From positions 1 to 64,000 of the forward strand of contig CAWBHS010000100.1 in the NCBI GenBank assembly GCA_963788655.1: a stretch of DNA of 64,000 bases. Direction: 5' to 3'. Below the pieces are notes generated by a model. It made no database searches. It was given only the letters and a program-made list of their open reading frames with translations, and was not told where the DNA came from. Shown one piece after another: positions 1 through 64,000 of this stretch. Source of the stretch: an uncultured Verrucomicrobiae bacterium. Lineage in GTDB: Bacteria; Verrucomicrobiota; Verrucomicrobiia; Limisphaerales; JAFGQR01. The position numbers were made by a program, and so were the translations under genes. Within the stretch, counting starts at the first letter, position 1. Every line of letters begins with the position of its first letter.

Positions 1-109
1 ACCACTTAGCGTAATCGCGGGTGGCGCTTCTTTTCGACCAAGGCCCCCTGCTTCAAACTGATCAAACGGAAACTGATTGGCCAATGCTCAGATGAAAAGG
101 AGAACTGTC

Positions 110-1144
110 ATGCCATGCTTTGCCGCCCTGGATGTCTCGCAGGAGACGACGGCCATCTGCGTTGTTGATGACGATGGCACCATTATTGCAGAGACGACGA
201 TTGCGACGTGTCCCGACGGGATCACAAACTTTCTGAAAGACAAAGCACCGAACCTATCACGTGTTGGTCTTGAGACAGGCCCTCTTGCTGTCTGGCTGTG
301 GAACGAGTTGGCGGCACGTCAACTGCCTGTCCTATGTATCGATGCCCGCCACGCCAATGCAGCCTTGAAGATGCGGCCTGTCAAAACGGATCGAAACGAC
401 GCGGCCGGTTTGGCTCAGATCATGCGCGTCGGTTGGTTCAAACAAGTGCGGATCAAGAGCCATGACTGCTATCAGGTCCGTTCGTTGCTTACAGCGCGTG
501 AAACGCTGGTGCGCATCCGGGTAAAGATCGAGAACGAGCTCCGTGGCCTTCTGCGGACATTTGGAGTTCTGTTTGGCAAGCGCGTGGGCGGATTCACGGG
601 GCGCGCCCATGAGATCATTTGTGGTGAATTGGAAGCGTCGCCAGAAATGCGGATTATTGCGGAAACCTTGATGAAGGCCAGAGCGTCCGTATGCGATCAA
701 ATCAAGGTTCTGGACACACGGCTTGCGGCGATCGCCAGAGCGAACCCAACCGCCCAGCTGTTTATGACTGCGCCCGGTGTGGGAATCATTACCGCGCTGT
801 CAGTTGTGTCGGCATTCGATGACGCCTCACGCTTCAAAAGGTCATCAAGTGTCGGCGCATATCTCGGGCTGACGCCAAGACGATACGAATCCGGTGAAAC
901 CAGCAGAAATGGACGCATCTCGAAGCAGGGCGACAAGATGGTGCGAAAGCATCTCTATGAGGCGGCAACAACCTTGCTGACGCGCAACTTGCGATCTTCG
1001 TCCTTAAAGATCTGGGGTATGAAGTTGGCAAAAGTGTCCGGCTTCAAAAAGGCGCGCATTGCGGTTGCCCGAAAACTTGCCGTGGTTCTTCACGCAATGT
1101 GGAAAACCAACACGCCATTCCGCTGGACCCAGTCGGCAGCATGA
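110..1144 (+). CDS. IS110 family transposase/recombinase (DEDD RuvC-like + Tnp20 domain)
   Basis: Motifs ALDVS, GLETG, KTDRNDA (DEDD), APGVG, YLGLTPRRYESG (catalytic Ser) and AVARKLA. An AGGAG RBS at 98-102 precedes the ATG at 110; the ORF track starts at 77. Confidence 0.97.
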   Translation: MPCFAALDVSQETTAICVVDDDGTIIAETTIATCPDGITNFLKDKAPNLSRVGLETGPLAVWLWNELAARQLPVLCIDARHANAALKMRPVKTDRNDAAGLAQIMRVGWFKQVRIKSHDCYQVRSLLTARETLVRIRVKIENELRGLLRTFGVLFGKRVGGFTGRAHEIICGELEASPEMRIIAETLMKARASVCDQIKVLDTRLAAIARANPTAQLFMTAPGVGIITALSVVSAFDDASRFKRSSSVGAYLGLTPRRYESGETSRNGRISKQGDKMVRKHLYEAATTLLTRNLRSSSLKIWGMKLAKVSGFKKARIAVARKLAVVLHAMWKTNTPFRWTQSAA

Positions 1145-1169
1145 TCAGGGATAAATTGCTCGACTAAGC

Positions 1170-1345
1170 CAACGGACGCGTCCCCGCCGGGACGTATGGC
1201 GCGGATCAGACCGTCCCTCTGAATGCACTGCACAATGAAGCAAGTGCGAGGACCACTTAGGTCGATCCGACCATCCGACGCCAACATGCGGCGATCCGTC
1301 GAGATCGACCGCGGAGAGAACCATGAACCCGGCGCACGCCAAGGC
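1170..1345 (+). ncRNA. Candidate bridge RNA / seekRNA of the IS110 element
   Basis: Hairpin 1178-1195. Stem 1202-1212/1260-1269 encloses an internal loop (1213-1223 and 1249-1259) closed by stem 1224-1229/1243-1248. A second stem-loop spans 1279-1334. Loop strands match target and donor sequences. Transcript ends are unknown. Confidence 0.75.
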
Positions 1346-1359
1346 AAAAATCAAACAAC

Positions 1360-1380
1360 TTGACCAATGCGATTAGAGAA
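1360..1380 (+). promoter_or_regulatory. Outward-facing -35 (TTGACC) at IS right end; half of a putative circle-junction promoter
   Basis: TTGACC at 1360-1365. Joining the right end to the left end places CAAACT 18 nt downstream. Confidence 0.5.
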
Positions 1381-1785
1381 CTTCAGTGGGGGCACTTTAC
1401 AACCACTTTAACTATGACCGCAGCTTCTCTAGCAGACCCATCTTCAAGACCAACCGAACCGCCGCCCTTGACGAGTGGCGCAGTCTTTTTCGTCAAAAGC
1501 GGCAGGGGCAATTTCCTAGCTGAGACTGGTTCGAATTCGCCTGACAGCACCTACCGGTGTATTCCGGGCAGAACCAATTCGAGGTTGCGGACGTGCTGGG
1601 AGAGGAATTTTTCCGTTGTGCATAATTTAAAATGTAAATCATGCACAACAGGAAAAGTGGCAGCCCGCAGGGTTGTTGCAGATTCCAGCGATAACAATGG
1701 GGTAGGTTGTCCAACTGACCGGATTGCCTTCATTGAACACAAAGCGGAAATCTCTGCTTTGTCCAACGCGAAAAACCGCTCCAAC

Positions 1786-2170
1786 CTCAGCCAATATATC
1801 GCCCCTGCGCACAAGCGCATGTCGCGAACTCTGGGCTATGCGCTGACCCTCGGCACCTTCGACGGCTGGGCGGATTTTTCCCGCCGGGGTAGCTGCGCGG
1901 CTGTCCGACGCTGAGCGCGCATCGCTGGCCCTCGCTGCCCTGAAATCCCTTGAGCCTGATCAGATCGAGATGGTGGCCATTGCCGCCACTGGCGCAGCTG
2001 GAAGGCCGCTCCCGACACTTCTGCGCGTCATGGACGAGGCCCCGCAATGGGCATCCTACGCCAGCCGATCCGAACGCAAGGCATATGCCCTTGCCGCTCA
2101 TGACGCCATGAGCTTCGAGGATCAGCTCGCATTCTTCCGACAGACCCGCGAAATGGAGATTGCAGCATGA
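1786..2170 (+). pseudogene. Frameshifted hypothetical protein (alphaproteobacterial prophage/ICE-like)
   Basis: The frame HKRMSRTLGYALTLGTFDGWADF continues after a shift near 1885 into ...EPDQIEMVAIAATGAAGRPLP...REMEIAA. Confidence 0.45.
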
Positions 2171-2442
2171 AAATGATGACACATCCAGCCGCCAACAGCT
2201 CTGTCCCTCCCTTCAGCAATACGTGGCCGTGCCCTTCTGGCGGCTCGACTCAGCATATTGCTGGATAAAGCGTAGGAGAAATCAGGGATCTACGGAGTCT
2301 CGCCCTATCCCGACGATTTGGTATCCATCCGTGTAATCCGGGCAATCCGCGGTTCCATCCCGTTTTCTCGGATTTCGCCGGATTTTGCCGCTCGAGATTG
2401 GAACGATTCGGGCTCTTTTCGGCGTCTGGTCGTTCGCTGATC

Positions 2443-4112
2443 CTAACCCGGCGTAGCCGGAACCAAGAGTTTGGGTAAAGTTGGTGCATGAATGCACCGA
2501 TCAAAGCGGGCAGTGATCTCCAATCCAAACTGCTGGACAGACGTTACGCCAAAGATATTGAGGGGACGCTCGGCTGCTACGACCGTCTCATTGTCACTGG
2601 TATGCTCGGTCGATGTGGGGCATCCCGACGCCATGACGGCCAGCAGCTTCGGCATCTGAATATCCGCTGCTTTGGTCTGGTGCGTCTTCGCCGAACCCTT
2701 GGGCGATCAGGTGCGCGATAACGCCATCCTGCTGGCCCGTCAGGCCGGTCTGGAAATCACATTATTCTGGAACGTAAGGGGCTGCGCAAGGAAGCGCGGG
2801 TCGCTGAGATTCTTGAACAGCGCGGACGGCATCCCGGCCTGGTCCACATCTTCTCCGCCATGAGATCGTGCCAATGTTTCAAGCCCTGGCACGACCGGAA
2901 GACCGGGCGCACGGGACTGCAAGCTCACCGGCGGACGGGTGCCTGCACTACTACTTCTATTTTATCGACGAGCAGTTGGGCCTGGGGTTACATGCGCGTG
3001 CCCACCTGGCTGCCCTTCCGGCTGCAAGTCTACTTCAACCAGCACGCCTGGCTGGCCAATCAATTGCGCACGCACGGCGGATCCCCCATGGGCTGGCCGA
3101 CAATACGTTTGTCTCCTGCGGGGATTGGGCGAAGGCCCAGGCGTTGGTTACGAGCTTTCGAGAGATCAAAGTGTTGGGCGGCCCGCCTGCACGCCCTGGC
3201 CGAGGAGTTTTGCCGGTGGTGCAAACAGTTTCGCGGCGGCTACCACTGGAGTCTCATGCAGGTGGAGTATGCGCTGGACGTGGTGTTCAAGCGCGCCGCC
3301 GCTGCCTGCGTCCGGTTTACCAGGAGATCAGCCGGCAGGCCATCTTCACGGTGAAGGCACCGGACACTCGCCCGGTTCCTGAACAAGCGGCTTCGTCCGG
3401 GGAGGCTGAACGGCGCAGGGGAGCGACTTTCATACGCGCGTCGAAGGCACGCGCATCAAACACCAGCTCAACCGGCAGGCGATCAAGATGTATGACAAGG
3501 CCGGACGCGTGCTGCGCCTGGAATGCGTGAGACAACGACGTGAGCTTTCTATCGACACCACCGCAAGGTGGAACATCGGGATGGCAGCAGCGACTATCGG
3601 GTGGCGGACCTAAAGAAATCGATCTTCAGCCTGGGCGATCTGGCCGGGTTGATGCGGGCCGGCTGTGCAAGGTATCTGGAGTTTATCGGAGAGTTGGAAG
3701 ACCGCAGCGGCGGGCCGACCAACTTGGATAAAATCAGCCGGCCAGTGACGGATCGACTGGGAGCGGAGTTGGCGCGGGTTCAACTTTTTCCTCGGGCACG
3801 ATCTGACGGTGCTGCTGGGGATCGTGCGCGGCGAGTATCAAATCAGCGGGATGAGCAACCGGCGGCTGCAAGCGGTGCTGCCAGGAAAGAGCAGCAGACA
3901 ATCGGGCGAATCCTCAAGCGGCTGCGGCTGCACGGATTGATCAAAAAACGGCAAGACCTACAAGTATTACCTGACGGAACTGGGACGGCGCGCGGTGCTG
4001 GTGGGACTCAAACTCAAGGAACACCTGATCGTCCCAGGGTTGGCCAACGCCAGCGCATAAACCCTCAAATATGTTGCGCCTCTTGCACAGGATTTTCCCG
4101 GTAAGGGACTAA
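2443..4112 (+). mobile_element. Degenerate putative transposable element encoding a ~500-aa protein with a C-terminal wHTH (family often labelled MarR-like)
   Basis: Left end CTAACCCGGCGTAGCCGGAACCAAG (CCGGC-GTA-GCCGG hairpin). Right end ...GGGACTAAC is followed by an 11-bp tandem duplication. Coding fragments are spread over all three + frames. Confidence 0.55.
2488..4060 (+). pseudogene. Multiply frameshifted transposase/replication-initiator-like protein
   Basis: Fragments GTLGCYDRLIVTG, CLHYYFYFIDEQLGL, MRVPTWLPFRLQVYFNQHAWLA, WSLMQVEYALDVVFK, IKMYDKAGRVLRLEC (3482-3526), LKKSIFSL, ILKRLRLHGLIKK. Confidence 0.7.
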
Positions 4113-4132
4113 CTACATCCTAACTACATCCT
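4109..4132. repeat. 11-bp tandem duplication CTAACTACATC x2
   Basis: Directly visible at the right boundary of the degenerate element. Confidence 0.9.
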
Positions 4133-4948
4133 CTATAGGCAGCAGTTCGAGTTTTGCGGAGCGCCGATTTGCCGGCTCTTGATAGACGGACACGCAAAGC
4201 CGGCTGCAAGCCAGCGCTCCCCCAAGAGGAGGTGGGAAGTGCAGGCTGAGGCGGTTCGAATGCCAAGGATCCATCGCCGCTGCGGAAAACGGCTCAGACT
4301 CGAGGTAATCCGGCCCAAAGCGCGCAGGTTTACCTGCGGATCAAAGATGGCGCGCACGGGCATTTCGAAGCCAGCGACGGCCAGACTCTTAATGGTTCCA
4401 TCGGCGTATTTGCCCGAGGGTTGGTATTTGCCGTCGCGCAAAGCGTATTGTTCCACCATCATAATGACGGGATCAATGATCCAATACTCGGCCACACCGT
4501 TGGCGGCGTAATCTTCAAACTTGGTCCCGCGGTCGAGCATTTCCGTGGAGGGTGACAGAACCTCGGCGACAAAATCAGGCACCGGAAAGTGGAGTTGGTC
4601 GGGGCGAAATTGGGCCGCCTTTTCCCGGTCAAAAAAACAGACATCCGGTTCGTAATCGTTGCGCGGCAACACCACCAATACGTGTTCGGCCCCAACAAAG
4701 CCAAGCTGACGAATTTCAACGTAAGTGTCCAAAAGTTTGGTCAGTAGTTTGACCGCCATGGTGTGGGCATACGTTGCCGGTGAATGCATAAATACTTCCC
4801 CATTGATAAACTCTGCTTTGGCATCTTCATTCAGCTCGGAATAAAACCGCTCGCGCCGCTGTTGTTCCTCCTTCAAGATCCGTTGTAATTCGTCAACGTA
4901 AGCCGGCAGCCGAGGCGATTTCACCAGTTCATCGAGTGCCATTGTCAT
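4133..4948 (-). CDS. Uma2 family (DUF820) PD-(D/E)XK endonuclease
   Basis: EFINGEVFMHSPA, YEPDV, PDFVAEVLSPST..DRGTKFEDYAANGVAEYWIIDP. The C-terminal ~50 aa is probably an extension. Confidence 0.9.
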   Translation of the reverse strand: MTMALDELVKSPRLPAYVDELQRILKEEQQRRERFYSELNEDAKAEFINGEVFMHSPATYAHTMAVKLLTKLLDTYVEIRQLGFVGAEHVLVVLPRNDYEPDVCFFDREKAAQFRPDQLHFPVPDFVAEVLSPSTEMLDRGTKFEDYAANGVAEYWIIDPVIMMVEQYALRDGKYQPSGKYADGTIKSLAVAGFEMPVRAIFDPQVNLRALGRITSSLSRFPQRRWILGIRTASACTSHLLLGERWLAAGFACPSIKSRQIGAPQNSNCCL

Positions 4949-5147
4949 ACGGCCACAGACTAAGTCCCCCGGTGGCTTCGTCAATCGGCAACTTGCTCGC
5001 GGCATGTTTCAGCACCACCTCGAGAATGCTGGCTTCGCTCAGACACAGATCGTTCGATGGGTCGTTGATCGCGGCGGCTGCGGCTGAAGAAATCATGGTG
5101 GGTTGCTGCGCGAGCCACAGGAACGTGCAGGTGTCGAGCAGACACTT
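4929..5147 (-). pseudogene. vapC: Truncated VapC (PIN) toxin lacking a start codon
   Basis: Hand translation KCLLDTCTFLWLAQQP...LCLSEASILEVVLKHAASKL is a PIN N-terminus. It lies immediately after the antitoxin, and the C-terminal half is absent. Confidence 0.75.
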
Positions 5148-5388
5148 ACATACCCCATTCCTTGAGTTCGTCCGGCGTCATTGGCGCCAAGGCGGCGACC
5201 GGGAATTCAAAGGGTTCGCCCTTGATCTTGCCGACCTTGGGGCGGGAACGGCGCCTGGCCGGGTTGACCGGCGCCAATACGGCAATGGCGGTCTTTCCCC
5301 GAGCGATGGTGAAGCGCTCACCTTTCTCCACCTCGGCCAGGTACCGGGAGAGATGCGTCTTGGCTTCATGCGTGGTGATGGTCTTCAT
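5146..5388 (-). CDS. Phd/YefM family antitoxin
   Basis: MKTITTHEAKTHLSRYLAEVEKGERFTIARGKTAIAVL. Confidence 0.92.
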   Translation of the reverse strand: MKTITTHEAKTHLSRYLAEVEKGERFTIARGKTAIAVLAPVNPARRRSRPKVGKIKGEPFEFPVAALAPMTPDELKEWGM

Positions 5389-5491
5389 CGGAGGCAGGCT
5401 GCCATCCTACTCAAAGTTAGTCAAGTTAGTCCAACCCTCGGCGAGCGGCGGGCACGGATATACGATACCGGATACCGGATACCAAGCGGAC

Positions 5492-5665
5492 TGTAGGGCG
5501 AGACTCTGTCGAGCCCTGACTTCCCCTCATCGCGGCCAAACATCCGAGACATTGACCGCGGCAAGTGGCAGGCGGTTCGAACGTCAAGGACCTCCCAGGT
5601 TTACGCGATATGTGTTGGGAATGCCCGGAGGGGAAATCAACGCTCGACGGAATCTCGCCCTAACC
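5492..5665. repeat. REPIN-like inverted doublet (GTAGGGCGAGACTC..TCGAG family)
   Basis: GTAGGGCGAGACTCTGTCGAG...CTCGACGGAATCTCGCCCTA. The same family occurs at ~2293-2309 and 30080-30250. Confidence 0.8.
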
Positions 5666-5715
5666 TAAGCTCCCGATGATTCGAAATGATCCTGTTGAAT
5701 AGCAATGACTTGCGC

Positions 5716-5747
5716 AGAATTTACTTGCTACGTCGCAAGTAAATTCT
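5716..5747. promoter_or_regulatory. Perfect 13-bp AT-rich inverted repeat (terminator or operator)
   Basis: AGAATTTACTTGC-tacgtc-GCAAGTAAATTCT. Confidence 0.55.
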
Positions 5748-5889
5748 TGCATACTCGCCGCGGCCTGCGACCAACGGTCCTTGTGACAGCCCCCTTAAAC
5801 GCCATCGCCCGTCGTCGCTCACGGAGCAACGCTGGAGGGACTTCGGAATGGAAATGGGGAAGTTGGGCCACTGCCAGTTGAAAATGCTA

Positions 5890-6939
5890 TCACAGCCCGG
5901 ACGGCAGGGGCTGCGGATTTCGAGTCGGGCCGAGCAGTTTGAGGCTGCCATCCGGCTTGATGATCAACCGGTCGAGATTGACGACGCGACGTCCGCCCGG
6001 ATTTTTTGGATCGGCGTGGGTGTGATAGACCATGAACATTTCCTTGCCGTCGGGCGAGGTGATGACGCAATTGTGTCCCGGACCGGAAATACCAAGGGCA
6101 GGATTTTGTGAAACAAGAGGATTGGCGCTGCTTTTCTTCCACGGGCCCAATGGTGATTGCGCGGTGGCATAGCCAATACCGTAGAATGGTTCGGCATAAT
6201 GATTCGCCGAATAGGTAAGGTAGTAGGTGCTGCCGCGCGTGAAGACGAACGCACCCTCGTTGCAACGCGAGCGGCCCGCTTCCGGCAGTTCCCAGGGTTG
6301 ATCGGCTCGTGAACAGAGCACAGGTTTGCCATCGATTCCGGTCAGGTCCGGCTTCAGCTTCACTCCGTAAATTTCGCCGGAGAGGTAGCGCTTCCTGGGC
6401 CGCTCCCACACCCCCACTTTACTGAAAAAGAGGTACGGCGCACCGTCCTTGTCAACAAAGAGATGGCCGTCGATGCATGACCAACCGTTGTCCAGGAGCG
6501 GGGCGCGATAATCGGTAAACGGGCCATCCGGTTGTTCGCTCACGGCCAGACAAATGCGGGCGGAAAATGCCTCGTTCGCCGCCGGTTGACAACTGAACAC
6601 CATGTAATAGCGATTGCCATAGCGGATGACCTCCGGCGCCCAGAAGGTCTTGCCACCCCACGAACCGGGCTGTTTGCGATACCCCAGGCCGTGCTCGGTC
6701 CAATCCGTCAGATTCGTCGTGGACCAGCATTTGAAGCCGTCGTTGACGGCGGTGGTTCCGTAGAGAAAGAACCTCGTGCCAGCCACCAGGACGAACGGAT
6801 CGCCCATGGTAATGGACCCTCCAATTGGATTGCAGTAGGTGGTCCCAACCTCGTCAGCGGCCCGCACCTGGACCAGGCTGAGCAGAGACAGAACGAAGCC
6901 CAGCCATCCGGCCGCGCGCGGTCGATCGAAGATTCTCAT
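5890..6939 (-). CDS. Glycoside hydrolase family 43, secreted
   Basis: Signal peptide; GDPFV, WAPEV, IDGHLF, NEGAFV, GPGHN motifs. Confidence 0.92.
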   Translation of the reverse strand: MRIFDRPRAAGWLGFVLSLLSLVQVRAADEVGTTYCNPIGGSITMGDPFVLVAGTRFFLYGTTAVNDGFKCWSTTNLTDWTEHGLGYRKQPGSWGGKTFWAPEVIRYGNRYYMVFSCQPAANEAFSARICLAVSEQPDGPFTDYRAPLLDNGWSCIDGHLFVDKDGAPYLFFSKVGVWERPRKRYLSGEIYGVKLKPDLTGIDGKPVLCSRADQPWELPEAGRSRCNEGAFVFTRGSTYYLTYSANHYAEPFYGIGYATAQSPLGPWKKSSANPLVSQNPALGISGPGHNCVITSPDGKEMFMVYHTHADPKNPGGRRVVNLDRLIIKPDGSLKLLGPTRNPQPLPSGL

Positions 6940-7039
6940 GTGGGCATCGGCTTCATAAACAATGGCAGCAATGTTCTATCCTGATGCGTCTCACTACAAG
7001 AAGGAAAACTTGGAGCGTGTTTACAAGAACGTAACGAGC

Positions 7040-7182
7040 ACTACAGCGACACTTCCGAAGAACGGAGCGCGGCCTTTAGGCCGCTTCAAGCACCAAGAAC
7101 CTGCCAGCGGCTTATTGAATAGGACGGTGAAGGGCGTAAACGCCGCGCTCCATCCGCGATTTGTGGAAAGTGTCGCTGTAAT
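7040..7182. repeat. ~143-bp MITE/REPIN-like element with terminal inverted repeats
   Basis: ACTACAGCGACACTT...AAGTGTCGCTGTAAT, with internal GCGCGGCCTTTAGGCCGC and GGCGTAAACGCC hairpins. An inverted copy lies at 47108-47251. Confidence 0.8.
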
Positions 7183-7409
7183 GCGAGGCGAATTCGCCAG
7201 CGCCAAGTCGTCAAAGAGTCCACCTCCTCACGTCGGTGTAATAACAAGGTGCGCCTCTGTTCGTCGTCGTCGGGGTTTGGACAACGAGGTGAAAGATTGG
7301 GCGTAAGATAAGGAATTGCCTTTTGGTGCTCCGCGGTTGAGCTACTCCATGGGCGGCAATTGCTGTGTCAGTGTGACCATGTTGCCAGTCGTTACAACCA
7401 CCGGAAAAA

Positions 7410-7435
7410 ATGAGCCGACTCACGTCGGCTGCTAC
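7410..7435 (-). repeat. GTAG-type REP (GTAGCAGCCGACGTGAGTCGGCTCAT)
   Basis: Related copies at ~7216-7242 and a doublet at 34463-34546. Confidence 0.75.
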
Positions 7436-7603
7436 ATTGGCTGCGCAGAGACAGAACGAGGCCAAGCCACCCGGCCGCGCGTGGTTGCTCGAAAACTCTC
7501 ATGTCTGCAATCCGCTTACACCCCCGGCCAAAGCCATGGCTGCCGGCGTGAATGCTTGCGCTACGATGTCCACGACCAACCACCATTTGGCAGATTTCAC
7601 TGT

Positions 7604-9109
7604 TCATCTCAACTGGTAGCTCACAAACGCGATCTGCCGGCTGTCCGGTGACCACGACGGGACGTTGATTGTCCCTTGTCCACCGAACAATTTGGCGAGC
7701 ACCGCCGGAGAGCCGCCATTTGCCGGCATGATCCGCAAAGTGACATCCTGGTTTGCCGGGTGACCTTGGACATCATTTTCGTATGACAGGAACACAATCC
7801 ACCGGCCATCTGGGGAAGGGTGGGGGAACCAGTTGTTATAAGCGTCAGCGGTAACTTGAACCTGATCGGAGCCATCGGGTCGCATGCGCCAGATCTGCAT
7901 GGTTCCGCTGCGTTCGGAGTTGAAATAGATGGTTCGACCGTCCGGCGAATACTCGGGGCCATCATCCAAACCGGATGCAATGGTGAGGCGGGTTTCTGCG
8001 CTGCCGGTTGCGGGTATGGTGTAAACATCAAACTCTCCGTTGCGCTCCGCACAGTAGCTCAGGGTCCGGCCATCCGGTGACCACCCATGCCAATAGGACG
8101 GTCCGCGCTGGGTGATTTGCCGCGGGACGCCGCCGGTGACGGGCAACGTGTAAATCAAGGAGTGCCTGGCTTGGGACTGATCGCTGATCACCAATTGCGT
8201 GCCGTCCGGCGAGAGACCGTGGTCGTTGTTGCAGCGATTGGCAAAACCCGTATCAATCACTTGGGGCTCTCCACCCTTGACTGGCATCCGATAGATGCGG
8301 CCGTTGCTGTTGAACAACAAGTGCGTGCCAGCGGGCGCCCAATTCGGAGCTTCGAGGTGGTTGGTGGTGCAGTACACGGCCCGTCGGTCCTTGGAACCAA
8401 TGTTCACGGTTTCCAGCGTGCTGAACAGAGTCGGAGCGGCTCGGGCGGGTAGGTTGGTCGCCAACTGCACGTTGGAAAAAACCGCCGTTTCCGTGGTGTG
8501 ATTATCGTGCGCGCAGACACCCAAGCCGACATAGAAAGGATCCTTCAGAATCAGTCGGAACGAACCGCTTGCTGGCTGCCAGGTTTGGCCGTCCAGTGAC
8601 AGCGACAGCGACACATAACGGCCCCGCTTTTCGAGGCGCAGCCAATCCGGGGCCGACACGTTGGCCTGGATCTCGTAAGTGCGGGCTCCAGGTACTTCCC
8701 GGTATTGCAATGAGGTCAGCCCGTCGCCGTGCAATGCGGCATCCGCGTAGGCCGAACCGGCGTGCAGATCCTGGCGCACCAGCAGGCAAGCCTTGCGATG
8801 GGCATTGCCGCCCGAACCGACGAACGCGATTTTCGCCGACAAGTTCACGTCACCCGTCACCTGCGTCCAGACGAAGTGAAACGCATCGTTGGTAAACCAC
8901 ATGTTCTCGCCGCCGCCGGTGACCGTGTAGGCGCGTTGGTTGCTGTCAAAGGTGGCCGAGCCGCGGTGTTCACAGTTGCCCACGTCCTGCTGCGCGATGA
9001 AAAGACCGAGCTGGGAAGCGATATTGGCGTTGCGACTGTCAGCGGCCAGGAGGGGGCCGAAACCAAGGACAGACAAACAGCCTACAACAAACAGGGTTAC
9101 AGAGTTCAT
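7604..9109 (-). CDS. Secreted TolB-like (PD40) beta-propeller protein with an N-terminal lectin/DUF1349-like domain
   Basis: Signal peptide; repeated WSPDG/YSPDG blades; [10 protein letters not shown]. Confidence 0.88.
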
Positions 9110-9257
9110 GGCCTGTTTTTACAGGATACCCCAGGCATCCTTCAATCCTTGTTCGCGCAGATCGGATTCGATTACCTCCAACTCTTACTGCCCGCCCCAT
9201 TCCGCGTTCGCTGCCTACGCTTCCGCCCCTCCGCGCTCTTGCTCTGCCCGCCCCCGC

Positions 9258-9525
9258 TCACTGCGGCACCACACGGTAGAAACGCGGGGATTGGCCCGGC
9301 ATGAACGGTTCGCGGTTTGTGATGACGGTCATCGCCGGTTGGGCCGACACATTGGTGAGAGCGAGCCACGAGTTGGGGTTCAGATCGTCTGAAAATTGCA
9401 CGGTGTAGGGGACATTCCGCCAGCGCGATAAACGTGAGCAGGGCCTACACCATTCACGGTTTTGGCAATGGCGGCCACCGCGGGCGGCCGCATGAAACGG
9501 GCGTGAATGGTTTGGTTGGTATCCA
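9258..9525 (-). pseudogene. C-terminal fragment of a secreted protein (YTVQFSDDL...W...RFYRVV tail)
   Basis: This tail type recurs in Verrucomicrobia surface proteins. The fragment is frameshifted and has no N-terminus. Confidence 0.5.
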
Positions 9526-9561
9526 TCCCAATCACGGCCGGATGCCACCCCCACGTTCTGG

Positions 9562-10053
9562 CTACATTCTCGGACGCAATTTCTGCAGCAATTCTTTGCG
9601 CGAAGCCACGCGCAACCGGGCGTTTTCGTAACGGCGAATTTCGTCCGGGGTTTCCGGAGTAATGGACGGGATGGCGGTGGGATGCTCGTTGGCGTCCAAG
9701 GCCACAAACGTTAGATAGGCCGTCGTGGTCCGGGTCTGCACCTGAGTGAACGGATTTTCTTTCATGACCTGCACCCCAACTTCCATCGAGGTCCGCCCGA
9801 CGTAATTGGCCGACGCGCGCAGCACCACATGATCGCCAATGTGGCACGGCGCGAGGAAAGACAACCGGTCCACGCTCACGGTCACCACTTTGAGCCCGCA
9901 ATGGCGCTGGGCCACCATGGCCGCCACCATGTCGATCCACGACATGATGGTACCGCCAAAGGCGATGCCCAGATCATTGGCGTGCTGGGGCATCATCAGG
10001 TAGCGTGCCTCCACGGCGCTGTCACGAGGAGTTTTGCCGCGCGGTTCGGTCAT
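9562..10053 (-). CDS. Acyl-CoA thioesterase (hotdog fold)
   Basis: MPQHANDLGIAFGGTIMSWID; VGRTSMEVGV; TFVALD. Confidence 0.93.
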   Translation of the reverse strand: MTEPRGKTPRDSAVEARYLMMPQHANDLGIAFGGTIMSWIDMVAAMVAQRHCGLKVVTVSVDRLSFLAPCHIGDHVVLRASANYVGRTSMEVGVQVMKENPFTQVQTRTTTAYLTFVALDANEHPTAIPSITPETPDEIRRYENARLRVASRKELLQKLRPRM

Positions 10054-10529
10054 GGCGTGACGGCCAACCGCTCTTCGTTGCGCTCCGGTTTCATCAAGAC
10101 GCCCTGTTCCTTGTAGGGCTTGAGCATGAAATGCGTGGCGGTGGAGAGCACCCCCTGCACCGTGGCCAGTTTTTCGGAGACGAACATGGCGACGTTTTTC
10201 AGTGACTCACCTTCTACGATAACCATCAAATCATAGGTGCCGGACATCAGATAACACGAGCGGACCTCATCATATTTGGCCACCCGCTCGGCCATTCGGT
10301 TGAAACCCCCGCCGCGCTCGGGCGTGATCTTCACTTCAATCACCGCGCGCACCCGGTCCACCCCGAGCTTTTCCTCGTTCAGAATAGTGCGGTAACCGAG
10401 AATAACTTCGTCCTTTTCGTAGGCCTTGATTTTGGCGGTCACCTCCGCCTCGGGCCGGTTCAACAGGGCCGCCAGATCGGCGGGTTTGATGGCGGCGTTT
10501 TCGTGCAACAGTTTCAACAATGCATCCAT
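10050..10529 (-). CDS. Lrp/AsnC family transcriptional regulator
   Basis: N-terminal HTH; CYLMSGTYDL; STATHFMLKPYK. Confidence 0.92.
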   Translation of the reverse strand: MDALLKLLHENAAIKPADLAALLNRPEAEVTAKIKAYEKDEVILGYRTILNEEKLGVDRVRAVIEVKITPERGGGFNRMAERVAKYDEVRSCYLMSGTYDLMVIVEGESLKNVAMFVSEKLATVQGVLSTATHFMLKPYKEQGVLMKPERNEERLAVTP

Positions 10530-10739
10530 GGGGCGATTTGTAACCCGCGACCGACGGCAAAGCAAACTTTAGTAGGACAGCCGTCTCAGCGGTCCCGAAT
10601 GACATGAATCCGTTCACTGGCCATTGACTGTCGTGATTGCGCGGAGGTTGCCTTGCCGGTTTGGAAGAGATGAGACGTTTGACTTACGATGCGCCGCGAC
10701 CGATTGACGCGGTGCGGCTGCCAGCATACGCTCCCGGCT

Positions 10740-11387
10740 ATGGAATCGCTGGAACAGAAACGTGGCCGGACGCGGAAGATCATTACGAAATTAAAGAAAA
10801 CCTACCCGGACGCCCGATTGGCTCTGAATTATTCCAATCCCCTGGAGCTGCTCATTGCCCTCATCCTGGCCGCGCAAGCCCGCGATGATCTGGTGAACTC
10901 CGTGACCCAAGACGCCTTCAAAAATTACCGCACCGCAGCCGACTGGGCCAAGGAAAAGGCGGCGAAGCTGGAAGAACAATTGCGCCGCATCAATTTCTAT
11001 CGCAACAAGACCCGTTCCATTCAAAAGGCGTGTCAGGCGTTGGTGGAAAATCACGATGGCCGGGTGCCGGACAAATTGGAGGCGTTGCTTGAATTGCCCG
11101 GCGTAGGCCGCAAGACAGCGAACATCATTTTGGGTAACGCGTTCGGCCAATCGGCTGTCGGCGTGGATACCCACGTGGGCCGACTTTCCCAGCGCTTGGG
11201 ATTAACGCGCCACACGAAGCCGGACGACATCGAAGCCGACCTGGTGGAGATTGTTCCCGCAAAGGACGCGGTGACGTTTTGCCATCTGCTGCAATTTCAC
11301 GGACGCCAAATTTGCGTCGCCAAGAAACCGGATTGCCCCCACTGTCCCCTCGACGCGCTCTGCCCGTATCCAGACAAAACAGAATAG
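10740..11387 (+). CDS. nth: Endonuclease III
   Basis: HhH LPGVGRKTAN, VDTHV, 4Fe-4S motif C-x6-C-x2-C-x5-C. Confidence 0.95.
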   Translation: MESLEQKRGRTRKIITKLKKTYPDARLALNYSNPLELLIALILAAQARDDLVNSVTQDAFKNYRTAADWAKEKAAKLEEQLRRINFYRNKTRSIQKACQALVENHDGRVPDKLEALLELPGVGRKTANIILGNAFGQSAVGVDTHVGRLSQRLGLTRHTKPDDIEADLVEIVPAKDAVTFCHLLQFHGRQICVAKKPDCPHCPLDALCPYPDKTE

Positions 11388-11471
11388 CGCCAAGGCTGCA
11401 ATGTGACCTGACCAACGTCCGGCATAGTCCCCGCACCTGGGACACATCCCACCTCAATCATGGGCTAACGC

Positions 11472-14400
11472 TCACGGCTTCACCGGCACTTGGCCGACGC
11501 CATAAAGCCCGAGCGGCACCCATAAACCACGCATCAAGTCGCCATCCGCGCGGCTGAGGTCAAACCAAGTACAACCGCCGGGTTGACCGCTACCCACTCG
11601 CGGCAACGCCGTCGCGTTGCCAATGGCAAACAACTCCACGGTGCTGTCGTTTTCCTGCACAGCCAGCAGCCCACTAAACTCCCGCAGCACGTTCGCCGGC
11701 GAACCCAACTGTACGCTGCTGAGACGCTCAAAGTTGCCCGTTGCTGACAGGGTCCAATTTTCCAACGAATTCGCCGCCGCGTCGGCACTGTTGACGGTGG
11801 AAGTAGGGCGCCCAACGAAAATGTTGGGACCGACCACGAGCACTGGATGCGGCCAGAGATTGGAGAGGACCAATGAATCTACCAAGTGCGCCGAAACGCC
11901 ATCGTATGCCAGCGCATCGAGGTATTCGGTTCCATCGTAGGCCGTGCTGTTGTTCCAATGAGGTCCGGTGGTGTAAAGCAAATCGCCTTCGTGGCCGATC
12001 CCGGTCAGGGTGTTGGGAAGGCTGACGGGCCGGCGCACCCGTGGGTCAGTCGGATTCTCATAATCGACCACGTCCAAATACGAACGTTGCACCCAGTAAC
12101 GAATGGGATAAACCACCCCGCCGGACGGCGCCACCGTCCCATCGCTCACCGTAGTATTCCCCTCCGGATCCGATACGGGCTGAAGCTTGGCATCCAGGCA
12201 TTCCGAAGTCTGATGGCTCAGATAGACCTTGCCATCGGCCGCAAAGGCCTTGCTGAAACTCCACCAGTTGTTGGTCGTAAGATTGACTTCGGAGGCGAAT
12301 TGCGGCGCGGTTGGATCGCTGACGTCGAACGTAATTAACTGCCCACCGGTGCCGCCCCAGTAAGGCCAGGGCATAATCAACCGCGCGTCCGCCACCATGC
12401 CACCGCCGGCTACGGGGACTCCGGTCAGGGGCATGACCGGCATCGGATAATACCAACGATAATAACCATAGCCGCCGCCTGCCCACACCAAGACATCGGG
12501 CTTGGGCCAAACCGCTTGCCAGTCGCTGCCCCAACCCAAGTTCGGATCATAGCGCGCCGTTTGCCCGGCAACCCTCAGCGCGGGCAAATTGTCCAGGTTG
12601 ACCACTGTCAGTACAAAATTAGGCGGGTTGTCTGGCGAATCGTCGGTTGTCGCACCATTGGCGGTGCCCACCAACGGCAGAGGATAAATATAACCGCCCT
12701 GACCCTGCGCCACGTAAAGCTGTTCGCCCTTCAACGTCGCGCCAAGGATCGGCAGGTTGGTTAAAGTAAGCTCGCCGAGCATTGTGTCCGGATCAGCCGC
12801 CAGGGCTACGCGCAATGCCGGGCCGTTGAAATTGTCCCAACTCGCTCCATTTTGCACCTCGATTAGGAAATCGCCGCTCAAGAAGACGCGATCAATGGTC
12901 CACGCCAATTCCAGGCGGTTCACCACCTCCGGCTGGTCGCGATCCGTGGCGTCCACGGTCGCCAGTTCCCAGCCGGAAATTGACAGGATACGGTCGCGGT
13001 ACACTGTGGAGCGGCGGAAGCCAAATGCCCCGGTGATTTGCCCACGAGCCACGAGTGTGTCCCGGTTAAGATCAATCAACTGCACTGCGGAAACATAGGC
13101 GTTGGTAACGTCGCCGTTGAACGGCACCAGAATCAGGTTCGCGTCCGGCAACACCGTAAAGGCTTTTTCGTCGTAATTGGCTTCGCTCCAGGAATGGGTT
13201 TCCCCCAGCAACACGCGACTGGCCAGAGTGGGCGCCGCCGGATCGCTTACATCGAACAGCGACACCGCCACGCGGTTGGTCTCCACGCCCACAGTGACCA
13301 GGCGGTCGCCCAACGGCTCGATGTAGGTGGACCAGCCGGGAATTTCGACACTGCCAACAATTTCCGGTCGAGCCGGATTCGCCAGTGAGACGACCCACAA
13401 CGGATCAATTTGAAAGAAGGTCACCACATAGACCCGATCACCGTCGAAGCGTGTGGCGCGCAAGCGTTCGCCGCGGCCCAGTTCGAGTTCACCGAGTTTA
13501 CCAATTCCCAGCGGACCCAGGGACCGGGGATCGGGCACCCGGAAGGTTTCGAGCTTGGTCACCAATCGCTGGCCGCCGTCCCAATGCCAGTCTTCAGAAA
13601 TGGCGGTCAACACGCCGGCACGGTAATTGAGTTTGAATTTGTCCTGCACCCGGCCCGCGGTGGTCACGGAGCCGTACCGGTTCATGGTTCCGTCCGGGGA
13701 GGTGATGTCAATGATGCCAACCGTTGACTGCCAATAATTGTTTACGTTTTGCGTGGCGATGAAGAAACAAATGTCCGTGGACGCCACTACATTGCCATAG
13801 CCGGCGTACCAAAGGGTGTTGCGCGCCACAGGCGCACTGGGATCCGACAAATCAAAGGCCGCCACCTGGGTGCCCCATTCCCAAGTGGTGCCGCTGCTGT
13901 TGGCAACGGAACGATAGAGTTGCGACGCCACGTAAAGAGCGGTACCCACCATGCGGCTTTCTTGTATCGTGCCCGTGACCGGCAGGCTGGCGACCACTTG
14001 CGGGCCCGCGGGCAAATCAGCCACGACCAGAACCTGGCTCTGCGCATAATTGCAGCCGTCACGGGCCAACAGCACCACATGATCGGTGCCGAGCAGATAC
14101 ATCTGTTCGCCCGCCGCCGGCAACGCCAGGGTGCCTCGCACGACCGGGTTGTCCGGATTGCTCAGGTCGATGATTTGCAGGCCGCGGTATTGGTTGAAGA
14201 AATAGAGCGTCTGGCCGCGGATTTTCCAGATGTCGGATTCCACGACTTCGCGCGAATCGCCTTCCGAAGCCGTGGGGGTGGCGGTGAGGTCGGTCCGATT
14301 GTCCAGGGAGGAGTAGGTTACAAACGATCCCGGGGTGGCGGCCGTGCCGTCGGTGGCGGCGACCACTTCGCCCAGGAACGAGTTGGTGCCGGCATAAAAC

Positions 14401-14732
14401 GCGGTTGGCAACGGTTCGGTGGCGTCGCCCCGCACGCGCAGCAAGGCCAGCTTTTGCGTGCGGGCCAGGCGGAACGTAATGGTCCCGCCGGAACCATCCA
14501 ATCGGGCGACGGCGCGGGGTTCCCAACTCTGGCGACCGGCGCGTTCGCGGCCTTCCAGGGTCACGCGGCGCACCCCGGAAGGCACCTGAACTTGCACCAC
14601 AATATCGCTCCCGTCCGGCTGAATGGACTGGATGACAGGCCGTTGCAATTGGGCAACGGCCGGTGATGGAGGGGAGAACAAAAGCGTGGCTACCAACGCG
14701 GGAATAGTGGCGAATAGATGTGTCGTTTTCAT
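11472..14732 (-). CDS. Large secreted beta-propeller domain protein
   Basis: Signal peptide; ESDIWK, GERLRATRFDGDRVYVVTFFQIDPLWVVSLANP, EIPGWSTYIEP (Beta_propel-type motifs). Confidence 0.85.
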   Translation of the reverse strand: MKTTHLFATIPALVATLLFSPPSPAVAQLQRPVIQSIQPDGSDIVVQVQVPSGVRRVTLEGRERAGRQSWEPRAVARLDGSGGTITFRLARTQKLALLRVRGDATEPLPTAFYAGTNSFLGEVVAATDGTAATPGSFVTYSSLDNRTDLTATPTASEGDSREVVESDIWKIRGQTLYFFNQYRGLQIIDLSNPDNPVVRGTLALPAAGEQMYLLGTDHVVLLARDGCNYAQSQVLVVADLPAGPQVVASLPVTGTIQESRMVGTALYVASQLYRSVANSSGTTWEWGTQVAAFDLSDPSAPVARNTLWYAGYGNVVASTDICFFIATQNVNNYWQSTVGIIDITSPDGTMNRYGSVTTAGRVQDKFKLNYRAGVLTAISEDWHWDGGQRLVTKLETFRVPDPRSLGPLGIGKLGELELGRGERLRATRFDGDRVYVVTFFQIDPLWVVSLANPARPEIVGSVEIPGWSTYIEPLGDRLVTVGVETNRVAVSLFDVSDPAAPTLASRVLLGETHSWSEANYDEKAFTVLPDANLILVPFNGDVTNAYVSAVQLIDLNRDTLVARGQITGAFGFRRSTVYRDRILSISGWELATVDATDRDQPEVVNRLELAWTIDRVFLSGDFLIEVQNGASWDNFNGPALRVALAADPDTMLGELTLTNLPILGATLKGEQLYVAQGQGGYIYPLPLVGTANGATTDDSPDNPPNFVLTVVNLDNLPALRVAGQTARYDPNLGWGSDWQAVWPKPDVLVWAGGGYGYYRWYYPMPVMPLTGVPVAGGGMVADARLIMPWPYWGGTGGQLITFDVSDPTAPQFASEVNLTTNNWWSFSKAFAADGKVYLSHQTSECLDAKLQPVSDPEGNTTVSDGTVAPSGGVVYPIRYWVQRSYLDVVDYENPTDPRVRRPVSLPNTLTGIGHEGDLLYTTGPHWNNSTAYDGTEYLDALAYDGVSAHLVDSLVLSNLWPHPVLVVGPNIFVGRPTSTVNSADAAANSLENWTLSATGNFERLSSVQLGSPANVLREFSGLLAVQENDSTVELFAIGNATALPRVGSGQPGGCTWFDLSRADGDLMRGLWVPLGLYGVGQVPVKP

Positions 14733-15090
14733 AACCAAAAACCTTTCATTTTTGGATTTGAATACTGCCGAATGTTCACGGGAATTAACGCCTGATCCCC
14801 CGGCAGGTCAAGCGTCGAAAATGCGTGCGGGCTTGGGGCCGTGCATCCCAATTCAAAGTCCTCAGGCAGTTGCACCCGTGCGGTGGCTTCGCACCATTCG
14901 ATGAAGTCGGGGACAAGGGCGGCGACGAGAGATTCGGCGGTGCAGCGGGATTGGGTGAGTTGGGCTTCCAATTGGTCCACCAAGGCCATCAGTTGATCCA
15001 CTTTGGTCATCTGTCTGAGCGGCGAGCTTGGCTTTGCTCACGTCGAGCGGCAAGGATTCTCGGTTCCTTTTCATACGCTTTTAAAGTTCT

Positions 15091-15801
15091 TCAACTGATC
15101 AGCAGCAACCGCGGCGGTTGGCCGGGAAGGGCTTCGGGGGCGCGATGGATGCAGGGGGGCACGGGGCTGCCGGGATAGGCCACGGCGATGCGCCAGAGGT
15201 TGCCCAGGCCGAAGGAAAAAGGCCGCGCCTGCGGAACCGGGGCATAGTGGAGGTCGTAGCAGTGTTCATTCAGATATTCGCGGAAATCGTCGTCGTCATT
15301 TCCTCCGAAGCACTGGAGGAGTTCGGCGCGGGTTTCGGGGATGTCCACGCGCCGGCGCGCCTCGTCGATGCGCAAGCCCTCGCTCGCCGGTCCGTGGTAG
15401 GTGCAAAGCCAGGTGTCGGTTTCCACCGTGGCGCTGTCCACGTGGAAGGAGTAAACATCGGTGGGAACGGGCCCGGGATTCTCCTCGCGGAGGTAACCGT
15501 TGACGCAGTCGAGGACGGGGTCCAAGTCGAGTTCCTGGAGCCGCCTCAGGTCTTCGAGGAGAACGTCGATGGCGACCCGGCCTGCTGCGCTTAGGGGCAG
15601 GCTACGGAGTTGGTTTTCTTCGAGAGTAGTGATCCCTGGGCCGACGCCAAGCTGTTCCACGACCTCGCCAAAATCCCCAGGCAACGTGCGCGGCCAGCAG
15701 AGCGCGTTGATGTTGCGGCCGAAAGGGGTGGTGACCAGTTCCTGGAAACTGCTCACCACCTTGATGCGATGGTAGCCGAGGGGCAGGATGAAAGCAGTCA
15801 T
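15091..15801 (-). CDS. DUF1826-like protein (2OG-Fe(II) oxygenase-like fold)
   Basis: SFHVDS, LCTYHGPASE, CIHRAP, PRLLLIS. Confidence 0.75.
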   Translation of the reverse strand: MTAFILPLGYHRIKVVSSFQELVTTPFGRNINALCWPRTLPGDFGEVVEQLGVGPGITTLEENQLRSLPLSAAGRVAIDVLLEDLRRLQELDLDPVLDCVNGYLREENPGPVPTDVYSFHVDSATVETDTWLCTYHGPASEGLRIDEARRRVDIPETRAELLQCFGGNDDDDFREYLNEHCYDLHYAPVPQARPFSFGLGNLWRIAVAYPGSPVPPCIHRAPEALPGQPPRLLLIS

Positions 15802-15881
15802 GAGTGAAGCAAAATCAATTGGTCCATTTTGGCCACCATCCGGTGTGGTTCGGCGAGGGGGCGGACAGGCATGAAGAACGG

Positions 15882-16232
15882 TCAGCCAAAGAAGCAATGG
15901 TTAGCGTCCTTGTCGATTATGCGGAGGGCTTCGGATAGTGATTCTACCTCCAAGCAAGGTTGATAGCCATGCCACTTGCCGTCGGCCCGTTTCCAGGAGA
16001 GGCGCCAGACCTGGCGGGTGCGGACGTATTGGATCTTGGCGATGGATTCCTCGATCTGTTCATCGGGACGGCGAAAGGCGGGGCGCATGAAGAAAAGCTC
16101 AATGGCGTGTCCGGTGAAGCGCTGGCCCTCAAGCACCTTGTCACGGAGGTGCAAGGGAGGTCGGCGACGGGACCAGAAGAGTTTCTCGATCAGCGTGGTG
16201 TGCTCGGCGATTTCAGTGTGGGTAAAGGCCAT
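15882..16232 (-). CDS. DUF3024 family protein
   Basis: RRPPLHLRD, IAKIQY, WRLSWKRADGKWHGY, CFFG. Confidence 0.85.
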   Translation of the reverse strand: MAFTHTEIAEHTTLIEKLFWSRRRPPLHLRDKVLEGQRFTGHAIELFFMRPAFRRPDEQIEESIAKIQYVRTRQVWRLSWKRADGKWHGYQPCLEVESLSEALRIIDKDANHCFFG

Positions 16233-16277
16233 AGTAGGGGATGCAGTTGTTCAAGCAGCGGTGAGTTCAGCGAGGGC

Positions 16278-17680
16278 TAGGGCCAAGGGCCCGGCAATAT
16301 TTCAGCCCGGGGCAACGACCTGGGGATCGTTGCTTTGCGGCCGGCTGAATTCAACGGAGGGGTGAATGTCTTGACGGGTGTTGTCATGGGACGGGCCTTC
16401 AGCCCTTGGGTGGCTTGGAATCCGGTTTCCCAGGGCGTTGCCCTGGGCTGGGATGGGGCGCGCCGTTGGCGCTGGAGGCAGTGAGTTTGGTGACGAGGGC
16501 GTCAGGGAGGGATTCGGCGGTGGAACGGGATCGGGTGAATTGGGCTTCCAATTGGTCCACCAAGGCCATCTGTTGCTCCACTTTGGCCACAATCCGGTGT
16601 GGTTCGGCGAGGGGTGGGATGGGAATGAGGGGCAACGCCCCGACTTCATACCAGACTGGGGCAACGCCCCAGGCATGTTTGAAAGCCCGCTCCATCTTTC
16701 AATCCCAAACATAAGCCTCCTCGTATTCCACCCCGTATTTTTTCAGGAACCTCCGAAATTCATCCTGAAACGTTCGCGTCGTGTGGTGCTCTTCCTGACT
16801 GTCAATGTAGGTCTTTAACGCATCCAAATCCGATGGACCAACGGAGAAACATCCGTAGCCACGTTGCCACGAGAACGCCGCGAGGTTGGGCGATTGCGTC
16901 TTCAACCATTTCGATGATGCCGTTTTCAACGTCTCCACCAATTTCGCGATGGTGATGGTGCGCGACAGTCGAATGGCGAGGTGAACATGGTCCGCTACGC
17001 CGCCGACACGGAACGCCTCGCAACCCGCGTTCCGCGCGACGGTGGCAAGATACGCGTGGACTTTAGGGCGCGTGTCGGGATCGAGGAAGGGATGTCGCTC
17101 CTTCGTGCTGAAGATGACGTGGACGATGACGAGGCTCAATGATTGTGGCATGACGATGGTGGTTCAGGGCCAAAGGCCCGATTGATTCCAGCCTGGGGCA
17201 ACGCCCCAGGATTCCGACAAACACAATATCCCAAAGCGCCAACGGCGCGATCCATTCGTGCTTTGCCCTGGGGCGTTGCCCCAGGCTGGGATGGAGACGC
17301 GCCGTTGGCGCTGGTGGACGTGAGTTCGGCCACGAGGGCGGAGAGGAGGTTCGCGGCGGTGGCGCGGGCGGTGGCGAGCTGGATTTCCAACGCGTCCACC
17401 AAGGCCATCAGTTGCTCCACTTTGGCCACGATCCGGCGTTGTTCGGCCAATGGAAAGGGCCAACGGCCCGGCAATATGTCAGCCTGGGGCAACGCCCCAG
17501 GAATTGAGGATCCAACAACCACCGAGCCTGAAGGGGTGGACCACCGGCGGCGGAATTCCACACGTGGGATGGTTGATTGATCGTTGGCATAATGGACCGG
17601 GCTTTCAGCCCTTTTTGTGTTTTCGGCCTTTGCCCTGGGGCGTTGCCCCAGGCTGGGATGGAGACGCGCCGTTGGCGCTG
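16278..17680. repeat. REP/REPIN cluster (AGCCTGGGGCAACGCCCCAGG family)
   Basis: At least 7 copies in alternating orientation near 16303, 16430, 16652, 17189, 17267, 17481 and 17634, flanking the tnpA gene. Confidence 0.88.
16699..17151 (-). CDS. tnpA: IS200/IS605-family Y1 HUH transposase (REP-associated, RAYT-like)
   Basis: HVIFSTK, DHVH (HUH), FSWQRGYG.FSV, YIDSQ (catalytic Tyr). Confidence 0.93.
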   Translation of the reverse strand: MPQSLSLVIVHVIFSTKERHPFLDPDTRPKVHAYLATVARNAGCEAFRVGGVADHVHLAIRLSRTITIAKLVETLKTASSKWLKTQSPNLAAFSWQRGYGCFSVGPSDLDALKTYIDSQEEHHTTRTFQDEFRRFLKKYGVEYEEAYVWD

Positions 17681-17994
17681 GCGAATGTGAGTTCGGCGAC
17701 GAGGCCGGCGGCGAGCTGCGTTTCCAACGCGTCCACTAAGGCCATCAGTTGCTCCACTTTGGCCACGATCCGGCGTTGTTCGGCGAGGGGGGAAAGAACG
17801 CAATCGGCCTTTTTGGATTCGCCGCGTTTCACGGTTTTGCCGCGGACGATCACCCGGCCCTTGGTGAAGTGGCGTTCTTCCAGGACCTGGGTCATGACAT
17901 CCCATTTGGAGCCGCCCGGACCAACGATGGCTGGCGTGATGAATTTGGTCCGGATATCGGCTTCGGTAAGTAATTTTTTGTTTAAGGGTGGCAT
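17605..17994 (-). pseudogene. hsdR: hsdR N-terminus fused by deletion to hsdS C-terminus
   Basis: TEADIRTKFITPAI...FTKGRVIVRGKTVKRGESKKAD (EcoAI-type HsdR start) is joined at ~17790 to PLAEQRRIVAKVEQLM. Confidence 0.85.
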
Positions 17995-18306
17995 TTCTAA
18001 TTACGAGCCGAACAATCGATTGGCGCCCCTGGCAGCAGCGAGCACAGCACGGACCCGCAGCGGATTGAGTAGTTTGTATCCGCCAAATTCGAGCGCCTTG
18101 TCAGGCAGGTCGCGAGAAACCGCTTCGCCTTGGGAACCGGGCATGGCGGGATTAAAGCCGGGACGAGGGATTTTCGCAATGGGAAAGTGGGAAGCTCACA
18201 TAATTCTGAATACGGATGGTTACCAAGAATGAGCACTTCCAGACGCTCCAGCCGGGCGCCATTTCTCGCGCTTGCCAAGCGGCGGACAAATTGTTAAATC
18301 ACGGGC

Positions 18307-19755
18307 GTGGTACAACAACAGACCTTACGTCAGGGCGTTAGTTTTTCCGGTTTCGGCCTTCACAGTGGGAACCGAGTTAATATGGCGTTGCTGCCGGCGG
18401 CGACGAATAGGGGCGTCCGTTTCCGGCGTGTGGACCTGAACGGCCGGCCGGAAATTGAAGCGCACCTCGAGTACGTGACGGAAACGACGCGCTCCACGAC
18501 GCTGTCCAAAGGCAACGTCAAAGTGCAAACCGTCGAGCACGTGTTGGCCGCGTTGGCCGGGCTGGAAGTGGACAACGCGGTCATCGAACTCGATGCCAAC
18601 GAACCGCCGATTGCCGATGGCAGCGCCCGCGAATACACCCGGATGATTGAAGAGGCCGGCCTGGTGGCCCAGGCAGGCAAGCGGGAGCCTTACCGGGTCA
18701 GCGAGCCAATGGAACTGGTGAGCGGCGACAACCTGGTGACGGTTTTCCCGCACCACCGGCTGAAGATCACCTGCACCAGCGCGGACAAGGGCGGGCGGTT
18801 TGTCCAGTTTTACACGGTGGAGCTTTCCCCGGAAACCTGGAAGCGCGACCTGGCCCAGGCCCGGACGTTCTGTTTTTACGAGGAAATCGAACACTTAATC
18901 CGTAACGGTCTCATCAAGGGCGGCAGTTTGGAGAATGCGGTGGTGATCCGCGAAGACGCGGTGCTGACCACCGAACCGTTGCGGTATGCGGAGGAATTTG
19001 TCCGCCACAAGATTCTCGATATCGTGGGCGATCTGTCGTTGCTGGGTCGGCCCTTGGCGGCCCACATTATTTCCGTGAAACCGAGCCACGCGGCCAATTA
19101 CGAACTGACGAAACTCATCTACAACCAAATGCGCAAACCCATCGTTGCCACCCACACGTTTGCTCCCCCGCCGCAGCCTCCGGACGAAAAGCCGGCTCCC
19201 GCGGCGGCGGAGAAGCCCGCGCCCTCCGCTTCGTCCAGCACTGAGAAACCGGCGCCGCTCCCGAATCCGCCCGCGGCCGAAATGCCAGTTCCGTCCAAGG
19301 ACATCATTGAGGCGGTGCGCGATGGCGCCACCTTGGACGTGATGCAGATCATGAAGATTTTGCCTCATCGCTATCCGTTTCTGATGGTGGACAAAGTGAT
19401 CAAGATCCAGGGCAACAAAATCACCGGCGTCAAAAACCTGACCATCAACGAACCATTTTTCGAAGGCCATTTCCCCAATCACCCGATCATGCCGGGTGTG
19501 CTCCAATTGGAAGCCATGGCGCAGGTGGCGGGGATTCTCATGCTCAAACAGGCGGAAAACTACGGCAAGATCGCCTATTTCATGTCGGCCGAAAACGTGA
19601 AGTGGCGCCGGCCGGTGCGGCCGGGTGATGTGTTGCACATTGACGTCGAACTGGTCAAATCACGCGGCAAGATTGGCAAGGCCAAGGGCGTTTGTTTGGT
19701 GGACGGCGAACCGGTCAGCGAGGCGGAAGTGACGTTCGTGCTTCAGGCTGCTTGA
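18307..19755 (+). CDS. lpxC-fabZ: Bifunctional UDP-3-O-acyl-GlcNAc deacetylase / 3-hydroxyacyl-ACP dehydratase
   Basis: TVEHVLAA, ARTF, RHKILD (LpxC); LPHRYPFLMVD, GHFP..PIMPGVLQLEAMAQ (FabZ). Confidence 0.96.
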   Translation: MVQQQTLRQGVSFSGFGLHSGNRVNMALLPAATNRGVRFRRVDLNGRPEIEAHLEYVTETTRSTTLSKGNVKVQTVEHVLAALAGLEVDNAVIELDANEPPIADGSAREYTRMIEEAGLVAQAGKREPYRVSEPMELVSGDNLVTVFPHHRLKITCTSADKGGRFVQFYTVELSPETWKRDLAQARTFCFYEEIEHLIRNGLIKGGSLENAVVIREDAVLTTEPLRYAEEFVRHKILDIVGDLSLLGRPLAAHIISVKPSHAANYELTKLIYNQMRKPIVATHTFAPPPQPPDEKPAPAAAEKPAPSASSSTEKPAPLPNPPAAEMPVPSKDIIEAVRDGATLDVMQIMKILPHRYPFLMVDKVIKIQGNKITGVKNLTINEPFFEGHFPNHPIMPGVLQLEAMAQVAGILMLKQAENYGKIAYFMSAENVKWRRPVRPGDVLHIDVELVKSRGKIGKAKGVCLVDGEPVSEAEVTFVLQAA

Positions 19756-19759
19756 GCCC

Positions 19760-20533
19760 ATGAAGGCCATTCATCCCACGGCCATCGTTCACCCCGGAGC
19801 GCAGCTCGGCGCGAGTTGCTTCATTGGGCCGTACTGTGTGCTGGGCGAACACGTCGTTCTGGGCGATGGTTGCAAACTCCATTCGCATGTGGTCATCGAC
19901 GGGCACACGGTCTTGGGGAACGAGAACGAGATTTTTCCGTTTGCCAGCATCGGCTTCAAAACTCAGGACTTGAAGTGGCAGGGCGGGCTCACCCGCACGC
20001 AGATCGGCGACCGGAACACCTTCCGCGAGTATGTCACGGTCAACAGCGCCACTGGCGACGGCGAAACGACCGTGGTGGGTTCGGACAATCATATCCTGGC
20101 TTACAGTCACATCGCCCACAACGTGGTGCTCGGCAACCATGTGATCATGTCCAATGTGGCTACGCTGGCGGGGCACGTGCTGGTGGAGGATCATGCGGTC
20201 ATTGGTGGTCTGGCTGCGATTCATCAATTCTGCCGCATTGGCCGGATGTCGATTATCGGGGGGTGCTCGAAGGTGGTGCAGGACGTGCCGCCATTTATGA
20301 TGGCCGACGGTAATCCTGCCCAAACCCGCACCATCAACAAAATTGGAATGGAACGTAACGGCGTGAGCGAAGAAGCCCAAAACGCGCTCAAGCAGGCCTA
20401 CAAAATTCTGTTCCGCGACAAACTGACCATCTCCAACGCGCTAACCCGCATCGAAGCCGAATTGCCCACTTTGCCGGAGGTTCAACACCTCGTCCAGTTT
20501 GGCCGTTCGAGCGAACGGGGATTGAGCAAGTGA
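19760..20533 (+). CDS. lpxA: UDP-GlcNAc O-acyltransferase
   Basis: IHPTAIV, hexapeptide repeats, SHIAHN, IHQFCRIG, QDVPPF. Confidence 0.96.
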   Translation: MKAIHPTAIVHPGAQLGASCFIGPYCVLGEHVVLGDGCKLHSHVVIDGHTVLGNENEIFPFASIGFKTQDLKWQGGLTRTQIGDRNTFREYVTVNSATGDGETTVVGSDNHILAYSHIAHNVVLGNHVIMSNVATLAGHVLVEDHAVIGGLAAIHQFCRIGRMSIIGGCSKVVQDVPPFMMADGNPAQTRTINKIGMERNGVSEEAQNALKQAYKILFRDKLTISNALTRIEAELPTLPEVQHLVQFGRSSERGLSK

Positions 20534-20539
20534 GTTTGG

Positions 20540-21340
20540 TTAAATGTCCACCATCGTCCGTTGACGTTGGTTGAAGCGGCAGCATTGGGTGTAACCGAAA
20601 TTGCGGGCCAACTGCGCGGCCTCGGCGAAGTTGGCTCCAACTTCCAGCGCGGCGTGGGCGTCCGAACCAAAGGTGATCGGAACGCCGGCTTGCGCCATCA
20701 GGCCGATGAAGTCCGGGCTGGGATAAATCTCACGGCATTCCTTGCGCAAACCGGCGGTGTTCAGTTCCACGGCCACGTTGGCCGCTTGGGCCGCTTCCAG
20801 GAAACGTTCGAATAGAAACCGGCAATCCCCATGAGGACGGAAGCCGAATTTCTTCGGCAAATCCGCGTGGCCAATTATGTCGAACAGACCGGAAGCCGCA
20901 GCCTGCGTTAGTCGGTCAAAATAAATGCTCCAAACTTCGTCGGGTTCACGGTTCTTCCACTCCGAGATCTTGCCCGGATCATCGATTGCCCAACTGTCCG
21001 AAACGTAATGCACGGAGCCGATCAGATAGTCCCAAGAATGGCGCGTCGCCAGTTTGCGAATCCATGCTTCGTGGCCGGGCAGGTAGTCCACTTCCAGCGC
21101 TAGCTTAATGGCGAGACTGGGGTGATCGGCGCGCGCCCGCTCGACCTGGGTCACGTAGTCGTCCAGTTGATCGAAGCGCATGCGCCAATTATCGAAATCA
21201 TCGCGGGGCATGGGCGAGTGGTCGGAAAAACCGATCTCCGGCAAGCCTATCGTCACCGCCCGCTGCGCATAGTCGGTCGGATCGCCCGTGGCGTGACTGC
21301 ACAGCGGCGTGTGCGTATGATAATCCGCAGGCAAGCTCAT
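20540..21340 (-). CDS. hisJ: Histidinol-phosphatase, PHP family
   Basis: DYHTHT, FSDHSP, IGSVH, IGHADL, GSDAH. Confidence 0.85.
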   Translation of the reverse strand: MSLPADYHTHTPLCSHATGDPTDYAQRAVTIGLPEIGFSDHSPMPRDDFDNWRMRFDQLDDYVTQVERARADHPSLAIKLALEVDYLPGHEAWIRKLATRHSWDYLIGSVHYVSDSWAIDDPGKISEWKNREPDEVWSIYFDRLTQAAASGLFDIIGHADLPKKFGFRPHGDCRFLFERFLEAAQAANVAVELNTAGLRKECREIYPSPDFIGLMAQAGVPITFGSDAHAALEVGANFAEAAQLARNFGYTQCCRFNQRQRTMVDI

Positions 21341-21436
21341 GGCGGGAAACTAAACGGCAGTTGCTCAAAACGCAACCGCCAAAAACGGTGGCATGGCTGG
21401 TTGTGCGGGGCATTGCCTGAGCCGGGTTTTCATGCT

Positions 21437-21691
21437 TCATCGATCCGCCAGCCGCACATCCACAACCATGACAGTCTTCACCGCATCATCCGCCCAAAAC
21501 GTGATAGCGTAGCGTCCGATAATTCTGATCTGTCGAATCCGTCGGCTTCCGTCCAAATCCGTATAGTCTCCATGGGTATGCGGAGCCTCCGCGAGTGAAC
21601 GAACGAAGTCCATTATCAGCTTCCGCTGCGCACCTCGTGCCGGTACCGCCTCAAGAAGGTCAATGTGCAGATAGACTTTATAGCCCTCCAT
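21437..21691 (-). CDS. Putative RelE/ParE-like toxin
   Basis: 84 aa, YKVYL...GRYAITFWAD; directly downstream of a small acidic gene. Confidence 0.55.
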   Translation of the reverse strand: MEGYKVYLHIDLLEAVPARGAQRKLIMDFVRSLAEAPHTHGDYTDLDGSRRIRQIRIIGRYAITFWADDAVKTVMVVDVRLADR

Positions 21692-21898
21692 CTAGCCGTT
21701 GGACCTACCGTCAAGTCGGTGCTCAAATTCGTCGGGAGACAACCAATGCGTGGGCTCTGCATCCTGAAATCTGTGCGCCACACTGCCCTCATAATCTCCT
21801 TCCTTTAAATGCCGTAGATGGAACAAAAACGCAATCACCTCATCTTGCTCCTTTCGCGGCAGCGTCGCCAGTGTGTCTTTGATTTCCTGAACGCTCAT
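21692..21898 (-). CDS. Putative addiction-module antitoxin
   Basis: MSVQEIKDTLATLPRKEQ...WLSPDEFE; abuts the putative toxin. Confidence 0.55.
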   Translation of the reverse strand: MSVQEIKDTLATLPRKEQDEVIAFLFHLRHLKEGDYEGSVAHRFQDAEPTHWLSPDEFEHRLDGRSNG

Positions 21899-22180
21899 GG
21901 TGCAAGACTATCGAAATTGTTACTGAACCGCAAGTGGGAAGGTAGCCCGTTCAATTCTAAATCGTCAGGTAACCGGGTCAATGGCCGCACTTCTGCCAGT
22001 AAATCATCACTTGAGCTGACCAGAGTTCCAGCGCCTATCCCGAGTGTGCCATCAAAGCCCACTACCTGAGGAAACGATCTATTGTCTTTGAATGTGTTCC
22101 TTTCGTTCGGGACAGCCAGGACGGCGGTCTTGCTGCCAGTCATCAAAGGCTTGCCGGCGCCGGGCTAATGCGAGTATCAA

Positions 22181-22813
22181 ATGGCCGTGAACAGTCGAAA
22201 ACCATTGCGGGTGGGGGTGCTGGGTTCGGGTAAAGGCTCGAACATGGTCGCCATCGCCCAGGCGTGCGCCGCCGGAGAGATTCCCGCTCAAGTTGTCTGC
22301 GTGCTCAGTGACGTGCCGGACGCGGGAATCCTGGATCGTGCCGATGAACTCGGTTTGTCGGCCGAGCACCTGCCGCCGGGGAAATTTCGCACGAAGCTGG
22401 ACGAAGAAGCCGAGCGCACCTACGTGCAGCGGTTGCAGGACGCGGAAGTGGACCTGGTGGCCTTGGCGGGCTTCATGCGCGTGCTTAAAGGCGATTTCCT
22501 GCGGGCTTTCCCGCTGCGGGTGATCAATATTCATCCGTCGTTGTTGCCTTCGTTTCCGGGACTGGAAGCTTGGAAACAGGCGCTGGATTACGGCGTAAAA
22601 GTTACCGGTTGCACCGTCCATTTTGTAGATCAGGGCGTGGACACTGGACCGATTATCGGCCAGGAATCTGTACCGGTGCTGACCGGCGATACTGCGGCTA
22701 CTCTGCACGAACGCATTCAACAAGCGGAACGCCGGTTGTATCCGGCCGTGGTGGGCGCCCTGGCGGAAGGAAGGGTCAAGGTCAATGGCCGTCAGACCGT
22801 CTGGCAAGCCTGA
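22181..22813 (+). CDS. purN: Phosphoribosylglycinamide formyltransferase
   Basis: SGKGSN, LAGFMRVL, NIHPSLLP, GCTVHFV..GVDTGPII. Confidence 0.96.
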   Translation: MAVNSRKPLRVGVLGSGKGSNMVAIAQACAAGEIPAQVVCVLSDVPDAGILDRADELGLSAEHLPPGKFRTKLDEEAERTYVQRLQDAEVDLVALAGFMRVLKGDFLRAFPLRVINIHPSLLPSFPGLEAWKQALDYGVKVTGCTVHFVDQGVDTGPIIGQESVPVLTGDTAATLHERIQQAERRLYPAVVGALAEGRVKVNGRQTVWQA

Positions 22814-23058
22814 AAAATAATCTTCATTCCGGCGGTAACGGTTGTTGCGTTGCGTTGTCAGCTACGCTAAGTTCCCCACCTTTTCCGCGGTCGGTTTGAG
22901 CCGGACGAGGCATGGTTTGCGGTGCAGTGGTCACAGATAAGCATCGCCTTTCAGGGCCATCCGTGGAGAATTAGGCACCATACGCGCCCTAAGATATTAA
23001 CGAAACCGGCGGGCAATGAGTTTATGCCGTCGCCACCTGCGACGGGCAGCAGAATCAG

Positions 23059-23973
23059 ATGAAGAGCAAAACGAAGACTAAGAAAGCAAAGACGGCGGCC
23101 GCCAGGAAACTGCGGTTTGGCTTGCCCAAAGGCAGTCTCCAGGCGGCGACGGTCGAGAAGATGGCCAAGGCTGGCTGGAACATTTCCGTGAGCAGCCGGT
23201 CGTATATCCCGTATGTCGATGATCCGGAATTGGAAATGCGGCTCATCCGCGCCCAGGAGATCAGCCGGTACGTTGAAGCGGGTTATCTCGATTGCGGGAT
23301 CACCGGCTACGATTGGATCGAAGAGAACGGTTCCGACGTGCATGAAGTCGGTGAATTTTTGTTCAGCAAAGCCACGCGGCAGCCGGCCCGTTGGGTGTTG
23401 GCCGTCCCCGAATCATCGCCGATCAAGTCCCCCAAAGGATTGGCCGGCAAACGCATCGCCACCGAAGTGGTGAACTTGACGAAGAAGTATCTGCGCAAGC
23501 ACGGGGTGAAAGCCCACGTCGAGTTTTCGTGGGGCGCCACGGAGATTAAGGCCCACGAATTGGTCGATGCCATTGTGGAATTGACCGAAACGGGTTCCTC
23601 GCTGCGGGCCAACAAGCTGCGGATTGTGGATACCTTGCTGGCCTCGACCCCCCGGTTGATTGCCAATCATGCCGCCTGGAACGATCCCTGGCGACGGCAA
23701 AAGATCGAGACCATGGCGCTGCTGCTCCAGGGCGCGCTCGAGGCCGAGGCGCAGGTGGGTTTGAAGATGAACATCGCCGAAAAGAACCTGGATCAATTGC
23801 TCAAGAATCTGCCCGCTTTGCGCCGGCCGACGGTTTCTCATTTGAGCCAGCCCGGTTGGCTGGCCGTGGAAACCATTATTGACGAACACACCGCCCGGGA
23901 ACTCATCCCGCAGCTCAAGGCCGCCGGGGCTGAAGGAATTATTGAATATCCGTTGAACAAAGTCGTATATTGA
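23059..23973 (+). CDS. hisG: ATP phosphoribosyltransferase (long form)
   Basis: [29 protein letters not shown]-terminal regulatory domain. Confidence 0.96.
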
Positions 23974-24077
23974 CCGCCTAAGCATCGGGGAGTTGGCGCC
24001 CGGTTCGACGTTTTGGAGTTGCTCCGAAAAGACTCCGCTTCGTCCCTCCGCACCGCCCGCCCTCAATCTGAATAACT

Positions 24078-24179
24078 ATGGGTTCACTGAAGAAACGTCG
24101 TAAGACGAAAATAAATAAACACAAACGTCGCAAGAAACTGCGCGCCAATCGTCATAAGAAGCGCACCTGGCAGAAGTAA
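24078..24179 (+). CDS. bS22/mS38-like (AURKAIP1/COX24 domain) small basic ribosomal protein
   Basis: Hand translation [33 protein letters not shown] (33 aa); not in the ORF track. Confidence 0.88.
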
Positions 24180-24386
24180 TTGCCGACGCCGCGCCCGCTT
24201 CGGCGTTTGCCGGGCGGTCGAACTGTTTTGTTCCCAGCCGTCAAGGGATCCCGGCCTGCGCCTGGCCCTTGGCGGCTGAGGTTGTTGTTTGGGGCCGTTC
24301 CCTGGCGGTTTGCGTGGCGTGCGCAGGTCATTCTTTCTTGACCGGTGAAGTTGCTTTCCTGAGGACGATTAGTATTTTTCTATCCG

Positions 24387-26111
24387 GTGAAACGCATTCG
24401 ATTAACAAGTATCCTCCTGGCAGGATTATCGGTGGCGGGTTGCTCCACGGCTTCCCGCCAATCGACCCAGACTTCCGCCTCGCCCGTTCCGGACGGCTCG
24501 GACGCTTCCAGCGCCGACGAAGCCGATTACTCGCCGGAAGCGGTGGCGCACCGCACCGAGGTGCAGGCTCGTTTTGCCACCGGGTTTCTTTACGACCTGG
24601 ACGACAAAGCACCGCAGGCCGCCGAGGAATACCTCAAAGCCGGACTGGCCGATCCCACCAACGAACCGCTGGTTCTGGAAATCACCACGCGCTTGCTGCG
24701 TTTCAAAGAAACCGGCAAGGCGCTGGAGTTGCTCCAAAAAGCCACGGCCCAACCGGATGCTTCCGGCATGTTGTTCGCCCAATTGGGATTGATCTGCTCG
24801 CTTTCCGACAAAAAGGAAGCCGCCATTCAGGCCAACCAGACCGCCATCCAGAAATCACCCGAACTGCTGGCCGGTTACCGTCATCTGGCGCAGATTTATC
24901 TCCAGGACGGCCAGCCGGAGAAAGGTTTGGAGGTCCTGGACCAGGCGGCCCGGCAGCCGGAGGCCAGTGCGCTGTTCCTGACGGAACTGGGGGAGTTTTA
25001 TCTTGCGTTCAATCGGGTGGGGACCAACGACGCCGCCCGCACGCGCGCCAAGCAGGTGTTCGAGCGCGCCGCCGAACAGCAGCCCACTCATCCGCTCGTG
25101 TTGCAGAAGCTGGCGGATGGTTTGAACTTTGTCGGCGAGATCGCGAAAGCGGCGGAACTGTACCGCAAATTGCTCGAACAATTGCCCCAACTGCCGGGGA
25201 TTCGGGTCAAGCTGGCGGATCTCTACTTGCGTAACAAAGATTATTCGCAAGCCGCTGAACAACTCGAAGCCATCGTCAAGAGCGATCCGACCAATCTCCA
25301 GGCCAATTACATGCTGGGCAGCATTGCCTATGAGGCCAAGGACATGCCGCGGGCAGAGGAATGTTTTCGCAAGGTCAAATTGCTCAACCCGGATTTCGAG
25401 CCGGCGTATTACGACTTGGCCGGGGCGCTGATCAACTTGAACCAGCCGACGAATGCCCTGACCGTGCTGGACCAGGCGCGGGAAAAGTTTAAACCGAGTT
25501 TCGTTTGCGAGTTCTACTCCGCGATGGCCTACAGCCGGCAGAAACACTACAACGAGTCGCTCAAGCACTTGGTGGCGGCGGAGGTGGTGGCGCGGGCCAC
25601 CGATACCAACCGGCTGAACCAAGTATTCTATTTCCAATTGGGCGCTACTTATGAGCGCAACCAGCAGTTCGACGAAGCCGTCAAAAGCTTTCGCAAATGC
25701 CTGGAAATGGCGCCGGACTTTAGCGAAGCCCTGAATTATCTGGGTTACATGTGGGCCGAGCGGGGTGAGAACCTCAACGAAGCCCGCGAGATGATTGCGA
25801 AGGCCGTCAAACTCGACTCCAAGAACGCGGCCTATCTGGATAGCATGGGCTGGGTGCTATACCGGCTGAACCAACCCAAGGATGCGTTACCCTTTCTGCT
25901 CAAAGCGGTGGAGTACGCCGACGAACCGGACCCCACGCTCCACGACCATTTGGGCGACGTTTATTTGGCGCTGAAGCAAACCACCAAAGCGCGTACTGCT
26001 TGGCAGAAGGCGCTCACCATCGAACCGAATGAGCATAAGGAAGCGATCCAGAAGAAGCTCAACGCGTTGAAATCCGGCGCCGAGACATCTTCCAATTCCC
26101 CGTCGAACTAA
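24387..26111 (+). CDS. TPR-repeat lipoprotein
   Basis: Lipobox VAGC; multiple TPRs; ALNYLGY, YLDSMGWV, DHLGDV. Confidence 0.9.
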   Translation: MKRIRLTSILLAGLSVAGCSTASRQSTQTSASPVPDGSDASSADEADYSPEAVAHRTEVQARFATGFLYDLDDKAPQAAEEYLKAGLADPTNEPLVLEITTRLLRFKETGKALELLQKATAQPDASGMLFAQLGLICSLSDKKEAAIQANQTAIQKSPELLAGYRHLAQIYLQDGQPEKGLEVLDQAARQPEASALFLTELGEFYLAFNRVGTNDAARTRAKQVFERAAEQQPTHPLVLQKLADGLNFVGEIAKAAELYRKLLEQLPQLPGIRVKLADLYLRNKDYSQAAEQLEAIVKSDPTNLQANYMLGSIAYEAKDMPRAEECFRKVKLLNPDFEPAYYDLAGALINLNQPTNALTVLDQAREKFKPSFVCEFYSAMAYSRQKHYNESLKHLVAAEVVARATDTNRLNQVFYFQLGATYERNQQFDEAVKSFRKCLEMAPDFSEALNYLGYMWAERGENLNEAREMIAKAVKLDSKNAAYLDSMGWVLYRLNQPKDALPFLLKAVEYADEPDPTLHDHLGDVYLALKQTTKARTAWQKALTIEPNEHKEAIQKKLNALKSGAETSSNSPSN

Positions 26112-26117
26112 CGAGGC

Positions 26118-26504
26118 ATGGGGCATCAGTTCCGCCACCATTATACCCGCGCCGAGGCGCGCGCCTTGATCCCGCAACTGCGGGAGTGGTTGCGACTTCT
26201 CGTGGAAACCCGTGACCAACTCGGCCAACTGGACCAGCGGCTCAGTCAGCGGTTTGCCGGGGGTTGTGACGTAGGTGGCAACACTGCCAACGATTGGGTC
26301 CGCGCCGTGTGTGCCTTGAAGAAAGGACTCGCCCAATTCCAACAGCGCGAGATTCAAGTGAAAGACTTGGACCGCGGCATCATCGATTTCCCCGCCCTGA
26401 TTGGCGGACGGGAGGTGTTCTTGTGCTGGGAAAAGGACGAGGACGACATCGAATTCTGGCACGACTTGGACGCCGGATACGCTGGTCGCGAACGGCTGAT
26501 GTAA
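26118..26504 (+). CDS. DUF2203 family protein
   Basis: YT..EARALIP, VKDLDRGIIDFP, LCW..DE..I.FWH...GYAGR. Confidence 0.88.
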   Translation: MGHQFRHHYTRAEARALIPQLREWLRLLVETRDQLGQLDQRLSQRFAGGCDVGGNTANDWVRAVCALKKGLAQFQQREIQVKDLDRGIIDFPALIGGREVFLCWEKDEDDIEFWHDLDAGYAGRERLM

Positions 26505-26523
26505 CGGACGCAGGCGCGATTAC

Positions 26524-26800
26524 CAGCGTGCTGCCGGAATCCTGCCGGCAGTTTTGGAACAACGGTCCCGAACCAATGCCCAAGGCTCCCCCGTTAACAC
26601 GGGCTCGGCGGTGCGAGGGTCGATAGCCGTGGTTTGAGGGGGACTGCGGTGAACCGCGCGCCAGCGTTTGGAGTGCGCCCGGCTTGCCGGCGCTTTCGAA
26701 GGGCACGGGGGGGGACCGAACTCGCGGCGCTGCCTTGGCTGTTACGCGTTGTCCGTCGAACAAAAGCGGGAGCAAGCTCCACGCACACCAAACGCTTCGC
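26524..26800. repeat. REP cluster (GCCGGxATCCTGCCGGC and TTTGGAGTGCG families)
   Basis: The same motifs recur at 29890-29955 on the other side of the large gene. Confidence 0.7.
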
Positions 26801-26871
26801 GAGGTTTGAAGTGGCGCCGAAGCTCACCAAGGTAACGATGCGCAACTTCTGTCTGGCGACCCCATGCCGTT

Positions 26872-29805
26872 TTATCTCGCAACCCGATCACGAAACAGAC
26901 CTTCCATTCGTTGGCGAAAGCTCACCAGTTCCTTTTCCTGCGCCGCACTGAAATACCCCAACTGCTGCGCGTAGGTGTCCATCCACGTGGCCAGTCGTTC
27001 TCGATCATCGGCTGTCAGTGCCACGTCTTTGTGACCGCTGACGCTGGTGAGCAATTTCCAGAGCTTGCTGTTGGCCGCGGTACCGGTTCCTGGCAGAGAC
27101 CGGTCGCGTTCGAAGGCTTGTTTCTTCAAATCCTCGTTCGCAAAGGTCATTAGCGACTGCCAGGCTTTGGCGGCGGTTAGATCCAATTGGGCGGCGTCTG
27201 CGTCCTCACTGCCTGGGAAGTGGCAGTTGACGCACTTTTGATCGAGCACTGGTTGCACGAGTTCGCCAAAGCGCAACGGCCACGAACCACTGGGGCCGGG
27301 CGTCAGCTTGGAAGGCTCGCGCAACGCGGCCAGTGCCGGTGGACCGGTCGCCGGTGCGCGGTCGCGATGTTCGTGGCAACCCACACAGGAAAGCGTCTGG
27401 CCCGGCATGGTGTAAGTGAGCGAGCGCATCGTTTGCACCGCCAGACCGTCCGCGTCGAGCGCCTGGAAGAACACCGGCACCCCGCTGGGCACGCGGAAAT
27501 GAGCGGAGCCGTCCGCCTCGACCGGCACCGTACCCAGCACAAACTTACCCGGATCTTCCGCTGACACGCCCAGCACGGGACTGTTCATCTGCGGCTGCAC
27601 CTTCGGCGGTACGCCCACGATGCGGAGTCGTTTGATGCGACCGCGGGCCACGCCGTCAAGGCCTTCATAAACGTTCTGCACCAGGAAACGGCCTTCCTGC
27701 GTCCCCTGCCAATCGGCCATGATCGTTTGAACCGGTGGCCGCGGTCGCGGCGTTACCGGGATCGGGTTCATGCTGGAAATGTCCGGATCGCGATAAAGTA
27801 GTTCCAAATTGCCGAAAGCGTCATAGAGGTAAATACCCATGGCGTTCGGCGGATTTCGGTTGTCCTTCACCAACGAATGCGGCGGCAATTTGGCGTCCGC
27901 CCAGCCGACCAAGAAATAGTCTTCCGTCAACGGCCACGGATTGGCGTAGTAATGTTCCGGCGAGCCTTCGGTTTCAGGGAAACAGACTTCGGGCGTCAGG
28001 CGCGTGATGGGGGCGGCGCCTTCCAAACCGCGGTTGCGATCCAGCAAACACAGGGAACCACCTGTGATGGAATGGTGGGCGCTGGCGGTGAAAACCAGCT
28101 TGTCCGAACCGGGAATCGAGCGCGCTTCGAGCGCCACCTGGGGTTTGGTCGTGTAATTGCCATAGACAAGCTGCGGATTCGTGCCGTCCTGATTGGCCGA
28201 CCAAAGGCTGAAGAAATGGCCGTTGAACCGATCGATGTAATCCCAGCGCGTGTAGAGAATTCGCCCATCGCCGGCCACCGACGGCGCCCATTCGAAATTC
28301 TCGAACGCCGACAACGGCCGCAGGCGGGTGCCGTCGGCATTGATCCCGTGCAGGGTGAACACCGGCACCGGACGCCAATTGTCGCCGCCGCAACGAACGT
28401 AACTGTCAGGCAGGTTCGCTTGGCGCGTTGAATCAGCAAAGGCCATCGTGCTCTGCAGGGCTTGCCCTTTGCGCGTGGACAGGAACAGGAGGTCGCTGCT
28501 GGGCAAATAGCGCGGATCGAAGTCGTCGTATTTGCCATGCGTGATCTGCCGCAACCCGGAGCCGTTCACGTTCATTTCGAAGAGGTGATAAAAGGCGTCC
28601 TCGGGCACGTTGGTTTTATCCGCCTTGTTACGTTCGTTCTGGAGGTCCGGGTAAAACTTGCAATAGGCAAACAGCACTTTGGTGCCGTCGAACGAAAGAT
28701 CCGGTCCCGCGAAATTGCCCTCCGGAAAACGGTCGGTAAGGCAACGAACGCGCGCTTGGCCGGTCTTGAAGTTTTCCAGCACGTAGATGCCGCCGCCGCC
28801 GCGCGACCACCAGCCGTAGTGCTGGTCGGACATGTGGGGGAACATCGTGGGCGCCCGTTTAACGAAAAGAATGGAGTCGAAATTGAGCAGCGGATTCTTT
28901 AGCGCCAGTTGGCGTATGATCCAGTGGGTGCGGAGATAAGTGTCGCGTTGCTGGAAACGCTGATCGGAATCTGATGCGTTCGATGGGTCGGCCGAAGAAT
29001 TCGGTGCGACGGATACACTATTTTTCTCTGAACCGAGGATGATCGGATTCTTGTCCCGAAGCGATTCGATTTCGCGCAAGTTTGCTTGTTCCGTGGTCAC
29101 GTCCACGCCTAGACGTTGCAAACTTTCCGCCAGCTTCAGCCCGCGTTTTACCGTCAAGGCAATCGGGTAATCCGGTTCGTGTGCCGCGAGTGGCGGCGCG
29201 TGCCAAACCGACCATTGGCTGGTACTGCTTTGGGTGGCCGGTCGGTGGAGCGCGACATTGGCTGTTTGTCCCACGGCATAGATTTCGACTTCGTCCAAGT
29301 GGAAATAGTTTTGTCCCGGCAAGGCCAGGCGAACAAAGCGAGCTCGGGCGCCATTAAGTTTCACCATGAGCGGTTTCTGATCCGGATAGCCGTAAAACGC
29401 CGTGCCGTCGTGTGCATAAACTTGCTCGAAGCTTTGACCGTCGCTGGAAAGCAGCACTCGAAGGTGGCCATTGCGGGCGGCAAAACCACCGTCACAACGA
29501 TTCCAAAGCATGACCCGTTCGAGGGCCATGGCTTCGCCGAGATCCACCTGCCACCAGGGATTGGCTTCGAGCGCAGTGTGAAATCCCCATTGACCATTCT
29601 TCACGCCGTCCACCGCGCCGGCGGCGTCGGCTTCGCGGGTGACGGTGGAAGTGCCGGCTGTCGGCGCCAATCGTTTGACATCCTGCCGCAACCAGTCGGC
29701 TTCAATTTGGAGGTGCGTGGGAGGCGGGGCGTTATCCGTTGCTAAAAGCTCCGTTGCGGCCAAGGCGAGAAACGGCAGTGCGCAGATTAATAGCTTATGG
29801 TGCAT
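26872..29805 (-). CDS. Secreted F5/8 (discoidin) + beta-propeller + hydrazine-synthase-alpha-like domain protein with two CxxCH motifs
   Basis: PWWQVDLG; YTRWDY; LGTVPVEADGSAHFRVP..FQALD; CVGCH and CVNCH. Confidence 0.82.
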   Translation of the reverse strand: MHHKLLICALPFLALAATELLATDNAPPPTHLQIEADWLRQDVKRLAPTAGTSTVTREADAAGAVDGVKNGQWGFHTALEANPWWQVDLGEAMALERVMLWNRCDGGFAARNGHLRVLLSSDGQSFEQVYAHDGTAFYGYPDQKPLMVKLNGARARFVRLALPGQNYFHLDEVEIYAVGQTANVALHRPATQSSTSQWSVWHAPPLAAHEPDYPIALTVKRGLKLAESLQRLGVDVTTEQANLREIESLRDKNPIILGSEKNSVSVAPNSSADPSNASDSDQRFQQRDTYLRTHWIIRQLALKNPLLNFDSILFVKRAPTMFPHMSDQHYGWWSRGGGGIYVLENFKTGQARVRCLTDRFPEGNFAGPDLSFDGTKVLFAYCKFYPDLQNERNKADKTNVPEDAFYHLFEMNVNGSGLRQITHGKYDDFDPRYLPSSDLLFLSTRKGQALQSTMAFADSTRQANLPDSYVRCGGDNWRPVPVFTLHGINADGTRLRPLSAFENFEWAPSVAGDGRILYTRWDYIDRFNGHFFSLWSANQDGTNPQLVYGNYTTKPQVALEARSIPGSDKLVFTASAHHSITGGSLCLLDRNRGLEGAAPITRLTPEVCFPETEGSPEHYYANPWPLTEDYFLVGWADAKLPPHSLVKDNRNPPNAMGIYLYDAFGNLELLYRDPDISSMNPIPVTPRPRPPVQTIMADWQGTQEGRFLVQNVYEGLDGVARGRIKRLRIVGVPPKVQPQMNSPVLGVSAEDPGKFVLGTVPVEADGSAHFRVPSGVPVFFQALDADGLAVQTMRSLTYTMPGQTLSCVGCHEHRDRAPATGPPALAALREPSKLTPGPSGSWPLRFGELVQPVLDQKCVNCHFPGSEDADAAQLDLTAAKAWQSLMTFANEDLKKQAFERDRSLPGTGTAANSKLWKLLTSVSGHKDVALTADDRERLATWMDTYAQQLGYFSAAQEKELVSFRQRMEGLFRDRVAR

Positions 29806-30079
29806 AACGCTGGACCGGATACTAATTGGATTGTGCTCGACCGGCCACGGTTATTTTGCCCCGAGGTCTGCGATTGAAGGAACCATCCGCACGAACTCCA
29901 AACGCTGGCGCGACGACCAACGTGCTGCCGGCATCCTGCCGGCAGTTTGGAACAGGCCTTTCGCCAATTACCAAACGTCCAACCGCCCGAAGCGTCTGCC
30001 AACATCGCGCGAGCGCAAAGGTGTCAATTCTTCTGTTTTTCGGAGAATCCAGCCCTGCAGCACCGCAACCAACCGCCGG

Positions 30080-30250
30080 GCAGGGCGAGACTCCGTCGAG
30101 TCCTGATTTCCCCGGAGTGCGTCCTCCAACCAAACGACAGCCAAAGGGAAAACCAGTTATGTCCAAACACTGCCGGTTTCCCCTGTTGTCGCTGCTGGAT
30201 CGGTAAGAACGATGCGGAGAAGTCAGGGCTCGAAGGAGTCTCGCCCTACC
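30080..30250. repeat. REPIN-like inverted doublet (same family as 5492-5665)
   Basis: GCAGGGCGAGACTCCGTCGAGTCCTGA...TCAGGGCTCGAAGGAGTCTCGCCCTAC. Confidence 0.8.
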
Positions 30251-30269
30251 TGGTTACCGCAAGGGTTTA

Positions 30270-30632
30270 AGTTCTCCCTTTTTACATTTTACTTCTGCAT
30301 ACACTAAGTTTGAGACGTTCGTGCGGCTGCCCATCGCCAACCGCCGGGCAATCCACTCGTACGTCACCGTTGTTTCCCGGCGCAGGCGCTGCGCCAGCAA
30401 GCGGTCCTCTCGCGGCCACGGCCGCCCTTGGCCTGGAGGCTTCAAATTGGAAATGATTGGGCATCAGGCGCAGCGCATGCATCTGCCAGCCGACGTGTTC
30501 ACAGCATCGGCTCAGGATTTGCATGAACGATTCCCGATCGTGATCATCATGGAAGATCGACGCGCGACGTTCGCCCCGGCTCATGAAATGATAGATGGCA
30601 CTTTCGTGCTTGAGTTGGAGCTTGCGGGCCAT
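30270..30632 (-). pseudogene. Internally deleted RAYT/Y1 transposase
   Basis: N-terminus MARKLQL...IYHFMSRG.RR..IF.DD.DR...LMPNHF is joined out of frame to the C-terminal LAQRLRRETTVTYEWIARRLAMG. Confidence 0.8.
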
Positions 30633-30872
30633 GGAAATAGCTGATCGGTACGGCGTTTACTGTCAATAGTGAGGACTGACCCGAATGGCCCTTAGGGAGT
30701 GATGTCAATCAGGGGCTCACCCAAAGCAGTAACCGTCGCTGGGATCTATTAGACCGCCTCCCAGCGGCTTGGAAACCGTTCTCGCCGCAACGGGATCACG
30801 GTTTCTTGAGATCTTCGATCAGCATTGCCGCCGCGTCGTCCGAGGCCTGCGAACAATTCTGGTTCGTGCAGA

Positions 30873-31050
30873 CTAGCACCGCAAAGCCTTCTTTGGCATT
30901 ATCAGGATCTGAGCGAAATTGAACCGGTTAGAGCCCTTGTGCGCCAGCAGAACGCCGCCCGCCCATGCCGATCGGTAAACCGCCCAGCCCAACGTGTAAT
31001 CGGCATCACCCGGAGGCGCGTGCAACCAGCGATAGGTTTCCGTTAGCAGT
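30873..31050 (-). pseudogene. C-terminal fragment of a serine hydrolase (beta-lactamase family)
   Basis: YTLGWAV...LAHKGSN...IMPKK. Confidence 0.5.
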
Positions 31051-31148
31051 TCCTGGACACGCTGGGGGAACTGCATGCGCCAAGACCGAATGGCAGGCGC
31101 ATGCGTGGTGTCTGATGCCCAATCATTTTCATCTGGTGGACGAAACTT
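31050..31148 (+). pseudogene. Second RAYT fragment
   Basis: FLDTLGE..CAKTEWQAHAWCLMPNHFHLV.ET. Confidence 0.7.
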
Positions 31149-31212
31149 CGATAAAGAACCGGTCCGTTTACGTTTTCTTGCCAAAGCAGTTCAGAAACGG
31201 TAACTTCGGCGC

Positions 31213-31434
31213 ATGACAACTACTGTCGAGGCAATTTACGAAAAGGGCACCTTAAAGTTGTTCCAGGCACTCCCTTTGCCCGATCAAGCTCACGTCATGG
31301 TAACCATTCAAACCGACGTTCCATCACCAGCGGAAAGCGAACGCGCCACTTGGCTAAAGCTTTCCGAAGACGCACTGACGAAAACCTGGGATAATCTCGA
31401 CGACGAAGTTTTCAATGAGCTTCTCCCGAAATGA
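31213..31434 (+). CDS. AF2212/DUF104-like antitoxin
   Basis: TVEAIYEKGTLK...LP....V.VTI; overlaps the toxin start. Confidence 0.8.
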   Translation: MTTTVEAIYEKGTLKLFQALPLPDQAHVMVTIQTDVPSPAESERATWLKLSEDALTKTWDNLDDEVFNELLPK

Positions 31435-31732
31435 GGTCATCCTGTTGCCGATTCCCTTCACTGACCTGACCAGCCGTAAAGTCCGGCCAGCGGCTATCAT
31501 TGGCTTCAGTAGTTACGCGGGCGACCTATTTGTTGCGCCAATATCTTCACAGCAGCAGAATGTGGACTTGGTGCTCCAGGATTGGCAAGCAGCCGGATTA
31601 AATGTTCCGTGTGGCATCAAGTCGCAGCTTGCCACCATCGAAAACCGACTGGTCGTCAAATCGGTGGGATTCTTATCGGCGAGAGATCGGGCTGCCCTCG
31701 ACCATCGCCTACGCGGCTGGTTGCAGCTCTGA
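31415..31732 (+). CDS. PemK/MazF family toxin
   Basis: VILLPIPFTDLTSRKVRPA, PISSQ, AGL. Confidence 0.85.
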   Translation: MSFSRNEVILLPIPFTDLTSRKVRPAAIIGFSSYAGDLFVAPISSQQQNVDLVLQDWQAAGLNVPCGIKSQLATIENRLVVKSVGFLSARDRAALDHRLRGWLQL

Positions 31733-31807
31733 TGACGGTGCGGTGAATCGCAGAGCGCCTGCAGATCGGCGCGTGGCCAATGTGAATGCGTTGCTGCGTC
31801 TCTGGCT

Positions 31808-32695
31808 TCAATTGGATTCCCGGGGCACGCCGTCGGACAGCGACACCGACGCCCAGAACAGATCGTGATCGGATGCCGCCTGGCTGGGAATCCTCCCCGC
31901 CTCTTGGACTTTAAATTCACCGCTCACCAACACATGGTCGATGATTCGACGGGATTGGTCGGGATACAGACGGTGGTAGGTGTCGGTCACCGGAGCCGGA
32001 TTTCGTATCCGCACACCGGCGTCATTTTTCAAAAGGGTCTTCCCGTAAAGAAAGGTCATGGTTGGGCTGGACTCGGTGGTGTTAAAATCTCCGGTAAGAA
32101 GGTGCGCCCCAGCTTCGCTGGCCATGCGTTCGGCCAGCCGCACCGCGCTGATTTGCCGGGTCGGGCCCTGGCTTCGGTGGTCGAGATGAAAATTGTAGAT
32201 CGTGAACTGGCGGGCCGTTTCCCGGTCCTCCAGTCTTGCCCAGGTGGCGCTGCGAATGCCGATGTTGGTCCCTGGCTTTTCCGGTTCGGCGTTGAGGGTA
32301 AACGCACCCGAGGCCAGTACGTGCAGCCGGCTTTTCCGGATCAGAATTGGATTGGTGTTGTTGGTGGCCGCATGAAAAATGAGCGTGTAGGCCGTCAGGC
32401 CCTCTGCCAGACCGCGCTGCTGTTCGGGCGAAGCCTCTTGCAGCCCCACAATGTCCGGGGCGGCTTCTCGCAGGAGTTGAATCATGGAGGATTCGCGCAC
32501 TTTCCAGACGGGCAACGCCAAATTACCGGCGCGGATTCCGTTTTCCTCCCACATGATATTGAAGGTGGCAATCTTCAAGACCGGGGTGGCCGCCACCGCC
32601 GGATCGGGCGTTCCCAGGAGCGCCACTGCCGCCCATAGAAAGAATGGGATTTTCCTAACCGAATACGCCCAGATGGATGCCAGCAGCTTTCTCAT
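31808..32695 (-). CDS. Endonuclease/exonuclease/phosphatase family protein
   Basis: TFNI, GLQE, HLDH, GDFN, IDHV, SDH. Confidence 0.92.
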   Translation of the reverse strand: MRKLLASIWAYSVRKIPFFLWAAVALLGTPDPAVAATPVLKIATFNIMWEENGIRAGNLALPVWKVRESSMIQLLREAAPDIVGLQEASPEQQRGLAEGLTAYTLIFHAATNNTNPILIRKSRLHVLASGAFTLNAEPEKPGTNIGIRSATWARLEDRETARQFTIYNFHLDHRSQGPTRQISAVRLAERMASEAGAHLLTGDFNTTESSPTMTFLYGKTLLKNDAGVRIRNPAPVTDTYHRLYPDQSRRIIDHVLVSGEFKVQEAGRIPSQAASDHDLFWASVSLSDGVPRESN

Positions 32696-34203
32696 CAGTT
32701 GTTCTCCTTGGGATTACTGGATTCGTGGGCCAGGTAAAGCACCGCTGGCCCATTGAACGGCGCCGTGAACTGTCGGTGACTGCCACCGCGCACTTTGCCA
32801 GCCTCGGTTGCTTTCGCTTGTGTCGGATCAAACCACTCTACCCGCAACTCACCTTTGGCGTTGGAAAGGTCAACCACTATTTTCCAGCCGTTGGGAGCAT
32901 AGACAAGATATTCCTTGCCGGGATTGGCCAGGCAATAGCCCGTGTTCGCCAGATCGCCGCGCGGGACCGCGTGGGCGAGATCCATGCATTGCGCGTACGC
33001 CCGGGCCTGGCTGACATTCTGTCGAATCCGGCGCCACTCAGGTCCCTCGGCATCCGGGCGTTCAAAGGGCTTGTCATAAAGATTGAAATGATAACCCCGC
33101 GTGAAGGCGCTCCAAACAAATCCGGCATCATTGCTTCCGGCCGCAACGTGGTCCATATCGACGATTCCCGGCTTCCCGGTATGATTGGGCGGGGGATTTT
33201 TCCGGCGGTAGGCACCCGAGTTCCAACTGCCCGCCACGGCAAAGCAATCGGCCGGACTGGCGAGCAAAACATCGCGGGACATCTGATGCCACTGGCCCGT
33301 GCGGGTTCTTCCACCCGGTGACATTAAGACAAGATGCTGCTTGGGCTTGCCCTGTTCGTAGTCCTTGATGAACTCGATCATCCGGCGCTGCCAGTCCGGG
33401 GCATACAGTTCGTTGGCGATCTCCAAGAATACATTGTCCAGAGGGTTGACCGTATTGATGACTTTTCGGACGTAGGCTCTTTGCAGGGTGAGAATCCGCT
33501 CGTCGGTGGTATAAAAGAACTCGATCCCCTTGCCATCGCCGTTGTCGTCCGTGTCGATGCCGTTGACGTTATTGGCGCGGTTGAAGACGTTACCGTCCCA
33601 CAGCGTCTGTCGCGGCGTCCCGCAGGCCTCGCCCTCAAGGAAGCCATAGACCTCAAAAAGCATGATCGACACGTAAATCCCTCGTTCCTGAAGATCCTCG
33701 CAACGACTCCGCATCCGCCGGAAGAACCGTTCGTCAAATTGATTCAGATCGAATCGGTTGCCGCCGTCACGGGCTTTTCCTTTACTCGCCACGCGCTGGT
33801 AAGGCATGGGAAATGCAATCGCCTGGTTGATCGGCGCCATGGACCCGCTCCCGGTGCTCCAGATGACCCAATTGCGCAGGTAATTGAAATGGTGTTCGCT
33901 CAGGAAGTCCAGGTAGCCGTCCCAGTCGAGCTTCCGCTGCCGGCTGCGGGTGAAGGGCTTGTTGAAGGAATTATCCTGCAAATCCACAAAACTTTGATGT
34001 CCGGCGAGGTAGATTGCCTTACCGCTGCCATCCGTGAAATAACGCGGATTTTCCGGATGGACCCGGAGTAGTTTCACGGCGGCTGACGAACCTGCTGCGG
34101 CACGAACAGCCGTCTTGTCCTGGGCAGCCGAAGGATTGAGGCTCAGGAACACAGCGGAAAAAATCACACCGGCGGTCAATGCCTGACTGACTGAGTTTGC
34201 CAT
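32695..34203 (-). CDS. Secreted glycoside-hydrolase-like TIM-barrel protein with a C-terminal putative collagen-binding domain
   Basis: NPRYFTD..GK.IYL.G, EIANE, YCLANPGKEYLVY, VEWFDP, FTAPF; start is uncertain. Confidence 0.7.
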   Translation of the reverse strand: MANSVSQALTAGVIFSAVFLSLNPSAAQDKTAVRAAAGSSAAVKLLRVHPENPRYFTDGSGKAIYLAGHQSFVDLQDNSFNKPFTRSRQRKLDWDGYLDFLSEHHFNYLRNWVIWSTGSGSMAPINQAIAFPMPYQRVASKGKARDGGNRFDLNQFDERFFRRMRSRCEDLQERGIYVSIMLFEVYGFLEGEACGTPRQTLWDGNVFNRANNVNGIDTDDNGDGKGIEFFYTTDERILTLQRAYVRKVINTVNPLDNVFLEIANELYAPDWQRRMIEFIKDYEQGKPKQHLVLMSPGGRTRTGQWHQMSRDVLLASPADCFAVAGSWNSGAYRRKNPPPNHTGKPGIVDMDHVAAGSNDAGFVWSAFTRGYHFNLYDKPFERPDAEGPEWRRIRQNVSQARAYAQCMDLAHAVPRGDLANTGYCLANPGKEYLVYAPNGWKIVVDLSNAKGELRVEWFDPTQAKATEAGKVRGGSHRQFTAPFNGPAVLYLAHESSNPKENN

Positions 34204-34297
34204 GTTTGTTTTCGTCTTCACTTTGTTACGATGAATGGTCACCGTTGCGGCGGTAATGATCGATTAGTAGCATGGGCCACAGAATGGCGCCAGACCT

Positions 34298-34410
34298 GTA
34301 GCGCAAATTTGCAATCTGCCGCGCGCCACACCAACTCCCGCTGGCCTCGGAGCTACGGATGGCCTGCCGAATGCAATTCGGCGATACAGCAGATTAAAAA
34401 TCTGCGCTAC
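34298..34410. repeat. REPIN-like doublet (GTAGCGCAxAT family)
   Basis: GTAGCGCAAATTTGCAATCTGC...GCAGATTAAAAATCTGCGCTAC. Confidence 0.75.
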
Positions 34411-34542
34411 GGCAAACTGTAGCCCATCCGGCGCTCCCATCAGTAAGAACCGATTATAAAAATGTAACAGCCAACGTAAGGCTCATTCCGGCCAGTCAAA
34501 ACACGCTTTTCCGAAAAAGGATGAGCCTCCTTATGTCGGCTG

Positions 34543-36915
34543 CTACGGACCGGCTGGCGTTCTTAAGACAGGCGCTAGTATCACCGCGTCAATGCCCGCA
34601 CAGTAGCCGCTGGATTTGGCATTCTGGTCCACGGCTTGGAGACGCAGGATGTTCTCTCCTGGCCGGACTTCAATCGTTCCAAGCTCCACCGTCTTGGTGT
34701 CCACCTCCGGCGAGTAGGTGTCGAGGGAATCACTCAAGAGCGTGTCATTGAATTGCAGGCGAACCATGGCGTAGTCCCAAGAGGTCACCAACCGAAGTCG
34801 CAGGGCGTATCTACCAGGCTTCACAGAATCCACAAGAAGGAGATCGATAAAGTCTCCCGGCTGGCCCATTCGAATGAACAACAAGCGTTCGGCTGAAAGC
34901 GGCGGAAAGGAGGTCACTCCCACGCGTTGCTTCGTCACGGTCACACCGTCACTTTTGGCTTTCGTCGTAAACTCTTCGGCCTCCAGGGCGCCTTCGATCC
35001 GAAAAGGATTGGGCCAGTTGCCGATCCATCCGCCAGGGTTACGACTATCGCCGTGGATGGAATAAACATCGAAACTCTGTGGATTGAACTTACCTGGTTG
35101 GGCATAACGATACGGTTGTTCCCAGGGATCAACTGGCAACTCCCTCACGTACGGCCAACGGCGTTCGGTCGCCTGCAAACGGTTGGGACAGCGCACCAGT
35201 TCTTCCAGGTTGCGCGGAGACTCGCCCAATTCCTTTTGGAATCGCTTAATGGCGGCATCCAATTTTCCAACGGTTTGCTGAGCCTGTTGCACCATGACCG
35301 CAAAACGCGCTTTCTCATCCGCCAGGTATTGCTGCATCTGGCCATAGAGGTCGTTCCACGGAACCCGACGCAGCGAAATGCCATCCAAACGGCAGTTCAG
35401 CCCTGGTTCCTTGAAATTGTCCCCCCTGGCCAACGGATTTGAGCCAACGCATTCAAATCGAAAAACGTAGTCTCCCGCTGCCAGCTTGTGGATGCCGACC
35501 TTGTTCTCGAACCACGTTCCATACAGGAAATTCTCCGGACGATTCTCCTGCCAAGCCAGGTAGGGATCGTAGAAATCCATGGCCGGATCAAGCAGGATTT
35601 CTTCCCCCGAATTCTTGAGCGTCAGTTTCCAGATACCGCCACTGTGATACAGGCATTGAAAAACGGAAATCGAATACGGCCATTCCTCCGCGACGTGGCA
35701 GGGGACTTCGAACCAACCGCCGACGCGGGAATTGTCCACATAAAGACCGCGCTTCAAATTGCAGACGCGGTTGCTGTGCCGCCGGACTGTTGTGCCGTCG
35801 GAAGAATTGATCTCGGACGCCATGTCCGCAGTTTCGAGAAAGATTTCAGGATTGATCCGCTCTTCAACCGGGGGAAACCGATCCAACCGTTGGGCGATGT
35901 CTTTCTGATACCAGAACGCGACCGACGAACAGAAATCTGGTCGATATTTGAAGTCGTAGGTGGTTCGTTCGCCGGTTTCCGGATTCGTCACTTGCGCGTA
36001 ACTGCGTCGTTCGATTTCCACTTTCAGCGATTTGCTGAATGTGACCGGTGCCTGGACGTGCCAACGGTAGGCAGTAAAGCGGCAGTCTTCGCCGTTGGGC
36101 TCTTTGATGGTCACGCCGGTGTTCGGATTGGCAAACAGCCGAAGATTCCAGGCATCGTTAAAAAAATCCTCGCAGCCCGTTCCCACAACGGAAGGCTCGG
36201 TTTCGCCATCAATGTAGAACCGGTCATCCGATTCGCCGAACCAACTGCCATAACTGCACTGGATGGAGAACACCGTACCCACGTAATGTCCTTCCCCCTG
36301 ACCTTGAAAAATGACATACGGCGAAAACGGTTTGGCCGGGAATTCCTGACGATAGCGGGCATGAAAATACAGCATGTCGTCCGGCAAACGCGGCAGTTCC
36401 ATCCAGTCGAACTGCCAATACACGGTCAATCGGTGGTCGCCTTCGTTGGTCATCTCGATCCGTGCTTCCCGGCGGAACGGCATCCGCCAATAGCAGTTGA
36501 GCGCCCGGCCGTACGAGGTGACTTGGATCGGCAGCGTGTTCACGTTGGCGCGCGTTCCGTTGCCGGCGGCAAAGAAATCGCCGATCGGCGTTTCCACCGA
36601 CGGCACTTTCGCGCCGTCCCAGTAAATACGGAGCACCAAGGTGCGCGGCCATCGCCGGTCCTGCCCGGCAATGGTGAACCATATATGCCGGATTTCCCCG
36701 GGGCCTTTGAGCCTGGTCAACTCGACCGTCTCGCCGGCAGCAATATGGTAGGCGTCCGCGTTCGATTCGGGATCGAACAGGCCGCTGGAAGCCCGCCGTG
36801 CTTTGCCTTCGATATGCCGGGTGATTTCGGCGAGGGGATCATCGGCCAGAAGTGAGCGTAGCCCCAGTGTCAAAGCAATTGCCAAAAGCAGGAATTCCAC
36901 TCGCGGAGAATTCAT
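34543..36915 (-). CDS. DUF2961/GH172-like glycoside hydrolase with an inserted GspG-like domain and a C-terminal beta-sandwich
   Basis: GPGEIRHIWFT, P.GDFF, NCYWRMPF, WFGESDD, GTGCEDFFN; DPWEQPYRYAQPG...FDVYS.G.D. Confidence 0.82.
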   Translation of the reverse strand: MNSPRVEFLLLAIALTLGLRSLLADDPLAEITRHIEGKARRASSGLFDPESNADAYHIAAGETVELTRLKGPGEIRHIWFTIAGQDRRWPRTLVLRIYWDGAKVPSVETPIGDFFAAGNGTRANVNTLPIQVTSYGRALNCYWRMPFRREARIEMTNEGDHRLTVYWQFDWMELPRLPDDMLYFHARYRQEFPAKPFSPYVIFQGQGEGHYVGTVFSIQCSYGSWFGESDDRFYIDGETEPSVVGTGCEDFFNDAWNLRLFANPNTGVTIKEPNGEDCRFTAYRWHVQAPVTFSKSLKVEIERRSYAQVTNPETGERTTYDFKYRPDFCSSVAFWYQKDIAQRLDRFPPVEERINPEIFLETADMASEINSSDGTTVRRHSNRVCNLKRGLYVDNSRVGGWFEVPCHVAEEWPYSISVFQCLYHSGGIWKLTLKNSGEEILLDPAMDFYDPYLAWQENRPENFLYGTWFENKVGIHKLAAGDYVFRFECVGSNPLARGDNFKEPGLNCRLDGISLRRVPWNDLYGQMQQYLADEKARFAVMVQQAQQTVGKLDAAIKRFQKELGESPRNLEELVRCPNRLQATERRWPYVRELPVDPWEQPYRYAQPGKFNPQSFDVYSIHGDSRNPGGWIGNWPNPFRIEGALEAEEFTTKAKSDGVTVTKQRVGVTSFPPLSAERLLFIRMGQPGDFIDLLLVDSVKPGRYALRLRLVTSWDYAMVRLQFNDTLLSDSLDTYSPEVDTKTVELGTIEVRPGENILRLQAVDQNAKSSGYCAGIDAVILAPVLRTPAGP

Positions 36916-37244
36916 GTATCGAGTTGAAATCGATCTCCGGATTGCGCTCGATGCCCAACCTGTTTTTGAGGGATCGTTGAGGTTCATTGGGGCAGAGTCG
37001 CGACCATCAGCATTTGCGGCAAGTTGGAATTTCATCTCGAAGTTCCCCTTAAGCCGTAATGCTCCAGTCAACAAGGGGAGCGCGCCCTCGCCGGTTGGCC
37101 GCGCGACTGAGCAGTCACTGAACAGTGAATCCCTTGGGACCTTCGAAAGTGGTTGGCGAGGCGCCAACCACAGCGCCCGAGGCGGGGGCGCTCCCCTATC
37201 GCAATTGCGCGGATACGGTTCACGCAGCCACTCCCAAATAACCG

Positions 37245-37278
37245 AAACGGCTGTCCCGCGTGATCAGACAGCCGTTTC
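37245..37278 (-). terminator. Putative intrinsic terminator
   Basis: AAACGGCTGTC...GACAGCCGTTT hairpin just downstream of the gene ending at 37333. Confidence 0.6.
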
Positions 37279-37332
37279 GGGAGTTTGATTGAGGTCGGCA
37301 GCCGCAACGGATGCGGACTCCGCCCCGTCCAT

Positions 37333-38242
37333 TCACCGCCCCGCCGGTTCCAAAAGAATGCGGAAGAATTGCACGTTGGACTTGGTTTCCGGTTTCAACT
37401 CGTAGGTATTGCTGGGCGGTGTGGCCTTGAGGCCTGACTCGACGGCTCGGAAACGGTGCATGTCTTCGCCGGCTTCAATCGTGTACGTGCGCCCTTCGAA
37501 ACTGGTCCAACTCAGCAGCACACCGTCCGCCTTGTGGACAACTTCGAGGTGCAGGTTGGACGCGGCATCGGTGGGATCGGAACCCAAGGCTTCTTCGCCC
37601 TGGGCGTTGACGCCGTCCCCGTCGTTGTCGTCCGAGTAGAAGACCTCTTTGGGATCTTTGAAATACTGTTCTTCCCAGCGGTCTTGCAGGCCATCGAGAT
37701 CCTGGTCGTCGCGCGTGGGCGAAACGGGATCAAACACTACTTCACCTTGTTGGGCCTCCAAAACAGCCCCCTGGATCGTCACGAAACTGGCAAACTCGGC
37801 CGGCCGCCCAATCGCCACATTGAATCCCGGCGTATCGGTGCGCAACCGGCTGAACACTACGGTGCCCAGCAAAACGCCATTGTCCAGCACGCCCGACTTG
37901 AGGATCGCGCGCGTCCATTTTGGCACCGAGGAACAAGACTTCGCCGGGATGGGATGCATCGGGCGCCTGGTAAGGAATGTCGCTCGTTCCGTCGGACAAA
38001 TACCAGACCGCGCTGTTCCGCGTGGCGCTGACGACATGCAGCAGGTCCGGATCGTAGAACACTTTGCAGGTGAAGCTCACAATCGGGTCGGTGGTGATGT
38101 CCGCCAAAATTTGGGCGGTGACGAATTCCCCGGACGACGATGCGACGCCGTAAACGCGTACCATGGCGTGGGCGGATACCGTTCCCAATAGACTGGCCGC
38201 CAGGATCAGGCCGCACACCGCAGGGCTTACTTTTGTTTTCAT
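37333..38242 (-). CDS. Secreted cohesin-like domain protein with Ca-binding repeats and an FFRI tail (frameshift ~37905)
   Basis: Signal peptide MKTKV; IVSFTCKVFYDPDLLHVV; DQDLDGLQDRWE, DNDGDG, GSDPTD; two ORFs join across one shift. Confidence 0.6.
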
Positions 38243-38289
38243 AGTTTGTCTCCGTAAAGTTTCGCTGGTTGTCAGTTGCGCACGCTCCC

Positions 38290-40861
38290 TCAAGGGGTAG
38301 TCACGCTCACGCAGTTGGTCTGGCCGAATTGCGATCCGAAGATGGCCAGATCGGCTCCATCCACGTCGCCGTCGCCATCCAGGTCGGCAGCGCAGGCCGA
38401 AGTCGCGCCACCGCCGCCTCCGACGCTGAGGAAGTAGTGGTCGTTGAAGGTGTCCCAATAAATGTGGTTGAATCCATCGGTGGTGCGGGCCCAAACCCGC
38501 AGGCGGAATTGATACGAGCAACTGGTCCAGGGCGTCAGGGCCCCGGTGCCATGGGCGGGCACGGAACTGGTGATGAATGACGTGACCCCGTTCCAGGTAG
38601 GACGCGAGCTGTCATTCGCGCCGGCGTATTGGTCGGCCGCGATCACGCCGGCGTTATGGTTCCGGCCATACAGCGCGTCGAGCGTGTAGTTCCGCACAAA
38701 GCCATCCGGATGGGACGCGGTGATTTCGAACTGCACTTCTTGCTGGTCGGTGAGCAAGGGAATGAATCCGCACTCCGGGATGACGTTGCCGAAATGGTCG
38801 CGCACCGAGTCGATGGTGGCCGTCACGCCTTTGTTGTCCACATACACCGTGATCCGGCTCAGGTCGTTGGGCGGCAGCGAGACTTCAATCGGAATTCCCA
38901 GAAACAGCCAGTAGCCTTTGCAGATCAGATCATAGCGGCCGTCCGCGACCCCGTGCGTGTTCCAGATAATCTTGAGGTCGGGGTGCGCCCAATAACCGGA
39001 GTCCGGTCGATCCGTGCGCAGATAAAGTCCATTGGCGTCCGGTCCCACGTTTTCGAGCGAGGTGGTGACGGTACCGCCGGAATGGACGGTGTATTTGATC
39101 TTGGACAACGGATCGGTGATCGGTTGGAAATCCCCAGGTCCCGGCGGCGTGTTGCCGTTCCATTTGCCCGCGTAAACCCGGTAGTAATGCACCGCCGTGT
39201 CGCTCATGCCAAACAGCCCGTGAATCCAGAGGTTGCCGCCGAAGGGCGCGTCTTTGTACTGATAAATTTTCAACGCACTGGCGACTGCGGGCGACACATT
39301 GGCCAGCCCGGCCAGTGAACCGCCTTGCGTGATTTCCGAGGTGGGAATCTTGCCAATGTTGTTGAACAGGAAACCGCTGGTGATGGCACTGCCCAATCCC
39401 GGCAACAAACCGGTCGGGCCACCGAAAGCCCCCATGTCATTACGCGAGCCATCATGATCGTTGTAAATCGGCGCGGGGTCGCCGGCGTCGATGCAGGGCG
39501 AACCTTCCAACAGCGCGAACGGCGGACTGGCGGTGGCATCGAAGAGTGGGTCGGCCGAAATGTCGCCCAAGCCCGGCGCCGCCACGCCCGCGGATTGGGA
39601 ATCATAATCATGCCATCGGTTGTTCCAGACGTCGTTGAACGAAATCTGCGGCACGGAACTGTGGCTGGCGGAAATGCCCGTGCTGTTGCCCGTGCTGATG
39701 TTGTTTTTGATGATGGCGTTGGCGCCCGCGTAGCACCAGATGCCTTCGTCGTTGTTGTCCACGATGGTGTTGTTGATAATCTGCGCGCCGGTCGAGTTGG
39801 TCCAACCGATGTAAATCCCCGCGCCGTTGTTGCTGACCACCACGTTGTTGGCGATCAGCGGCGTCGAGTGCAGACAGATAATCCCGTAATCCAGATAACC
39901 GTCCCCCAGGTTGCCATTGGCTTGCACAATGTTATTGCGCACGATGGCGCTGCTCTCGGTGTAAATCTGCACGCCGTTACGGTTGCCGATGATCCAGTTG
40001 TTGCCGAACAACACGTCACCGCCCCGGATGTCCACCCCGGCGTCGCTCGTGCCGGTGCCGCTGCCGGTGATTTTGAAGCCTTCGAACTGGCAATTGGTCA
40101 CGTTGATCGCGCTGACTACGCTGCCCGCGCCAGTGCCGTTCAGGATGGTTTCACTGAAACCGGCGCCCATCACGCTGACCTCGCTCCGCAGGTGCAAATC
40201 TTCCGTGTACGTGCCGGGATCGACCATTACGGTGTCACCAGGCGACGCCGCATTGATGGCGGCCTGAATGGATTCCCCGCCCGCGACAATCAAGGTGTCC
40301 TGACCGGTGACCGTGATGTTGACGCCGTTGCGCCGGAACGTGCTCAGCGGCGGGTTGGTGCCTGCGGTCTGTACCGACGGAGGTGCAACCGCCCGTGAAG
40401 CCGGGCACGGAATAATACAAGGTGGTGCCCGGCGCGTTATCCAATGACATGGAAAAGCAAATCCGGCTGCCCTTGGCGATGCGTGTCGAGGGGAACACAA
40501 ACGTCACGGGTTCGTTCTGGGGATAGGTTCCGGTAATCGTGAAGTTCGCGGTGGAGGCGGCCAGGACGGTGCCGTCGTAGGTGTTTTTTCGCACGGTCAG
40601 GGTGACGCTGTAATTGCCCGTGTCGGTGGAGGAAAACTCCAGGCGCACCGAGTCAAGGCTATTGCCCGGGTAGGTGGGAAGGTAGAAACCGCGGTCATAA
40701 AAATCACCGCCCGGCAGGCCCGTGCAGGAAAGCAAGGTTTCGGCCAGACCGGCAGCGCCACTCAACAGGAGGGCGCAGGCGACGACGAACGCCTGAACGC
40801 AGGGGTTCCGGCGGTATCGATTGAATTGGCATTGGGATTGGGGCTCAGTTTGCGATTTCAT
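38290..40861 (-). CDS. Secreted right-handed beta-helix protein with a C-terminal dockerin-like EF-hand (frameshift ~40375)
   Basis: SIQAAINAASPGDTV, Asn ladders, ADPLF, SPCIDAG, DMGAFG; ADLDGDGDVDGADLAIF. Confidence 0.75.
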
Positions 40862-41141
40862 AGTTCAACGGTGTTGATTGGTTGTCATCCAGTTTGGAAC
40901 CGGATCCGATTCGTTCGTTTGTTTCTATGGTGTAAAGAAGAAGCCGCCACCGGGGATTACAGGAAAAATGCAACGACCGGGGTTAAATTCGAATATGATT
41001 GCAATTTGAAAGCCCACGAATAGCCTCAGTGTGCATGAGCCTGGAAATTCGTGTCGAGTTCGCGGGGCCGTCCGGTGAGGGACGCAATGCAGTAAACTCA
41101 GCAGAGTTAGGTTGGCCGCTCCGGCGCGGCTTTCGAAAGTC

Positions 41142-44100
41142 ATGGTGACTTTGCCCAAACACGTGAAACGCAATTGGCAACGCGGCTTCGCCGCCCTTTT
41201 GCTGGTGGGGGCGGCGACCGGGATGCGACTTGGGTTCTTGCAGGCGTTGGAAACGCGCGCTCCCTACCTGACATTATATCCGGCCGTAATCCTCGCCGCG
41301 CTCTATGGGGGCGCGTGGGGGGGATCCTGGCGACGGTGCTCTCGGCGTTGGCGGCTGGTTGCTTGTGGGTCGAGCCGGTCGGTCTGTTCAGCATCGGTGC
41401 ATCGGCGGATTGGCTGGGGCTGGCCGTCTTCCTCGCCAACGGCTTGTTGCTCTCGCTGGTCGTCGAAGGGATGCATCGCACGCAGACCTGCGCCCGCCTG
41501 GCTGAGGCCGAGCTGCACTCCCCTGCCGATCGCCCACCGGCCGAAGGGATACGGGGCAATGCCGAGGAACGGTTTGCCCGGGAGAAACTAAAGGCCCGCT
41601 TTCCGGTCAAGGCCATGTTCGCCGCGGCGGTCATCATGCTTGCGGGCGTTGGCTGGATGATCTATCGGAATATGACCGCCACCGTCGAGGCCGACCACTG
41701 GGAAACTCATACTTACTTGGTGATTCAAGATCTCGATCGGCTGCTCGGTGGCTTGAACGAAGCGGAAGCTGCGGCTCACGGGTACCGGCTCACGGGCGAC
41801 GACCGAACTTTGGAAGCATATCATCAGGCCATCGGGGTGGTGGGGGAGATGTTGCCATTGCTCGAGCAAATGGTCGAAGACGATCCAGCTCAACATGAGC
41901 GCGTATTAGGGCTGGAAGGACCGATCCAGCGGAAGCTGGCGGAGTTGAACGTAGTGATCCAGATGCGGAAGACCAACGATCCCACCGCCGCCCGAAACCT
42001 GGCCCTGGCCGCGCTGGATCCTGGGTTGATGGACGACCTGCGCCGGCAAGTGGCGAAGATCCAGGCGGAGGAAACGCAGTTGCTGGGACAGCGCGTCGGT
42101 GCGAAAAACACCGGTAACCGCCGGACCCTGCAAGCCTTGGTGGCGGGCGGTTTGCTCAGCGTCACCATCCTTGGCTTGGTATTCATGGTTCTGCGCCGGG
42201 AAAACACCCAGCGCCTCCGGGCCGAACGTGAATTGCGGCAGCACCGGGACCGCCTGGAGGAAGCCATCACTGCACGGACGCAGGAACTGGCCCAGGCGAA
42301 CCGGTTGCTCCAGACGGAGGTGGACGAACGTAAGCGTGGCGAAGCTGCCAAGTCCCGGTTAGCGGCCATTGTTGAATCGACGGATGACGCCATCGTCTCC
42401 AAGGATCTGGATGGCACCATCCTGACTTGGAATGCCGGAGCGGAGCGGATGTTCGGCTGGCCCGCCGCGGAAATCCTCGGCCAACCAGTCACGCGCTTGA
42501 TACCGCCGGAGTTGCTGGCGGAAGAGGAACAGATTCTCCAGCGATTGAAGCACGGGGAGCGCGTCCAACATTACGAAACGGTGCGCGTGACCAGGGATGG
42601 GCGGCCATTGGAAGTATCGCTGACCATCTCGCCGTTGTGGGACCGCGAGGGGCAGTTGGTTGGGGCGTCGAAAATCATTCGCGACATCGCCGCGCACAAA
42701 CAAGCCGAAGCCGAACTGCACAAACTCAATCGGGCGCTAAGGGCGCGCAGCAAGAGCGATCAGGCCATGATGCGCGCTACCGAGGAACTGGCCTATTTGC
42801 AGGAGGTCTGTCGGATTATCGTCGAGGATTGCGGCCACGCCATGGTCTGGATCGGTTACGCGGAAGAAGACGAAGTCCGCACCGTTCGTCCCGTAGCGCA
42901 GGCGGGCTTCGAGGAAGGGTATCTCGAGACTCTGCGTATTTCCTGGGCGGACACGGACCGTGGGCGCGGCCCCACCGGCACCGCCATCCGTACCGGCCAA
43001 CCTTGCGGGTGCCGCAACATGCTCACGGATCCGCTATTCGCGCCCTGGCGGGCCGAGGCGGAAAAACACGGATATGCTTCGTCGCTTGCCCTGCCGTTGC
43101 GCACCGGCGAAAAGACCATCGGCGTACTGACCATTTACTCGCGGCAGCCCGAGTCATTTACGGAAGCGGAGGAGAAATTGCTGACCGAGTTGGCGGATGA
43201 CTTGGCGCATGGCATCACCATCCTCCGGTTCCGCCGCGCCCACGCGCAGACTGAAACTGCGTTGCGGGAAAGTGAAGAACGCTTCCGCACGCTGGCCAAC
43301 GCCATGCCGCAACTTGCCTGGATCGCCCGGTCGGATGGTCATATCTTCTGGTACAGATCAACGCTGGTACGAATACACCGGCACCACGCTGGAACAGATG
43401 GAAGGTTGGGGCTGGCAGCAGGTTCATGATCCTGAGGCGCTGCCTCACGTCATCGAAGGATGGAAAACCAGCCTGGCCACCGGTGAACCCTTCGAGATGG
43501 AGTTTCCGCTGCGCGGGGCAGATGGCCGGTTCCGCCCGTTCTTGACCCGCGGCCATCCCTTAAAGGATGCGCAGGGACGCGTCCTCCAGTGGCTCGGCAC
43601 CAACACGGACATCAGTGAACGCATCGAAGCAGAGGAGCGTATTAAAAAGTTGAACGCCGAACTTGAGGAACGCGTGCAGGACCGGACCCGCGATTTGACC
43701 GCCGCCAACAAAGAACTCGAGGCCTTTTGTTACTCGGTTTCCCATGACCTGCGCGCGCCGTTGCGGACGATGGACGGTTTCAGTCAGGCGGTGTTGGAGG
43801 ATTATGCCGAGCGTTTGGATGCCGAAGGCCAGGGTTACCTCCAACGCATCCGCCGGAGTTGCCAGCGCATGGGCCAATTGATCGATGATTTACTCAACCT
43901 GTCCCGGCTGAGCCGGGCCGAACTGCACCGCCAAAGCATTGATCTCACCGCCCTGGCTCGGGAGGCCGCCCGGCAGTTGCAGCAAACGCAACCTGACCGG
44001 CACGTAACGTTCCGCATCGCCGACCACCTCACCGCGGAAGGCGACCTGAATTTGCTGCGCGCGGTGTTGTGGAACCTGCTCGAAAACGCTTGGAAGTTCA

Positions 44101-44432
44101 CGGCCCGGCGGCCGGAGGCGGTGATCGAATTTGGCGTCCAGGATGGTCACGCCGCCAGTGCCGGGCAATCCGCCACGGGCACGGATTGCCCGGTGTTCTT
44201 CGTGCGGGACAACGGCGCCGGATTTGACATGGCCTACGCCGGGAAGCTGTTCCGGCCGTTCCAACGACTGCACAGGACCAGCGAGTTTCCGGGGTCCGGC
44301 ATCGGATTGGCCAATGTCCAACGCATCATTCACCGGCATGGTGGCCGGTTGTGGGCCGAAGGCGCGGTAGGTCACGGCGCGACGGTCTATTTCACGATTG
44401 AACCAACAAAGGAAGAAGCTCATGGATCCTGA
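41142..44432 (+). CDS. Sensor histidine kinase: DUF4118-CHASE3-PAS-GAF-PAS-HisKA-HATPase (frameshifts ~41320, ~43355)
   Basis: WNAGAERMFG, GRGPTGTAIRTG, SVSHDLRAPLR, NLLENAWKF, DNGAGF, GSGIGL; spread over three ORFs. Confidence 0.85.
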
Positions 44433-44877
44433 AAAAATCATTCTCTTGGTGGAAGACAACGCCGACGACGAGGAATTGACCTTGCGGGCGTTGCGCAAAA
44501 ACCACGTCAAGAACAACGTGGTGGTGGCGCGCGACGGCGCCGAGGCGCTCGATTATCTCTTTGGCACCGGCGCCTACACGGGTCGCGATCCCACTGTGTT
44601 GCCGGAGGTGGTGCTGCTGGACGTCAAATTGCCGAAACTGGACGGACTGGAAGTGCTGCGCCGCATTCGGGAGGATCCGCGCACCCAATTTCTCCCGGTG
44701 GTCATGCTCACCTCCTCCACGACCGAGTCCGACTTGGTGGACAGCTACGCCCACGGCGCCAACAGTTACGTGCGCAAGCCGGTGGATTTTGTTCGGTTCA
44801 TGGAATCAGTGCGGCAAGTGGGCTTGTATTGGCTGATGGTGAACGAGCCCGTGCCAAGCTTGAGGAACAAGTTGTGA
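44422..44877 (+). CDS. Single-domain response regulator (Rcp-like)
   Basis: ILLVEDN, LLDVKLPK, MLTSS, GANSYVRKP. Confidence 0.95.
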   Translation: MDPEKIILLVEDNADDEELTLRALRKNHVKNNVVVARDGAEALDYLFGTGAYTGRDPTVLPEVVLLDVKLPKLDGLEVLRRIREDPRTQFLPVVMLTSSTTESDLVDSYAHGANSYVRKPVDFVRFMESVRQVGLYWLMVNEPVPSLRNKL

Positions 44878-47057
44878 AGCAACCGCTGCGCGTTTTGTTG
44901 GTCGAGGATTCGGAGGACGATGCCCTCCTGCTGGTGCGCCATCTGCGTCGCGCCGGCTATGCGCCGGTGTCGGAACGGGCCGCCACCCCCGCCGCGCTCA
45001 CTGCGGCGCTGGCGAAAGGAGCTTGGGATTTGGTCATCAGTGACTACCGGATGCCGGAGTTCGACGGCCTCGCCGCGCTCAAGTTGGTGCAGGAACTCGG
45101 ATCGGACGTGCCGTTCATTCTGGTATCGGGAGCGGTCGGCGAAGAAGTGGCGGTCGAAGCCATGAAAGCCGGGGCCCATGATTACGTGCTGAAAGACAAC
45201 CTGGCGCGGTTGAATTCCGCCGTCGAGCGGGAGTTGCGCGAGGCCGGGATTCGCCGTCAGCATCGGCAAGCGGAGCGGGAGATCCGGGATCGCGACGAGG
45301 AACTGACCACGATTTACGAGCACGCACCGTTGGTGTTGCTGCTGGTGGACCGCGAGTACCGCGTCCGCAAAACCAACCGCTCCGCCGCCCACTTCGGCGG
45401 GGCGGAACCCGCCAGCCTCGTCGGGTTGCGCGCGGGCGAAGCCCTGCGATGCCAACATGTGCTCGATGATCCCCGGGGTTGCGGTTTCGGCCCCTCGTGC
45501 CGCGATTGTCCGGTACGCCGCGCGATTCATGAAACCCTCACCACCGGCCAGAGCCAGCAACAAGTGGAGGTCAATCTGGTGGTTTCGGACGGCAAGCGAT
45601 CTCGGCAGGCCATCGGTTTGCTATCCACTGCCAAACTTATCATCCGCGGCGAAGAGTTGGTGCTGGTGACGATTCAAAATGTCACCCGGCTCAAGGAAAC
45701 CGAGGCCGCCATGCGCCGAAGTGAAGCGGCGCTTCAGGAAGCGGTGGAACAACTCAACACGGCCAACGAGGAATTGCAGGCCGCCAACGAGGAACTCCAA
45801 ACGGCGAATGAGCAGCTCCTGAGCACCAGCAGGGAACTCGAATCCGCCAATGAAGAACTTCGCCTCGTTAACGATACGCTGGAACTGCGCGTTGAGGAAC
45901 GGACGGTCGAATTGAACCGGCGGTTGCGGCAACTGCGCGCGCTGGCCGGGCGACTAACCCTCGCCGAGGAGCAGGAGCGCCGACGGCTGGCCCACGTCTT
46001 GCACGACGGTTTGCAACAACTGCTCGTTGGGGCGCGCTTTCATGTGGACGTCGTTTGCAGCGGGGTCGCGGATCCGACGCTGGCCAAAGATCTCGAGAAA
46101 GTCATCGACCTGCTGACCGAATCGATCAAGGTTTCCCGCTCGCTCACGGCCGACCTTTGTCCAACGGTGCTCTCGCAGGAAGGATTGGCGGCGGCCTTCA
46201 AATGGCTGGGGGGCTGGTTCCGGGAACAGCAGGGTCTGAAAGTGGACGTGATCGTCCAGGCCGAAGCTGTCGTGCCGGCGGAGGAAATCCGTATTGCCCT
46301 GTTCCAATCCGTGCGTGAACTGCTGTTCAACGTCGTTAAACATGCCCGTGTCAAGACGGCCCGGGTGCGCTTGAGCCAGACTCCCGAAGGAATGATTTGC
46401 ATTGAGGTGCGCGACCGGGGCGCCGGCTTCGACCCCGCGCAAGTTCGGGCGCGGGAGGGCACTGAAGGGGGCTTCGGCCTGTTCAGCTTGCGCGAGCGGC
46501 TGGAATCCTTCGCCGGCCGGTTGGAAGTGAACAGCGTGCCCGGCCGCGGCAGCCGTTTTACCATCATCGCGCCACTCTCGACTTCTCTGCCGGACAGCCA
46601 CGCCACGACGGTCGCCCCGCCCGCTTCCCAAGCCCCAGCGTCTCCTGAGATACGCAAGATCCGCATCCTGGTGGCTGACGATCATGCGGTGATCCGCGAC
46701 GGATTGAAACGGGCCTTTCAGGACGAGCCGGACCTTGACGTGGTCGGCGAAGCCGCCGATGGGATCGAAGCAATCCACGAAGCGCGGCGGTTGCGCCCGG
46801 ACGTGGTGGTGATGGATGTTGCGATGCCGAAAATGGACGGCATCGAGGCCACCCGCCGGCTGATCGAAGAATTCCCGCAGGTGCGGGTGGTGGGGTTGTC
46901 CATGAGCACGGACGAGTCCCACCGCGCCGCCCTGCACGCCGCCGGCGCAGCGCAGTTTCTGGACAAGACCCATTCGGCCGCCAGCGTGGTGGCGGCCATC
47001 CGCAAATGTATCCGCGCGCCGCGCAAACGGAAACGCGCGAAAGCCGTAACGCGCTAG
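44874..47057 (+). CDS. Hybrid REC-PAS-HisKA_3-HATPase-REC kinase
   Basis: VLLVEDS, NEEL heptads, EEQERRRLAHVLHD, DRGAGF, ILVADDH; GTG start overlaps the upstream stop. Confidence 0.9.
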   Translation: MKQPLRVLLVEDSEDDALLLVRHLRRAGYAPVSERAATPAALTAALAKGAWDLVISDYRMPEFDGLAALKLVQELGSDVPFILVSGAVGEEVAVEAMKAGAHDYVLKDNLARLNSAVERELREAGIRRQHRQAEREIRDRDEELTTIYEHAPLVLLLVDREYRVRKTNRSAAHFGGAEPASLVGLRAGEALRCQHVLDDPRGCGFGPSCRDCPVRRAIHETLTTGQSQQQVEVNLVVSDGKRSRQAIGLLSTAKLIIRGEELVLVTIQNVTRLKETEAAMRRSEAALQEAVEQLNTANEELQAANEELQTANEQLLSTSRELESANEELRLVNDTLELRVEERTVELNRRLRQLRALAGRLTLAEEQERRRLAHVLHDGLQQLLVGARFHVDVVCSGVADPTLAKDLEKVIDLLTESIKVSRSLTADLCPTVLSQEGLAAAFKWLGGWFREQQGLKVDVIVQAEAVVPAEEIRIALFQSVRELLFNVVKHARVKTARVRLSQTPEGMICIEVRDRGAGFDPAQVRAREGTEGGFGLFSLRERLESFAGRLEVNSVPGRGSRFTIIAPLSTSLPDSHATTVAPPASQAPASPEIRKIRILVADDHAVIRDGLKRAFQDEPDLDVVGEAADGIEAIHEARRLRPDVVVMDVAMPKMDGIEATRRLIEEFPQVRVVGLSMSTDESHRAALHAAGAAQFLDKTHSAASVVAAIRKCIRAPRKRKRAKAVTR

Positions 47058-47107
47058 CGCGAGTTTTCTTCTTCGAAAAACAGCCCGCATGGGCGGCGCC
47101 GACTTAC

Positions 47108-47251
47108 ACTATAGCGACAGTTCCCGCGAATCGCGGCAGGAGCGCGGCGTTTACGCCGCTTCACCGTCCTATCCCGCAAGCCGCTGGTTGGCCTTGGGTG
47201 CTTGAAGCGGCCTAAAGGCCGCGCGCCTATCGGTGAAAGTGTCGCGGTAGT
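47108..47251. repeat. Second (inverted) copy of the ~143-bp MITE/REPIN-like element
   Basis: ACTATAGCGACAGTT...AAGTGTCGCGGTAGT. Confidence 0.8.
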
Positions 47252-47324
47252 GTTAATTGCATCCATGCAGGGTCAGCAACCTCCGGCAAAGCCAGGGGGT
47301 TCTCCACGGAGCCAATGACGACCT

Positions 47325-49394
47325 TCATGACGCCCCAGCCTGCGAAGGGGATTGCTCCGGAGTCGAACCAGTCTTCGCCTGCGCGGTGACTAAATCCATG
47401 ACGGTCACAATCCCTTGCAGGTGTTGATCCGCATCGACCACGAGCAACTTGTTCGAGCCGCTGCGAATGAATTGCTTCATGGTGTCGCCCACGGAGACGT
47501 TGGCGCCGATGGTGGGCTGCGCTGCCAGACGCATTTGGTTCAAGGGCGTGTCGAGGCCGGTTTCGGGCCGCTTGAGGAATTCGTAAAAATCCTCCCGGAC
47601 GACGGAGCCGACGACGCGCCCGTCACCGTCCACCACGGGATACGAACTGCGCGGATGACCTTGGGCGACCGCCAGCGCCTCGCGCACGGTGGTTGCCGGA
47701 GTGAAGGTGTGCAGGTGGCGCTCCATCAGCGCCGACACCGGTTGAGCGGCCCATTCCGCCGGGAGCTTGCGCCCCACGGCTGCCACCATTTCGCGGGACT
47801 GAAACTTGTTTGCCGACTTCTGGAAGAACTGTCCCAGTGAGCCGGCGCCGCTGGCAATCTGCCGGAATACGCCGCCCGGAATGGACACCAGTTTCGACGG
47901 CTCGACGGCGCGCGCGTCATAATGCCAGATGCCGTCCTCCATCAGGGCTCGTTCGCCGAAGTGACCGCCCGCAGTAACGCGTTGCATGATTTCTCCGTCC
48001 TCGCGCAGTTCCACGCAGCCCTGTTTGACGATGTAAAACGAAAAGGCGGGTTCACCGGTGTGGAAGAGCACGTCATCCTGTTCGAGGAAGATTTCCTTGA
48101 TCTGTTTTGTGAAGCGCGGACTCAGGTGGTTGATGTCGCGCGGGAAAAACAAATCCAAGGTCCAGTCGAGCATCACCCGAACCTTGCGGTCGAACCGCGG
48201 TAGCTTGGCCAGATAAACACTGCGCCACAGCCACCAAGCCAGAAAGCCGGAGAAGTTGATCCCGAAAATGTTGGCCACCGCCACGTGATGGCCGATGGAG
48301 GCCATCTCGCCCTGGCCACGAAACGTGAACGGCTGCGGCGGTTGGTCCCGCAGCAGCCGGGTCACGTTGTTGGCCAGATGAACGCCCTGCCGCAAGGCGA
48401 ATTGCGCGGTGCCGGGACAATAGCCGCCGGTGGCCAGGGGGAAGGCCGCGCAATCGCCGGCGGCCCACAACTTGGACTGCCCTTTCACTTGGCCCGTTGG
48501 TTCGGTGAGAATGCGACCGTGCTCCGCTGCGAAGCCGTTCTGTTCGCAGAGCCGAACGATGAGCGGGTGGGGGGCGTTGCCGACAGTCGAGATGACCGTG
48601 TTGGTTTCGATGGGGGAACCATCCTCCAAATATACCCGATGAGCGGTGACGGCTTTGACCCGCTGGTTCAGCACCAGTTTGAGCCCGCGTTCCTGCAATT
48701 TCCGAGCGCTATATTCGCCCAGCTTGCGGCTCAGTGTCGGCAGCAAATGGTCACCACCGTGAACGAGATACACCTGCAAATCGTGGGCGCCAATCGACGG
48801 ATAATAGACGTGAATTGAGCGGAACAAATCCAGGATGTGTCCCGCGGTTTCGACGCCGGAATAGCCGCCGCCCACCACGACGAACGTCAGCAGGCGGCGT
48901 TTCAATTCGGGTTCCGGTTCGACGTTGGCTTCCTCAATGCGCGCCAAAATGGTTGCCCGCAGAAACATGGCGTCGCCGACGTTGCGCATGAGAAAGGAGT
49001 GCTCGGGCATGCCGGGAATGCGTTTCAAGTCCACCACCGCGCCCAACGCCAAAATGAGTTGGTCGTAACGCACGGTGAAGTTGCCGGTGAACGGGCCCGC
49101 ATTCAGGATCAGGCAGCGGCCCGGCCAATCGATGGCTTCGATGTGGCCGCGGAAGACCCGGGTATTCCGGCACAATAGACGTAGCGGATTGACCACGTGC
49201 CGCGGCGAGATTGATGCCCCGGCCACTTCCGGCAACATCGGTTGGAAGACCATATAATTCTCCGCCGAGATCAGGCCGATTCGCGGTGGCGAGCTTCGGC
49301 CGAATTGGCGGCCCAGGGTTTTCGCACAATAGACGCCCGCAAATCCCCCGCCCAAAATCGCAAGGTCCAGATGGATGACGTTGTTCTCGCTCAT
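47325..49394 (-). CDS. ndh: Type II NADH dehydrogenase fused to cNMP-binding and CBS domains
   Basis: GGGFAG, GGGYSGVE, AAGDCA, AQFA; FYIVKQG..GHFGERAL; YPVVD, LLVVD..GIVT. Confidence 0.88.
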   Translation of the reverse strand: MSENNVIHLDLAILGGGFAGVYCAKTLGRQFGRSSPPRIGLISAENYMVFQPMLPEVAGASISPRHVVNPLRLLCRNTRVFRGHIEAIDWPGRCLILNAGPFTGNFTVRYDQLILALGAVVDLKRIPGMPEHSFLMRNVGDAMFLRATILARIEEANVEPEPELKRRLLTFVVVGGGYSGVETAGHILDLFRSIHVYYPSIGAHDLQVYLVHGGDHLLPTLSRKLGEYSARKLQERGLKLVLNQRVKAVTAHRVYLEDGSPIETNTVISTVGNAPHPLIVRLCEQNGFAAEHGRILTEPTGQVKGQSKLWAAGDCAAFPLATGGYCPGTAQFALRQGVHLANNVTRLLRDQPPQPFTFRGQGEMASIGHHVAVANIFGINFSGFLAWWLWRSVYLAKLPRFDRKVRVMLDWTLDLFFPRDINHLSPRFTKQIKEIFLEQDDVLFHTGEPAFSFYIVKQGCVELREDGEIMQRVTAGGHFGERALMEDGIWHYDARAVEPSKLVSIPGGVFRQIASGAGSLGQFFQKSANKFQSREMVAAVGRKLPAEWAAQPVSALMERHLHTFTPATTVREALAVAQGHPRSSYPVVDGDGRVVGSVVREDFYEFLKRPETGLDTPLNQMRLAAQPTIGANVSVGDTMKQFIRSGSNKLLVVDADQHLQGIVTVMDLVTAQAKTGSTPEQSPSQAGAS

Positions 49395-49709
49395 GAATCG
49401 TCGAATAGCCTTTGTGGTGTCGCTGTCGCCCGGCCGGGATCGCGGTTTTCCGCTGCCACGCGTTGCTTCGGTCCCCCGGCAGGGCGCTCCTTTACTTTAC
49501 ACCGATTCTGTAATTGCGAAATGTATCCGTCTTCGCGACCCGCAGGCCAGCCGTTCCGGGTGTCTCAAATGCACCCAAGACAGTCGCCGCTTTTGGCACG
49601 TTGCAATTGCATTTGAAGGAAAATTGCCAAGCTACGCGGGGGGTAAAGGCCTTTGCGTTCCGAATCCAGGAGCGACGCTGGGGATTACGACCGAAGGGTG
49701 CGCATCCCG

Positions 49710-50189
49710 TTACGCCACCCGCTTGCGGAACACCGGCTTGGCGTCGGCCAGATTGAGCATCGAAAGGTCGAGCCCTTCTTCGGGCGCTCGTTTCTTGGCT
49801 TTCTTGAGCTGCCGCGCGATCTGTTTACCGGCATCCAAGGCAAAGTATTTGACCGCTCCCACGCTGACGCGCGCGGGAAAGATGGTGGTCAGCAAGCAAT
49901 ATTCGTCCACGTTCATAATCAGCAGGCTGTTGGCTTCCCCCTGCTGATACATGCTGCTAAAATTCTTCTCACTGACCAGGTCAGCCAGGCTTTGGGTGGC
50001 GGCGAAGGAGCCGGCCGCCAGCGCCGCGAGGGTGGTGGTGTCAAAATCTCCCGTGCCGCATTCCGTGATCAAGAAACCGCCCTTGTCAATGATGAGCGCC
50101 ACGGTTGCCTCACTCTGCTCCAAGAGCTCCTGCAATGCCTCGGTGAAGGCTTGTACGTCTTCCTCGATCAGTTGGGGAAGCGTGGGCAT
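49710..50189 (-). CDS. mglB: MglB-like roadblock/LC7 protein
   Basis: LIIDKGGFLI, LAALAAGSFAAT..LA, VGAVK; adjacent to mglA. Confidence 0.88.
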   Translation of the reverse strand: MPTLPQLIEEDVQAFTEALQELLEQSEATVALIIDKGGFLITECGTGDFDTTTLAALAAGSFAATQSLADLVSEKNFSSMYQQGEANSLLIMNVDEYCLLTTIFPARVSVGAVKYFALDAGKQIARQLKKAKKRAPEEGLDLSMLNLADAKPVFRKRVA

Positions 50190-50190
50190 A

Positions 50191-50805
50191 TCACGCCGCT
50201 TTGCGGTTGCCGGCGTTGATGAATTTGTGGAGCAGCAGCCGGGTGATCATGTTCAGCGATTCGAAAACGCCTTCGCATTTGTGGGCGCAGGCGGTGAACG
50301 AGGGAACCTGCTGCTCGCCGTTGTTCAACAGAAACTCGAGATACTCGACCGGCGCGACGTTGGGGAGGTCGCGCTTGTTGTACTGCACCACGTACGGGAT
50401 GTCGGCCAGGTTTTGGTTCAAGGTCTTCATGTTCTCCCGGAGATTCCCGAAGCTCTTCACGTTTTCCTCCATCTTGTCGTACTGGGAGTCCGCCACGAAT
50501 ACCAGGCCATCGACGCCCCGCAGCACCAATTGGCGCGTGGTGTTGTAAATCACCTGGCCGGGCACGGTGTAAAGCTGGAATTTGGTTTTGAAGCCCTTGA
50601 TGGCCATGGCTTCAATGGGCAGGAAATCAAAGAACAGCGTCCGGTCGGAATTGGTGGCCAGCGACACCAGCTTTCCTTTGCTGCCTTGCGCCGTTTGGAC
50701 GTGTTCGTGGACCTGCACCAGGTTGGTGGTCTTTCCCCCGAGGGCGGGCCCGTAATACACGATTTTAACCTGAAGTTCCTTCGTTGCTTGGTTGATAATC
50801 GCCAT
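50191..50805 (-). CDS. mglA: MglA-like small GTPase
   Basis: KIVYYGPALGGKTTN, RTLFFDF, TVPGQV.Y, NKRDL. Confidence 0.95.
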   Translation of the reverse strand: MAIINQATKELQVKIVYYGPALGGKTTNLVQVHEHVQTAQGSKGKLVSLATNSDRTLFFDFLPIEAMAIKGFKTKFQLYTVPGQVIYNTTRQLVLRGVDGLVFVADSQYDKMEENVKSFGNLRENMKTLNQNLADIPYVVQYNKRDLPNVAPVEYLEFLLNNGEQQVPSFTACAHKCEGVFESLNMITRLLLHKFINAGNRKAA

Positions 50806-50819
50806 AAGTCAATACAACA

Positions 50820-53148
50820 CTATTTGCCCCGACGGCTGAGTTCCGCGGCAATGAAATCCAGTTTGTCCTGCGGCAATTCGTCTTGCGGCCGGCCCAGCGC
50901 GGCAAAATAGATGGCGCCGGGGTGATAGATTTGCAGCCGGCCTTTGTCGATCGTCAGCGTCACACTCTTCAATCCGCCCAATTGAAATTCCTTCGCGTAT
51001 TGGCTCATCCGACCGATGATTTGCGGCAGGAAGGCCCCGACGGTTTCGGCTTTCACGCCGGGCGGCATGCAATGCGCCACCAGCAAACCATCTTGCAGGG
51101 CGATCAACGCGCCGGCCACTCCGGGCAACTCGACCGTCTTGTTGACAATGTCGTTCGGCGTCCATTTGCGTTTGTTGGGTTCGCCAAACAACTCCGCCAG
51201 GTTCGCCGGACGTTTGCCGCCTTTGCCGGACCGTGCCGACGGTTTAGGGGCGGCGTCCGGCAGGGGGGCATCCACTGGTTTGGGAGCCGCTTCGTCTGTG
51301 GCTGGGAGCGGCGTCGGCGCGGTTGTTTTCGCGGGCTCTGGTGAAACGGTCTGCGGGCTGGTACCCACGCTGAACAGATCAGGAATTTCGTTGGGAACCG
51401 CCGGTTTGGGACCGGTTGGTTTTCTGGTTTTCTGCCGCAGGAACAACGGCGCCACAATCGGTAACGGCAGCGTTAATCGGGCTTCCCCGTAAGGCGAATC
51501 GTAGGTTTCTGGCGGCCCGGGATTGAGCCATGAACAAATTTGATGCCACAGATATTCGATCTTGCCCTGGCGCAACGCCGGTTCAATGGCTGGGAAAGGA
51601 ATTTCAATGCGCGAGGCCGTGAGAACCGTGTTGGGCGATCTCCTTCTGCACCGGTTCGGGCCAGGCGCCGAGTACCAGGTTCAAGGGCAGGCTGAGCACT
51701 CCTTTGGCTTCAATGATCTTTGGGGTGTGCTCCGTATCCGAACCGGTCGTCGGTGCCGGAACCGCGGGCGCAACGTCGGGAGGAGGAATACTGGGCACCG
51801 CCGGTGCCGCCGCTTGAGGTGGCGGCGGAACGGTTGCTTGGACAACGGGCGGAGGAGCAGCTTGAGTTACCGGCGATGGCACGTTCGCGGGAGACGCCGG
51901 ATTGGCGGTGGAAGGTGCTACCGGTTCCGCCGCGGTCGGAGGAATGACCGAAGCAGCGGGCATTGGCGTTGCCACTTCTGCCACTACGGGCGGCGGAGGT
52001 GGCGCTTCGATCTTGCCGCCTTTCCGGAAGAATTCGGTAACGTGGTTGGAATCGACGGGTTGGCCGGACGACGTGGAGCGAATGAAATCCAGAAACAAGG
52101 GCGTCACGACGTTTAACGGCAAGTCGAGCACCGTGTCGGCATTCGGCGACGGCAACGATTGCGACGGGATTGGCAGAATGCGGGAGCGGAGACTGCCCCA
52201 GTTATATTGCAGCTTGCCCCGTTTGAGCCCCTCACAGATTTCCGGCGAGGGCAGGGCACACTTGGCAAACGGAACCTTCAGTTGGGAAATTTCAGCGCGA
52301 ATGGCGTCCGGCCAGCCGACCGCGATTTCTTCCAACGCAATGAGAAAGGTCTGCGCACGCAAGGAAGAGGGTGCCGGGGACGGGGGCGGCATTGCTGGCG
52401 GCAACGGGGCGGAGGGCATCGCTGCGGCGGGCGCTTCGGGCTGGACGGGAATCGTCGGGGCAAAATTGAACGATGGCGTCGGACCAGGCCCCGCTTGCAT
52501 CGGCCTGGTCGCCGATGGAACCGGAGGGGTTCCCGGAGGCGGCGCCGACGGTGGAGCAGGGGGGCGGGGTGGTGCCGGTTGAGCCGCGGGCGCTGGTGGG
52601 GTCTCGTTCTTTTCCTGCGCCTGCACCTGGGCGGAAGGTTTACCTTGCGCGTCAAAGACGTCGCCGATTTCGTCCGGCACTTCGACCGCCTGCCGCACCG
52701 GCTTGGGCGCGTAGTCTTCCGGATTCAGTTGGCGCAAAATATAGCTGAGCGGCAAATCGACCCACTGTTGGTCGTGTTCGTGGCTTTCGGCGAAGACGCC
52801 ATAAGGAACGCCGCGTTTGAGTTCGCCGATGGTCACCTTGACGGCCCCTCGCGGCAACTGTTCCAGCACGCTGGCTTTGGGGATTGTGAAGTTGCACCCG
52901 GCGCATCCTGCCGGGGCAAGTTTGCCGCAGTACTCACGGGGAACCTGCTGCACGATGGCGGCGTAGGGCACCTGCAGCGGATCGAGCCCGATCGGCATCG
53001 ACTCCGGATTCGGCAGCGGAGGCAGCTCGGATTGAGCGACGCCGCCAGCATCGGAATCCGCGGTTTCCGGATGCGGCAGAACAGATAACAGCGGCTCGGG
53101 CTCAGGAGCCGGAGACCTGCCAAACAGTCTTTTTAGGGCACTAAACAT
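50820..53148 (-). CDS. Pro-rich protein with a C-terminal roadblock/LC7 domain (frameshift ~51610)
   Basis: Repeated L.LPL..I/GKx.Y.W modules, Pro/Ala linkers, and C-terminal LPGVAGALIALQDGLLVA. Confidence 0.7.
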
Positions 53149-53274
53149 GGCAACCTTGAAACCAAGCGAAGCAGGTCACAAGCCATCTCTTAAGGGGAAC
53201 AGGTATCGGCTTGGTTTTTGCTTAATTGTTTATCCGGTACTGACGATGATGACGGTAAGTAGTAGCGCATTGAC

Positions 53275-54355
53275 ATGCCATTGAATCCGAAAATCCTGCT
53301 GCTCGACGATGATCTAGGCATTCTGGATCTCTATCGCGAGATGCTCAGCCAGCACCTGCCCAGTTTGCCGGAGGTGCGAACGGCCTCCAATGCCTCGCGG
53401 GCCCTGGCGCTGCTGGAATCGGATGCCTTTGATCTGATGGTCGCGGATTTGAACATGCCCAAGATGGACGGGCTACAAACGCTCTCCATCGCCCGCCGTA
53501 AATACCCGCAAATGCGCCTGGTGGTATTGACCGGCATTCGCGACGAACAGTTCCGCACCCGGGCCTACGCCATGGGCGTGGACCAGTACTGGATCAAACC
53601 CGAATCCGACCAGGAATTGGGCTTGTTCATGGAGTCCATCGAGTCGCTGCTGAGCCGCGAGGACCAGGGCGGCTTCCGGGGTGTGCAAAGCAAAAGCCTC
53701 GTGGACATCATTCAATTGGAGTGCCTGTCGCAAAGCACCACGACGCTGAAAATCATCAACGGGGTCGTGGAAGGGCGAATTTGGATCCAGAGCGGCGAGG
53801 TGACCGACGCCGAAGCCTTGGGCCTGACCGCGGAACCGGCCTTCCAACGCATCTTGTCCTGGAAAGCCGGCAGCTTCGAAATTCTCCCCGGCGATCCCCA
53901 TCGCTCGCGTACCATTTTTACGTCGTACCAAGGACTGCTGCTCAACACCGCGCAAGCCCTTGATGAAGAAGCCTCGCAAATGCCCACCCTGCGCCCCACC
54001 TCGACGGATCCGGTTCCGGACGCGGCCATGCGCCTGGCGGAACTGTCCGAATTCCCGGGCGTCGAGTTTGTGCTGGCTGGCGGGGCCGACAAGGACAGCA
54101 AAGAGAACTATTGGGGCTTGGAACATCCCAAGCCCCTGGCCGATTGGGCGCACGCGACGTTGCAACGCTTCAACGATTTGGGCGAACAATTGCAAGTCGG
54201 GCAACTCCAACAAATCATCGGCACCGGTCCGCAACGCAAAGTGGCACTGGCCAACTCCGGTCAGTCCCAATTGTGTGTCGGTTTCACCCCGGCGCTGCCG
54301 GCGGACGTCGGTGCGCGAAACCATGAAAACCATCCTCACCAAATGGGCTTCCTAG
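53275..54355 (+). CDS. Response regulator + DUF4388 (PATAN-like) protein (frameshift ~54310)
   Basis: ILLLDDD, DLNMPKMDG, GFRGVQSKSLVDIIQLECL, W..GSFE. The natural end ...TMKTILTKWAS lies in another frame. Confidence 0.8.
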
Positions 54356-54669
54356 GCTTGTTTCCCAAATCCAAATACTCCCGGCTGCTGCATTTGCCGG
54401 CCGGCAGTTTCACCCTCGACCGGGAAGGCCGCGTGATGTCCTCCACGTTGCCCAGTTCCTTTCCCAAGGCGCACATGAGTCAGATCGCCCAAAAGGTGCT
54501 GGCTACGTTCGCCTCCGCGCAAGCGGCGCAAATGCCGTTGGCCGAAATCATCATTTCCTACGCCGCGCTGCGCATCCTGGCGCGCGAATTGCGGGGTGGA
54601 GCGATTGTGTATTTGATGCCTCAGGCCCTGAACCAACCGGTAAAACCGTTGAAAACTGCTCTCAACTGA
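54343..54669 (+). CDS. Small roadblock-like hypothetical protein
   Basis: ATG at 54343, MGFLGLFP...ARELRGGAIVYL; fused to the upstream gene in the ORF track. Confidence 0.55.
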   Translation: MGFLGLFPKSKYSRLLHLPAGSFTLDREGRVMSSTLPSSFPKAHMSQIAQKVLATFASAQAAQMPLAEIIISYAALRILARELRGGAIVYLMPQALNQPVKPLKTALN

Positions 54670-54681
54670 CGTGGTGTTCCC

Positions 54682-55092
54682 ATGACCAAAAACCATCTCG
54701 AAGATCTCATCATCCGCATGGAAAGCTATCTGGAGTGCTGGAAGCAATACAATGCTTTCATGAACATGGCGCGCTCCAAGAAATTCACCAACGAGGACGA
54801 AAACCAATTCCTGGAAATCAAGAGTATGCTCACCCAGGAACTGGAACTGATTCTCTCGCGGGTCGATTGCGGCCCGGTGAGCCGCGACGACGTCCACTCC
54901 TTGCTTTCCTCCGGCCCGTCCATCCGTTTTCTGAGCGAGATGAACGAGAACGCCCTGCGCAACCTCGAAAACCATTGGCACAAGATTTTCATTGGCTGGC
55001 AGTGCATTCTGGGTCAACTCAAAGTCAAGCAGCAGCAAGTCTCTTCCAATGCAGGCGTAGGCGCCTGGTTCCGTGGCAAGAAAGCCGCCTGA
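54682..55092 (+). CDS. Conserved hypothetical protein
   Basis: Clean 136-aa ORF in operon context. Confidence 0.75.
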   Translation: MTKNHLEDLIIRMESYLECWKQYNAFMNMARSKKFTNEDENQFLEIKSMLTQELELILSRVDCGPVSRDDVHSLLSSGPSIRFLSEMNENALRNLENHWHKIFIGWQCILGQLKVKQQQVSSNAGVGAWFRGKKAA

Positions 55093-55192
55093 ATCGGGCG
55101 CATCAGAGGACAAATTTAAGCCGCCAGTTTTCTCGCTGGCCTTGCCGAAGTTCGTGAAGCGTTTGACTTGTGCGGAGCCTGCGCCCCGTCTT

Positions 55193-55415
55193 TCGTGCTC
55201 TTGCTCCTACTCTTGCTCTTGCTCTCGATTCGTCGCAGAAGAGCAAGCGTAAGAGCATGAGCATGAACCTGGCGGAAATCCCGCGACCCGTTTCGATTCA
55301 ACAGCAGTGGGGCTGAGGAAAGGTTGCGAACGCTCCAGGCCCTTCTTGCCCCCGTCACATCCCTTCCCCCTTCATTGTTCACGCTTCAACCCTTCACGCT
55401 TCAACCCTTCAACTC
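55193..55415. repeat. Low-complexity hexamer/heptamer repeats (CTCTTG/GAGCAA; CTTCAAC/CTTCACG)
   Basis: Visible tandem units; CTTCAAC-type units recur at 62845-63010. Confidence 0.7.
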
Positions 55416-55476
55416 GCCTTCCTCATTTCGCCATTTCCGGCTTGTCAATCCGCTCGCTTTGGCGTCTAACCAGCCC

Positions 55477-56265
55477 GTGCCCGATTGGATCACTATTATT
55501 TTGCTGGGACTCATTGAAGGAATCACCGAATTCCTGCCCGTTTCCTCGACCGGCCACTTGCTACTGGCCGAAGGATGGTTGCCGCGTCAAAGCGACCTGT
55601 TCAACATCGTCATTCAATGCGGCGCCGTGATTGCCGTGCTGCCGCTGTTCCCCGAACGCTGCCGACAGGTGCTCTTTGGCTGGCGCGATCCGGGCGCCCG
55701 CAACTATCTGTTGAAACTGGGGCTGTGCTTTTTTCTGACCGGCGTTGGCGGATTGATCCTCGACAAATTGAACTTCGAACTGCCCGAAACTGTTTATCCG
55801 GTTGCGCTGGCCCTCCTGGTTGGCGGCGTCCTGTTCCTGGTCATCGAGCGTTGGCTTAAAGGCAAAACCCTTCACGACGAAATCCCCTGGAGCATTGCGG
55901 CGCTGGTGGCAGGCGGTCAATTGCTGGCGGCGGTCTTTCCCGGCTTGTCCCGCTCCGGCGCCACCATCCTCTTGATGCTGGCATTTGGCATCAGCCGTCC
56001 GGCCGCCACGGAATTCTCTTTTCTCGTCGGCGTGCCCACGCTGCTCGCCGCCGGTGGACTGAAGATTTTTAAAGCCCTCCATCATCCGCCGCCCGGCGCC
56101 ATTCCCGAAGATTGGGTGATGGTTGCCCTGGGGACCATCGTGTCGGCCCTCGTTTCGTTTGTGGCGGTCAAGTGGCTCTTGCGCTACGTGCAAACGCACA
56201 CGTTTGTTGCCTTCGGTTGGTACCGCATCATTCTGGGAGGAATCATCCTGGCGCTCATGCGCTGA
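55477..56265 (+). CDS. uppP: Undecaprenyl-diphosphate phosphatase
   Basis: EGITEFLPVSSTGHL, PGLSRSGAT, TEFSF, FGWYRI. Confidence 0.96.
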   Translation: MPDWITIILLGLIEGITEFLPVSSTGHLLLAEGWLPRQSDLFNIVIQCGAVIAVLPLFPERCRQVLFGWRDPGARNYLLKLGLCFFLTGVGGLILDKLNFELPETVYPVALALLVGGVLFLVIERWLKGKTLHDEIPWSIAALVAGGQLLAAVFPGLSRSGATILLMLAFGISRPAATEFSFLVGVPTLLAAGGLKIFKALHHPPPGAIPEDWVMVALGTIVSALVSFVAVKWLLRYVQTHTFVAFGWYRIILGGIILALMR

Positions 56266-56423
56266 TCAAACTCATTGACCCGTACGAAAGGACATCAAGT
56301 CGGTGGAACCACAGCCAGAGTTGTTAAACCGTCGAACGATTAAAGGATTGAACCGGCGGAGAATTTGCATGGCCCTGGTAATTCCATCCAACCTCGCCAG
56401 AACTTGAATCGTCACGCCCACGG

Positions 56424-59400
56424 CTACCGCGGCACCCGATACACCGTCATCTCACCCTTGGCCCCGAGCACGGCGAATTGGCCGGGGTTGCTGGTCGCGC
56501 ACACCGCGATGGGATGTTGTCCCGTCAGTTCAAGACGCGTGACTTGGTGAACCCCGGCCGAATCCACCTCGATCAACCACAGTTGAAAACGGGAAAGCAG
56601 CACCAGCGGACCACCCGGCACGAAGGTGCCTTGAGGTGAGGCGAGGTCGCGATCCAGTCCGATCAAGTCGGTTGCGCCGACCCAATGCATGGCCGCGCCG
56701 TGTTCGAGCATGACGGCCACACCGGGCCGTGTGTGAGGCAGCGTGGGCAGCAAACCCACCACCTGGCCTGGTAACTCGACGCGCGTCAGTCCGCCATCGC
56801 TGCGCGTGAGGACCAGGCGGTTGCCCAACGCGATGGCGGCGTTATTGCCAATCGCCTTGAGGCACAGGCGGCTTCGCTCAGTGCGGTCGGCTTCAGCCAA
56901 CAGGTCGCTCGTCACGTCCATCGTGCGTCTCAAGGTGCCGCGTTGGTCGTGGCACGAAAGAACCGCCCGTCCTACGGCCACGTGAACGGACCACACGGTT
57001 TCTTCTCCAAAGGCAATGGGAAAATCATGTTCGGGTAACCAATCAGGTGTTCCCGCAACGCAATCCCTTCCAAAGAACAAATCGGAAGCCGGGAAATGTT
57101 TTGGCTCCAGCCGCACCCCGCTGGCGATGGCCAGTGCCACTTCACGGCCTTGTTCGCGCGTGGGCTCGAACACCAACGCCGCATTCCTCACCAGCACCGC
57201 GGAGCAGTTCCACGAAACGCTCTGAATTTCGCCCTCCCAAATTCCGCGCACCATGGTCAGCCGTTTGGCGGTCACGCCCAGCGCAAAGAACCCATGCCAT
57301 TCGCTGCGCAGTTGCAGCCACTCCATCTGCCGGGGCAATTCAAAGCGCCGCTCTACCACGGGTCGGTTACCGGTCGTGGGCTTGGGGGTGACGCGGTGGG
57401 CCCGCAACTCCCGGTCCCGTCGTGCCAAGAGGTAGCGGTTCGAGTCCCGCACCAGTAACCGGTCCTGTGGTGCGAGACGAACCAAACACTCCATCAATTG
57501 CCCCGTTTCGTCGCTGGACACCGTTGGTTGGCCAAGCTGCCGGGCAATCAACACGCGTGAGAAATCCGCCGCGCTATGGCGCACCCGGTCGTCCGGATAA
57601 TGACGCGCCGGACCACCCAATGTCGTCAGCAGCGGCAACACCAGCGCCGTCGGTATTGGCTCGCAAGTCAACTGGGCGAGACGCTCCAAGGCCGTTTCGT
57701 GCCGGCCCAAACGGGCGAACCGTTGAAAGGCCGCGCCAAGACAGCCCGCCGCCTGCCGCGAAGCCGGCCATGCGCCCAGCAACAGGTCGAGCGATTCATC
57801 GGCGGCGTGCAAACGCGCCTCCACCAATGTCGCCGCCCCGAGGATATCATCTTGCGCCAACCGTTCGTTCACGACTCGACGCACCGCGTCCTCCGCCGCG
57901 GCGCGATTGCCAAGGCGCTCGTGCAAGTCCGCGACCTCCAGCCAACGCCCAAGTTTTTCGTAGCGTTCTATCGCTTCGGTGAAGAAGCCTCCGTCGGCCA
58001 GGCAGCGGGCGGCTTGCAGCGGATTTTGAGATGCTCCTCGTACAGCAGGGCGGCTTCACGGAAATGCTTCCCCTGCTTGAGCGCGTTCGCGGCGGAGACG
58101 AGGTCACCCAGTAATTCGGCGTAAATGTACGCCGCGCGGCGGTGCCGGCCGAGCTGCATTTCGCGATCCGCCATTTCGCGATAACGGAGACGAAGGAGGT
58201 TTTGCACGTTCGGCGGAACGTTCCAGAAATCCGCCGCGCGCCCCCCCAATCGGCTCAAATCGAAATTCGGCAGGCGCGAACCGAGCCCCGTCCCCGGCGG
58301 CGCCAACCCTCGGTGAGGGAAGGCATTCATGGGAATCGCATGCCGCAACGCCGCCTCCGGATCGGTGTCGAACAGATGCAACAAACGGTGAATTTCCCGG
58401 TTGCGGATCCGTTCACCTTGTTCGTTCAGACGGCGCAACTGGCGGTTGGCCCAATCTTCGAAGTCGTTCACCCACGTCCGCCGTCGGCCTGGGTGCGAGA
58501 TCCGGAGACGGCCCCCGCGATGGGTGGGCCGTGCCTCGCTGGCGAACTCGATCGGCATCGACGGCTCGCCAATTTCCCGAGCCGGAAGGTCGCGGATAAC
58601 CAGGGTGCCGAGCGGACTGAGGTTGATTTTCTGCCAGCCGTTGTTTCGGCCACGCATCGCCAGGCCATCCGGCGTGGCCGCGATAGCCTCGAAGAAGTAG
58701 TGCAGGTGCCACGTTGGCGTGGCGGGTTGGTCAAACGGTGCCTCGTTCGGACTCCAATGGAGATGGTGCGACGCACCAGCGGAAAGGTTGAAGTAATAGC
58801 CGTCCCGTCTGCCCTCGTCCGGGTTGTTCGTCTGCGGCACGAACAGGCGATGACCGGACTGGTACACGCGCACCAGGCTGAAATCCAGATCGACGTCCAT
58901 GGCATAGTTTAACGGGGTGCGCTCGCCGGTTACCGGAACAATCAGTTCGCCACTTCGGCTGAGCAGCCACGGGCCTTCCATTCCCTGGCGGTCGAATATC
59001 GTGACGATGTCATTGAACACGATCGAGCTGGGCAACGTCACCGGTTCGAACTTCACGTTCTGCCCATCCCAGGCTGCGAAATAGAAACCAGTCTGACCGC
59101 GAAAGAAACGGCCGTTGAGCCATTGATGCGGATTCACTGCGCGACCGAGTGGGCGTCCATCGTTCAAGGCGTGCGCTCGCACATCCGGATCCCGCAGCAG
59201 CAAAATTACCTCGCCGCACCCATGCACCGCCCTCACGTTCGCCCCGGAAACCAGGTGCGTGGCCCGCAGCGGGCCGTCGGGCAACGGGAACGAGAACAGC
59301 AGCACCGGGCCTTGGTGGCCCTGGCGCTTGACCACGTGGACCGTGGACTCGACGCAATCCATCCAGATGGTTTGGCCGCCGGGCAGTTCCTTGGTGAGGA

Positions 59401-59536
59401 GGCGACCACCGGAGCGCTCATCGCGAAATTGCACCAGTCGCCGATCCTTCAACACGGCATAAACCAGACCTGTTTCAGTCTTGGTGTGGAGCGCGACGAC
59501 GCCCTTGAGGGGGAGCAGAAATGGAAACGGTGACAT
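56424..59536 (-). pseudogene. Decayed MoxR/vWA/beta-propeller ternary conflict-system components (deletion fusion ~58490, frameshift ~58030)
   Basis: DPEAALRHAIP, HRRAAYIYAELLGD..AA..L.QG.HFREAA.LY TPR-like block; beta-rich N- and C-terminal parts. Confidence 0.55.
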
Positions 59537-59945
59537 CCCAAAAATTGCCGGCAGGTTGGCGTCCGATTCAATTTTGATCGGCGCAACCCCCTCCCGGGTG
59601 CATCCGTGCAGAAGTTTAAACCGAACTTGAAAGCGGGCAAGCCCCAGCTAGCGCCGTCGGGCGTGAACCAATAAGCCGCGAGTAAGTATCCCGAGGATGC
59701 GAATTTAGCTTGCCAGCAGCCGGAATGCTCCCGTAAAAAGTGCGCCGCTGGCGGGCGGAGTCACGTCGGGTGCATGAGCAAGAATACCGCCGCCGGCAAC
59801 AAGTGGCACCTTCTACGGCGCGCCGGCTGGCCATTACAGCAGTTCGCGCTTGAATTGGCTTCGCCCTTGAATACAATGGCGAAGTCGTGAACGGCAGGAT
59901 GCAACGAAGTGGTTGTTGCCCCCTGTCATCAGCCGGCATCAGGTT

Positions 59946-60021
59946 GCCTCGGTAGCTCAATTGGCAGAGCAGTTGACTCTTAATCAATTGGTTGTGGGTT
60001 CGAGTCCCTCCCGGGGTACCA
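59946..60021 (+). tRNA. tRNA-Lys (CTT)
   Basis: 76-nt cloverleaf: acceptor GCCTCGG/CCGGGGT, anticodon loop CT-CTT-AA, GTTCGAG T-loop, encoded CCA. Confidence 0.97.
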
Positions 60022-60268
60022 CCAGATTCCAAGTGGTGAATCGAATGTCCTCGCTCGTGCGGCTGGCTACCCGCTTAACAACAGCCGCGGATGCCCACGC
60101 AGCAGCGATCGATCAACCTGCTTACGGACTTCGGCCGAGGTGGCCAATCCCAATCGGAAGCGTTTGCCGAGCAAAATGGCGAAGACATGGAACTGAAAAG
60201 GTAAACCGATGAGCTTGATCCACAGCAACGCTCCCACCGCCCACGGCCGGCCCGTGTTTAGCCTCAGC

Positions 60269-60793
60269 CTACTTGTTATCCAGATGGTTCAGTTCGTCGG
60301 CGAGGAACTTGGCCACGTCCTTGAACTTGGGCACATTGTTGGGGTTGAGTTTCATCAGGGCGTTGTGCGCCTCCAAACTGGTCCGGGCAAGCTCTTTGGG
60401 ATCCGCCGGCGCAACTTTTTGCTCCAATGGTTCCAGGTGCTGAAGGCCGTCGTAGCGGCCTTGGAGAAACGTAAAATACTCGGTTACCCCCAGCGTATCG
60501 ATCAATTCGCGCACCCGCTGGTTGGGATTGAGCAACTCGATCGACGTGGCGGACTGGTCGGCGGCCGTTTGTGCGGCATTGATGCCCATACGAGCGAGGA
60601 CGCCGAGAAAAGTGCTGTCCATCAGCACGCACTCGCTCAAGTCCAGGACAAAGCGGGCATGGCCTTTCTTGCGAAGCAGGTTCACCACGTCTTTGAATTC
60701 AATGCTGGAATGCAGCCCGGCGCGTCCGGCGATCTTGATGCAGACGGATTCATCGCCCACCCAGACCGACATGTTGGTCAGCGTTTCACTCAT
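60269..60793 (-). CDS. STAS domain protein (anti-sigma factor antagonist)
   Basis: LDLSEC..MDSTFLGVL; LEAH.ALM...N..KFKDV. Confidence 0.9.
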   Translation of the reverse strand: MSETLTNMSVWVGDESVCIKIAGRAGLHSSIEFKDVVNLLRKKGHARFVLDLSECVLMDSTFLGVLARMGINAAQTAADQSATSIELLNPNQRVRELIDTLGVTEYFTFLQGRYDGLQHLEPLEQKVAPADPKELARTSLEAHNALMKLNPNNVPKFKDVAKFLADELNHLDNK

Positions 60794-61087
60794 GCGCCTG
60801 GGTCAATTGCTTTTTGACTCAAAGTCATTGGACGCAATATGAGGCACGGCGTTGGAAGCCGTCAAGCCGGGGCGTGAAATGGAATGCCCAAGGCCCTATG
60901 TCCCAATCCCAGAGAATGACCAATTGCCAATGAATGACCAGCCGACCAGTGAAAAACTGTTCAATCTCCGACTGGTGCGTGGAGTATGGGTGTTCTCTGG
61001 TCATTGGGCACAGGGTGGATCGAGCCGTCCAGACGCATGATTCCCTGCTCAACGTCTCCTCATTCGGATGGTCTATGAAACGATGCC

Positions 61088-62185
61088 TCAGGCGTCGGGC
61101 CGCAGAATTTGCACGAGCGTTTGTTGGAGGACAAGCGCTTCGTCCAGGCTGCGTGAAACCAATTGCCGATTGCACTCCAGCAGCAATTCCATGGCGCGGA
61201 CCAATTCCGCGGAGGTGTAATTGCGGGCCTGTCCCAAGGCCCGGTGCAGCATAAACGGGTGCATGGACAGTGGATTAAACCGTTTGTCGTCCGGGAAGCA
61301 GTCCGCCGGTACGCGACCGAGCTGGCTTTTGAATTGCGGATACCCGGCCTCCGCGCGCACCCAACCTTCGCGCATCATTTCCTTGAGGAAGAGCATCGCC
61401 CGCACTTTGCTGATCAACCCATACAGCAAGCCAATCTCCGAACGGCTGCGGTCGAATTGCAGGTTCCAGAGTTCGTTGTCCAGGGTCTGCAAAACCTTGG
61501 GCAAGTCCCGGGCACCCAACGCGTCGGCCAGGGCAAACGCCCGCGCTTGCTTGTTCCGCGTGACGATGGCGCGCACATCGGCGGTCGCAATCGCGGCGCG
61601 CTCGCCGACATACAGGCTGAGCTTTTCCACTTCCGTGGCCAGTTGCTGCCGGTTCGGCCCGACGTTGTTCACCAACTCGGCCAGGGCTTCCTCGTTGATG
61701 TCCTTCTTTCGGGTCCGCAACGCGCGCCGCGTCCAGGCTTCGGCTTCCAAGGCCCAATCCTTGTCATCCAGCGACCAAGCCGTATGCGTTTCCACGGTCC
61801 CGAGCTTCTCAATGGTTTTGTAGAAACTGCGGCGCTTGTCGGTCTTGCCGGCGCTGATGAGCAACCGCACGTTCTCCCAGGAAAACTGTTTGAGTTCCTC
61901 GGCCAACTCGCCCAGCGCCTGGGTGACAGCTTGGGAGGTGGCTGTCCGTTCTTCGCCGAGGAAATTGCAGCTTTGAAACCAGATCGCTTTGCCGGTGCCG
62001 AAAAACGGGAGCGTTTGGAGGGATTCGCGGAGACGCCCCAGGGCTTTCAGGGCTTCATTGGTATTGCCGGCTTGAGCGTCGATGATTTCATGGTCCATGC
62101 CCCCCAACGCTTCCGACCATTGCTGAAATACAAGGCGCGCCCGTTGTTTGACGGCGAAATCGTCCGTGCCCTGAACCAGGAGCAA
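61088..62185 (-). CDS. holA: DNA polymerase III subunit delta
   Basis: LVQGTDDF, LQTLPFFG, EVEKLSLY, FALADAL, HPF. Start is uncertain (TTG at 62185 after GGAGG). Confidence 0.88.
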   Translation of the reverse strand: MLLVQGTDDFAVKQRARLVFQQWSEALGGMDHEIIDAQAGNTNEALKALGRLRESLQTLPFFGTGKAIWFQSCNFLGEERTATSQAVTQALGELAEELKQFSWENVRLLISAGKTDKRRSFYKTIEKLGTVETHTAWSLDDKDWALEAEAWTRRALRTRKKDINEEALAELVNNVGPNRQQLATEVEKLSLYVGERAAIATADVRAIVTRNKQARAFALADALGARDLPKVLQTLDNELWNLQFDRSRSEIGLLYGLISKVRAMLFLKEMMREGWVRAEAGYPQFKSQLGRVPADCFPDDKRFNPLSMHPFMLHRALGQARNYTSAELVRAMELLLECNRQLVSRSLDEALVLQQTLVQILRPDA

Positions 62186-62261
62186 CCGGGTTTCCTCCGC
62201 GCCTTCGGGGGTCGGGGACGCCGGCGATTTTGCGCTCGCTGGCCCTCGCCGGGACGGGCGC

Positions 62262-62717
62262 TTAATCGACGTCGCTGCTGCCGGTTTCGTTGATCTCATC
62301 AAGCCATTTGGACATGTCTTCCACCTGACTGAAGAGTGAGGTGGTGACAAAAACCGGCTTCTTCTGCGCCGTGGCCAGGGCCAGGCAGTCACTGGGGCGG
62401 GCGTCGATTTCCACCAGTTTCTGGCCCAACTCGTTGGCCTGTTTAAGAATCAGCCGGGCAAAATAGGTGCCGTTGCGCAGTTCGGTGATGACGACGCGCT
62501 CGATGGTGATGCCAAAGCCTTTGAAAACGTTGTTCATCAAGTCGTGCGTCAAGGGTCGTTCCTTGGGCATGTCCCGCAGAAACATGCCAATGATGGCCCC
62601 CATGTTGTGTTCGACCTGAATCACAAACACCTTCTCGTCATTGCCGACAAAAATGGCGCACCCGCTATTCGCCGGCAGAATCCCCCGGATTTCAATGGGC
62701 ACGACTTCGTTCTTCAT
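62262..62717 (-). CDS. Bifunctional nuclease family (DUF151) protein
   Basis: RPLTHDL, GTYFARL, IDARPSD.LALA. Confidence 0.93.
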   Translation of the reverse strand: MKNEVVPIEIRGILPANSGCAIFVGNDEKVFVIQVEHNMGAIIGMFLRDMPKERPLTHDLMNNVFKGFGITIERVVITELRNGTYFARLILKQANELGQKLVEIDARPSDCLALATAQKKPVFVTTSLFSQVEDMSKWLDEINETGSSDVD

Positions 62718-63058
62718 AGATACAGTTTATTGCGGCCCGGCCAAAACACAAGTCCCTCTACATTGCGAGAAGATTGATCCGGGCAACCCCGACTCTGCCT
62801 CGGGGATTTGCGGAGGGGAAGGACAAAGTTTTGGGTTCAACCGTCAAAAGGTTGAAGGGTTGAAGCGGCGGAGAAATACCGACGGCGAGGTGATGAGGTG
62901 GAATCCTGCGCCAGTGGATAATCAACCTGCTGCCAGGCAGTTTTCACGGGTCGCCCAATTCTTCTGCCGCTTCACCTCTTCACGCATCAACGCTTCACCC
63001 CTTCAACTTTCCAAATCATGATTGCCAATCCGAGTCCGTGCTCCGCATCATGCCGCCG

Positions 63059-63541
63059 ATGAATTTTCGGGACAAGATCATTGCCTGGGACGACCTGCCG
63101 CAATGGCGCGCCGCCCGGCGGGCCAATCGGCAAACCTTGGTGGTGACCAACGGGTGCTTCGATATTCTGCACGTAGGCCACGTCACGTATTTGGCGGCGG
63201 CGCGCCATCTGGGTGATGCGCTGCTGGTGGGCTTGACGAACGATCAGCACGTGCGGGCTCTCAAGGGACCGGGTCGTCCGGTGAATTCCGAACTCGACCG
63301 CGCCGCAGTGCTCGCGGCGTTGGCCAGTGTGGATGGGGTTTGCATTTTTCCCGACGAAAATGCCATTCGCTTCCTGGAACGCGCCGAACCGGACATCTAC
63401 GCCAAGGGCGGCGATTACACCATTGACACGATCAACCAGGAAGAACGGCGCTTCATCGAGAGCCGGGGTGGGAAGATTGTCATTCTGCCGGGCACACCTG
63501 GAAAATCGACGACCGCCCTGTTGGCAGGGTTGGATCAATGA
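63059..63541 (+). CDS. rfaE2: D-glycero-beta-D-manno-heptose 1-phosphate adenylyltransferase
   Basis: TNGCFDILHVGH, LKGPGRP, KGGDY, STT. Confidence 0.92.
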   Translation: MNFRDKIIAWDDLPQWRAARRANRQTLVVTNGCFDILHVGHVTYLAAARHLGDALLVGLTNDQHVRALKGPGRPVNSELDRAAVLAALASVDGVCIFPDENAIRFLERAEPDIYAKGGDYTIDTINQEERRFIESRGGKIVILPGTPGKSTTALLAGLDQ

Positions 63542-63555
63542 GCGGTCGCCCAATC

Positions 63556-64000
63556 CTACGACGATCCCGACATGCTGTCGGTCCAGCCTAAAATATCGAC
63601 CCGTTCCTTGGCTTCCCGGTCGGGATTGGGACCGCACCGGGGATTGAACCAACTGTCCAGGCTGCGGACCACGCAATAATCAATCGGGGTCTGATGTTGT
63701 TCGTCGTCGCCGAAGCGGGCTTTCAAGGCGGTATCGAGCACGCGGCCCACGCACTCTTGGATTTCCTGCCGGTGGCATTTGCGGAAGGCCATGATCACGG
63801 CTGACTTGGGATGGGATTGCGGAAACAAGTCGCCCAGCACCGGGTTCGTATCGACCCATTCTTCCATTTCGTCCGAGCCCACGGCACCTTTGGCGGTGCA
63901 ATACACTTCCAGGATCATGAGTTCGGCCACCGGGAAATCGTGGAACTGGGCGGTTTTGCCCGGCCAATCTACCGTGTCCACCGCGTCCCGGGCCCAAAAC
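63556..64000 (-). CDS. Hypothetical protein (5' end outside the window)
   Basis: Open frame running to the window edge. Confidence 0.55.
   Translation of the reverse strand, partial: FWARDAVDTVDWPGKTAQFHDFPVAELMILEVYCTAKGAVGSDEMEEWVDTNPVLGDLFPQSHPKSAVIMAFRKCHRQEIQECVGRVLDTALKARFGDDEQHQTPIDYCVVRSLDSWFNPRCGPNPDREAKERVDILGWTDSMSGSS

Follow-up and report, generated by a model that had tools for sequence, protein, structure and literature searches.

A compact IS1111-group insertion sequence whose predicted bridge RNA is set to the left end of IS3-family elements

The window analysed here, a stretch of 64,000 nucleotides that starts with the first base of its contig in an assembly of an uncultured Verrucomicrobiae bacterium, opens with a small IS1111-group element (Table 1), and we are highly confident that this is, as far as sequence can tell, an intact insertion sequence with a two-loop bridge RNA encoded 3' of the recombinase gene. 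Similarity with relatives, whose elements mostly measure 1346-1393 bp, spans positions 1 to about 1394, and the noncoding ends comprise 106 bp on the left and 235 bp on the right. The recombinase scores 245.6 bits against NF033542 (cut-off 140) and also matches PF01548 and PF02371, which provides a DEDD RuvC-like domain and a Tnp domain with the catalytic serine. D8, E55, D94, D97 and S261 are invariant across eight aligned proteins, with S261 in a GL-P----SG motif (residues 253-262), and judged by its predicted product the DEDD/Ser recombinase gene is intact. The closest named element among the best 60 plasmid rows is ISMno22 from Methylobacterium nodulans (47% identity); the clade is about 25-30% identical to those named elements of characterised kind that matched, including an ISPa11-type match at 29.8%, and the match to the IS621/ISCro4 proteins covers residues 216-338 alone (E 5-7e-9).

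Table 1. Positions of the element and its predicted parts in the window, with the basis of each assignment.
Feature	Position	Strand	Basis or remark
Left target flank remnant, all that is present on the contig	1..3	+	Window start equals contig start
Left core copy AC (bottom strand GT)	4..5	+	Junction agreement in relatives
IS1111-group element, 1376 bp, single core counted	4..1379	+	Comparison with relatives
Candidate -10 box TAGCGT	7..12	+	Proposed; 17 bp from the -35 box solely in the circular form
Left subterminal inverted repeat TAATCGC	12..18	+	Reverse complement of 1369-1375
Variable left-end segment, previously called left flank	44..50	+	Homology, lack of conservation
IS110-family recombinase, 344 aa	110..1144	+	NF033542, PF01548, PF02371
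Predicted bridge RNA	1175..1335	+	Conserved structure with covariation, 47 sequences
5' hairpin	1178..1195	+	96% of cells paired; two-sided change in 1/6 pairs
Target-binding loop	1202..1269	+	Conserved structure, covariation
5' target guide	1215..1223	+	Complementary to right-flank top strand 1382-1390, 8/9
3' target guide	1248..1256	+	Identical to left flank plus core
Candidate target-loop handshake dinucleotide	1257..1258	+	Equals first two donor bases after the core, 35/38
Donor-binding loop	1275..1332	+	Both strands match the circle junction
Donor 5' guide	1278..1284	+	Against left end 6-12, 6/7
Donor 3' guide	1315..1321	+	Identical to right end plus core 1375-1381, 7/7
Candidate -35 box TTGACC of junction promoter	1360..1365	+	Proposed; TTGAC conserved by eye
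Right subterminal inverted repeat	1369..1375	+	7 bp
Right core plus outer 18 bp of interrupted IS3-type left inverted repeat	1380..1399	-	TA end; CA in most relatives

Relatives were collected from a GTDB scan, which gave 36 loci whose named lineages are mostly Alphaproteobacteria and whose best member, L001 from Roseovarius, is 99% identical, and from 61 metagenome loci, 4 plasmid loci and genome searches. The 155 anchor hits correspond to 107 distinct records, 38 of them with both junctions. Records with deleted or truncated target loops, duplicated right ends or doubtful matches (10 named) were left out of the guide tests, as were those whose right flank is shorter than 12 nt and 7 that lack the hairpin anchor; this gave a test set of 86 elements, 34 of which have sufficient left flank. 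Permutation tests were carried out by cluster at four clustering thresholds with 20,000 permutations each, the clusters being not fully independent. The tree of relatives was built from the collected loci alone, and the assignment to IS1111 is one by features rather than by placement among ISfinder proteins. Besides the clade of the window, it contains three sister clades that share the RNA scaffold and each carry other conserved targets: 1) L116, L117, L118, L124, L125, L134, L138 and L154, 2) L142, L144 and L147-L151, and 3) L121, L122, L127, L129, L130, L133 and L175.

The window by itself cannot single out the core, since ACTT is common to both ends over 4 bp. In the 38 elements for which both junctions are available, two neighbouring positions are the same on the left and on the right in 37 and 36 cases; for the following two the numbers fall to 28 and 25, and elsewhere to 2-4, apart from one position at 29. 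We therefore place the core at the AC of positions 4-5 and 1380-1381. CT and TT were considered as cores and dropped for AC on this table. Together with a comparison of filled L012 and empty L182, the same table shows no target duplication beyond the short core. Upstream of the three flanking bases on our contig, relatives read GG(A/T)GG. The left and right subterminal repeats co-vary among relatives, where they are 7-13 bp long, and the strict repeat leaves terminal extensions of 8 bp on the left and 4 bp on the right; the 7 and 3 bp typical of IS1111 are obtained only when one mismatched outer pair is counted. In other samples the unit also ends near 1394, because assembled contigs of read sets X1, X2 and X18 diverge from the window at 1394-1396 and continue into different flanks.

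Two kinds of irregular end were observed. The left junctions of L010, L137 and L008 carry three additional bases, a repeated CCA, directly left of the core, possibly the scar of an imprecise insertion or excision. In L004 (1594-1700) 72 bp of the right end are duplicated in tandem, and the join is at an AC that the element end shares with a site within the DNA of its donor loop; it looks as though the right end had served the element's recombinase as a substrate, which fits an AC core.

The noncoding region downstream of the gene holds the predicted RNA. Its 5' hairpin, basal stem (1202-1212/1260-1269) and 11+11-nt internal loop all lie where the preliminary description had drawn them, and the stems carry compensatory changes among 47 relatives. 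Of the 9 pairs of the basal stem, 6 show two-sided changes, and 93% of its cells are paired; the loop strands occupy 1213-1223 and 1249-1259, and the inner stem begins at 1224. Over the whole structure, evaluated in 47 representatives of 85 sequences, 88.8% of cells are paired against 30-47% in slid controls, and two-sided changes number 115 against 37 in shuffles, while by the mere number of pairs that change on both sides the structure does not exceed shuffles (89/500). In an independent prediction, RNAalifold returns the donor stem as well as the hairpin and basal stem. By itself, the region folds no better than its shuffles (z -1.05), and for 1196-1275 an alternative closed fold is favoured over the open loop by 1.9 kcal/mol, which bears out an earlier caveat that another fold competes. 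The RNA lies at the right end, 3' of the gene, and not at the left end as in the IS110 (IS621) group, whose members also lack long subterminal repeats. Rfam returned nothing within the region and a single chance match outside it, and viral contigs gave no match to the donor-loop pattern. One RNA-library contig of a relative covers 1047-1324 (277 nt); it reveals neither the strand nor the ends of a transcript, and may be DNA.

Both strands of the target loop follow the sequences that flank the element. The 5' guide matches the right flank at 6.4-6.8 of 9 positions against 5.0-5.3 after permutation (86 elements, 13-47 clusters), and the 3' guide matches the left flank plus core at 6.9-7.2 of 8 against 5.0-5.3 (34 elements, 10-25 clusters); none of the 20,000 permutations reached the observed value in any of the eight tests (p < 1e-4). 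Within the near clade alone (60 elements), a fixed-register test gives p values of 0.002-0.007. For the window, whose left comparison is limited to ACC plus the core as only 3 nt of left flank are present, positions 1252-1260 equal window positions 1-9 at 9/9, a match seen in 1 of 5000 shuffles, and no shuffle in 5000 gave a guide pair of such quality. Wholly different targets carry matching guides as well, at 9/9 in L118, 8/9 in L122 and 8/8 on the left in L129, and so do the further unrelated targets of L142/L147, L148 and L151. Because the guides covary with the flanks, the identification as a bridge or seek RNA is strongly supported, and with it the predicted capacity of the target loop to encode both target halves of a reprogrammable IS110-family recombinase. 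The top-strand match comes first, as is described for IS1111 seekRNAs, where it lies 5' of the bottom-strand match (PMC11187229).

The 5' guide is loose: L009, L013, L040, L047 and L050 score 4-6/9 or fit only when shifted by 1-2 nt. In L009, L013, L033, L040, L074 and L090, moving it by 1-2 nt gives a far better match, with 9/9 at +1 in L040 and L013. Such shifts suggest a register slip, or mobilisation by the RNA of another element.

What these guides read in the IS3-aimed clade is the end of another mobile element. A CA stands at a fixed offset right of the junction in 41 of 60 near-clade elements, and intact copies of the target are found in L182, L189 and L191. Twenty near-clade loci have 150 nt of flank or more: in 13 of them the reverse strand encodes IS3 OrfA (PF01527) to the left of the junction, 1 has a weak match and 6 have none in the frames scanned; in L001, ORFs including an OrfB-like frame match NF033516, each under the whole-protein cut-off. 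An Afipia genome has both an empty and a filled site, the empty-target pattern being found in 1 of 5 genomes. Compared with annotated IS3 left repeats, the guides of the window give 8/9 + GT + 8/9 in two of three and 5/9 and 8/9 in the third, and they match the right repeats worse (4-6/9 and 7/9). The core falls on bases 19-20 of the left inverted repeat, and this is where the clade inserts. The targeted elements are ones that we take to belong to the IS407 group. In 8 loci with long flanks no right partner repeat was found, so the interrupted IS3 copies may be incomplete. From 1399 to 1566 lies an IS6-like remnant (71% against IS6 regions of plasmids); a 22-bp hairpin comes next, at 1608-1656.

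The donor-binding loop, missed in the preliminary description together with the IS3 identity of the target, has an inner stem with two-sided changes in 4 of 7 pairs and a weak outer closing helix (76% paired, no two-sided changes). In 33 of 38 elements (24 A:T, 9 T:A) the final base of the donor 5' guide is complementary to the first base of the donor, and donor-side covariation is restricted to few positions. A donor-binding loop has been predicted for IS1111 elements (PMC11208160). In the target loop, the candidate handshake dinucleotide follows the donor in 14 of the 17 informative cases, in which donor and target differ, and the target in none, these 17 cases coming from few clades. The donor-loop dinucleotide equals the donor in 0/38 and the target in 6/38, with its first base equal to that of the donor in 13/38. 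In the IS3-aimed clade, a target-loop handshake would be neutral, because donor and target are both TT at these positions.

While the ends, AC core, guides and target are established by comparison of sequences, the following order of events is a proposal. The element would circularise, as IS621 and ISEc11 lead us to expect (PMC11208158, PMC11187229), and the joined ends would make a promoter from the -35 box at 1360 and the -10 box at 7. This candidate, assessed by inspection, is weak, with 8/12 agreement to the sigma-70 consensus; a promoter and terminator scan of positions 1-1700 in linear form, outside which the circle junction falls, returned none, and no circle joints occur in 4 assembled contig sets. 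The RNA would be cut from the junction transcript and then bound by the recombinase. In the target loop, base pairing would join the 5' guide to the right flank (top strand) and the 3' guide to the left flank and core (bottom strand); the donor loop would pair likewise with the circle junction, and the DEDD/Ser sites would exchange strands at the core without duplication. With guides set to bases 10-27 of an IS3-family left terminal inverted repeat, the element would land at bases 19-20 in a single orientation, facing away from orfA, and probably disable its host IS3.

Other arrangements of the same parts were weighed. The preliminary description had the element run from 51 to 1382 around a CT core, with the 5' loop strand reading a left flank at 44-50 and the 3' strand reading 1383-1389, in the order of IS621. 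Both 6/7 matches on which this rested are present, and CTTCA does stand at 51 and 1381; their meaning as guide targets is lost, however, since conserved sequence reaches window position 1 and 44-50 lies in a variable part of the left end, which puts that left boundary 46 bp off and its CT at 51-52 inside the element. Among relatives these pairings are at chance, with 4.03 against 4.06 of 7 for the 5' strand (37 elements, 17 clusters, p 0.59) and 3.90 against 3.96 of 7 for the 3' strand and right flank (86 elements, 31 clusters, p 0.73), and shuffling the noncoding region yields two such matches at any place in 569 of 5000 trials (11%). We regard this geometry as practically untenable. The sides of the guides are swapped, the 5' strand reading the right flank and the 3' strand the left; what survives is the kind of system, an RNA guide with both target halves in its internal loop, and the covariation of loop and flanks proposed as its check. 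A closer competitor is that the target loop alone (about 1196-1275) acts as a seekRNA; the protein would then recognise the ends by their subterminal repeats, and the second domain would be a dispensable part of the precursor. A short 82-nt RNA sufficed for movement of ISEc11 (PMC11187229), the donor-side matches are short and mostly invariant, so that their covariation is thin, and the second domain has a weak outer helix. Against this, no part is more conserved than the second domain, the circle junction is matched by both of its strands, and the donor 5' guide varies along with the left end (7/7 in L121, L133 and L149, and the switch from A:T to T:A), which makes the seekRNA-only arrangement unlikely and favours two loops.

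A separate question is whether this copy belongs to its apparent host. It is rather probable that the guides are right and the copy is inactive or non-resident, a Rhodobacteraceae fragment mis-joined to the contig start of an unrelated genome. The near-identity to the Roseovarius element speaks for this, as does the finding that only 1 of 30 relatives of this assembly matches 1-2250 at all (48 bp, E 9e-4), while of 151 genomes from the Roseovarius family, 4 have homologues of 1760-2170. The assembly, whose estimated contamination is 5.6%, holds a single copy of the element, its only other IS110 match being a distant fragment (25%), and no match to IS3 OrfA or OrfB; repeats of the host start only at about 2257. 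On the other side, the composition signal is small, recent horizontal transfer would look alike, and the source reads were not found (the best read set shares 0.27 and none contained half the words). A mis-join or contaminant is likely for the first 2.2 kb; it concerns the host and is compatible with the bridge-RNA mechanism.

According to PMC11187229 and PMC11208160, IS1111 elements have a long noncoding region downstream of a gene for a 330-350 aa protein with a GL-P----S(T)G motif, and their subterminal repeats measure 7-17 bp (PMC11208160), usually 11-13 bp (PMC11187229). The window has such repeats, a downstream noncoding region, a protein of 344 aa with the motif and the corresponding guide order. 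ISEc11, ISPa11 and ISKpn4, described in the same two sources, likewise have a short left end and a long, RNA-bearing right end, subterminal repeats, a DEDD protein (here 344 aa) with GL-P----SG and no target duplication; they differ in their distant protein and other target, and our 7-bp repeats are at the bottom of the known range. With IS621 and ISCro4 (IS622), known from PMC11208160 and PMC11208158 and from PDB 8wt6 and 9t56, the element shares target and donor loops, a 2-bp core with a near-invariant T on the bottom strand and a handshake-like dinucleotide after the 3' guide, but the RNA lies upstream there and downstream here, and here the 5' guide ends short of the core.

Read on the bottom strand, the element has a GT core with a nearly invariant T, a 5' guide that equals the left target, a 3' guide that covers the core and the handshake dinucleotide that goes with the donor. 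We lean slightly towards the view that IS1111 bridge RNAs would embody the IS621 mechanism on the opposite strand, and that the clade would be specialised in parasitising IS3 left ends, with repeated retuning of its 5' guide to keep up with variants of the repeat (near-clade p 0.002-0.007). Extended Data Fig. 10c of Durrant may already draw IS1111 in this opposite-strand layout. If true, the reading would explain the 'reversed order' that PMC11187229 took as a sign of another mechanism.

No new kind of system is revealed here: this is a small IS1111-group element of known mechanism with its guide set to an IS3-family left end, and the targeting of the ends of other elements (IS4321/IS5075) and of IS3 genes (ISEc21) was already known. 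IS4321 and IS5075, reportedly described by Partridge and Hall in 2003, are said to be IS1111-group elements with a fixed insertion place in the Tn21-family terminal inverted repeat; they resemble our element in entering the terminal repeat of another mobile element, which is of the Tn21 family there and an IS3-family left repeat here. ISEc21 resembles it in RNA-guided insertion into IS3-family elements and differs in belonging to the IS110 group, with an upstream RNA and a target in the DDE codons instead of a repeat (PMC11187229). A literature search by title and start of abstract, with ISfinder, subscription papers and bioRxiv supplements outside its scope, returned no report of IS3-repeat targeting, nor of handshake or donor loops in IS1111, and three end motifs are absent from the readable text supplements of PMC11208160 and PMC11187229. 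The element is of value as a compact and intact bridge recombinase of IS1111 type for which the ends, the core, the four guides and the natural reprogramming have been mapped; it is directly testable and bears on whether IS1111 and IS621 share one mechanism.

Downstream, a frame-broken small gene at 1738-2170 has Rhodobacteraceae homologues and matches no Pfam family. Positions 2257-2357 hold a short REP-like repeat with 59 copies in this assembly (33-nt core, at most 4 mismatches), and a host repeat of about 1.67 kb occupies 2440-4110. Its frames are broken and overlap, and Pfam gives no match; it has two further copies (96%) on contigs C7 and C27 and is probably an unclassified insertion sequence.

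Follow-up and report, generated by a model that had tools for sequence, protein, structure and literature searches.

An IS1111-type insertion sequence with a probable seekRNA-kind guide for the left inverted repeat of IS3-family elements

At the beginning of the window, by which the whole analysed stretch of 64,000 nucleotides is meant, lies an IS1111-type element, and it is likely, with a probability of about 0.85, that its DEDD transposase works with a guide of the seekRNA kind that reads IS3-family insertion sequences at their left terminal inverted repeat. The element has defined boundaries, its target is identified, the structure of its non-coding tail is conserved among relatives, and the two strands of an internal loop in this tail change together with the flanking DNA. 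RNA guidance is already established for the family to which the transposase belongs, and the element is a further case of an RNA kind that has been described, the IS1111-type seekRNA; it does not reveal a new mechanism.

The transposase gene (110..1144; plus strand, like all other features given here) encodes 344 amino acids and is preceded by a ribosome-binding site at 95-102. A first-pass annotation, made from the DNA letters, had taken the gene for an IS110-family DEDD recombinase, and this is borne out by the domains PF01548 and PF02371 and by a match to NCBIfam NF033542, named 'IS110 family RNA-guided transposase', at 245.6 bits with a cut-off of 140. The C-terminal domain aligns to the transposases of IS621 (E 7e-9) and ISCro4, and within this aligned domain the translation reads GLTPRRYESG, which corresponds to the C-terminal IS1111 motif GL-P----S(t)G. 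Elements of the IS1111 type are described as carrying this motif and subterminal repeats, with their long non-coding region placed behind the gene (PMC11187229). In the element of the window, a DEDD (RuvC-like) N-terminal domain is combined with the PF02371 C-terminal domain as in the IS1111 group, and 239 non-coding nucleotides downstream of the gene (1145-1383) stand against 102 upstream (8-109), which is the IS1111 layout. The subterminal inverted repeats of the group are usually 11-13 bp long, with a 7-bp left and a 3-bp right extension (PMC11187229), and a range of 7-17 bp is given in PMC11208160. The repeat of this element is a perfect one of 7 bp, with TAATCGC on the left (12..18) pairing with GCGATTA on the right (1369..1375), the latter being kept in relatives and the end sequence around the former being conserved in all of them; the terminal extensions total 12 nt (e.g. 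7+5) and are thus not the canonical 7+3.

As judged from its junctions, the insertion sequence is the segment 8..1383, 1376 bp in length. As ACTT stands at both junctions, any placement of the ends between 4-1379 and 8-1383 is equally valid, an uncertainty of up to 4 nt. Relatives were obtained by megablast against plasmids and by one genome scan (36 loci), and the boundaries were set by 13 related left junctions, 33 right junctions, and three uninterrupted targets (L040-L042). The DNA homology of the relatives starts at window position 1 and extends in L001 and L004-L015 to about 1394. Left of the conserved end of the element the 13 loci diverge, yet all of them keep the seven nucleotides of window 1-7, with one mismatch in a single locus (L004), and on the right side conservation runs 16-18 nt past 1383 and is then lost. 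In the uninterrupted targets, which are IS3-family copies on plasmids, the 7-nt left motif directly adjoins the right-hand motif, and between the point where both meet and the tip of the left inverted repeat there are 16 nt. Since the two motifs are contiguous where there is no element, window 1-7 and 1384-1401 together represent the target sequence. The left target flank ACCACTT (1..7) is the inner part of the IS3-family left inverted repeat, and the right target flank (1384..1401) comprises its outer part and presumed tip, the same motif being found in relatives; the tip at 1393-1401 is atypical for an IS3-type left inverted repeat. The first-pass annotation had correctly counted 1383-1389 to the right flank, whereas the position it gave for the left flank, 44-50, lies inside the element, as the homology of the relatives from window position 1 onwards demonstrates. 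No second copy of the element was found within the window.

Some of the junctions deserve a remark of their own. Two loci (L011 and L013) have three extra nucleotides between the body of the IS3 repeat and the 7-nt left motif, which may be an IS3 repeat variant or a register shift. In L007, a tandem duplication at a short internal repeat (1585-1679) affects 72 nt of the right end, and the copy in L001 is in turn split by an IS3-family element (1855-3050). Only 7 nt precede the element in the window. An IS3-family repeat is to be expected at this place, and the start would be compatible with an assembly broken at a repeated element.

The actual target, as read from these junctions, is the left terminal inverted repeat of IS3-family insertion sequences. 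In relatives, the start of an IS3-family orfA is found further left of the junctions on the opposite strand. Homology to IS3 OrfA was detected by tblastn in 8 of the 11 left flanks with a length of at least 60 nt and was absent from those of L001, L006 and L026, and the Pfam domain HTH_Tnp_1 was present in all four left flanks tested. Every element with a visible IS3 orfA points away from it. The right inverted repeat of IS3 elements, inspected by eye in the uninterrupted copies, matches the guide poorly, and a search for that repeat in the left flanks of the relatives, which are too short to reach it, found none. Of the left flank the window shows just 7 nt, the rest of the IS3 element lying left of the window start. 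A full-text literature search returned no description of an IS1111-type element in IS3 inverted repeats, which is weak evidence of absence.

The part of the non-coding tail that would be relevant for target recognition is an internal loop of 11+11 nt, which is enclosed by a basal stem (1202-1212/1260-1269, with A1208 bulged) and capped by an apical stem (1224-1229/1243-1248), with a small hairpin (1178-1195) in front; all of these are present in the sequence as they had been annotated before. The 5' loop strand (T segment, CCCTCTGAA, 1215..1223) is complementary to the top strand at 1382-1390 in 8 of 9 positions. The 3' loop strand (B segment, GGACCACTT, 1250..1258) has the sense of the left flank and is thereby complementary to the bottom strand; the stretch 1252-1260 is identical to window 1-9, and a 9-nt sense match of that kind arises in 1 of 5000 shuffles. 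The T and B matches overlap on TT. A segment complementary to the top strand that stands 5' of the one complementary to the bottom strand, with an overlap at the insertion point, is the arrangement described for IS1111-type seekRNAs (PMC11187229).

Across the relatives, comparison of loops and junctions indicates that both loop strands co-vary with their own flanks. For the T segment, 31 loci were compared with their right flanks in the best register between -3 and +5 (L002 and L003, which are without the loop, being excluded), and 10 of them match in 9 of 9 positions and 17 in 8 of 9, while two loci each have 7/9 and 6/9. In a fixed register, after L024 had been dropped as identical to L023, the 22 unique pairs of guide and flank agree at 160 of 198 positions as compared to 135.0 +/- 5.3 in shuffled pairs, and with one representative for each of the nine T types at 68 of 81 as compared to 50.9 +/- 3.9, values that were reached by none of 20000 shuffles in either case. 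Different IS3 variants have different right-hand motifs. Against every cognate site seen, the T segment of the window type has the same U-T mismatch (1218 vs 1387), and the right flanks of two close relatives, L001 and L026, match poorly (6/9).

In 12 of the 13 elements compared, the window counted, an identical stretch of 9-13 nt is found in both the B segment and the left junction, and there are four B types, each matching its own left flank in 9 of 9 positions, including relatives with 57-63% amino-acid identity. In the permutation test the B segments agree at 52 of 63 positions (44.8 +/- 2.9 when shuffled; reached by 84 of 20000 shuffles), a count that includes one spurious pair from L023, whose supposed left end is a chance motif match inside a 3' fragment. 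The left flank is nearly invariant within the IS3-targeting clade, and the co-variation of the B segment thus rests on four types from few lineages. Further B-segment variants occur in L016, L025, L033, L036 and L039, which are truncated copies that lack left junctions. In L045 the B match is perfect and the T match is poor. With nine T and four B types, the guide segments change with the target, which amounts to a natural reprogramming.

These pairings are not the ones that had been proposed from the window alone. According to the first-pass annotation, the layout would be that of IS621, in which the left flank, at 44-50, is represented by the 5' strand in sense orientation, the right flank, at 1383-1389, by the 3' strand in antisense, and a CT core separates the two. 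Both 6/7 matches that had been put forward (CCCTCTG to 44-50, and CCACTTA to the reverse complement of 1383-1389) do exist and are arithmetically right, and it also holds that the loop carries both halves of the target. The assignment of strands to flanks, however, has to be reversed. The sequence at 44-50 is not only internal to the element but varies among relatives that have an identical loop strand, the uninterrupted targets put the left flank at window 1-7, and the 3'-strand match is a by-product of the near-palindromic nature of the target. The overlap on TT takes the place of the CT core. The suggested check for co-variation of loop and flanks in relatives turned out positive for the loop strands as such, but they follow the flanks in the opposite assignment, and the segments stand in the reverse of the IS621 order. 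The IS621-like layout is thus the least probable of all readings considered and can practically be dismissed.

Only slightly more credit can be given to the idea that the loop is a donor-binding one that reads the two ends of the element itself, as joined in the circle, rather than a target. Until the uninterrupted targets turned up, both motifs resembled conserved termini of the element, but they are contiguous without any element in three IS3 copies, and the right-hand motif differs by IS3 variant, which makes this idea very improbable. A version of it in which window 1-9 is the left end of the element and the loop reads both ends was ruled out by the same uninterrupted copies.

The target-reading loop is part of a larger structure, and the non-coding tail very probably encodes a guide RNA of the IS1111-type seekRNA kind, as its alignment with related tails suggests. 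An RNAalifold consensus of 27 related non-coding regions recovers the stems that were annotated before and adds three helices, namely 1193-1199/1271-1277, a second hairpin (1288-1296/1303-1312) and a long-range helix (1185-1191/1328-1334). In this alignment 96.2% of the cells pair, as compared to 26-44% in slid controls, and 11 of 35 pairs show compensatory change, which was reached by none of 500 shuffles. When six more distant plasmid copies were added, giving 33 sequences, compensatory change was seen in 17 of 33 pairs, again with 0 of 500 shuffles reaching it, and the previously annotated stems of 1202-1269 can therefore be regarded as real. Five such pairs belong to the basal and three to the apical stem, the second hairpin (1288..1312) has them in 4 of 7 pairs, and the long-range helix has double-sided changes in 3 of 7, which come from L047/L048. 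No co-variation of its own is seen in the small hairpin at 1178-1195, which competes with the long-range helix. The single-sequence fold of 1145-1400 is not significant (z -1.44) and folds differently, the internal loop not being reproduced, so that the structural support comes from the alignment. No Rfam family covers the region: with positions 1-3000 as query and E values of up to 10 allowed, all matches were chance ones to microRNAs; matches of this sort (E 0.04, far below the gathering score) fall on an AT-rich near-perfect inverted repeat at 1608-1659.

The same region could in principle act as DNA, either by providing binding sites for the transposase or as a single-stranded hairpin, and the matches to the flanks would then be a mimicry of the target. 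In favour of this, the region belongs to the right end, a place where one expects sites for protein binding, and the linear copy yielded no promoter. What speaks for RNA is that five helices are kept by compensatory change over 33 sequences and contain many G-U pairs (for example in 27 of 33 sequences at the base of the apical stem), which would be A-C on the other strand and thus fit a plus-strand RNA. Also, the two strands of one internal loop both track the flanks, and the homologous regions of ISEc11, ISPa11 and ISKpn4 give rise to essential RNAs that co-purify with the transposase, as reported in PMC11187229. A function as DNA is therefore improbable, if somewhat less so than the two alternatives above. 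The claim that the non-coding DNA 3' of the gene is built like a guide RNA for a DEDD recombinase stands, supported by the conserved fold and the co-variation with the flanks.

For the guide RNA, two forms can be predicted from the consensus structure. The short one would be a seekRNA hairpin domain of 85 nt (1193..1277) with the helices 1193-1199/1271-1277, 1203-1212/1260-1268 and 1224-1228/1244-1248, and the long one, of 150 nt (1185..1334), would be closed by the long-range helix. Both sizes are inside the published ranges of 82-96 nt for short and 148-172 nt for long seekRNAs (Table 1 of PMC13604230). The invariant multi-loop that is closed by 1185-1191/1328-1334 may read the own ends of the element. 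An unpaired stretch in it (1315-1321) has a 7-nt sense match to 1375-1381 at the right end (reached by 85 of 5000 shuffles), and an unpaired part also has a 6/7 antisense match to the left end, which 1669 of 5000 shuffles reach. The element ends and the multi-loop stretches are invariant across the relatives.

By analogy with ISEc11, ISPa11 and ISKpn4 (PMC11187229) we infer that the RNA is made, binds the transposase and directs the recombination. Immediately to the right of the crossover, the 5' loop strand (1215-1223) would pair with the target's top strand, and immediately to the left the bottom strand would be paired with the 3' loop strand (1250-1258); TT, as the putative site of exchange, would be covered by both. 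The site entered would be the left terminal inverted repeat of an IS3-family element, 16-18 bp from its tip and in a single orientation. After insertion, half-sites would be present at the two junctions, and the same loop could therefore also guide the excision to a circle. In IS1111-type elements the donor must be flanked by the target, which likewise implies a role in excision (PMC11187229). The circle junction is predicted to create a promoter for the transposase and the RNA: a putative outward -35 hexamer TTGACC is present at 1360..1365, and the arrangement of TTGACC, 17 nt and TAGCGT arises only when the right end joins the left end, while no promoter-like site was found in the linear copy.

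More distant relatives (L045-L049, 57-63% amino-acid identity) appear to reside in other targets, and they have kept the fold and altered the loop strands to match these. In L045 and L046 (left junction at about 807), the element follows the stop codon of an annotated IS256-family transposase gene at a distance of 43 and 36 nt, respectively, and three others (L047-L049, left junction at about 803) lie in a shared rhizobial repeat. There is about an even chance that the element of the window belongs to a clade of IS1111-type elements that live off the ends of other mobile elements and have repeatedly been retargeted via some 9+9 loop nucleotides. If this is true, nature would have provided, in the nine T and four B types and in a mismatch that is always tolerated, a data set from which pairing rules could be derived.

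As to the surroundings of the element, its closest copies (99% amino-acid identity in L004) belong to the roseobacter group, and the gene content of window positions 5000-50000 looks different from that of the genomes with these copies, which suggests a horizontal transfer or a chimeric contig. The difference is exemplified by the genes for an LpxC-FabA-like fusion (18307-19752), a protein with an HZS_alpha domain (26875-29805) and a prepilin-type DUF2961 protein (34546-37167). An IS200-like Y1 transposase gene is found at 16702-17151, and the region around it (16279-17804) contains repeated GC-rich palindromic units and direct repeats of 61-150 nt. A further repeat of about 33-40 nt occurs in five copies in both orientations (2275-2307, 5493-5532, 5630-5662, 30082-30113 and 30210-30249).

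The element provides a well-resolved natural example of an apparently RNA-guided DEDD recombinase: its ends are exactly placed, its target is identified, and co-variation supports its structure. It is at the same time a case of one mobile element disabling another. Its close relatives appear to have been redirected among variants of a single target class, which is formed by the ends of other insertion sequences, and such relatives can be useful for deriving the mismatch tolerance and the design rules of IS1111-type guides, which are less studied than those of IS621.

Among the known systems, ISEc11, ISPa11 and ISKpn4/ISPst6 (Siddiquee et al. 2024, PMC11187229) are, as described there, most similar in kind: they share with the element a DEDD transposase of about 340 amino acids with GL-P----SG, the long downstream non-coding region, the subterminal inverted repeats, the order of the guide segments with their overlap at the insertion point, the lack of a target duplication, the single orientation, and, with respect to the predictions made here, the sizes of the short and long RNAs. 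They differ in that the target here is an IS3-family left inverted repeat, the subterminal repeat has 7 bp and the extensions have 12 nt, and the element is known from its sequence alone. The bridge RNA of IS621 (Durrant et al. 2024, PMC11208160; PDB 8wt6) belongs to a homologous recombinase with a circular intermediate, and according to that report it also has an internal loop with one strand for each of the two DNA strands, the paired segments flanking a dinucleotide. Unlike in IS621, the RNA here would be encoded 3' and not 5' of the gene, the guide segments stand in the reverse order, and the search for a second internal loop, one that binds the donor, gave no clear candidate. The insertion into the end of another mobile element has precedents. 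IS4321/IS5075 in the inverted repeats of the Tn21 family and IS1383 in those of IS1384 (PMC11187229, PMC11208160), as well as ISEc21 in IS3-family transposase genes (PMC11187229), are all site- and orientation-specific and use other mobile elements as hosts, and it is the host elements or the sites within them, as far as these sources describe them, that differ from the left IS3 repeat which the element studied here has entered.
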